Below the pieces are notes generated by a model, which made no database searches, was not told the origin of the DNA, and saw only the letters and a program-made list of their open reading frames with translations. From the NCBI GenBank assembly GCA_965649765.1, contig OZ287754.1, positions 27,404,001 to 27,468,000 of the forward strand: a stretch of DNA of 64,000 nucleotides, written 5' to 3'. This DNA is from Bispira polyomma (Eukaryota). Made by a program: the position numbers and the translations under genes. This document shows, one piece after another, positions 1-64,000 of the stretch (position 1 is its first letter; the number at the start of each line of letters is the position of its first letter).

Positions 1-9
1 GTCTAACTC

Positions 10-235
10 TCAGAGAGATGTGACTAAAACAGCTACAGATATACTACACACACACTGCTAATAACAAGCAGGCCCTACTGTCTTCTAGTAATAACTGGGG
101 AGGAGGGGGATCACACTAGCCAACTGGTGATTATATATAATAGGCTAAGACTTTATTACACAGATAGATAGATATCAACATGGTAGTGTCACTTCTACAG
201 TGACAAACAAAGTAGGCATATCCTATGATATCAGA
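10..235. repeat. Dispersed direct repeat, copy 1 (copy 2 at ~2716-2942)
   Basis: Colinear match, e.g. ataactggggaggagggggatcacact...gtgtcacttctacagtgacaaa in both copies. Confidence 0.9.
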
Positions 236-554
236 CTATTTTTTTTGTTTTATTTATTTATAAATGACACTCCATTCAAAACTAAAGCTAAAATATAGCT
301 TATATGAAGGACCTTTTTAGATAAAAAACCAAAGCTAAATATAAATTAAGGAGGATATCTGTATAAACACATTGCTAAATAGTACTTAACAAGGACCTCT
401 ATACAATACTATAAATAAAATCATTGTAAAACCAATTATAGAAATACATATTAAGCAGAAGTTATATATAGCGGATGACCTACATAGAAAACCAGTGTTC
501 TGAAATAAAACTTAAAAAAGTTAAAATAGAGATAATATAATGGGTGTTAGTCTT

Positions 555-722
555 TGTGCTCCATATGTGGCAGCACAGGTAGTATGCTTCCTGAGGTACC
601 TGAGACTGAACAATTGGTTGACAAGGGGAAGAACCCAGACTGGGGTTATAATGTCAAAGCGCATTTGATAACAGTAATGTTCAAAATGCGCTATATCAAA
701 TGAATAATTATTAATATTATTC
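555..722 (+). mobile_element. Probable SINE 3' fragment with L2-like tail
   Basis: Ends aaagcgcattt...aatgcgctatatcaaatg followed by (att)-like tail, resembling L2-mobilised SINE 3' ends. Confidence 0.4.
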
Positions 723-1264
723 CGAGTATAGATTTATGAAGGAAGCTGAAATCAAGAAAGTTATAGAGAGGGTTTCCCTGGTTACATGGCGATTTTCAAA
801 ATGTCTCTCACGCCCTATCTATACTGTCATAGTATGAACTCCACAATAGGGGCTGCCTCATCCGAGATCATCAGAATGCCCCAGGGTTTTCAGCAGGGTT
901 GTTGTATCAACAGTTTTCTCTTGGACCAGTTAAAGGCTGGCTACTTCTTGTCAGGGTTTCAGCACCACCACAATAAGCATGGATTTAAAACTGTGATGTT
1001 TGGGACCTAATGACACTTAATGATAGCTGAAATTAAGGAGGCCACAGAGAAGTAGTCTTATACACAGCTTTTCTCAGCTATAAATGTCTTTCAATGGGCT
1101 AGTAAACAGTTGCAGATAATACTGTATAATGACCAATTTCATTGACACACAAGGGTTTTATTGAGTTTGACCATTAGGTCCTTGTTGTGATGCATAGTGA
1201 CAAATATTCACAAACACAGACATTCACTGACATATTTGGATCATTCCACAAGAAGTGCTACATG

Positions 1265-1750
1265 CAGTTTAGTTGATTAGTGTATTGGCATTTGTTAATT
1301 ACTTAAAAGAATATGGTTTCATTTGGAGTTAAGTATTCACTGACAGTCCTTTTTAGTTTTTGCATGGATTGACCAACCAGATCTCTTAATAAGGCTTAAT
1401 TAACCAAGAGGATAATTTTTAATCAAAACTAAATAGCCATCAGTTTGATTAGTTTAGTAGTATTTGTAAATTGATTAAAGTCTATGAAATCTTCAGAACA
1501 AAACTATTCATATTCAGTATTTTCCCAAGTACTTTTCCAATTAGATTTCGTGATACAGTTTGACTGACCAATAAGATACTTTTTAACAAATAATATAAAT
1601 TAAAAAAAACAAAAAACAGTTTAATTAGTGTAGCATTATTTGTTAACTGTTTAATTCTTTATGAAACTTTATAAAATGTTTTCCTTTTTTAGAAGTTTTA
1701 TAGATTTGCCTAACCAGATTTCGAGTTAGAGTTTTATTAGCCAATAGGAT
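1265..1750. repeat. Degenerate ~175-bp tandem repeat (~3 units)
   Basis: Motif agt(t)tgattagtgta...atttgttaa recurs near 1270, 1441 and 1617. Confidence 0.45.
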
Positions 1751-2424
1751 ACATTAAAAAATTATAACATTGAAAAAAAATAATAAGATATTAAGACACA
1801 GAAACACAGTCACATACACACACTTACCTTCCATGGCCACTAGACCCAGCAGTATCCCAAGGTGTAACAAGCATTCCCCTAGAGAAGCCATTTGGTGAAT
1901 TGTGTGTATATCCCAATGAAGCAATATAATTGCCAGCACAAATTAGGCCTGTATCGTTGGGTGATCTCTACTCACTTATATCCAGATCCTGTCACATGTT
2001 ACGTATGTATGTCATCAGTCCTTTCACATTCTATATAATTATATCCGGAGTGTTTGTGTGATGAGGCTATATTTTTTATATGCAAGTGACGAAATGGTGA
2101 CGTCAGACAGAAATCGGTATATAGTAATTGTTGAGACGCAGAAATATATTATTATTATTTAAAAAAAATACAACATTAAGCTGGTTTAGATTAAATCTTG
2201 CATATCCTGTTGAGCATTAAACATATCGTCATATATAATTTTATTGTTTTCTGTAAATTTCACATCTCTGCTCACTAACTAATTGAATCATACAACAATT
2301 GTGTGTGTATAGCTTGTGTATAGTAAATTTCACATTTTATCTGTCCATTGTTTTTGTTTACTAATTTGCATTCTGCAACCAACAGTACTGTCAAATTGCA
2401 GAGAAAATATATTCATAAATACCG

Positions 2425-2658
2425 ATATACATTTTATAACGAGTCTTTAATTCCCTGATTCAGTCTGATGCCTCAAATATGTGTTTGTCCAAAACCAAAG
2501 AAGAACCCTGGAACACAATCTGTGTGAAATAGATCCATTCAATATACATTTTATAACGAGTCTTTAATTCCCTGATTCAGTCTGATGCCTCAAATATGTG
2601 TTTGTCCAAAACCAAAGAAGAACCCTGGAACACAATCTGTGTGAAATAGATCCATTCA
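2425..2658. repeat. Perfect 117-bp tandem duplication
   Basis: 2425-2541 is identical to 2542-2658 (atatacattttataacgag...agatccattca). Confidence 0.95.
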
Positions 2659-3659
2659 AGGATAGAATTCATTGTCTTGTGTACTACAATAAACAAGACA
2701 GCCTTGGTCCAACATTTAGAGAGAAGTGACTAAAATCAGCTAGAGACATACTACACACACACTGCTAACCGCAAGCAGGCCCAACTGTCTTCTGGTAATA
2801 ACTGGGGAGGAGGGGGATCACACTGGTCTACTGGTGATTATATATAATAGGCACAGACTTTATTACACAGATAGATATATATCAACACGGTGGTGTCACT
2901 TCTACAGTGACAAATAAAGAAGGCATATCCCAAGATATCAAACATTTCTTGCTTTTTTATTTAAGGAATTAAGGAATAACTTCAAATCAGGGATACACAG
3001 AATTCTAACTATAGCTATATCAGCGATTCTAATTGGCTGAACGTTACGGTAACTTTTACCATGTATACACATAGACTAATTTTTTGTCTTTGGTTTACTT
3101 GATGCCCAGTGGATATAGTTCCTTCAATAATGTGATTGTGCAGTAAATACAGAAAGAATCAGGTAATTATTTTATCATTTTATCAGTTTAGAATTGGAAT
3201 AACACATTTCAAAGCCTGATATACGGTATATGCGTAGCAACATGAAGACAAGATCATTACGATTCTAACATGACAAATTTAAATAGTTACCGGAATTCAA
3301 CTGTATTTTACTACAATATTACGTTATTGGTGGACCTAATTTCATCTGGACATAAAAACACAACGGACAGAAACAGCTAATGTCTATATGCTGAAGTTTA
3401 TCAAAGCTTTCAATCAATCCGAATTGTGGACAGCAGCCATGTTATGTCAGTAATGCCTTTATTCCTGACAAACATGTATTATTGTAATATATATTATAAC
3501 ACTCTTTTATTGAGTCAAGTGCAACAACCAAATCATTTCATGTCCTACAACATAGTCTGGGTCGTCTGGGAAATGGCATGTTCACATCTTGCTCAATAAT
3601 GTTATTCCACTAATGAGACTAGTGGCATTAGTAGTAGTCGAACCGGGGACCTACTGACT

Positions 3660-3790
3660 ACCAGACCAACTCCCCCAGCTGGCCGTTGAATGGCAAGTTA
3701 CAGACAAACTTTCCCACATGAAGGAACAAACATGATTCAAACCCACTGAATCTGAAGCTAGCATTTCTAACCACTAGGCCATTAAGACCC
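3660..3790 (-). mobile_element. Old tRNA-derived SINE fragment (paralogue at ~35620-35795)
   Basis: Minus-strand A box tggcctagtggttag and B-box-like gggtttgaatc, then atgtgggaaag core. Confidence 0.7.
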
Positions 3791-4021
3791 CGTTTCCACA
3801 ACTGAAGATGGGGGCTTGTGGATGACCACTTTTCATCACCCCCCAAGATTTTGTCAAGCTTGCTTATGTCAAGCTTGCCACAAAAGTAACCCTCATGCTT
3901 GTATCCACATAAAATTGTAATTCTCATAAATAAGTCTATTGCATTGTGTCTATTTAAATCAAACTACGTCAAACCTTTTTTTAGATGTACTCCAACAACA
4001 ATGCTAAATACATGGAGGGGT

Positions 4022-4133
4022 GGGTAATCTAAAACCAGTAGTTTAATATCCCCATGGGTAATCTAAAATTAATTTGAAATTACCAGAGGGTAATCTAAAA
4101 TCGATTTGAAATTACTGAAAGGTAATGTAAAAA
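4022..4133. repeat. ~33-bp minisatellite (ggtaatctaaaa core, ~4 units); paralogue at ~36176-36280
   Basis: Core repeated four times at regular spacing. Confidence 0.7.
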
Positions 4134-4496
4134 TGGAGATATAATGCTACACCCGGTTAACCCAGGCTGGAATTGAAGCCAGGCCTCTGCATCCCTAAGT
4201 AAGTATGTTTTTAACCCAGTTGGCCAGATTGCTAATGATTATGGAACTCAAATTCCTATTCAAGTCAATGTCACTACAATTTACTCAACTGTACCATGGA
4301 TGATTTCAATTAAAATTACCAACATGTCCCCAAGGATAAATGTGTGTTGTTTTTGTAATTGCTTTTGATTTATGCTAAGAAAACGAAAAATCCCCTGAAG
4401 AGTTACAGGCAAGAGTAAAAACCCCATCAATTTGAATTGGGGAAAAATCATTCATTAAAAACACATTAGCTGCATTTACAAATATTGTTGGACTAT

Positions 4497-7400
4497 TTGT
4501 ATTGTAATTGTAATTAGACTTTTATAGCGCTTAATCTCCCCTTAACGAAGGGGACTCTAAGACCCAACAGCACAAAAGACAGTTATACAATTTCAATATC
4601 CAGAAACAGAAAAGGGTAGAGCACCACAGAACTGGGTATGCTTTGGTGTACAAGTGGGTTTTAAGCTGCTTCCTAAAATAGGCTAGTGAGGGGGACGCAC
4701 AAATCACATCAGAAAGAGCATTCCAAACAATAGGAGCATCAAAGCTGTGACCAAACTGTTTAACTGACTTTTGAGTGGACGGGTGGAACTTTGGTACTGC
4801 AAGAAAATTACTACCACTCTGACTGCCTCTTGTATTTTAACTACTGTAAGAGGAAAGATTTGGGGCAAAATACTTTGGAAAACCAGTGTGAAGAAACTTA
4901 TAAACAGGTGTAGCTGTTTTAAACACTGAACGCTGTTCAACAGGGAGCCAATGCAATATCTTAAGAACAGGAGTTATACTGGTGTATCGACTGGTATTTG
5001 ACACAATTCTAGCTGCACTATTTTGAATGCATTGCACTCTACGTAAATTAAACTTTGAGATACTGCTAAAAAGCGAATTGCAGTAATTCAGTCTACTACT
5101 GACAAAAGCATTGGCCACAAGTATAGAAGCATCATATGTGAGAAACTGCCTCACACGTCTAAAGTCCCGGAGTTGCACAAAACAACTTTTCCAGACATTC
5201 TGAAAGTGTTTAGAAAAGGAAAAGTCAAAGTTGAACCATACACCCAGGTTCTTGACAGAATCAGATGGGCTGAAAGGGGTACCTAGAATGTCAACTGGAA
5301 AACATGCTTTCAACTTCTTCCTCTGTCGTTTTGAGTAAAAGATTATAAACTCAGTCTTGTCGGGATTAAGTTTGAGCTTACCAGTTGACATCCACTCTTT
5401 CACATCGTCAAGGCACCTGTTCAACTTTTCAAAGGCAGTAGATGTATTGTTGTGGGATAAGTGCACATAAATTTGGGTATCATCTGCATAAAAATGAAAC
5501 TTAATACCTTTATATTTGCCAATCACCAATCTGAGTGGGGCAATGTACAATAAAAACAACAGAGGGCCCAAAACAGGACTTTGGGAACACCAAACAAGAG
5601 TTTACAAAGATCAGACAAAGTAGAATCAATTTTTATTGACTGATAACAATCAGTTAAGTAGGAAGTGAACCATTTAGGAACAGAGCCCCTAACTCCAAAC
5701 CAAGTCTGAAGACAACTGAGAAGAGTGGAATGATCTATGGTGTCAAAGGCAGCAGAGAGGTCGAGCAACACCAGAGCAGTAAATTTGCCTCTTGACAAGG
5801 ATAGGTGAACTTCATTTTTTATGGACAGAGGAGATGTCTCAGTCGAATGAACTGTTTTATATGAAGACTGGTATAGGTTGTCTAAGTCGTGGACAAGGAT
5901 ATGATCTAACAGTTGCCTAGCAACCACACATTTAACCAGTTTTGATATGAAACTAAGACCAGATACAGGGCGATAGTTCTTTAGGTCATCAACCGGAAGA
6001 GAAGCCTTTCTTATCAGAGAAGTAACCACAGCTGTTTTAAAACCATCAGGTACGTGTCCCTCAATAAGTGAGCAGTTTACAAGCTTTGTAATGGATGGGA
6101 GTAGTATATCACCACATTCTTTAATGAGAGATGTTGGCCATTGATCCAACATTCAGTATTTTGTAGGCAAGTTACTATTTATTTTATTAACAGCATCTTC
6201 AGAGACTCTGGCAAAGGCAATAATTTCAGGAGGATCAGAAAGAGGATGAACATCATTTTTAGTTCCAGAAACAACAAAAGTATATCTAATTTTCTTAATT
6301 TTGTCTGAAAAAAAGGAAGCAAACTTGTCAGCTAATGACTTATCAGATTCATGGGATGGAAGTGCCACATTGGAAACCATATTAAGGGTCTTGCGCAGCT
6401 CGTGCTATAGCTTTCTGGAGTTGTGACTGTTGTCTGAGATAAGTTTGCTGTAATACTCCGACTTATCCTCGTTAACAAGTACATTGCACCGAGCAATCTG
6501 GTCACAAAGTCGACTTCTATTCAGTGGATTCTTGGCCCTTCACCAAGTTCTTTAATATTGGTGCCTGAAAGACTTTGCCTGTTGGTATGATTCAGAAAGC
6601 TAATGCACAGAATCTTTCTTTGACATTCTAGATACAAGTGGTGCCTGCTTATCAAGTACATCACCCAAGTCATGTACGTATTGTTCCTAAAGTTTGGCTA
6701 CATATTTGGCTGGTGACTTAACGAAGGGAGTATTCTTGAGATTGGTGCAGAGGTCAGACATATTTATACCGTGGTACCTCCTATTATGCACTATATTTGG
6801 AATATGAGCCACCTGCCGAGGAGAGGCAATTGAGCATTTGACTAATGCATGATCAGATATAAAATGGCAGACTTTGACATCCACAATAGTATCCGGATCA
6901 CTAGGAGATAAAATGAGGTCCAGAATGTGACCATGCAGATGGGTAGGTTGTGTAACTGACTGTTTAGATCACACAAATCAAGAAAGGTCATAAATTTATG
7001 ATCATCACCAACTTGTGCATCAACATGGATGTTAAAGTCACCACAGATATGATACAAACTGTTAAAAGATAACAGGAAACAAACAAGAGACATGAATTAA
7101 ATTAATTACAATTACATGATCCTGGGGGGCGATAGACACAGGCAAGCAACAGTGAGCGGCCATGAAGCCAAATTGACACCACCATGTTTTCAAAGGACTG
7201 ATAGACAGGAGACTCTATTTTATGTGGTCTGAAGGATGATCTGATGAAGAAACCGACACTGCCACCAATACATGAGGGACGAAGCGTTTGAAAAATCAGG
7301 AGGAGTAACAGACCGTAGAAAGCTATCCGTATCAGATAGACGGACATGGGTCTCAGCAACACAGAAGAAGTGGAGGTCATGCGAAGTCACAATGTCAGCA

Positions 7401-7683
7401 AGAAGTGGACCTTTGTTCCTTACAGATCTAGCATTTAGCACACCCAGCATGACAGGACCAGGGTTAAAGGACACAACTCCGCCCAGTAAGAGTAACAACA
7501 CAAGACCTCTTTCATTAACAGAGGTTGAGAATTTGTAACATGAACAAGTGTATGAGAAATTCTTTCCAAATTTTGACAATGGAGTAGTAGATATGTAAGC
7601 TACTCTAGGGTGAAACCACTCATACCTATGCACTAGTGCCACAGCAAACAATGCCGATAAAAGGAGAACCCTAAGGAGAAACA
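4497..7683 (-). mobile_element. L2-clade LINE, near-complete ORF2 (APE endonuclease + RT), pseudogenised
   Basis: EN motifs LNARS, VAETH, VYRPP, GDFN, SDH; RT motifs NYRPVS, LDLSAAFDT, YADDTQ, SRLNYCNSL, LHWLPV split over several frames; 3' end gcgctataaaagtct plus (aattac)n tail; possible TGTAT TSD; empty site at ~36510. Confidence 0.95.
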
Positions 7684-8945
7684 TGTATGTCTAGGTTAAC
7701 AAGCAAAATTACAAGACAAGTCATTTTTGTTTGATGTGTTTTAACAAATAGAAAATATATATACTTTTAAATGTAACAGTACAGCACAACAGATGAAACT
7801 TTTTATGCATATTTAATATATTTTTACTTTATAAATACTAACACTGTGTTGATATAGATAAATTCGTGCATCGTGTGTTTACAAACTCAAGAATGCTTAC
7901 CATTGGTGTTTACGACCTCACCAGTAGTGTTGACCTGCTCACGAGTGTGGTGAGAATGTAGCATCACTATGTGTCAGTAGTTTTGTCTGTTCCAACACAA
8001 GTGTGTTACTGGCCTTAAGTTATTTATACCTACAAACACCAAGGCAGTTTTAATAAGCCTTTTTATATGTTCACTCGATGGGTAATGCTCTAAACCCTTT
8101 ATATTACCCCTTTTGATACTAAGTAGCAGTGTTGTTATCCTGTACACTAGGAAATTCTGGGCGTAGTAGTTTCAATACAGCTGGGGTCGCTTAAACACAC
8201 ACCACAGATGATGCCCAGCATTTCATAATAGCTTCATGTCTAATATTTTAAAACATAGAGTTGAGCCGTTAACACAAGTTGCAAATTTACTGTGTACTAC
8301 TGAAGGAAAGTCAAATACCAATATCTATAGAAGTGTCGACTGCTTGCCCAGGGAAATAGTACCTACCAATAATATGTAGTGTTCAGTCACCTTGTAAGAG
8401 TGAAAGCAGAGAGAACTTGAATAAAGTATGATAATGGAATAAATTTACAGATTAATAAGTTCTGTGTTAAAACCAGTATACAATATAATTAAAAAAAACA
8501 CATATGTAGAAAAATTTAATACTGAAGTTGAAACTCAATTATTGCAGTGAACTTGATACTGCTAATTGACAACCATCGAACCAACAAGGTTATAATGATC
8601 CGGAATTTCATTTGACCAAAGGGGCAGGTGTCGGCTCTCAGCTGGGTTGAATATTCAGTGGAATTTTGGCATGACAGTGTCTTTGTATGGTGCCGATTTG
8701 ACAGCGGGGCTGTTTTAGCCTACGCTTCCTTTCAGCATGTTTTTGACGACGTCGGCCGACATTGGCCGATTTTTTTCGCTCATTACAGAATATAACAAAG
8801 TGCTTTCTTTAATCATATTTGCAACAGATCAGACGTCAGCGGACATCTGTTGGGCGAACATATTTTATCTGTCAGGGAGGGAAAATTGGGAGGACTGTCA
8901 CATTTTGAAAGAAAAATGGCTACAAAAACACTGTCATAGGCATAG

Positions 8946-9314
8946 TTTTCATCCGATATATACTCAATTTTTGTTGGATGTTGAAGTTGAAAATGGCATG
9001 AGAAAACTTTTCATCACCCAAATTCGTTAAGGAACGGCTCAGATATTTAAGTTTAAAGATCAGTATCCTATTTTACTTCCCCTTCTTCAGTCAGTAATCT
9101 GTCACATTGACGTCATAATGATGTAAATTTTGTAACTACGTCACAGCTTACACATCTGAAAGTGAAAATGGATATCCTTATTTAATTGTATATATCTTAG
9201 TCGTTTCTTAACAAATTTTTGTGGAAAAAGAAGCACAGTAACCACAATAAAATAGATTCTCATGCCATTTTTAAAGTTAACATCCGACAAATTTTGAGTG
9301 TATTTCGGATGAAA
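8946..9314. mobile_element. MITE/foldback with ~60-bp inverted arms
   Basis: 8946-9004 is the reverse complement of 9257-9314 with a few mismatches. Confidence 0.7.
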
Positions 9315-10480
9315 GGAAGCACAACGTTGGTCGACGTCGGATCGGATCTGACGCCTTCAAATCGGCCGACGTCGGAATGTGCTGACCAATGCAATCAATT
9401 TGTTTTTAAAAATTACATCACACAAGTCTACTTTAAACACTCCAATTGGTTACGGTTTTGGATTGTGATACATTGTTAACGGGTGGGCAATATTTACCTT
9501 GGGATTATTAACACTGATAAAAATACATCGAGGAGTTCTATTTTACATTTCCTGGATAACCTGTATACTTTTTCCCTGTTGGGAGATTGTTTTATGAAAA
9601 TACAGTATTGAAATTGCAGTAATGAAAAGGCATTGAAGTGGAACCACTGGATGTGAATAATACATAGTAAATAATAAATTGCAATTCACAGACTGGGACA
9701 ATGCATTAATAGGGTACTTTTAGGGAAACAGAGATAAAGGTTTAAGAAATTTTTGAGAGTTTAGAATATAGACCATTTAGTCTATTAGGCACTCTCACCA
9801 ATGTGGATTTGAATCGAATTTGTTCCTTCATGTGGGAAAGTTTTGTCATGTCGGTGATACTTTACATACATGGCTTATTCCATATTTACATACCACAGTA
9901 AAACATCAATCACCAAAAAGATCCATTATGTAACCTGCAAAGGCATTGGTGGATCTATTGCGGTTCAAGGTATCCCCCTCTTCCTTTTTCAGGCCCAGCC
10001 TGATATTGTTTTCACTCTGAAAAGGGCACCACTATCTTTGAAAAGGGTACCACCATCTTAGCAATAATATGTAAGGCCTTTGTGGATTGCTTGGAAGCAA
10101 TTGACCTGTCCAAATGGAAGGGTGTCAGATCAATATTTGTATGGGTGCCAAGCAGGCCTATAGTATGTAGTAGCCATATTAATGTTACTGTATTTTACAC
10201 TGTGTCTTTTTTTAAAAGACAACTCTTGTGAAAATAGTTTTTTTGGAGCTGCAGCAAACATTTGTCTAAAAAGCAAATTTGAACATTTCGTGCTCACATT
10301 CTATTTGGGGAGTGGACCTCCCCTACACCTTTTACAAAATTTGCATATGAAAGGTCACAAATTTTCTTTATTAACACTTTACTAACAGACCACCACACAT
10401 GAAATATCACTTATTTATGGAACAGTGTAAGCGTCACAGTAGTGTGGTTTTATTTGTGTTGGTGGTGTAATATTTTTAGC

Positions 10481-10645
10481 AGTGTTGGCGGTTTATAACT
10501 CAATATTTTGACTTTGAACTCAAAATATTGACTTCATATTTGGAGTGTTGGCAGTTTCTAAGTCAATATATTGTCTTCGAATTCAAAATATTGCCTTCAT
10601 ATTGGTAGTATTGGTGCTTTACAAGTCAATATTTTGACTTTGAAG
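10481..10645. repeat. ~63-bp tandem repeat (~2.6 units) with internal palindrome; paralogue at ~23979-24142
   Basis: Unit agtgttggc...caatattttga-ctttgaac-tcaaaatattg. Confidence 0.8.
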
Positions 10646-11934
10646 GTATTAACTTGGGAGTTATATTGATGTTTTTGTCCTGATATGCATTGCATGCCGG
10701 AATGACTATAGCTAACTGTAACCGATTACTAAAAAGTTTGAGACAGTTCCTGGTGTTACATTTTTTTGGGTGGTCGAAGGGTTAATACTTGAAGGGTCTA
10801 GTGCTCTCAAGGTAATACACTTGCCTCGCAACCTCGTAGTTGTGAATTAAAAAATAGTTGCCCTAGTGGTGTGAATTAAAAAATATCCGTCCTAGCAGGG
10901 AGGAAATTTGGTGCTAGACACTAATTGCTGAAGGCCAGTTATTTACAATAACAAGCCTGTATTGGTATCATTCACCAGTAAACTGCTCATCCTGACAGAA
11001 TTGGTATAAATATAGTGCTGAAAGTGACAAATTAAACCATAATTAAACCTGAACTAAACCCATTTATTACTGTACCAGAACTTTGTTTGAGGGTGGGTGG
11101 ATATCCTCACTCAATATGCACCGCCTTATTGTGATTACGTGAGTAGAACATAATGATCACATTGCTATGACGTGTGGCAGTGACAGTAATGTAGCTCTTT
11201 TTATGAAAAAATGCTCATATTGTAGAATAGGAAGTCTAATTTGAAAAATTTATGCCAGAGTAAGCTGTTTCTGGAACTAAATCTTTTCATCACTACCAAT
11301 AACAGTCGACTACGATGCTTACAACACATTCAACACATTTGCATATTAATAACAGATGAGTGGTAAGTTTGGAATTTAATACAACCGAAAACAAGTGGAA
11401 AGTGATATATCTCTGACTTTTGTAGTTATATTAATGTCAAAAAAAAGTGAAAATATATTTTGGTGAAAAAGATTGAAAATTGTAACTTAGTGAAATGTTA
11501 TTACACCAACTATCAAAGTAACTAATACTACAGTAGGGATGGAACCTCTATTATCCAAACAGTGAAAAAGCACGATGTTGTTCAGATTGTACAATATTCA
11601 TAAAATAGAAGAGGTATTTTAGTAGAAAATTGTCACACGATAAGCTGATGTCGATGATTCTGATTAGCTCTAAAGTATGGTAAAATCTAGCACTACAAAG
11701 TCAGAACGGCTAAAATGTTTCTTACGTCAAGTTGCATTTCACCACATTAAAGTGATATATTTTTGAAGTACAGCATGGTTTAGGTAACAATTTTAATTTG
11801 TCATGTTAGACTCTTAACAACAATCAATCCAGGGAACTGAGTTGCAGAAACAGTCAGGTTTCGCCAGCATGTTCATATATCTCTAATCATGGTAAACGTT
11901 CCTCGTATATATCTGGTTTGTAATGGATTATTCC

Positions 11935-12154
11935 TAAACTCTTTCGCGACTAGAAGAAAACAACCGCCAGGATCTGAAGGAAATTTTTCAGCAATAAGTT
12001 CCAGATAGCCAACAACATACCACAAACTATTTCCAACATTAAATATTGAAATATAATAAAAAAATATTTTTTGTATGTTGCCGACAGACATCGGTCCTGG
12101 GAGTAATAATTGCCATTAGCTGCTTGCTGACAACCTAGGGGTTGAAAGGGTTAA
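11935..12154. mobile_element. piggyBac-like MITE (TTAA-flanked, CCCT/AGGG-type ends); relatives at 21752-21975 and ~47510-47729
   Basis: Right end gaaagggttaa; relatives begin ttaaccct and end aagggttaa; left end here is decayed. Confidence 0.5.
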
Positions 12155-12289
12155 ACCACAGGAAATATTTAGATTGATATAAGATTTAATATAAGTTTGT
12201 ATAATAGAGGCTTTAACTAGCTCTATTCGTTTATTTTATTGACAATATTCAATTTCAATGATTTTTCTCTTAATAGTCCTCCTACCTTG

Positions 12290-12620
12290 CTACTCGTCTT
12301 TTCTTTAGTAACCTCAAGAGAGGAAATATACTTTCTCTTGCCTCTATTATTTCCAGTGATAGGGCTGGGCCAAGAACATTCTCAATCGCTGCCCCCTATG
12401 TTATGGAATAGTCTCCAAATTGAGCTTAGATCACCAGTAACACATTCTGGATTTTAAGAGTAAAGTTCCCCCTTATTTTCTCTCTCTGTACACACACACG
12501 TCGTTCCTTACAACGTGGCTATGTCTTTTTGGCTTCTCCATTGGTTAATTGATTCTGTTATTGTACTTCAGAAAATAACTCACATCAATAAGGTGTGTTA
12601 AAAATGCTAACTATAATACC
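12290..12620 (+). mobile_element. Old L2 3' fragment shared by paralogous units (also ~39360-39710)
   Basis: Translates GPRTFSIAA(P)MLWNSLQIELRS, the L2 ORF2 C-terminus. Confidence 0.7.
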
Positions 12621-12744
12621 AAAATAGACTCTCGGATGTTAACATTTGTCCTTGTTTGTGGCAAACTCACACCTGCCTATAATCAAACTGAAAAAATACC
12701 ACAATATATGTCATTTCCTGGCTTCTTTTACTTTACCCCTCAAT

Positions 12745-13871
12745 CCATAATTTATTAAGAGTAACTTCATTAAATTGTAGAGGTTGGTGGGTTTGTAGCA
12801 AAAGAAATACTTTTTGTTTTCGCCCCAAGTGACCTATTAGAAGAACCGTTTGGACACAACAAAAATGTCTTTTGATTAAGAGAATAACAAACATAGGTGA
12901 TATTTAACATAGAGATAAATAGAGTAGGTGTCATCTTTTGAAAACAAAAACAGCTAAGCCTGTTTTATGAACCTTATATTATAAATATATACAACATCAG
13001 CTTTAGGTAAATATATAAACGATACAAACAAACCTGTCATACCTATGTTTTATTATGTAAAATGTTATCATGAAATACAGCCCAGGCCTGAATTAAACCC
13101 TGGTCCTGTGTGTTCTTTAGTGAGTGTATTACCTACAGGGCTAACAGTGCTAATGATCTAAAACTCAAGTTCCTACTCAAGTCAATGTCACTACAATCTA
13201 CTCAACTCTACACTTGGGAGTTCCATTAAAATTGCCAACGTGCCCCCTGGGACAACTGTGTTTATATTGTGGAGATTGTTTTTGTAATTGCTTTTGGGTT
13301 TTTGCTCAGACATGAAGAACAAACTGATGTTTTGTAGTGAAGATTAAAAACCCACCAAATTCAATCAGGCCTGCTGGGGCAATGCCCCTCAGTCACTAAA
13401 ATACTGTACATTACAGTATTACTTATAAACAAGTTGTTTCCCAAGGCAGCAGTCAATCAAAGCAACTAACTTAACTCAATCACAATAAGACTTTTTTTGC
13501 ATTTTGGCACCCTTTCTTTTATGTGGCCATTAACATAATAAAGTTGAATAAGTAAAAACTAAATTTTTTGGCCACTCACCCTCCTTGTCATGAGGTTGTA
13601 TGAATAATTATATACATATATGTGTATTTTATAATTGTATGCTAAAATGTATGGTATTTAAAGGTTTTATTACTTAAAATTATTCTGTATAGATGTATAT
13701 AAAAGCAAAGAAACTGTAAATAAACTGAAAAATCCCAAACTGCATCCGACTTTGTTATTCTTTAATAATAATAATATCAAGAAAGATTTAATGTGCCCAT
13801 TCCGTCCGCTGTTCACAGACATCTGCCAATTACACAACTTTAGAAAGCCATAGTTTTACTTGCTTAGCTAT
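12745..13871. repeat. ~1.13-kb direct repeat, left copy flanking the YR retrotransposon
   Basis: Colinear, high-identity match to 18816-19940. Confidence 0.95.
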
Positions 13872-14280
13872 TCGGGGGCAGTGTTTAGGCATTGCCCTTG
13901 TCAGTCCTCCACGACCTTAAATCCATGAGGGTACCAGTCTGTTCCTGACACAGGTAAAAAGTTTAAGTCAATAAACAAAAAACTCCTTGTTGTTATGTGA
14001 GAATGAAGGTAACTGAATCTGATTGGATGAGGCTCAAAGGACAAGTGACTTATTAGTGAAATAAGTTTAGTTTGAATTTGGCCACAGACAAATGTGGCAC
14101 GAACATTTCTGATTTCAAATTTTCTGTGATTGTTTTATATTTTATTTTACATGATTTTACAAACAGTGATTTACATTTATATGGAACATTTGCAGGACTA
14201 TTTTAGTATTTTAGTGTCTTATGAACATTCTGGAAGTTCGACTATGTCCTCACTACTCTACTCTGACAACCTCATGCTTG

Positions 14281-14304
14281 ATTGGCCCTCGGGCTGGATA
14301 TAAA
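14281..14304 (+). promoter_or_regulatory. Putative internal Pol II promoter of the YR element
   Basis: ATTGG (reverse CCAAT) at 14281-14285 and TATAAA at 14299-14304, ~160 bp before the gag ATG. Confidence 0.4.
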
Positions 14305-14462
14305 GGGACGAAGATCATTGCTAATTCAATTTAAACATTACTTGTTACAGCCGAGAAATAATCAAGTTTTGGAGTTGTCAGAACGGAGATCTGTGGGTTG
14401 TATTATTCTTGTTTCAGGACTTTATGAAAAAATTATAAAATAAGACAGTAAAGGACTAGACA

Positions 14463-15219
14463 ATGCCGCAATCAAAGGCTTTATGTAAAAAATGTGGCAA
14501 TAGACACATGCCCCCCACTGGGAAGAAGTGCACTCATGAAAGACATATTGATACAGATACTGAAGTGGTGACAGGAGAAGCTTGTGTAGTGGAGGACACT
14601 TTTGTTAAAAAACACGGGCAACACACTCAGGGCGGTAAGCTGTCAGCGACGGACAAGTGCGATGATGACCAGATCAAACAGAAACTGATTCTGCAACAAC
14701 TCCAGAGGGTTAAATAGGTTATCATATGATCAACTATCGCTAACCCAGTGGGTTCAAGGTTTTTGTAAAAACATTATGGAAGAGTCAGACAGTGACAAGA
14801 AAGACAGAATGATAAATTACATGTCGGATCTCATGGAGGATGCCACTGATTTCACATGGCAAGGAGCCAAAGCAGCACATGGTGTCTTGCTGTGTGAAAT
14901 GGAACGGGGCACCCTCACACGGGATGATAACACCAGAATAGATAGAATTAGGCGAGCTCATACTCAAAAACATACAAGCAATTCATTTGGAAACAGAAAA
15001 AAATCGGAGAGAAAGCAAGAGCAAAATAATCAGAAACCCTGGTTTTGCAAATTTTTCCAAACTGGATCATGTCAGTACACTAAAGACCATGAAATTGGGG
15101 GGAAGTTGCATCGACATATCTGTGCTCACTGTCTGGCTACAGGTAGGGTATTATCACATCTGGAAAAGGAATGCTTGTTCGCTAAGAAAAATAGGGGCCA
15201 GCAGGCAAAAAACGAATAA
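14463..15219 (+). pseudogene. gag-like ORF1 of the YR retrotransposon, broken near 14717
   Basis: N-terminal CKKCGNRH..PTGKKC; C-terminal DLMEDA..W..AKAAH..LLCEMERG and Cys/His finger CKFFQTGSC...H..HICAHC. Confidence 0.8.
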
Positions 15220-17194
15220 GTAGCTGCTCTCATAGTCTTAAACTAGAGGGCAGCGAGGGCAGTAAAAGTAACTCAATACAGACAGGTAGTAAGGACACAG
15301 GTGAGGTTTTTAGTGAAAGAAGAAAATCAGTCATTGTTGGTGCTGGATGTATTCGTCCAGAGACTAATGATAAAACATGTACAATGGCAGATAAGGCTGT
15401 CAGTTTTAACCAGACTAAAGTGTTGAATAGTCACAAAGTTATTAATGTACAGCATGTAAAATGTGTTCACAATACAATGAAGTGTCAAGATAGGTATTTT
15501 TGCAGCAATAGTGTAAAGAAACAAGATGTAGACAGTCTACTAATACGTTCTTTAAAAGATGTTATGTGCAACTTCAGGGCAGTCAGTTCTGACGTGACAG
15601 CTAGGTCATATGCCAGTGTAGTTAAGGCCAAACCTAAGGTAGGCAGGGCACGACAAACGACAGGCACTGCAAAGGTAGCACTACATGACAGACATCTCAA
15701 ACTTGTGTCACATAAAAAGAGTGACAAAAACAATAAGTGTAAAGACACAGTACAAAGACATGACAAGGTCAAGGTGAATGAGAGGGAAACCCCTACTCCT
15801 AGACAAACAAAACAAGTCCATAGTGACACAAGTGAAACACGTAAAACCAGACTGATATTCGACATTAATAGCATGGAGGATAAGTTCATTAACTCCATAC
15901 TATTTAACAATGAAAATAAAGTGAAATCAAAACACACAGAGCTGAATTGTCAAACGTTTGATGAGTTTACAAAACAAACAGAGTTTCAATTTGTTTCATT
16001 CCCTCGAGTGACCCCACACTACCTGACAGCACGGACAATGACAATAGTAGTATTGATTGTCCTATCAAGCGACATTATCAGGTTAAGAAGGGGGGGGGCG
16101 ACATTCATTTGAAAATAGACCCCATGGATTACGACTTACTTGGGTTGAATTGGCAAGGTACTTATATCGACACATGTCTCCCCTTTGGGAGTCGTCATGG
16201 TAGTCAATTTTTCCAACCCATCAATGACGCAGTGCAGTACATCATGCGTCAACGCGGAGTTAGCGTAATAAATTATATAGACGATTTTTTGGGTTACGGG
16301 ACGCTCACAGTGGCAAAACGCTCATTCGAAAGTCTCTATGACGTCATGGAGAAGTTAGGTCTCACCATAAGCCAAAAGAAACTGCTTGTACCAAGTACAC
16401 AGGCTGTATGTCTGGGCATTTTAATTGACACTATTAAAGGCACAGTAGCAATACCGGAAGAAAAACTAACAGAAATAAAATCCACAGTTAATGACTGGCA
16501 AACAAAAAATGTGTGTACTAAGAGACAATTACAATCCTTGCTAGGGTAGTTACTTTACGTCCACAAGTGTGTGAAGCCAGCGCGGTGTTTCCTTAATCGC
16601 ATGCTGGAACTACTGAGGAGTATTGTAAACCCCAATAGAATTAAGTTGATTGAAGAATTCAAACGTGACCTGAGATGGTTTCAAAAATTTCTACCCAGAT
16701 ATAATGGCGTCTCAATGTATGGGCATAAGAGGACTGACCACACTCTAGAACTGGACGCTTGTCTGCAAGGGCTAGGGGGTCGATGGAAAAATTTGGTGTA
16801 TCACCTTCCCATACCTTTACATTTTCAAAACCTAAAAATTGTCCATCTAGAGATGATTATTATCCTAGTGGCATTGAAATTATATCAAGCCTATTGGCAA
16901 GGGACCAAAGTTTTGATAAAATATGACAATCAAGCGGTAGTTCATGAGCTAAATTCAGGTAGGGCTAGAGATTCCTACCTGGCAGCTTGTGCCAGGAACG
17001 TGTGGTATCTGGCTGCCACTGCAGACATTGACTTACAGTATATACATGTACCAGGTAAGGACAATAGGACTGCAGATTTGCTTTCGAGATGGAAAAACTC
17101 AGTCAGTGACTGGACAGAATTGAACACATTAGTGCACAATCCAGTGTGGCTAGAGACCTCTATAGAATTAACACAAATAGACAACACATTATAA
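15213..17194 (+). pseudogene. pol (basic N-terminal extension + RT + RNase H) of the YR retrotransposon
   Basis: RT motifs LPFG and NYIDDFLG; RNase H motifs LDAC, HLEM, DNQAVV, HVPGKDNRTADLLSR; one in-frame TAG at 16547-16549; frameshift near 15993; deletion of the RT N-terminal part near 16105. Confidence 0.92.
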
Positions 17195-17210
17195 TATATG
17201 CAGGGATACA

Positions 17211-18200
17211 TTGACGAATATTATAAGTCAAATTAAGGTAGATACTATGCTTTGTGTTGTAGGAACAGAGGCACTGAAAAACTTACAGATGGGAGCTCAC
17301 AACAGGCTTCATATGGCATTCAGACCAAAAACAAGGAAATGTCACCAGAGTCTGTTCAGAACTTTCATTGCATTCTGTTTGTGCACTGGGTTGGTATTGC
17401 AAGTCCTGGAAGTAAAAAATGTTATGTCATTCTTAGAATACTTGGTAATACATAAAGTGTCTGTCCATATGGTAGCAAACTATGTATCAGCCATTAAGGC
17501 CATGAGTATTGTGTATGATTTGCCATTTCAAATTTTTGATCACCCAAAAGTTAAATACTTTGTGAAATCCTTAAAGATCAATAGAACAGACGCAATAGTT
17601 AAACAAAATGTATTGGATCTGGACACGTTAGAGAAATTGATCAGGCAATGTGCACATATAAGCAACTCACAGGTCTTTAAAGCTATTTTCCTTACAGGTT
17701 TTTTTGGATTCTTTAGACTTTCTAATGTGGCTCCACACACAGTGAAAGATTTTGATTTCTCATGTCATTTTATGGGCGGAGATGTGTTCTTTGAAAAAAA
17801 TGCTGTTAAACTCTTATTAAAATGGTCAAAAACTTTGCAGAATAGAGATAAGGTTCAAATTGTCACTCTACCGAGATTGAGATCCTCAATATTGTGTCCT
17901 TATGGGGCATTGAAAGACCTATTCAAACTAGATGCACCGGCCAAAAATGACCCTTTATTCCAATGTATGACAGTGACTGGCAGGCAGGTGGTCACAGATT
18001 CCAGGGTAAGAAAAGTTCTGGCTTCACTTAATCAAAAATTAGGTTATCATGCAAATTTCTATACATTTCACGTGTTCCGACGTTCAGGTGCCACCTTGGC
18101 CTACCAAGCTCAGGTTCCAATACAACAAATGAAAGATCATGGCACCTGGACGTCGGACTGCGTCTGGACTTATATCCAAACCAGTACAAATACTACATAG
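17211..18200 (+). CDS. Tyrosine recombinase (phage-integrase family) of the YR retrotransposon
   Basis: Catalytic set FFRLSN (R), WSKT (K), HVFRRSGAT (HxxR), HGTWTS (W), WTYI (Y); open for 329 aa; the TAG at 18198 may be premature. Confidence 0.92.
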   Translation: MTNIISQIKVDTMLCVVGTEALKNLQMGAHNRLHMAFRPKTRKCHQSLFRTFIAFCLCTGLVLQVLEVKNVMSFLEYLVIHKVSVHMVANYVSAIKAMSIVYDLPFQIFDHPKVKYFVKSLKINRTDAIVKQNVLDLDTLEKLIRQCAHISNSQVFKAIFLTGFFGFFRLSNVAPHTVKDFDFSCHFMGGDVFFEKNAVKLLLKWSKTLQNRDKVQIVTLPRLRSSILCPYGALKDLFKLDAPAKNDPLFQCMTVTGRQVVTDSRVRKVLASLNQKLGYHANFYTFHVFRRSGATLAYQAQVPIQQMKDHGTWTSDCVWTYIQTSTNTT

Positions 18201-18294
18201 GTGGCCACCACCTTCCAGAGACTGCTAAATGCCAGATAATGTTTCAAACCCTACTTGTTGGGCTTGAGGCTTTCTTCAAAGATTCTATGTTAAA

Positions 18295-18589
18295 AATTCT
18301 AAAGCATTGTAAAAGTTGAGGTCAAATGATGTAAATATTGGTAGCTTAAACTCAGAATCCACACTTGTGTATAGGTAACCTTAAACTGGCACAGTTTAAG
18401 TCAACTAAGGTGACCACTCAAGTTAGGGTCACCTTAAACTTCTTTCTGTAGGTGTTTCGGAATTAGTTTAAGAGCACCTTAAATGAACAGTCAAAAAATG
18501 TCTTTAAGTCAAAACTTAAAGTGGAAATTACGTTTAACCTTAAACTGGAAAAGTTTCACCTGACCTCAACTTAAGTATTAAAGAGTGTA
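18295..18589. mobile_element. Probable MITE inside the YR element 3' region
   Basis: Inverted aagttgaggtca / tgacctcaactt and internal repeats of accttaaact. Confidence 0.5.
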
Positions 18590-18815
18590 ATTTTTATTAT
18601 TGTATACTTTATAACGAATTGTACATAGTCAGTAGTTTAGAATTTATAGTTTACACCATTTTACACATATATTTTAAATAAAATATATACACCCTCATAG
18701 ACTCGTTGTCCTTGACTTGGGAGTGGTAGGGACTGTCGGGGGCATAAATAAACAAACTCCTTGTTGTTATGTGAGAATGAAGGTAACTGAATCTGATTGG
18801 ATGAGGCTCAAAGGA

Positions 18816-19940
18816 CCATAATTTATTAAGAGTAACTTCATTAAATTATAGATGTTGGTGGGTTTGTAGCAAAAGAAACACATTTTGTTTTCACCCCAAG
18901 TGACCTATTAGAAGAACCTTTTGGACACAACAAAATGTCTTTTGATTAAGAGAAAAACAAACATAGGTGATATTTAACACAGAGATAAATAGAGTAGGTG
19001 TCATCTTTTGAAAACAAAAACAGCTAAGCCTGTTTTATGAACCTTGTATTATAGATATATATAACATCAGCTTTAGGTAAATTTATAAACGATACAAACA
19101 AACCTGTCATACCTATGTTTTATAATGTAAAATGTTATCATGAAATACAGCCCAGGCCTGAATTAAACCCTAGTCATGTGTGTTCTTTAGTGAGTGTATT
19201 ACCTACAGGGCTAACAGTGCTAATGATCTAAAACTCAAGTTCCTACTCAAGTTAATGTCACTACAATCTACTCAACTCTATACTTGGGAGTTCCATTAAA
19301 ATTGCCAACGTGCCCCCTGGGACAACTGTGTTTATATTGTGGAGATTGTTTTTGTAATTGCTTTTGGGTTTTTGCTTAGACATGAAGAACAAACTGATAT
19401 TTTGTAGAAAAGATTAAAAACCCACCAAATTCAATCAGGCCTGCTGGGGCAATGCCTCTCAGTCACTAAAATATTGTACATTACAGTATTACTTATAAAC
19501 AAGTTGTTTCCCAAGGCAGCAGTCAATCAAAGCAACTAACTTAACTCAATCACAACAAGACTTTTTTTGCATTTTGGCGCCCTTTCTTTTATGTGGCCAT
19601 TAACATAATAAAGTTGAATAAGTAAAAACTAAATTTTTTGGCCACCCGCCCTCCTTGTCATGAGGTTGTATGAATAATTATATACATATACGTGTATTTT
19701 AAATTGTATGCTAAAATGTATGGTATTTAAAGGTGTTATTATTTTAAATTATTCTGTATAGATGTATATAAAAGCAAAGAAACTGTAAATAAACTGAAAA
19801 ATCCCAAACTGCATCCGACTTTATTATTCCTTAATAATAATAATATCAAGAAAGATTTAATGTGCCCATTCCGTCTGCTGTTCACAGACATCTGCCAATT
19901 ACACAACTTTTGAAAGCCATAGTTTTACTTATTTAGCTAT
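18816..19940. repeat. ~1.13-kb direct repeat, right copy
   Basis: Matches 12745-13871. Confidence 0.95.
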
Positions 19941-20391
19941 ATGCTTTGACAAATAAACATGATTTTAATTCTGATTCAAACGTGTATTTTGTATGCGATG
20001 AGTCTGAGACTAGCAGGAAGTTAATTCCAAAGTTTAGGTTCAGACTGCAAACAATCTATCACCATACAAAGTCTTTGCGAGCTAGAGGCATTTTGGAATG
20101 ATGAGAAGTGTGGGTAGACCTGAGTTGCCTCATTATTGGTTTCACTTTGACCATGTCAGCTGGATGCCAATCCAATTAAATAACTTTGAATCTTATTTGT
20201 TTTTGCTACGGAGAGCCAATGCAGTTCTTGTAATAATAATGTTACATACGTAGACTTTCTTTCTTTAAATAACAACTTAGGTACAGAATTTTGAATCATT
20301 TGAAGTGGTAACGTCCACTTTTGATGTAACAAAAGTGTTTCTGAAGTAGTTTTGTGTGCCTTACTGTTATTACTTTAATATACTCCCCTTA

Positions 20392-20959
20392 TGTCCTGGT
20401 CCCACCGGCCGTCACATTAGGAGTCGTTTAAAAATTAATTTGCGTAGGTTCTGCATGGTATTTGCGGGAGCTGACGTAATATACATAAACATACATAACC
20501 TGGCGTAAGAGATGAGATGCAAGAAATTTGTAATTTCAAACTGTTTGACATTTGGACAAGCAAAAGCTATAAAAATTCGATGTACTTAAACATGAATTTT
20601 ATCGTGAGCATTGCGACAGTTTGCGTAGTGTAATGGCTATGTGCGTCACAATACATCAATGACGTGGTTTTGAAGTAGTCAAATGTACTTTAACGTCGCA
20701 AATGACGGCCTTTAACGTGTATTGGCGTACTCATACATGTCATACGGGGGTTTAAATACATACTTGGACGTGAACTTATGCATCCCCTGCAAGACTTTAC
20801 AGCTTTTGACGTACTAATACATGAATTTTAATGTCTGTTGGCCCCTTTAACGTTGGGAAAATTACTAATTTTAAGTTTTGCATGACGTTTTGCATCAAAT
20901 ATTTTACAAGGCCATGCGTGACTTACATGTCCTGACGTAAATCCGGTGGGACCGGCCCA
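20392..20959. mobile_element. PIF/Harbinger-type MITE
   Basis: TIRs tgtcctggtcccaccgg / ccggtgggaccggccca; TTA TSD on both sides; empty site tactccca-tta-gatcc at ~46941-46956. Confidence 0.88.
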
Positions 20960-21219
20960 TTACATCCAAAATTAGTACTCATAAAATGTGAAATTTGACT
21001 CCTATATATATATATATATATTTATGTGCCTCTAGCTCGCAACAACATTGAAACATTAATTCCTTGCACTTTATGAATGCCTAACTGTTATGTAATCATG
21101 AATTTAAATAAAAAACTAGTTCAAACTAAATCTAGACAACATTGAGCTTTTAGTTAATTGGAGCCGGTCACAAAGTTATATCTTCATCAAAGTTTCCTCT
21201 GCATAATTTTATGCCATCT

Positions 21220-21522
21220 CACCAGAGGAAATCGTGATTCCTTTACCAACAAATCTAGCGGGTTAAAAATCATTTAAAGTTTCAGCACCTGCTGAATGGA
21301 ATAGTCTCCTTGTCAGTCTTCGTACTGAGACAGGGAGTACAGGCTTCTGTAACATCTGTATCAATTAATTGTTTTGCCTTAACAATTTTCTACTGGTTAC
21401 ATCTGAACTCTGATAATATATCTTTCCTTCTATCACAGTATTATCTTGCATACTGAGATGTGCCCCACAGAGTATGCCTAGTCATTGATTGTGACTCTGT
21501 AGAAGAAAAGCATTAACATTAA
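21220..21522 (+). mobile_element. L2 3' fragment (paralogue at ~47185-47400), related to the L2 at 49329-51390
   Basis: KSFKVSAPAEWNSL translation and 3' UTR gattgtgac..tagaag. Confidence 0.75.
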
Positions 21523-21990
21523 TCTTTTGAACAACCAGGTTAAACCTAAGTGTCACATTTTCTGTACCAGCTCACATTTCTCAGCACATATCTCTAACAT
21601 TCATCAATCAGCCTGATACCACTAGAAAGAACTTCATTCAAGACGTGGCATTTTGGACAACCCAATTGTCACAATTCTGGTTAACAACGTTGGGTAGTAG
21701 TTTGCATTGACTATTGCAACATACCAATGTATGATTGATATCAATCTTATCTTAACCCTTTTAACCCTAAATGAACCTATCTGAAGCAATTTTTGGGGGG
21801 CAATAGGTTACAAATAGGTGGATTCACTAAAACACACACAACAGACTACTTATGCTATTCGCTAGCTGTCTATATAATTTTTTAAACAAAGGATTTCTCT
21901 GGTCTAAAAAATTCCCATTGCCAGTAACTGAAGGACATTAGCATAATATGGGGTCATGGAAGTCGCAAGGGTTAAAGTACAAAAGCTAAA

Positions 21991-22241
21991 TTGAATTTGA
22001 ATTGGGATATTTAACGTCCACTCTAGTACCTGTTTAGGTTATATTGGGACGGGTAGTTGGAAATACTGGAGGAAACATTGCATACAGTTGATCAAGGTTC
22101 TGCACTGGAACCAGAGGCCCACAGTAAGGAACTACCACCTTTCCCACATAGGCATCGACGGGAGTCGAACTCACGCCAGAGGTGAGAGACCAGTGATTGT
22201 AAAGCACAATGCTTGCTAACCACTAGGCCACCGCGGCCCCC
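21991..22241 (-). mobile_element. tRNA-derived SINE (young family; resembles molluscan Meta/MESC-type SINEs)
   Basis: A box tggcctagtggttag, B box gagttcgactc, (aattca)n tail, 13-bp TSD taca(a/g)aagctaaa at 21978-21990 / 22243-22255; empty site at ~47730. Confidence 0.92.
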
Positions 22242-23144
22242 TTACAGAAGCTAAAACCCTTGCAGATAGGGACATTGACCTTAATTTGAAATGACCATCA
22301 CATCATAAAAAATATTTTGGCCAAGATCGTGCCAAGGAAATATTTTTTCTTTTATGACCTTTTTGTCACTTTAAAAAATGTGAGCATTACCTTGTGAAAT
22401 GTGAACATTACCTAGAAATAATACACACTTTTAACAATAGCATGACTTCACATAAGTGAATTTGAACACTCTAATTGGTTAGAGTTTTGGATGGTGATGC
22501 ACTGTTAAAGGGTGTGCATTAATTACTTTGGAAATATTTACACTGATTAAGATGCATCATTGAGGTTCTATTTTACATATCCGGGATAATCTGTACAGTT
22601 GATAAAAGTGGCTTTTTCCTCTGTCAGGAGATAGTTTAATAAATATAACGTAATGACTCTGGAGTAATGAAAAGTCATTTGAGTGGCCCCACTGGATGAG
22701 AAAAAATCCCTGAAACAAAGTAATAAATAGCAATTCCAAGACTGGGACAATCCATTAATAGAAAAATTATAGGGAAACAGAGAAAGGTTTAAGACGGTAT
22801 TTAGGGTTTAAAATATACACTACATAGTCTATTAGGCATTGTGTGTGCCTATGAATTGCAATGAGTGTATTAGTACTTATAGAAAAACCTCAGTTTAATA
22901 TGCATATGTATGTGTCCTTCTCTCAAGTACACAAAGAAACATTTTGGTTGCTATGTAATTCTTGTCATTAACTGCAAGACATGCAAGATGTTTGTAATGT
23001 GTGTAACTACATTACATCTAAACGTAATATTTCTTGACATACAAAACCTTTTAAATTTGTAAAATAACCAAATTCTTGTGACTTCAGGGGTGGGGGAATT
23101 ATGTATTTTGTTTTTCTTTGTCACCAGGATTACTGTGGAGTGGA

Positions 23145-23345
23145 GGAGGGGACCCAATGGTTAGAAGTGCTTGTTTCGCAAGCACTGTCCTCTCACCAAT
23201 GTGGGTTTCAATCCAATTTGTTCCTTCATGTGGGAAAGTTTTGTCATGTCGGTGATACTTCACTACTGGTTTTTTCCATCATTATATCTGGCCAGTGTTA
23301 TGTGACCCAAGCTGTTGAAAGCAATGTAAAGAGCCAACTAAATTC
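23145..23345 (+). mobile_element. Old tRNA-SINE of a related family (paralogue at ~48258-48457)
   Basis: Decayed A/B boxes, atgtgggaaag core, gttgaaagcaatgtaaa 3' end. Confidence 0.65.
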
Positions 23346-25233
23346 CAAAGGTTAATTGATTTGTTACTGATGGACCTTTACTTTACATACCACAGTAAAA
23401 CATCAATCACCAAAAAGATCCATTATTTAACCTACAGAGGCATAGGCGGATCTAGTGTGGTTAAAGATATCCCCCTTTTTTTGAGGCACAGCCTGATATT
23501 ATTTTCACTCTGAAAAGGGTGCCACTATCCTTGAAAAGGGAACCACCATCTTAGCAATAATATGTAAGGCCTTTGTGGATTGCTTGGAAGCAATTGACCC
23601 GTCCAAATTGAGGGGTGTCAGATCAATATTTGTATGGGTGCCAAGCAGGCCTATAGTATGTAGTAGCCATATCAATGTTACTGTATTTTACACTGTGTCT
23701 TTTTTAAAAAGAAACAACTCTTGTGAAAATAGTTTTTTTAAAGCTGCAGCAAACATTTGTCTAAAAAGCAAATTTGAACATTTTGTGCTCACATTCTATT
23801 TGGGGAGTGGACTTCCCCTACGCCTTTTACAAAATTTGCATATGAAAGGTCACAAATTTCCTTTTTTTTGAACACTTTACTAACAGACCACCACACATGA
23901 AATATCACTTATTTATGGAACAGTGTAAGCACAACAGTAGTGTGGTTTTATTTATGTTGGTGGTGTAATATTTTTAGTAGTGTTGGCGGTTTATAACTCA
24001 ATATTTTGACTTTGAACCCAAAATATTGACTTCATATTTGGAGTGTTGGCAGTTTCTAAGTCAATATATTGTCTTCGAATTCAAAATATTGCCTTCATAT
24101 TGGTAGTGTTGGTGCTTTACAAGTTAATATTTTGACTTTGAAGGTATTATCTTGGGAGTTATATTGGTTTTTTTTATCCTGATACGTCTTGCATGCCGGA
24201 ATGACTATAGCTAACTGTAACCGATGACTAAAAAGTTTGAGACAGTTCCTGGCATTACATTGGGTGGTCGAAGGGTTAATACTTGAAGGGTCTAGTGCCC
24301 TCGAGGTAATACACTTACCTCGCAACCACGTAGTTGTGAATTTAAAAATATTTGCCCTAGTGGTGTGAATTAAAAAATATCCGTCCCAGCAGGGAGGAAA
24401 TTTGGTGCTGGACACTAATTGCTGAAGGCCAGTTATTTAAAGTACACCCGTCATTGATAAGTTAGACGGTTTATGAGTTATACGGTAATACCGCAGACGT
24501 CTAAATAGAGCAAAATATAGCAAAATGACATACCTTATGTTCGTATAAACTTTAGGAACTGTGAAACATAGTGAATGTTTATCCTCACATGTATATTTCA
24601 TAAAATGAAGCAGTAATTCTATAATAGAATACAATAATAAGAAATGTTTTTTCCTGGACGTACATATCCATCTTGGTGAATGTGGCGTCATATTTATCAT
24701 TAAGTTTTGTACAAAATAACATAAAACATAAATATCATCTTATGTCCAAATAAAACTAATTTTTTGTGTCAGTTTCCTACACAAACACATATATGTGTAT
24801 TTTCTCTACTATTCTGTACATGTATGATAACTTTGTTTAAAATTGTAAGTTTTAGATTTTGTGAATATTGTATGCTGCGTTTAATAGGATTCACCATATT
24901 CCATGTACCACATAGAATTCATTCTTATCACATCACATAAGGTATGTCCACAATACATTTTATTTATTATTTAATCTGTATACATGTAATTATTGTTCAC
25001 TTTAATATAAAAATCTAAGTTATCTGTCAAGTATATTAATAATCTAAGTATGACTAATGTTTTATTGATTAGTGAAAGTTATCTCCATTAGGCTTAGTCT
25101 TATGTACATAAAAGTCTAGACCTAATTTAATGTTTCACTGATTTTTGGCAGAAGTATTACCAATTTGAAGCACCCATTACCCCCACAAAACTGTTTAGTA
25201 TATGAATAATATTTGGAAACAGATATATGTACT

Positions 25234-27295
25234 TCAGACATTTAGGACGTAATGACTTTTGTTGTGAATATTTATAATAAATATGGATAATGAAATGTTA
25301 TTCAAATCTGACAATAACTTATTACTAAATAACAAAACTGAGGCAAGTTGCAGAATATGAGGAATAACTAGCAATTTTAGAATGGTTATTTTGCCCTTTA
25401 GTGTTAGGCATCTGGAAATCCAGAGATTTAGGATGTTTTCAATCTTTTTTATTTTCTCATTTATGTTCAGTGAAATAATTTCATCTGTGTTCAAAGAGAA
25501 CCAGATTCCCAATGTTTTGAAAGGCTTATTTATCCATTTTATTCCTAAAGTCTTATCTTCTTTTAATGTTTCATTATTCTGGATAATGGTTGCCTCAGTT
25601 TTGTTTTTATTTGATTTAAGACCAGCATATCTGTAGGACTCTTCAAAGAGGTCTAAAAAAAATTTAAAAGATTCTACATTTTGTAAATATAGAGTCATAA
25701 CATCAGCTAACTGACAAAGTTTAATACAAGTTTCATTTACTTGTAATTCCTTGATCATTTTTGAATTACAAATAACTATCGCTATAGCTTCGACTACTAA
25801 CAAGAATAAAAGGGCACTAATAGGACATCCTTGTCTAATACCTCTTAAAAGCTTAAAATATGCAGATTGGTGTCCATTATTTGACACACAACTTTCACTA
25901 TCATAATATAGGATAGAAATCCATTTCTGAAAATTATCTTCAAAACCATAGCAGGACAAGGTATTGTGAAGGAATTCCCAGCTTACTGTATCAAAGGCCT
26001 TTTCAAAATCTGCCAAAAGAACAACACATGGGCTGTGATAAAGTTTGCAGTAGTCAATTATATCTGTCATTAATCTAGTATTTTCACCACAAAATCTGTT
26101 TTCCATGTACCCTCTTTGATCAGTATTGATTATTGTTTTCAATGCTACTTTTAATCTGTTACTAAGTATCTTTGCTAAAATTTAATAGTCTGTATTCAAA
26201 ATTGACAGTGGACGCCAAGAATTCAGTTCAGTAAGGTTTTTGTTTTTCTTTGGAATCAAAGTTATTACGCCTTGTTTTTGACTAGGAAATAAGTTGGCCC
26301 GTTTCAAAGGTCTTTATAAAGCTACAATGGATAGTGTCACATAAGTCATCCCATAGATATTTATAAAATTCACTTGGAATTTTATCAGGCCCGAGTGTTT
26401 TATTGCCCGCTAAGTCCTTGACAGCTTTGCTAATTTCTTCCATAGATATGTCTGCATTGCAAAATTGTTTATTTTCCTCGGTGATTTTTGGTAGACTCGC
26501 CTTGGTGAGATAAGATGCTATATTTAGTGTATCAGCCTTGTCTTTGCTTAGATTATTATAAAGATTATGGTAATAAGTTTGTTGTGCATTCAATATTTCT
26601 TGGGGATCAAAAATTTGTTTCCGCCTACATTTAAAGCACGTATATGTTTTATGTTATACTTGGCCTTTTCAAGATTTAGAAAAAATCTAGTTGGTTTTTA
26701 ATATTCTTCTAACAATTGACATCTTGACCTAATAATGCACCGTAAAGCTTTTTCATTATAGATATTTTCTACTTTATTTTTGACTAAGCTTATTTTGTCA
26801 TGAATACTTTTCGAAGGGTTGTAGCTAAACAGCTCTTCTAAGGCTAAGAGCCTTGCTAAGAGAAAATCGAGACTGCCTTTGCTTTCTTTGTTTTTTTTAT
26901 TGAATTTGAAATAGATTCTGTATGTTTTCTACACTTTATAAAATCCCATGTATATAAACTGTTAGTCAGATTTGGTATATCAGATTTTGCACTGTGTATT
27001 GTATCTTTCATAAGTTTAAAAAAATCACTACTTTGTAGGAAACTAATATTCAGTTTCCATAGACCTCTGCCACGCTGTTGTTCACCTTGTAATTTTAAAG
27101 AAATATGAAGTAAACTGTGATCAGATTTGATGCTAGAGATTATTTCAGCAGATTTGGTAACATATTCGAGGTGACAGGAGATAAAAAAATAGTCAATTCT
27201 TGATTGGGCAAATCCACTCTTTGTTTTTTCTCTCCGAGTAAATATTTTTGTGTCCGGAGAGTGTAATCTTCATATATCTACAATATCTAACAATT
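25234..27295 (-). mobile_element. Tx1/L1-clade LINE fragment (EN C-terminus + RT), pseudogenised
   Basis: SRIDYF, SDHS, RGLWKLN, GPDKIPSEFYK, DFEKAFD, RGIRQGCPISALLF and decayed QLAD(D). Confidence 0.92.
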
Positions 27296-27475
27296 GCTTA
27301 AAACTTATCTTTTTAACTGTGCCTACCCACCTTAGCTTTCCTCATACACGCTCCCACTTCTTTCCTTTACGACTTTGCTATTCCCATGAACTTTACGATT
27401 GGATCAATGATTCTGCTGTTGCGCTTTAGAAGATGCCTAGCATCGATAAAGCGCGTCAAAAATAATAATAATAAT
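27296..27475 (+). mobile_element. L2 3' end with (aat)n tail, same family as 58923-60983
   Basis: Close match to the 3' UTR at ~60795-60983. Confidence 0.85.
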
Positions 27476-27477
27476 GT

Positions 27478-27720
27478 TGATTGGCAAACTATTCCAAAGC
27501 TTTGGAGCACTGTATAAAAAGATCTGCCGCCTGTTGTTTCATGGATAGATTTTGGCACTGTCAATAGCATATAATCTGTTGGTCTTAATATTCTTGCTGA
27601 ATGATATCATGTCAGCATGTCTTTGATGTACTCAGGAGCCATACCATTTAAGGCTATAAATGTGAGTAACAAGATTTTGAAATCAATTGTTTGCTTGACA
27701 GGTAAGCAGTGCAGTTCATA
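27478..27720 (-). mobile_element. L2 ORF2 C-terminal fragment
   Basis: LHCLPVKQTIDFKILLLTFIALNGMAPEY...GGRSF. Confidence 0.8.
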
Positions 27721-28070
27721 ACTATGTTTTAATTATAGTGATTATGCATATTTTAATTTACTGTACCATGTAGTACAATATTGTATAATGTTTTATATGT
27801 ACTAAAAGTTACAGCTATTTTTGTACAGGACAGGCATTAGCCCTTTTTCTTCTTTTCTAGAAAGTAGAAAGTTTATGTCTAACCTACTAATAAATATGTG
27901 TTTTAAAGAGATGCCCAAACGAGTTCTATACTATATTTTCCAGTCTTTTCGAGTTCTGTACTATTTTTTCTTTGTGTATACAAATACTGCTACTTCATCT
28001 CTCTGGTCTGTCATTACATACTAGCATACACCTTCAATACCTTCTTACTAGTACTAAACTTGGAGAGTGA

Positions 28071-28190
28071 AGCTACCTCCCAAGAATTGGGCGATTTTAA
28101 AGCTACTTCCTAAGATTTAGGCGATTTTAAAATTACCTTCTAAGATTTAGACGATTTTTGACCTACCTCCCAAGATTTAGGCGATTTTAC
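28071..28190. repeat. 30-bp minisatellite x4
   Basis: Variants of agctacctcccaagatttaggcgattttaa. Confidence 0.9.
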
Positions 28191-31100
28191 CTCTCCATGG
28201 GGACCTCCGAGTTTTAGAAGGAACTCGAGTTTTAGTAGGCACCTTGTTTTTAAGGTCTTGTAACTCCAAATATTTTGTTGTCTTTTGACAGTTTATTTAT
28301 TTACCATCATAGTTTACCACAGTTTGTAAATATATCTTAAAAATATGTGCATTAATGGATAAGATTGTCTTCTTTAGAATGATACCAAAAAGTATAGTAT
28401 TACGCAAATAAATGGCGAGTTTTTGCTTTATTTATTGTCTAACTCATCAATGACGGGTGTAAGAAACCTGTATTGGTATCATTCATCAGTAAACTGCTCA
28501 TCCCGACAGAATGGTATAAATATAGTGCTGAAAGTGACAAATTAAACCCTAATTAAACCTGAATTAAACCCATTTATTACTGTAGCAGACCTTTTTTGAG
28601 GGCGGGTGGCTATCCTCACTAAATATGCACTGCCTTGTGGAGATTACAGTAGTATAACGTAATGATCACATTGCTATGACGTGTGGCAATGACAGTATGT
28701 GGCTATTTTTATGAAAGAAAAATACTCATTTTGTAGAATAAGAAGTCTAATTTGAGAAATTAACGCCAGAGTAACCTGTTTCCGGATTCAACGGCTGATC
28801 ACTACCAATAACAGCAGCCTAGGACACCCACAAACCATTTTTCATCACACTTGCATATAAATAACAGACAAGTAGTAAGTTTGGAATTCGAATTAACCAA
28901 AAATAACTAGAAAGGCAGACACTAATACAACGTTTCAGGGCTAACTAAATTTTATATGCTTTCTAATGTGCTTTATTGGTAACATCCAGTGTATCTTTCA
29001 AATTTGCAATATTATGTACTGTCTCTAATGGGAAAAAAGACTAATGGTGAAAATAAATCTTGAATATTTTGAAACATTGTAACTTAGTGTAATGTTATTC
29101 CATCTATTAACAAAAGTAAATAATACTGCAGTAGAACATTTATTATCCGAACATGTTGGGAGAGCACAATGCGGTTCAGATTATAAATGGTTCGTAAATT
29201 ACCCGGGGTATTTTAGTAGAATATGTTCACATGAGTGAGCTTGTGTCAATGATTCTGATTAGTTCTAAAGTATGGTAAATTCTAGGACTACAATGTCAGA
29301 ACAGCTTTCCTCTAAATGGTGTCTTATGTCAAGGTAGGAAATTAACCACAGTAAAGTGATATACTTTTCGAGTATAGCAAGGTTTATGCCATGGTCACAC
29401 TGAGCATGTTCGTGTTACGTTTAAAATTCATAAAATAAACAAAGTGAAAATTCGGGGAAACATAGCAAAAAATCAACGTATGGGCCCTTTTGTACACATT
29501 CTGTACACATCGGTACACGTTTGTACATGCATTTAACACATTTTAATAGCCGTTTCAATTATGTTTGTATCGTTAGCCACATTTTAAAATATGTTAGCCA
29601 CTTTTTTAAACCCGTTTCGTTTCTTCCAAAAAGGCTGGATCAGAGCTTTCTCAATCGTTTTAGAAGATAACTCAGATCAATAAGGCATGTTAAAAATGCT
29701 AACTACAATACAAAAATATCTAATCACTCAGTATGTTGACATTTGTCCTTGTTTGTGTTGTTTGTGTCAAACTCACACCTGTCTGTAATCAAACTAAAGT
29801 AAATGTTACAAAATATGTCTTTTTCTGGCTTATTTTACTTCACCCATCATCCATAATTCATAAAGAGTAACTCCATAAAATTATAGAGGTTGGTGGTTTT
29901 TTTTAGCAAAAGAAACACTCTTTGCTTGGCGTATAAGTAGAACCTTTTGGACACCACAAAAATGTCTCTTGATTAAGAGAAAAACAAACAAGGGTGACAT
30001 TTAACATAGAAAAAATATAGAGTAGGTGTCATCTAATGAAAGCAAAAAGAGCTAAAACTGTTTCATGAAACGTATATTATAGATATATTACATCAGCTGT
30101 TGGTAGAATCTACATTATAAAGCTCTCCAAATAAAGCGGCACACCTTCAAGTTAAGTCAAGTTTTATTACGTAGAATGTTATTATAAAAATACTAGTTTC
30201 ATTTGTATAAGTTTTACAATAATATATTAGTACATATGTAAAGAGCAGCGTATGCACAATACATTTGGTCATTCACTGTGCCATTTCAATATAATCTAAA
30301 AAATGGATAAATAAAATTGCTGGACTTTTGGGAAGACAAATAGATATGCAAGACCATTTCGAGAGTCTTTATATTATGATTAAATATCTGGTAATGTTGT
30401 CGAGTTATTTTATGGTAGCTTATTTATGTCTAGTCTTATTTAATGGGGTTTACCCCGGTTTTACTTTGTGTTACCTCATGTATGGGGATTAAAATTTTCA
30501 TTTGTACTAAAGATTGTAGTGTTTTGTAACTTGTCAACCTTGTACATAAGATACTAATATGTAAAAATAACTACTTCTTTTACTGTTCTTTGGAATCTTA
30601 CTATCTTCACCAATTGGAACTTCAACTTTTATTACTTCTATCTTCTCCATGTTGCATTTTCCTCCAAATAGACTATATATAATAATAATATGTAAAATAT
30701 TTTTAAATTTATACTGCGTTATCTCCCTACATTTGTGAGATTCAAGGCGTTATTTTTTTTCCTTCACAACACAGGTTTTGTTGAATCTTTGACCTCAGAT
30801 TCACAAAACACTTCTTGTCATTTTGCAGTTAAACATTCAAATTTGTCTCAGTTAAGTTTTTGGGGTCATCAGGTGCACTAATGAAGGCTAAAAATGAAAC
30901 AACACAATGAGCAGCACGACCACTTTAGGGGCCTGCTGCCTCAGTTACAAAGTACAGCCTTAAATCCTTTTTCCACTGTCCTTTCTTGTTCCCTCTTCTG
31001 TCTATCCCCAAGACCCCCCAAACCAACCAGGATGTAACACCTGATTAACTAGTGTTTAAAGCCCCACAATTTGGAGCCATATTGAAAATTAAAACCAACA

Positions 31101-32094
31101 ACGTAACATCTAGAAAAGTCCCACCACCAACCCGTCTTTACTGCCATTTAAGTATATTAACTTGATCTTATATGTCGGAGCTCAGATTCCGTGTGGGGAG
31201 TTCTGTCTCCTAAACCCCCTTTTAGCTCACGTTTAAGTGGGGGTCCCACATTCTGGATTTGGTCCCTGACCTTCCTGACTTTGAGGCCTGGGACACGTAC
31301 GGGGAGGTCGGGGACAAAAAACGGGGTGGTCGGGAAGGCCGGGAAGAATATCAAAAAGGTTAGATATTTTGAAAAGTGTCCCAACTTTTGGTCCTGGACC
31401 TCAAAGTCGGGACCATCAATACGTTCAATCCTATTGCCAATACGTTCTGTCGGATAGGTCGGGGTGCACTGCCAGGACAGAACGTATTGGCTATCAGATC
31501 TGCTGGGAGAGACAAAAGATCGACCGGGGGAAGGATAGGACAGAACTTATCAGCAGTAGGATCTTACGTATTCAGTACCGACCAATAGGATCAAACTTAT
31601 GCAGTACGGGGTGTTTGGGTATAAAAACATCCCGTCAGTACTAGACTCGTTGTATTTGGAGATTGCTGACTGGTACTTGAAGTTGTGTTTTTTTGTGCAG
31701 GGGTTTTTATTGTTTTTAATTATATGTACTGAGACAGCGACGATTTTACAGCTTAGGTTTTTTTTTATTATTACACAACAGTAAAGATGCCTAGATTGAT
31801 TAGAGTTAAGAGGAAAGATTGTGGAGAAGGAGAGAGAGAAGGAGTTTGAAGTGAGAGTTTCGTCTGATGAGATAGAGAGGACGAGGAGAGATGACAGAGG
31901 GAGTCCGACAGTGAGTGAGAGAGCAGAGAGTGAAAGAGAGGATGCTTTACAAGGAGTGAAGTATTCCTCAGAGGGATTGCCTGGATCTTCACAGTACAGG
32001 GGACGTGTGAACAAGCCCCACCTAGACAAGGCCCACCTGATTTCACAGAGCGAGAGAAATGGCTGATGATGCACTTCTCGTTTCTGGGATCACA

Positions 32095-32380
32095 CATCAT
32101 CAGACATGTGGGAGTGGTTGGGCAGGCTAGATTTTCTGTCTTATATTCATTAATGATGGCCTTGCATACTTCTAGTATAAACTTGGTGATAGATGATTTT
32201 CCCACCCTGAACTGGTAGGACAGGGACCTGTAGCTCTCCCCAGTGGCCAGGTGCCTTAAAGTTACAGCCAGTTTCAGTCCAACATCCAAGGGCTTTCTGT
32301 ACCAAGTTGTTTCTTTTTTCACATGGGGTGTTATCCTTGATTTCTTCAAATATATCAGGCGGTAGCCTGGGCCTTGTCTT
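32095..32380 (-). pseudogene. Harbinger (HARBI1-like) transposase N-terminal/HTH fragment
   Basis: RKPLDVGLKLAVTLRHLATGESYRSLSYQFRVGKSSITKFILEVCKAI. Confidence 0.9.
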
Positions 32381-32712
32381 GCTCATGTTGTAATATAAGC
32401 ATAAGGATACATATTTCAATCTAAAATAAAAACTAAAAATGTCCCTAGTCTCCGCAAAAAATCTTTATCACCAAGGGGCACGTGGTGGTGTTGGGTTCAA
32501 ATCTTCCTGAGCCTAAGCCTGGGCCTTGTCTTTGTTATGTTGTAATATAAGCATAAGGATACATATTTCAATCTCAAAAAAAACAACTAAAAATGTTCCT
32601 AGTCTCCTCAAAAAATGTCTTTCACACGTTGTAATATAAGCATAATGATACATATTTCAATCTCAAAAAAAAACTAAAAATGTCCCTAGTCTCCTCAAAA
32701 AATCTTCATCAC
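32365..32712. repeat. Three tandem copies of an ~85-105-bp segment inside the Harbinger element
   Basis: gttgtaatataagcataa(g/t)gatacatatttcaatct...ctaaaaatgt.cctagtctcc occurs three times. Confidence 0.85.
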
Positions 32713-35700
32713 TTCTTCCTGGCATTGTACTCAATTACTCAATTATTAATGACCTGATTACTCAAAAATTGAGTTTTAGGGCTCAAAAAGGGGTACTTAT
32801 AGGATTTAAAAGCACTCCCGACTTCATTTTTCCGAAAGTTCGATCCTATTGGTCGGGATGACCAATACGTCAGATCATATAGTCAATATGTTCGATCCTA
32901 AGCCAATTCGTTCGATCCTATCGCCAATAAGTTTGATCCTATTAAGGTCGGGAAGGTCGGGGGTCAATGGAGCTCAAAGCCCTACAGCCTTTACGTACGA
33001 TTGGGGTCGCGGGCCCGTCAAAACGGCGCGCACTCAAAAAGTGGATTTTATTGATTTTAAAGTCAGGGACTTGCCGATCGAACTTGAATGTGGAACCCCC
33101 TTTAGGGAGCCAAGGTTGAATAGGAGCCCTGGAAGGCAGAACTTTCTGCTAGGGATTGGGTGCCCTAGGTGTCGAGCTCCCACTATGAGAGATTTAAGAA
33201 CTAAGGACTTTATTAAATCATGGGCTTTAACCTATCACAAATTTACTAAGGAATTAAAAAAAAAATTTGTTTCACACCGTGAAGTACTGAGAATACTGAA
33301 TATGACACATAACTAATTAGAACAAAGACATTAACCAAGAGATGGTATTTTATGGCGGCCCAAGGCATCATCAACGGAAATGTATGTACTATGCAACTAC
33401 GGGCTAGACCTGGGAAGTCTTCTGTATATACTACATTAATATATGTCAAGCAAGTCCCATTGTCTTGTATTTTTACAGACAGTTATATTGTGTTACTATA
33501 TTTTGTGTTTGTAGTCTTCTGGTTATTCTCGCTTATAGTGGGCTTTACCTTTTATTTAACCTTGTGGGTTCGTTTTAAAATTCAAACCCACTTTTAATTT
33601 TAAAACTACTTTACCTATATAATTGTAACATTGTACATATACTAACCCTGTACAAAATGAAACTCACTTAATAACTTTCACTTAATATCACCCAGACAAC
33701 AATTTGACCTTCCCATCCCACATTCAGAAATCTTTGGTAAGTGTCAACTGACTGTCTTCTATTAGGAGCAGAGCTTGGGCAATAATTGGAACCAGCTAAC
33801 CTCAATATAATAAAAAAAGTAAACCAAAAGACAATTTTTTTTAATTTCTGCTTTGTTCATGTGAATTGGGTAAAACATAAAGACATTTATGTAACAAGAA
33901 ACTGATTAAAAAGTAGATTGTCCGTTTGAATAAGCTTATTAATTCAACATTAAGAACTATGGGAAAACATTTCAACCATTTAACAATAAAAGTATAAATG
34001 AGAAAACAAAAAATTCTTCAATACATTAGATATTTCTTGTGATATCCTGGAAAAGAATATGAGTATATCTAGTTCAGGAATGTGACAATTTAGCCACTTT
34101 ATATCACAAAAGGACACCCATACTGCCCTTGAGGGTGATTGTATTAGATCCCTTTACGGAGAGCAAAATAATTCTATTAGACGACGAAAGAAGATAGTAA
34201 TTATATTAATGGTATTCTGTAACAGTACCATTATCACCCTACTACATCTTATGGGTATCTTTTCTTTCCACCAAAATTGAATCATTTTCTTCTTGGTTTC
34301 TGATATTGTCACGTTTTGATTTGATTAACATTAATTTAACCATTTCACTACCTATACAGAAAAATTAGGAATTTGTCTTTAGTTTTCAGTAACGTCACTT
34401 TGTTTTGTATCATTTCCATAATACTATAAAGCATCGACCAACAGCAATTGCCTTTACGTATTAAATTTGGACCCTTTGGGCCAATTTAAAGGTTCTTATG
34501 GTTAAGTGGCATTTCAACAATAGTATCTCGTGTGATGCTCTTAGCTGTGGAATGATCTGCCTGCCGTAGTCTGCCTTACTGTTCCTTGCGTTTGTACGGT
34601 CATGATCCCTGTATGCCCAATGGCTATATGAAATTATAAAAATGAATTTTTGGTGTTATGCACCTTAGAATCCTTAAAGTAGATTAATGTCTACTTTAAT
34701 GTGACTAGCCTCTCATATCTGGGCCTAATGGAATCTCGATTCCCACTGCTTCTTTTATGTTGAAAAGTTTGTTGGTAAGTACTTTATTGTAGATCATTGG
34801 TTTCAAATAATACTGGTTTCCACCACCAGTAAATATGACGAAATATGTTGAAAGTGGAGTAAAAACCACTTAAATTCAACCTGGACAAATTTTAGGATCC
34901 ACACTGGCTGATGCAATACTGTTCGCTACATAATATGGGTCGATTTCAAATGAATTAAGGGCTGTAATCTCCATAAATATAACCAAACTACATGACTATC
35001 TATCAATATTGAAGTATACCATATATGTTTATATGTGCAACTGAACAAAAAGCAACAAAGATAAACCATTTTTATCAATATATGTACAATTATTCATGCA
35101 TAAAGCATGTGTTAACAGTATGCATTATATGAGTTACTACAACTACACCACCGAGGCTTTCTTACCCATGATGTAGTGTAGAATACCTGCGTAAACATGG
35201 ATGAATTTGCTTGCCTGCAAGTGGCTATCCCCAATCCTAGTACAGAATTAACATGCCAAGATTTACTCCAGAGGGATAATCCTCCAGTCAAGCATAGCCC
35301 AAGGTGACGAACAATTTGAAGACGGTAGAAAAATACAATTCTCAAACTTAGAATAAATAGTATATCAGGCAGTAAAATGTAAGATAGAATAATTTATTTA
35401 CACTACACAAACCATAGTATGGACTAAAACACCATACAATATTTTAACTAGACTTTGAGATTAATTTAATTTTAGTAAATATAGTCATATATAGTCATAT
35501 ATATATATTGATTTGGCTTTGCCTGGTATCAGAGCTCTTATTAACATTTTTTCTTGCACAAATACCAACCAACTCCAGTAACAGTTTGGTCCATAACTGA
35601 ATTTAGTCACTTTCAACAGTTTAGGTCATATTGCGACTGCCAGATTCAATGGCAGAAGAAACCAGTGTTGAAGCACTGTAAACCACCGGCCCACAGCAAG

Positions 35701-38700
35701 TACCAGACAAAATTTCTCACATGAAGGAACAAATGGGATTCAAACCCAGTGAATCTGAAGTAGGTGCTTCTAATCCAGTAGGCCACCACGACCCTGTTTA
35801 AACAACTGTAGACAGAGGCTTGTGGGTGACAATTTTTCAACATCCCCCAAGGTTCTGCAGCCTGCCATCTAATAATAGATATTTTTTTTTAAAATTAGAT
35901 AATACATAAAAACAGATGACACCATCATTTTAAGTGGTCATCAGAGCCACTGTGTATCATTCTGTATCGATGGAAGGAGTTCAAAATACACCTATGTTTA
36001 AGTTACCCCACACATGTATTGACATTAAAGTGTAATTCTCATTAGAATTAGGAAGGCTTTTGCATAAATAATTACTAATGCCTTGATATACGTTGGGTAA
36101 AGATAGTCTATTTTAATCAATCTACATCAAAACTTTCAGATGTAATCCAACACTAATGCTAAGAACAGGAGTGATGGGTAATCTAAAATCAAAAGGTGTA
36201 ACACTTAAAATCATTTTTTAATAAACCCAATGGGTAATCTAAAATTTAATTGAAATTATCAGCGGGTAATCTAAAATCGATTTTACTCAACTGCACCTGT
36301 ACGGGGATTTCATTAAAATTACCAACATTACCTAAAAAAAATGTGTGCAGTTTTTGTTGTTGTTTTTGTGATTGCTTTTGATTCTTGGTTAGAAAACAAG
36401 AAATTTACTGAAGAGTTATAGAGAAGTGTGAAAAAAAACATCTGAATGAATCGGGAAAAAATCTTTCATTCAAAACACATTAGCTACATTTACAAATATT
36501 ATTGAACTATCTTTATGGAGGTTAAGCAAATTTAAAAGACAAGTTATTTTTGTTTGATGTGTCTTAACAAATAGAAAATATATACAATGTTAACCGGTAA
36601 CTGCCATTTCCCTAATGGATGGTTTCGGCTGACTGGTGAAATCATAATTGATATCCACAACCCTAGTCATGTGTGTTCCTAAATGAGTGGGTAACCTATT
36701 AGGCCATGTTACAAATGGTTATTAAAACTCCAGTTCCTACTCAAGTCAATGTCACTACAATTTACTCAACTATACATTTGGGAGTTCAATTAAAATTGTC
36801 AACGTGGCCACTGGAACAACTGTGTTCAGTTTTTGGAGATTGTTTTTGCAATTGGTTTTGGGGTTTTGCTTGTATAAGAACATCTTGATGTTTTGTAGTG
36901 AAAAATAAAACCCCACCAAATGGACAGGTTAACAATGAAAGACAGGTGATTTTTGTTGATGTCTTGAGATATCTTTTTTCTTAACTGGCCAAGTACAGCC
37001 AACCAGACACTTGGCGTTCGAGATTAGACCCAATGTCAGAGTTTTACTTCCATTTTAAGTAATCATGTGAGTCACTATCTGTCAGTAGTTTTGTCTGTTC
37101 CTAAATTGGTGTGTTGCTGTCCTTAAGTTATTTATAGCTACACTCACCAAAGCAGTATCAATCAGCCTTTTAATATGTTCACTCCATGTTCACTCCTTGA
37201 TGTTAACACCTTCGCTACTAAGGAGCAGGGTTCTGGTGTACTGAAGAAAATTATGGTTGTAGTAGGTTCAAGCGGGGCTGTTTTAGAAGGGGGAAGGTGC
37301 TTTCGAGGTAATATGCTCACCTCGCAACATCTATAGTTGTGAATTGAAAAATATTTGCCCTAGAAGGTGTGAATTAAAAAATATCCGCCCTAGCATAGCA
37401 GAAATTTGGTGCTAGACACTAATTGCTAAAGGCAAGTTATTTACAGTAACAAGCATGTATTGGTATCATTCACCAGTAAACAGCTCACCCTGACAGAATG
37501 GGTATAAATATAGTGCTGAAAATGACAAATTAAACTCTAATTAAACCTAAACTAAACCCATTTATTACTTTACCAGAACTTTGTTTGAGGGAGGGTAGAT
37601 ATCCTCACTAAATATGCACTGCCTTATAGAGATTATGTCAGTATACTGTAATGATCACATTGCTATGACGTGTGGCAGTGACAGTAATGTAGCTCTTTTT
37701 ATGAAGAAAAATGCTCATATTGTAAAATAGGATGTCTAATTTGAAAAATTAGGGTAACCTGTTTCTGGAACCCAATCTTTCTATCACTACTAATAACAGC
37801 GGACTAGGATGATCACAACATATTCAACACATTTGCATATTAATAATAGATGAGTGGTAAGTTTGGAATTTAATACAACCAAAAACAAGTGGAAAGTGAT
37901 ATATCTCGTAATTTTTGTAGTTGGATAAATGTAAAGAAAAAGTGAAAATATATTTTGGTGAAAAAGATTGAAAAATTCTAACTTGGTGAAATGTTATTAC
38001 ACCAACTAACAAAGTAACTAATACTGCAGTAGAGATCGAGCCTCCATTATCCAAACAGGTTTGAGAAAGCATGATGTTGTTAAGATTGTACAGTATTCTT
38101 AAAATAGAACAGGTATTTTACTAGAAAATTGTCACACGATAAACTTATAACGATGATTCTGATCAGCTCTAAAGTATGGTAAAATCTAGCACTACAAAGT
38201 TAGAATGGCTGAGACTGCTTTTATTAATAAAATGTTTCTTACGTCAAGTTGCATTTCACCACAGTAAAGTAATATATTTTTAAAGTACAGCATGATTTAG
38301 GTAAGAATTTTAATTTGTCATGTTAGACTCTTGACAACAATCAATCCAGGGAACTGAGTTGGAGAAACAGTCAGGTTTCGTTTGCATGTCCATATATCTC
38401 TAATTGTGGTAAAATTTTCCTGTATATATCTGGTTTGTCATGGATTATTCCTTAATTTTTTCCCAACTCGAAGAAAAGAACAGGCAGGATCTGAAGGAAA
38501 TTTTTTCGGCAATAGTTTCCAGATAGCTAAAAACACACCACAATCTACTTCCAGCATTAAATATTGACTTTCTACTTTATTTTTTTAAACAGGGGAGTCC
38601 GCTGTACTAACAATTTCCAACTCCAAGAAATTGAAGGACAATAAAATAATATTTTAGAGATGTTGACTGCTTGCCGACAGACATAGGTCCTCGGAGTAAC

Positions 38701-38922
38701 AATTGCCTTTGGCTGCTTACAGACAACCTAGGAGTCGAAAAAGTTAAACAACAGAAAATATTTAGATTAATATAAGATTTATATATAAGATATATATAAG
38801 GTTTTACAATAGAGGCTTTAACCAGCTCTATTCGTTTATTTTATGGACAATATTCAATTTCAATAATTTTTCTTTAAACAACCCTCCTACCTTGCTACTC
38901 ATCTTTCCTTTAGTAACCTCAG

Positions 38923-39181
38923 GAATTTGAATTTGAATTGGGATATTTAACGTCCACTCTAGTACCTGTTTAGGTTATATTAGGAAGGGTAGTTGGAAAT
39001 GCTGGAGGAAACACTGCATACAGTTAATCAAGGTGTTGCACTAAAAACCAGAGGCCCACAGTAAGGAACTACCACCTTTCCCACATAGGCATCACTGGGA
39101 ATCGAACTCACGCCGCCCAGAGGTGAGAGACCAGTGATTGTGAAGCACAATCCTTGCTAACCAATGGGCCGCCACGGCCTC
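38923..39181 (-). mobile_element. tRNA-derived SINE (same young family)
   Basis: Full-length match to 21991-22241. Confidence 0.92.
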
Positions 39182-51260: not shown

Positions 51261-52914
51261 CGAACCTTATTCCGTCTTTCAGACTATGCTCTTACTAGGA
51301 TATGCGCCAAAGAGCCTGATCATCGATTGTGGCGCCACAGAGCCTGATCATCGATTGTGACGCTATAGAAGTGAAAACATTAAAATTAACATATGTGAAG
51401 CCGTTATTGAATGCTGGAATGAGTCCAGCTTCCTATAAGCTATTACCAATAAGTTTCCTTCAGTTCCGTCCCTCACCTCCCAAGCTCTGTTGGTTTGACT
51501 TAAAAAATATCCACCCTATCATGCATGTGGCAGAAAGTTGGTGCTAGACTAAATGATGAAGGCCAGTTGTTTACAGTGTCAACAAACCTGTATTGTTACA
51601 ATAGACTAGTAATTAACTGCTCATCCCGACAGAATGGGTATAAATATATTGATGGAAATGACAAATTAAACCCTTATTAAACCTGAAGCTCCCCACGGTT
51701 ATGAGGGCTGAGGATATCCTCATGTTTTGTGACGTCATAATTATGGACTGCCTTATGAAGATGACGTTAGAATAACATAGTTATGAGATTCCTATGACGT
51801 GTGACGTTAACAGTAGTGTGGCTATTCTTGACAAAGACTTATATTGTTGAATAGAAAGTCTAATTTGATGAATTGATGTCAGAGTAACCCGTTTCTGGAG
51901 CCCAAACTGTCCATCACTACCAATAACAGCAGCCTAGGACGCCCACAACCAATTCAGCACACTTGTGTATTTGATAATAAGCGAGTGGTAATTTAGTAAT
52001 TCAATACAAACTATAAGTGAAAACAAATTCATTTGAATATCTTGAAAAATTGTAATTTAATGAAATATTATTCCATCTATCAACAACAATTAATAATACT
52101 ACAGTAGAACCTCTACTATCTGAATATGTTAGGTTAGCACAATGTTATTAAGATTATATAAAGGTTCATAAACTAATACAGGTATTTTAGCAAAGATTTA
52201 GGTAACAATTTTAATTTGTCATGTCACAACCTTGACAACACATTCAATGCAAGGAATTGAGTTACAGAAACACTCATGGTTCATCTTTACGTCCATATGC
52301 CTCTAATCATGGTAAAATTCCTCTGCATATACCTGGTTTGTCATGAATTATTGCTTAAATAACAGGAAATATATTTACATAATACAAGTTTATATATTAG
52401 AGGCTTTTTTGTACACCCTCACATACTTCTTTACAATGTGGCTATGGTTTTTTTTACTTCTTGATTAGTTAATTGATTCTATGGTTGCGCTTTATAAGAT
52501 GACCTGCATCAATAAGTCACATTAAAAGTGCAAACTACAATACAAGAATTTCAAACCACTCAGTACATTGACATTTGTCCTTGTTTGTGTTGTTTGTGTC
52601 AAACTTACACCTGCCTGTAATCAAACTGAAATAAATGTCACAAAATATGTCTTTTCCTGGCTTCTTTTACTTTACCCCTCCATCCATAATTCATAAAGAG
52701 TAACTCAATAAAAAATAGAGGTTATTGGGTTTTTTAAGCAAAAAACCCCACTCTATGTTTTCGTCCCAAGTGGCCTATTAGAAGAACCTTTTGGAAACAA
52801 CAAAAATGTCTCTTGATTAAGAGAAAAACAATATGGGTGACATTTAACATTTAGGAAAATAGAGTAGTTGTCATCTTATGAAAACAAAAAGAGCCGAACC
52901 TGTTTCATGAAGCT

Positions 52915-55010
52915 CATATGATATATATATATATAATATCATAGATAAATATAACATCATATTATAGATATATTTAACATCATATCATATATATATATAT
53001 ATATCATAGATATATATAACATCATATTATCGATATATATATAACATCATATCATAGACATATATAAAACCATATCGTAGATATATATATAACAGATATA
53101 TATATATCATCATATCATAGATATATATAACACCATTTCATAGATATATTTAACGTCATATTATAGATAATAATAATATATCAGACTTTTTAAGCGCTTA
53201 TTTTTGTTGTAACAAATTCTAAGGCGCAAAAAACCATAGCCAGAGCCAAAAATCATTGGTGATAGACAGAAGGAAGTCGTCATCAATGCGTCCACTGAGA
53301 ACAGGAAAGAGACTATGGATGGAATGCATCATTGAACAGATAGCTCTTTAAACTGTGCCAGAAGGAATACAGGGACGGAGCTGTACTAATGTGTTGAGGC
53401 AAACTATTCCATAGGGTAGAGGCATCATTTGCAAAACTTTTATCAAAGTGAACCTTTGACCTATGTACTTTAGACTTATATTTTGGAACAAGAAGGAATC
53501 TATTTTTGGGAGCATCTCTCCTGGTATTGACATTACACTTGTAGTAAATCGAGTGTGGTTCAAATTATTTAGGCAAACCCGAATCGCGAAACTTAAAAAC
53601 TATTGTAGCAGTTTTAAACACACACCAATACCTAACAGGGAGCCAGTGGAGTGACTTCAGAATCGGTGAAGCACGTGAAAGCCGAGCAGAACAACTGACC
53701 GGACGTGCCAATGAATTCAGAATGCATTGCACTTTGTTTAGGTCCTTTTTGGTCAAGCTACGACACAGTGAATTGCAGTAGTCTAGTCTGCTACCAACCA
53801 GAGCATTTGCTGCAGTTATTGCAACCGATTTTGGAAGGTACCTCCTGATTCTCCTAAGGTCTCTAAGACCCATGAAGCATGACTTACACACTGATTGGAT
53901 ATGACTGGAAAATGAAAAATCACTGTCAAACAAAACTCCAAGGTTCCTCACTTTATCAGTTGAGGATAACAGTATCCCAAGAATGTTTACTGGAAAAGAA
54001 TTTGACAGTTCAGCACGTTGAGTGCCCGAGCCAAACAATATGAATTCAGTTTTAGCAGATTTCAGCTTGAACTTATTTAGTGCCATACAATTTTAAACAT
54101 CTACTAAACATTTCTGAAGGACTTCCAGGGCGCTGATTGATGTGTTTGGAGTAAGGTGCACGTAGATCTGTTTATCATCTGCATACAAGTAATACTTCAG
54201 AGAAGAATAGGAGGAAATAATTTTGCTAAGGGGTGTAGTATATAATGAAAATAGGAGTGGTCCAAGCACAGAAGCTTGTGGCACACTGAATTTCAGCACT
54301 TGTGAGTCAGACTGAATATCGCCAATTTTAATAGACTTGTACCTGTGTGACAAGTAGGAAACAAACCATTGCAAGACAGATTCTTTCAGACCAAACCAGG
54401 ATTTTAGTCTTTCAATGGGGACATTGTGATCAATAGTGTCGAAAGCAGCTGATAAGTCTAACAGTACTAATGCGGTGGGAACGCTCTTTGATAAAGACAT
54501 ATGAATATCGTTTTTAATATAAAGCAGAGCTCTTTCAGTTGAATGGTATTTTTTGCATGCCGATAGATAGGTGTTTTCTAGGCTGATTTTTTAAGATGAC
54601 TGTTGAGCTGTTGGGCTACAACCCGTTCTATCAATTTTGAGATATAGCATAGTCCAGATACCAGTCGATAATTTTGTAAGTCATTTTTGGTAAGGAAACT
54701 TTCTTTGTAAGAGAAATGACACAGCCCTTTTCAACTTTGTTGGAAAGACCCCCTTAGCTAAGGAATTGTTAACTAGTTGGGTTATTGATGGTAGAAGAAT
54801 TTCCACACATTTCCTTACAATTAATATATATAACATCATATCATAGATATATATAACATCATATCATAGATATATAAAACATCATAATATAGATATATAT
54901 AAAAAACATCATACTATAGATATATATAACATCATATTATAGATTCATATAACATCATATTATAGATACATATAACATCATATTATAGATATATATAACA
55001 TCATCTTTAC
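52915..55010. repeat. AT-rich ~21-25-bp minisatellite (atatataacatcatat(t/c)atag) in two blocks (52915-53168, 54822-55010) split by an L2
   Basis: Many tandem units on both sides of the LINE. Confidence 0.9.
53169..54820 (-). mobile_element. 5'-truncated L2 LINE
   Basis: LDLSAAFDT, VPQASVLGP, YADDKQ, SRLDYCNSL, LHWLPV; 3' end aagcgcttaaaaagtct plus (tta) tail. Confidence 0.93.
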
Positions 55011-57489
55011 ATATATGGGCTCTCCAAACAAAACCGTCATACCTATGTTTTATTATGTAAAATATTATAATAAAAACATACTATTTTTCAGTTTCATTTG
55101 TAGAAGTTTTACAATAATGAATTAGTACACATTTGAAGAGCAATGTATGCATAGCAGATTTGCTCATTAAGTGAATCATTTGAAAAGAACGGGAAAATTG
55201 ATCAATGAAATTGCTGAACTTTTTGGACAAAATGTACATGGCCAAATACCAAGGCGTTAATTTGTATTTTGTTCACCTCACAGGTTCTTGTTGAATCATT
55301 GACCCCAGATTCACATAACTCTTCTTGCCGTTTTGCAGCTGATGGTAAGGCCTAGTCCTAAAATATACATGTTTTCTAAGTTTCACATTCTGTGTCACAT
55401 ACAGCTTGGTTGAGAGATGCATTTACAAGTTTGCAGAAATAAAAAATTCAATGTTGACTAAAACAAAATTTATATAAACCCAATAAGTGGGAAAGTATTG
55501 CTTTTGGTTGGGGTCCTAGTTTTAGGATCACCAGGTATTGAAGGTTAAAATAGAAACAAGGCAATCAACTAAGTGTCATGTCTCCCATTAGGAGCAGAGC
55601 TTGGGAATGCAAGGAGTAATCTTACTATAATAGAAAAATTAAAGTAATCGTTTTTATTGGTTCCTGCTTTTGTAATGGTCCATGTGGTTGGCTAAAACAT
55701 CAGGAGCAAACAAAATCAGGAACATTCATGTAATGGGAAACAGATTAAAAAGTAGATTGTCTATTTGAATAGGTTTATTCATTCAACATTATGTAAGAAC
55801 TATGAAAAAACATTAAACCATTCAACAATAAATGTATAAATGATAACAAAAATTACCGGGAAACATTAGACATTTCTTGTGATATTCTTGAAGATGTATA
55901 TATTTAGTTCAGGAATGTGACAATTTAGCCACCTTATATCACAAAAGGAAACCTATACTCCCCTTGAGGGTGAGAGTATAATAGCTACTAGGCGACAAAA
56001 GAGGATAGGAATAATATTAATGACATTCTGTAACAGTACCATCATTGGTCACCCTACTACATCTTATATATCTTCTTTCTGCTGCCTATAATTAATCATT
56101 TTCTTCTTGGTTTCTGATATTGTCACGTTTTTGTTTGATTAACATCAATTTAATCATTTCACTACCAAAACATAAAAGTATATAAATTTTCTTTAGTTTG
56201 CAGTAACGTCACTTTAAATGCTTTGTATCATTTCTAAAGTACTTTAAAGCATCGGCCAACAGCAAGTACCTCTCTACCGGTTCAACTTGGACCTTTTGGT
56301 CTTTGATAGTGGAAATTGATTCCACTGCTTCTGTTGTTCGTGCACATTTGTCATGTTATTGCTTGTAGGTCAGTGGATTCCAATGCAAGTGGTACTTGTT
56401 TCCTCTACAAGTAATATGTTGAAAGTGGTGTAAAAAAAGGAATTAAATTCAAACTGTACCCATTTTTGGATCTACACGAGGTGACACAACAGGGTTCGCT
56501 ACATATTATGGGTTGATTTTACACGAATTAAGGGCTGTAATATCAATAAATATAACCAAGCTACATGACAAGCTATTAATATTGAAGTAGACTGTATATT
56601 TGTATCCAACTGAACATACAACAAAACCCCCCCCAAAAAACAAAAAAAAAACAACAAAACATCTTAATCAGGATCTTTAAAATTAGTTTTTGCATAAAGC
56701 AAGTGTTAACAATATGCTTTGGGAAAGCCACAACGATGACGTCATACACCATTTTGAGCATATAGAAAATACTGTTAATGCATTTGAACCTGTACTTATT
56801 TCCGTTTAAGATCTTCAATATTCTTTTCATGTTTAGTAGTTGAGCAGAAATTCAATGTCGCTGTGAGTGACACATGAGATAATGTACAATCAACCCATCT
56901 TGTGTCACTCTAGGAAAGTGCGTCAAATGAATCACTATTGATCCCTAAATAAACAATGTTTTTTTTTATAAATCTTTACTGGATAGGTTTCAAAATTTCA
57001 GAAATAGTATTGGTAGTTAAAATATTGATAAAAGAATCTGGCTGTAGCCTCATTTATGACCATTTTAGGATCCATTTTTACTGTGGACATACATTTAGAC
57101 CCATTTGTCTGTTGTCCCATTTTAGACTTCATACGTCCATTGACCCATAGTGTTGCCAAAGGAATTACATTGCCTGCAGCAAGTTACCATAGTTGATCCA
57201 TACATGCAATTAATTGACGTTCTCATGTATTGCAATGACTTAATATCATCTAGAAAAAGGTACAAGTTTAAGTGTCTAGGTAACAGTTTGGGTAGTTGCA
57301 TAAATATGATTATAACTTAATGCTTAAGTTCAGAAAATTGGATTTGAATCCATACTGTAGGGAGGCGAGTATGTTACAACTTCACCACTCGGGCTCCCTT
57401 ACCCATGCAAAATAGTGTAAAATTTGGGTGGATTTGCTTGCTTGTAAATTTAAAATCTGTACTTAACACCAAACTGAAGGCAATTGTTG

Positions 57490-57682
57490 GCTTTAACTTG
57501 ATATGGATTTAACATCACCATCAACACATTATATAGGTCATATTACGACAGGCAGTAGTAGTTTTAGTTGGTCAAGATTGTACACTGTGAACTAGCGACC
57601 ATTGGCAAGTGACTGCCAACTTGCCCACTTAAAACCCTGGTTGAGATACAAACCGAGGGCCTTTTAGGTGGGAGGCGAGTGT
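57490..57682 (-). mobile_element. Older SINE related to the young family
   Basis: Decayed tttaacatcacc...aggtcatatt.cgac...gtcaagatt.t.cactg...cccac. Confidence 0.6.
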
Positions 57683-58504
57683 TATTATATAGATAAACAC
57701 CAATTGGCACTACATTATATCAATTTAATGGAGTACGAGGGCCTTTAGGGCTGAGATTACATAATGTAAGTACTACGAGGTGTTTATCTACTATGAACCC
57801 CAAACCAACTAAAACCACATTTTTGAATGAAAATTGAAATTAAATTAATAATGATTCTTTAAATATTTATTTTATTAAATGGTAGAGAAAACGCTACCAC
57901 AAGATTATTTTTCTAATGCTACATTATTAACAATAATGTAGTGACACTTCAATGACAATGCATACGGCTTGGGTTTTATTATTGCACAGCTGAGGCTCCT
58001 GACTGCTATTGTCGACGTTCCTCGACAAAGACAGACTTTCTTAATGAGAATAGCAATCTCCTAATAGTCATGTTGTGTTTTTTTCTGACCAAAGAAGTAT
58101 TTTCTCTTTTGCATAATTTTGCATATAAACTATATGATTTATACACAGAGGAAGTAATAGTGCACTTCAATATCATCAGTTTTCTAATTTAAAATTGCCA
58201 ACTACAAAGTAATACAGATGAAAAATATATATACAATTTCATATCTTTTAGATACCACATCTGCTCTCGTGACCTTGGTGAGCCATGAGTAAATTGCTTT
58301 ATAAGAAATCTTAAACCTGTAGCCATGTTAAATTTCGTTGTGTATGAAAATTAAATTAAGGGAATTGTCACAGTACAGCAAACGTGAGAAAAACAGAGTG
58401 GCTTAGCCGGTCTGATGTAAAACTATGCGAGTATGTAATAAATACTTCAAGGTCATTACATTGTTACATTACAAGTAACAGCAACATGACCGCTTAATGA
58501 AGAA

Positions 58505-58922
58505 GTGACAAATCTTAGCTCATGACTTTTAAGAATTAAAACTTATTATGTTGATAAGTCTATTTTTGACATAAAAACAGTATAATTCTTGGCAAAAGTA
58601 AAGTATATTTTTTTTGTTCAAATTTGCACCTGCATACAATATATGAATTCCCTTACAATTTCAAATTCTGTGTTGCAAATTAATGAAATGGTACCCCTAG
58701 TGAGCTTACCAAAAAAGGCACCATCTTCTCCACTAACTAATTAATTTGTTCATCTTGTAGAACTAAATACATTTTAAAGCTTAAATATGCTTGCTTAATC
58801 TTCTAAAGCAACTATATTCAACCATGCTCATGACAATTAAGCACTTCCTTTTTTATGTCAAAAATAGACTTATTAACATAATTAATTTTAATTCTCAAAA
58901 GTCGTGAGCTAAGATTTGTCAC
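58505..58922. repeat. Inverted repeat (~73-bp arms), MITE/foldback remnant
   Basis: 58505-58577 is the reverse complement of 58850-58922 with a few mismatches. Confidence 0.85.
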
Positions 58923-60983
58923 CAAGTTTAGAGATGACATACTGGAAAAAAATCTTATCAAACATCCATGCAAAAATGCGATAGTCTTAGCTTACGATAC
59001 AATCACTGCCTTTATACTATCCTTGATAAACATGCGCCTTCGGTATCTAAAACCCTTCCCCAAAACTAACCCCCCATGAATGGACCAACGCCACCATCAC
59101 AGAGGCCAAAAGACGCAAACGCCAACTTGAGCATCAATGGTGACGCACAAAATCCTGCTTTGACAGAAGCTGTTACCCTATCGCCACAAATAATTACAAC
59201 AGGCTAATAACTGATGTCAAAAAGCAACATTACGACTCTATCAGCAGTGAAAATCAGGATAATCCCAAAAGGTTATGGTCCTCCATCAACAAAATTCTAC
59301 ATCGTACATTAGAGAAAGTTCTCCCAATAAACCACTGCCTTACTCTGTTAGCCAAAAAAATTTGGAAAATTTTTCATATAAAAAATCAGCAACATTCGTG
59401 ACGGTTTTCCAACGATACATCACTTCAGTCCTCCAACCCCAGGATATAAGGTTTCTAACCTGTTACATATCAGAAGACTGTCAGAGCGGGAAGTTCTGAA
59501 ACTCATAAAATCTTCTACTAGTAAGTCTTGTGATTTAGATCCTTTCCCAGCAGTTATTCTAAATTAATGTCTTGACATTCTAGTCACACCCATAACAAAC
59601 ATACTAAATTTTTCTCTTCGGGACGGTGTTTTTCCCACCTGGTTCAAGGATTCAAATGTAACTTCCTTGATTAAAAAACAAGGGCTTGATGAAAACCAGC
59701 TCAAAAACTACAGACCGGTGTCAATCATCAGCTTCGTCTCAAAAGTCATCGAGAAAGCTGTAGCTCAACAAATTTCTGACCACCTTAATAGGCAAAACAT
59801 TGAAAATCGCCACTAGTCTGCTTACAAAAAATTACACTCTACAGAAAGTGCCCTTTTTTCCATCAGCAATGACATCAATCTTGCACTGGACCACAACAAC
59901 ACAGTGGCCCTCACCCTTCTGGATCTCTCAGCTGCATTCAACACTATTGATCACGTCCTGCTCTGCAACACTCTTAAGCAGTGGTTTGGTATAAATGGCA
60001 GTGTCCTTAAATGGATCAGATTCTACCTTACTCTTAGGGCACAAAGAATTAAATTAGATCATCACCTATCATCTTCCATAAAGCAACCATTTCGAGTAGC
60101 CCAGGGATCCGTCCTTGGCCCTTTACTTCTCACCCTTTATACACAAACAAGAAAAAAAGAAAAACAGTGAAACTCTAAAATCTTTGTTTCCCATCTCCCT
60201 GCTAGGAAAAGACATACTACCTTCCAATAATGCCAAAAACTTGGGTGTCACTTTTGATTCAGCTTTTTCGTTTGACACTCATATTGCCAACATCTGTCGG
60301 TCATGCTATTACCATATACGTGACATCAAAATAATCAGACACCACCTGTCCATGGACACAGCAATAACTGTGGCAAATGTCCTTGTAAGTAGCTGCCTCG
60401 ACTATTGCAACTCTCTCTTGTACAGAGCAAACAAGTCACACATTAAAAACTCCAGTCCATCCAAAACTACCTATGTAGGGTCATTTTTCGCCTGTGTTGT
60501 CACACGGACGTTACTCTTTACCTCAAAAAAAAATTACACTGGCTGCCCATTCAGTCTCACATTTTGTTCAAGATTCACGTTACTATTTTTAAGGCTGTAG
60601 TCACTCAACAGCCCCCTACCTTGCCTCCCTTCTCTCCTTCAGTAACCGCAAGATAGGCAACAGACTCTCTGTCTCTTCGGCCAGACCAATCAGGAAGGCG
60701 GGATTCAGAGCGTTCTCCACTGCAGCTCCACAGTTATGGAACAATCTCCCAGTCGACCTCAGATCCGTTGACACACTTATTGGTTTTAGGAAAAAGCTTA
60801 AAACCTATCTTTTTAACCTTGCCTAACCACCTTAGCTTCCCTCATGCACGCTCCCACTTCCTTCCTTACGACTTTGCAATGTCCATAGACTTAATGATTG
60901 GACCAATGATTCTGCTGTTGCGCTTTAGTAGGTGCCCAGCATCAATAAAGCGCGTTAAAAATCGATAATAATAATAATAATAA
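58923..60983 (+). mobile_element. 5'-truncated L2 LINE with an internal deletion of the YADD region
   Basis: NYRPVS, LDLSAAFNT, VAQGSVLGP, then a jump to FPISLLG, CLDYCNSL, LHWLPI; (aat)n tail. Confidence 0.93.
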
Positions 60984-63539
60984 CTTGCAACTGATGATTG
61001 AAACCGATGATGGACATGTGACATAACACCATGCTATTCATCAATTGTTACCAATTTATGTGAACATATTTTACAGATATGATGACAATATTATATTTTT
61101 AACTATTGATTGAATAGTAACACTATTCTCGTCGAGCTTGGGTTTAGTAGTCATTTAAAAAAATTGTTAATAATACTGCAACGGCCGATTTGTTGATGTT
61201 TTTTATTAGAATCCGGACAAACAAAAAGAGCACTAGATAGTCACTTATAATAATATGAACACATTTTTTGCCGGGAATCATGGGCCCCCATCTATAAAGA
61301 GGCGGTAGAAGACACTAAAACACAGGAAACCCTATCTATATCTAGACATGTTTCAGAGGGTATATTTCCTCTGTAATGGAACAGCTGATTTAATAGGTGG
61401 AAAGACAAGTGACAATAACGTTGAATTTAGGTAGCATTTACGTCATTTTCGACAGCATGGGTCACCTCACGATGACCAAAATTTAATTAAAAGGCTAAAA
61501 TGCACCATTATATGGTAACAAGAATGTAAACTTAATTGGTTTCAGGCCCCATTTAAATCCCTGGGAAACATTGGATAGGTTTCAGCTGGATCGATGAGTT
61601 TGAGTTATAACACCAAGTGTACTCAACCTTTCTGATGATGGGGTGCGTTTTCTTAAATTTTCCTCAATTTATGACCGTGGGGGAATAGTTTAGGACAGTA
61701 TTAGTTGGTGTTATTTAATTTACATTTAAATATCTGACATCCATGTGCCATGTTTGCATTTAACAATAATGTAGTGATGTGGTATTTGGTGGTCTGACAC
61801 ACTGCATTTGTAATTATATACATTGTTACATAATATCAAATCTACAGTAAACTAAGTATTACTGTATCAGCGCTTAAGGTTACTGATTTAACTTATTTGA
61901 GTTACCTTCAAATTTATCAAACTCAAACTTCTTCATAACTTCAGGTTACGGTAGCCTTATGCACTGTACTTGGTAATACGTAGCTTTTTGTTGAGTGCTC
62001 GACCTGGAGGCCCTTGAAATGATCCGATTAAGCTGACACCTGTTATGTAAATCATTTTGATGTAGCGAATATATCCACTAAGCTTGGTCAAGTTCCTTCA
62101 ATTCTTTTAGAGATATTTTAAGTGAAACAGAGCCATTTTCCCCAAAAAATCTATGTCTTCATCTTCAGAAAATTATCCATTTATGGTTTGGATCTTTAAA
62201 TAGCTTAGTGATAGAGCACTTGGTCTGTTGTAAAGATCTGTTCAGTCTAAAAGGCCTGGGTTTGATTCCCAGTTATATGTATTCACGACAGCATAGTTCA
62301 GTGCTAAGTCGGTTGTAAAGTGACCCTTCAGTCTGAGAGGCCTGGGTTTGATTCAAACCAACCTGTACATAATTGTTTGTCATGCTGGTGTACATTCACA
62401 TGTGACACCTATGCCTAAAAAATTGCACTGACTGCCTATTGAGTTCTGTATTACATTTAAGGTAAATCTTCTAATTTTTGAGACTCATCTCTGCCTTAAA
62501 CTCATTGCTTGCCGTCTATGGATTTCCAAAGAACGCAGTATCTTTTAGTAGGTTCAGGGCTTGGCTTGTTATGTAACAAGAAACAGACATGCTGCATTAT
62601 TGATATAGCCATATGCAGAATGCTATTTACTTATTGTTGCCAATGTTCAAACGGGCTCACACTGCAGTAATGAGAGGTGCAATCGAAGTATGATATGATA
62701 GATTTTTAACGTGCCTAGTTGATGCCAGGCATCTTCTAAAGCCCAACATCATTGACAAAATTGTTAAATTCATGGTCTGTTTCCAATAAAAATTCACGAT
62801 CAAAGGGTGACGTCAAGTTCACAGAAATCTATGGAGGGTAAGTGAGGATGAAGAGATGTCACGTGATATGATTAATTGTTATGTAATGGTATTATCTGAC
62901 TGGTTTATAGAGATGTTATTATTGAAAACCTTTTCTGGCAGTTCTAATCGTATCAAATGCTAAGGTGTCATGGTATATTATATGAGGCCATTATGGCATG
63001 TAACTTACAAGTATGCTTTGCACACATGTGTCCTGCTGATGGTATATATCTCAAGCCTGGGATGACATCAATTAGACAGGGTTGTATATGACTTTATGGT
63101 AACAATATATCTCAATATCAGTTTTATATTACTTTGCCTAAATGGCCTGAATGAAATGTTTGTTCATGTGACTTAATTTCCTCTGCGATAGTGATTTTGT
63201 TAAATACAGTTGATAATCATAAGCTAAATGATCCACATAACCATCTGACGGCGCTGACTTTGACCTATTTTGACTGTCTACTTTTAGGTACATTGTTAGT
63301 TTAATGAGCTTAACATGTAAGCATTGCAACCAATGCATGGAATTGTAACAAGCAACAAAACATCTATGATTGAAGTTTTTGTCCTCTTTTGACTTTTACC
63401 CTTCCCCTCCCCTTGGTATGGAGGACTTCCATTTCACAGAAAATGAAAGATACTTTCATGTTCAATACTTAATCGGTGGTATCACATTTAACTGTGAAAC
63501 TTATTAAACTCAACCAACCTCTTTATTTGTCCTCACTCA

Positions 63540-63862
63540 TTAAGTCTAGCCTTACCCGGACACACCAACCTCCCCATTTTCTCAACCAGACAAAATATGA
63601 AAATCGGCAGCCTCTGATTAGCTGCGGCAGCTCCTGTTGAATGGAAAATGCTTCCACAAACTATGAGATCACAGGATACAATCCCTGGTTTCAGAGGCCA
63701 TCTCCAAACTAACCTTTTCATACTGCCCTCCTTAATCTCTTTCCTGGTGGATGTTGTTTGTGGTAACAACCCTTTGCTTGACCTTGGAGCATCCCTTCTT
63801 GGATATCATCGTCTTAGTGGATGTTCTCCTATAAATGCTTTAAATATTATAAATATTATAAA
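63540..63862 (+). mobile_element. L2 3' fragment
   Basis: AAAPVEWKMLPQTMRS...FRGHLQTNLF, then 3' UTR and AT-rich tail. Confidence 0.7.
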
Positions 63863-64000
63863 ATAGGATAAATAAAACAACACGTTTACTATATAAATAT
63901 GACAAGTTTCTTCAACCCTTACGAAAGAGAATTAATTTTAATAATTTGCGAAACGATTTATAAACTCATGTCCTTAATTTTTATACTCACAAAATGCTCT

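Follow-up and report, generated by a model that had tools for sequence, protein, structure and literature searches.

The element at the locus

The window, that is, the whole stretch of 64,000 nucleotides of Bispira polyomma DNA that was analysed, contains a retrotransposon copy in which gag, RT/RNase H and a tyrosine recombinase (YR) follow each other on one strand, an order that is also found in its relatives. The features of this copy, all on the + strand, are the following.

13872..18816, +: decayed Ngaro-like YR retrotransposon copy (gag, RT/RNase H, YR; 3' repeats truncated), from the alignment with copies L031/L032 and Pfam matches to RVT_1, RVT_3 and Phage_integrase
13872..14042, +: portion of the 5' split direct repeat A1 that can be verified in the window
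14406..14417, +: T-rich tract ending in CAG, 5' of the gag AUG; acceptor-like, probably in the 5' UTR
14463..14717, +: 5' part of gag, from the AUG at 14463 to the stop at 14715-14717 where the reading ends
14714..15219, +: 3' part of gag (ORF), with C-terminal Cys/His zinc-finger-like motifs, ending in AKNE and the stop
15195..16112, +: -1 frame, N-terminal region of pol, 305 open codons, first ATG at 15384
15207..15213, +: slippery heptamer A_AAA_AAC in gag phase
15214..15222, +: 9-nt spacer, including the gag stop at 15217-15219
15223..15254, +: predicted stimulatory stem-loop with arms 15223-15231 and 15246-15254, from folding and conservation
15965..17194, +: RT remnant and RNase H (ORF list, Pfam)
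17181..18200, +: tyrosine recombinase ORF (ORF list, Pfam)
17243..17262, +: predicted 3' splice acceptor at the YR start, phase 1, composed of a branch-point-like motif, a T-rich tract and the AG at 17261-17262
18736..18816, +: what remains of repeat A2, following the end of B1; B2 absent

The closest copies, L031 and L032, align with the window at 93-95% identity, starting at 13866-13872. Part of A1 (13977-14042) recurs at 18751-18816 with 98% identity, and the first 9 nt of A1 recur at 18736-18744. The coding regions are damaged at several points. A deletion of 368 nt at 14713/14714 has removed the predicted splice donor from gag and is the reason why the gag AUG at 14463 is out of frame with the heptamer. 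In pol, the FGFIP motif is broken by a frameshift near 15990, and the RT region has suffered a 500-nt deletion at 16104/16105 and carries a TAG at 16547-16549. The window copy is dead; the signal in it is a fossil and would function only in intact relatives; therefore, the signal has to be judged on the family and not on this single copy. Some domain matches are weak: the 3' part of gag matches Pfam zf-CCCH with E = 0.076, and the YR of the relative L081 matches Phage_integrase with E = 3.8e-5, under Pfam's cut-off.

Gene order, repeats and domain content assign the family, by sequence criteria, to Ngaro-like elements of the DIRS order. In L081 the split direct repeats A (245 nt) and B (458 nt) are both 100% identical and arranged as A1-ORFs-B1-A2-(275 nt)-B2; such repeats are also present in L036, L043, L082 and L086. 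Pol ends about 30 residues past the RNase H motif with no methyltransferase domain there, and three pol ORFs and one YR ORF gave no Pfam methyltransferase match at E <= 0.1. With split direct repeats and no methyltransferase, the family differs from the DIRS1-like and PAT-like types, of which the former is recognised by inverted terminal repeats with ICR and both by a methyltransferase.

The description of Ngaro in the sections covered of PMC8547959 and PMC4157794 fits the element. Like the zebrafish, Xenopus and Cafeteria Ngaro elements, it shows the order gag, RT/RH, YR and the arrangement A1-[ORFs]-B1 A2 B2, and lacks a methyltransferase; unlike them, it has about 275-310 nt between A2 and B2 in intact copies, and an SGNH hydrolase ORF was not seen in the family. 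The echinoderm form of Pat1, as described in the covered part of PMC4157794, resembles the element in its split direct repeats and in having a Gag zinc finger, but PAT elements carry a methyltransferase, which is absent from pol here. The same part of that paper reports one Pat1 lineage that lost its methyltransferase, an example of how structure alone can mislead classification.

The slippery heptamer and its conservation

The initial annotation proposed that this family produces a Gag-Pol fusion by programmed -1 ribosomal frameshifting at the gag/pol junction. The junction reads as it described: gag ends in GCA AAA AAC GAA TAA, and the heptamer AAAAAAC ends on a gag codon boundary and lies in X_XXY_YYZ phase. 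The window contains 27 copies of AAAAAAC on the + strand and 476 words of XXXYYYZ type. Since the heptamer is not rare in this A-rich window, the case against chance rests on its conservation in other copies.

The genome searched comprises 1.035 Gb in 75 contigs. From 150 scored gag matches only a part was taken, picked for diversity, and the family comparison is based on 121 distinct places, which are thus not a random sample. These copies form 41 clusters (subfamilies) at 85% identity, with a median pairwise identity of 60%. L006, without a C-terminal gag match, was dropped, and L161-L180 were analysed apart from the 121. In the whole genome, a motif pattern with the 9-nt spacer gave 163 matches versus 9 for the reversed control, and spacers of 5-8 nt only gave 27 versus 4; all these are pattern matches, not confirmed elements.

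The conservation that the initial annotation asked for is found across the 41 subfamilies: the site reads AAAAAAC in 98 of the 121 copies, AAAAAAT in 7 and another word in 16. The AAAAAAT variant, which makes TGA the first codon of the -1 frame, looks like CpG decay. The gag phase, taken from the frame of the tblastn match, is kept in 86 of the 98 copies with an intact heptamer.

Codon usage at the site was analysed in 98 in-phase copies, leaving out the 23 of 121 that are out of phase. The codon bearing the X position ends in A in 96 of them while its amino acid varies (GCA 32, CCA 23, ACA 18, TCA 18; 91 copies out of 98). Counted per subfamily, the third base of this codon is A in 30/31, and the commonest base reaches 31-58% in 16 control four-fold columns. 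The Lys codon is AAA in 30 subfamilies and AAG in none. For Asn, AAC is used in 28 and AAT in 2, compared to an AAC:AAT ratio of 48:131 elsewhere. In a tree of the gag sequence that precedes the heptamer, the three silent heptamer positions changed 0/0/0 times on internal branches and 2/3/7 times on terminal ones; internal-branch changes in the controls were 4-16 (14 four-fold columns) and 2-11 (30 two-fold columns). The silent positions of the heptamer are constrained beyond coding needs. The gag stop is located one codon past the heptamer in 83 copies and six to seven codons past it, inside the stem-loop, in 29. The stop shifts its place and the signal does not, which links the signal to the heptamer rather than to the stop.

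The downstream structure

The 9-nt spacer and the two arms, paired with one G-U, are present in the window just as initially described. Folding of 15214-15275, one of the checks that had been suggested, gives -21 kcal/mol (z = -4.23), and none of 200 shuffled sequences was as stable. Only the 50 nt that follow the heptamer show an excess of folding: there, z < -2 in 23/41 representatives versus 0-7/41 in ten other windows.

For the comparison of stems, 112 copies could be anchored (9 of the 121 could not), with spacer lengths of 6 and 9 nt only being tried; the spacer is 9 nt long in 92 and 6 nt long in 20. Six core pairs of the stem are kept in 35-39 of 39 subfamilies, and its 3' arm stands in -1 codon register in 104 of the 112 anchored copies. 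The initial annotation had also suggested looking for covariation. Here the result is mixed, since the core pairs are conserved but covariation is modest and two-sided changes are few. Most variation is one-sided, from G-C to G-U; pairs with two-sided change do not exceed shuffles (68/500), and the RNAalifold covariation term is -0.57, with covariation in one of six pairs. One stem pair is U-G, C-G or U-A in 38/38 rows. Protein constraint could explain part of the stem, since the arms encode S-C...E-G-S in the -1 frame.

Two finer details read from the window did not extend to the family. The second gagggcag, thought to offer an alternative pairing, does not occur in L031 and L032, the two closest copies, and the inner tagt/acta stem is present only in the subfamily of the window. 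Both are local accidents.

Several clades show complementarity between the 3' part of the loop and a segment located 14-21 nt beyond the stem; the sequences differ by clade: AACTG/CAGTT in L021, GACTG/CAGTC in L115, TTACACC/GGTGTAA in L146 and GATCA/TGATC in L122. In this comparison, in which 14 of the 121 copies could not be anchored, the loop pairs better with its own segment than with swapped ones in 31/38 subfamilies (10.9 versus 8.7) and three clades use complementary pairs that differ from each other, on windows picked post hoc and among related subfamilies. When the pairing is unrestricted, the difference is weaker (4.6 versus 4.1 bp). A pseudoknot in the subfamily of the window is unsupported, as 33% of swapped pairs score as high. 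Modelled in this way, the stimulator in several subfamilies is likely an H-type pseudoknot instead of a simple hairpin.

Register and start of pol

In the window the -1 frame opens directly after a TAG at 15192-15194, as initially reported. Among the 121 copies, this frame stays open for at least 50 codons in 84 and the +1 frame in 3. The 300 nt downstream of the site contain 296 stops in the -1 frame, 884 in frame 0 and 1627 in the +1 frame, a pattern that is reversed upstream. A pol outside the -1 frame in intact copies had been named as evidence against the proposal. In the youngest family, whose split repeats are 100% identical, 9 of 11 copies are open in this frame through RT and RNase H, and 8 of these 9 run for 830 codons.

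Of 40 copies, 34 have their nearest conserved pol motif in the -1 frame, and eight different spacings occur. The corresponding figures for motifs located farther away are 30/56 copies (LLxDxN) and 43/80 (FGFIP), as expected of decayed copies, though they dilute the signal. In the young subfamily of L161/L162 (15 copies), the first pol motif is in -1 in 8 copies, in +1 in 3 and in 0 in 4. The two longest pol ORFs there (L083 and L084, 814 codons) are in +1, each through a single-base difference of its own in a homopolymer run shortly after the site, and this register is tentatively read as decay or assembly error.

Pol has no conserved start AUG. The first AUG of the -1 frame appears 7-135 codons in among the 121 copies; it is just 16 codons in for the youngest family. 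In L161/L162 it lies 299 codons in, behind two conserved pol motifs, and in L036/L078/L080/L100 the first pol motif is at codon 74 and the first Met at codon 96. These positions bear on the possibility that pol is translated separately, either through reinitiation or internal initiation at an AUG of its own or with a shorter transcript as template, with the K-N tail and the stem doing other work such as a protein function or RNA packaging. Many subfamilies do offer an AUG after 14-60 codons of the -1 frame, and one stem can have several jobs. However, a start codon whose position is not conserved, and which may follow conserved pol motifs, fits this explanation badly, and so do the fixed silent sites of the heptamer and a heptamer-to-stem register that is kept upstream of any AUG. 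Separate initiation is therefore considered very improbable, even if it survives slightly better than the other alternatives to frameshifting.

Gag homologues in other assemblies

The 120 gag homologues listed from other assemblies show at most 64% identity to the query. A recognisable zinc-finger end is present in 103 of these 120, and 92 of the 103 have x-K-N within 24 residues of it, x being S/P/A/T in 88. After x-K-N there is mostly one residue, or 7-8 residues such as EQAAAHH, which matches the 5' stem arm as read in the gag frame. Among more distant gag representatives, the K-N tail is found in 39/65, and control windows, which are not matched to the Lys-rich tail, contain K-N in 113/1489. 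At the level of protein sequence, these tails suggest that the signal may be widespread in the clade of gag homologues.

Relatives of the element were not found among 42 pattern matches in metagenome contigs, nor among 7 in viral contigs. Nine motif matches in metagenome contigs were discarded as chance, none of them having gag, pol or YR similarity.

Predicted splicing and expression of the YR

The region in front of the YR was surveyed in 41 long copies, 32 of which have a YR anchor. In 30 of the 32, the FRPKT codons are preceded at exactly 56 nt by an AG, and in front of this AG there are a T-rich tract and a branch-point-like motif; the distance of this motif varies (17, 19 or 20 nt) and hence its reading frame too. 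A donor-like AG|GTA in phase 1 occurs within the variable stretch in the middle of gag in 29/32, while GGT is used for the neighbouring Gly codons in only 6 and 7 of the 32. A T-rich YAG in the 5' UTR, similar to that of the window, was seen by eye in 31 of the 32 listed copies. The phases of donor and acceptor match, and the predicted product joins some 165 Gag residues in frame to the YR.

A frameshift between pol and YR was rejected for this family, since the two frames vary, overlap is the minority case and a conserved splice acceptor is present instead. An overlap of pol and YR exists in only 9 of the 27 copies where it could be measured, and the relative frame is -1 in 14, +1 in 7 and 0 in 6, the pol stop not being located in 5 of the 32. 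The YR could possibly be made by reinitiation instead of splicing: an in-frame AUG is present in the open YR frame in 28/32 copies, usually at 24-29 codons upstream of FRPKT; in L081 it comes directly after the pol stop.

The contigs of two runs (kind unrecorded) that were aligned to L081 contain no splice joint at the predicted sites, and one of them crosses the L081 junction gap-free; this result is uninformative on expression. Spliced retro-copies were sought twice, and none of the 40 candidates scored each time has a match that begins exactly at the YR acceptor.

Splicing could also supply pol, if a donor in gag were joined to an acceptor near the gag/pol junction. The element appears to use splicing elsewhere, and acceptor-like sites exist within -40..+200 nt of the site in 17/41 representatives. 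These sites, however, are scattered and absent in 24/41, whereas the acceptor before the YR is fixed, and a fixed A6C in gag phase would be left unexplained. The probability of this route to pol is only a few per cent.

A model of frameshifting

The initially proposed Gag-Pol fusion is supported at the level of the family, not for the dead window copy; the sequence features that could have spoken against it, namely a heptamer or stem missing from the family or a pol outside the -1 frame in intact copies, were not found. The motif, its phase and conservation, the constraint on silent sites, the -1 register of pol and the want of a conserved AUG are observed directly. With a probability of about 0.9, the conserved A_AAA_AAC and the predicted stem would drive -1 frameshifting in intact copies, giving a Gag-Pol protein with RT/RNase H.

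In such a model, a ribosome with AAA and AAC in its P and A sites (tRNA-Lys and tRNA-Asn) would pause at the stem 6-9 nt downstream, slip one base back and continue with a CGA codon into pol. Most ribosomes would terminate one to seven codons further on and yield Gag, and a minority would read pol. In several subfamilies, the loop of the stem may pair with the segment 14-21 nt downstream, forming the H-type pseudoknot.

The A6 run might instead make RNA polymerase II slip and add an A, giving an in-frame gag-pol mRNA, and genomic copies do differ by single bases in the A-run (in L090, L091 and L100, gag continues into pol in one frame), but such transcriptional slippage is hardly credible here, since a slipping polymerase needs neither codon phase nor a 3' RNA stem, while the phase of the A-run relative to gag codons is fixed, the RNA stem is conserved at ribosome-tunnel distance, the run has just six A's and the fused copies are sporadic.

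Ribosomal frameshifting and the predicted splice sites can be put together in a broader scheme: Gag would be made by default, Gag-Pol by the -1 frameshift at the stem or pseudoknot, and the YR as a spliced fusion to the N-terminal half of Gag, all from one transcription unit and in a retrovirus-like manner. As a whole, and as far as sequences allow, this scheme seems slightly favoured.

Relation to known systems

The gag-pro frameshift signals of MMTV and HTLV use A_AAA_AAC. The signal described here resembles these retroviral ones in the heptamer in X_XXY_YYZ phase, the spacer of 6-9 nt, the 3' stem-loop or pseudoknot and the enzyme frame in -1. Unlike retroviruses, the element lacks a protease, a DDE integrase and env and carries a YR and split direct repeats, and its signal is a predicted one.

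In the part of PMC5009743 covered, A_AAA_AAC ranks among the shiftiest eukaryotic heptamers, and a 2003 survey cited there is reported to have found pol in the -1 frame in 28 of 51 animal LTR retrotransposons, many of them with heptamers; that part mentions neither DIRS nor Ngaro. As in animal LTR retrotransposons, the Gag:Pol ratio would be set by a tandem-slip heptamer; unlike them, the element belongs to the DIRS order and encodes a YR.

For Ngaro elements, Poulter and Butler (2015), as quoted in the covered part of PMC13003380, proposed programmed frameshifts at the RT/YR overlap, that is, at pol/YR, whereas the signal of this family is at gag/pol. The idea of frameshifting in Ngaro elements is thus not wholly new in print. 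The initial annotation knew of no characterised signal of this kind in the DIRS order. This holds for gag/pol in the sections of the literature covered, but not for the general idea, already guessed for pol/YR. A gag/pol slippery signal was not found described for DIRS-order elements in the covered parts of the literature, which include PMC8547959, PMC3783388, PMC6681497, PMC3266345, PMC13003380 and PMC9210276, as well as PMC7192593, PMC6238403, PMC4157794, bioRxiv 10.1101/2022.06.16.496473 and bioRxiv 10.1101/2021.01.25.428050. Earlier Ngaro papers may well mention a gag/pol overlap, and the novelty is provisional. Provisionally, then, the mechanism is canonical and the element order is one in which no gag/pol signal was found described.

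Judging from these parts of the literature, the expression of overlapping ORFs in the DIRS order has been little studied, and papers describe the overlaps and at most guess at frameshifting. The family now offers a well-delimited cassette, about 90 nt long and supported by evolutionary constraint, that is ready for a reporter. Pol annotations begun at the first AUG would, by implication, miss up to 300 residues. The splice signals, if true, would call for another account of YR production in Ngaro elements than the one guessed in print, and the gag/pol signal would extend retrovirus-type -1 recoding to a lineage that encodes a YR.

Gag-pol junction

In copies of the Ngaro-like family whose A run at the end of gag is altered (L090, L091 and L100; proteins P0018 and P0105), gag continues directly into the pol frame and displays the expected trans-frame sequence. 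Within the downstream stem-loop, a C-run varies from 7 to 10 bases among copies L083-L086 and L161-L171; in several of these copies its length throws pol off register.

Splice-like signals

Sequence comparison across copies revealed a conserved putative splice donor in the middle of gag and a putative acceptor at the start of the tyrosine recombinase (YR) gene, with matching phases. From this conserved in-phase pair, a Gag-YR fusion produced by splicing is predicted. The window copy has lost the donor by deletion. A second acceptor-like site, a T-rich tract followed by YAG just upstream of the gag AUG, is conserved in 31 of the 32 copies compared (counted by eye) and suggests a candidate intron in the 5' UTR of the element.

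Relatives, e.g., L081 near 2273: predicted mid-gag splice donor
Window 17243-17262: predicted YR-start acceptor
Window 14406-14417: second acceptor-like site

Repeats and flanks

The split direct repeats B1, A2 and B2 are usually drawn as adjacent, whereas in the intact copies L081, L036, L043, L082 and L086 about 275-310 nt set A2 apart from B2.

L081:7112-7386: sequence between A2 and B2

The window copy lacks its 3' end (part of A2 and all of B2) and has on both sides a direct repeat of 1127 bp (96.5% identity) composed of host repeat DNA.

Window 12745-13871 and 18816-19940: flanking direct repeat

This arrangement probably reflects a duplication or deletion after insertion rather than a target-site duplication.

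Elsewhere in the window, ORF fragments resemble, as judged by eye, LINE reverse transcriptase or endonuclease pieces and a Harbinger-type transposase fragment.

4837-6152 (-): ORF fragment
25234-26181 (-): ORF fragment
31550-32382 (-): ORF fragment
43753-45347 (+): ORF fragment
53565-54092 (-): ORF fragment

Probable recent activity

Copies L081, L082 and L172-L180 belong to a very young family of at least 16 copies sharing 97-100% identity, and their terminal repeats are identical; this family has therefore likely been active recently.
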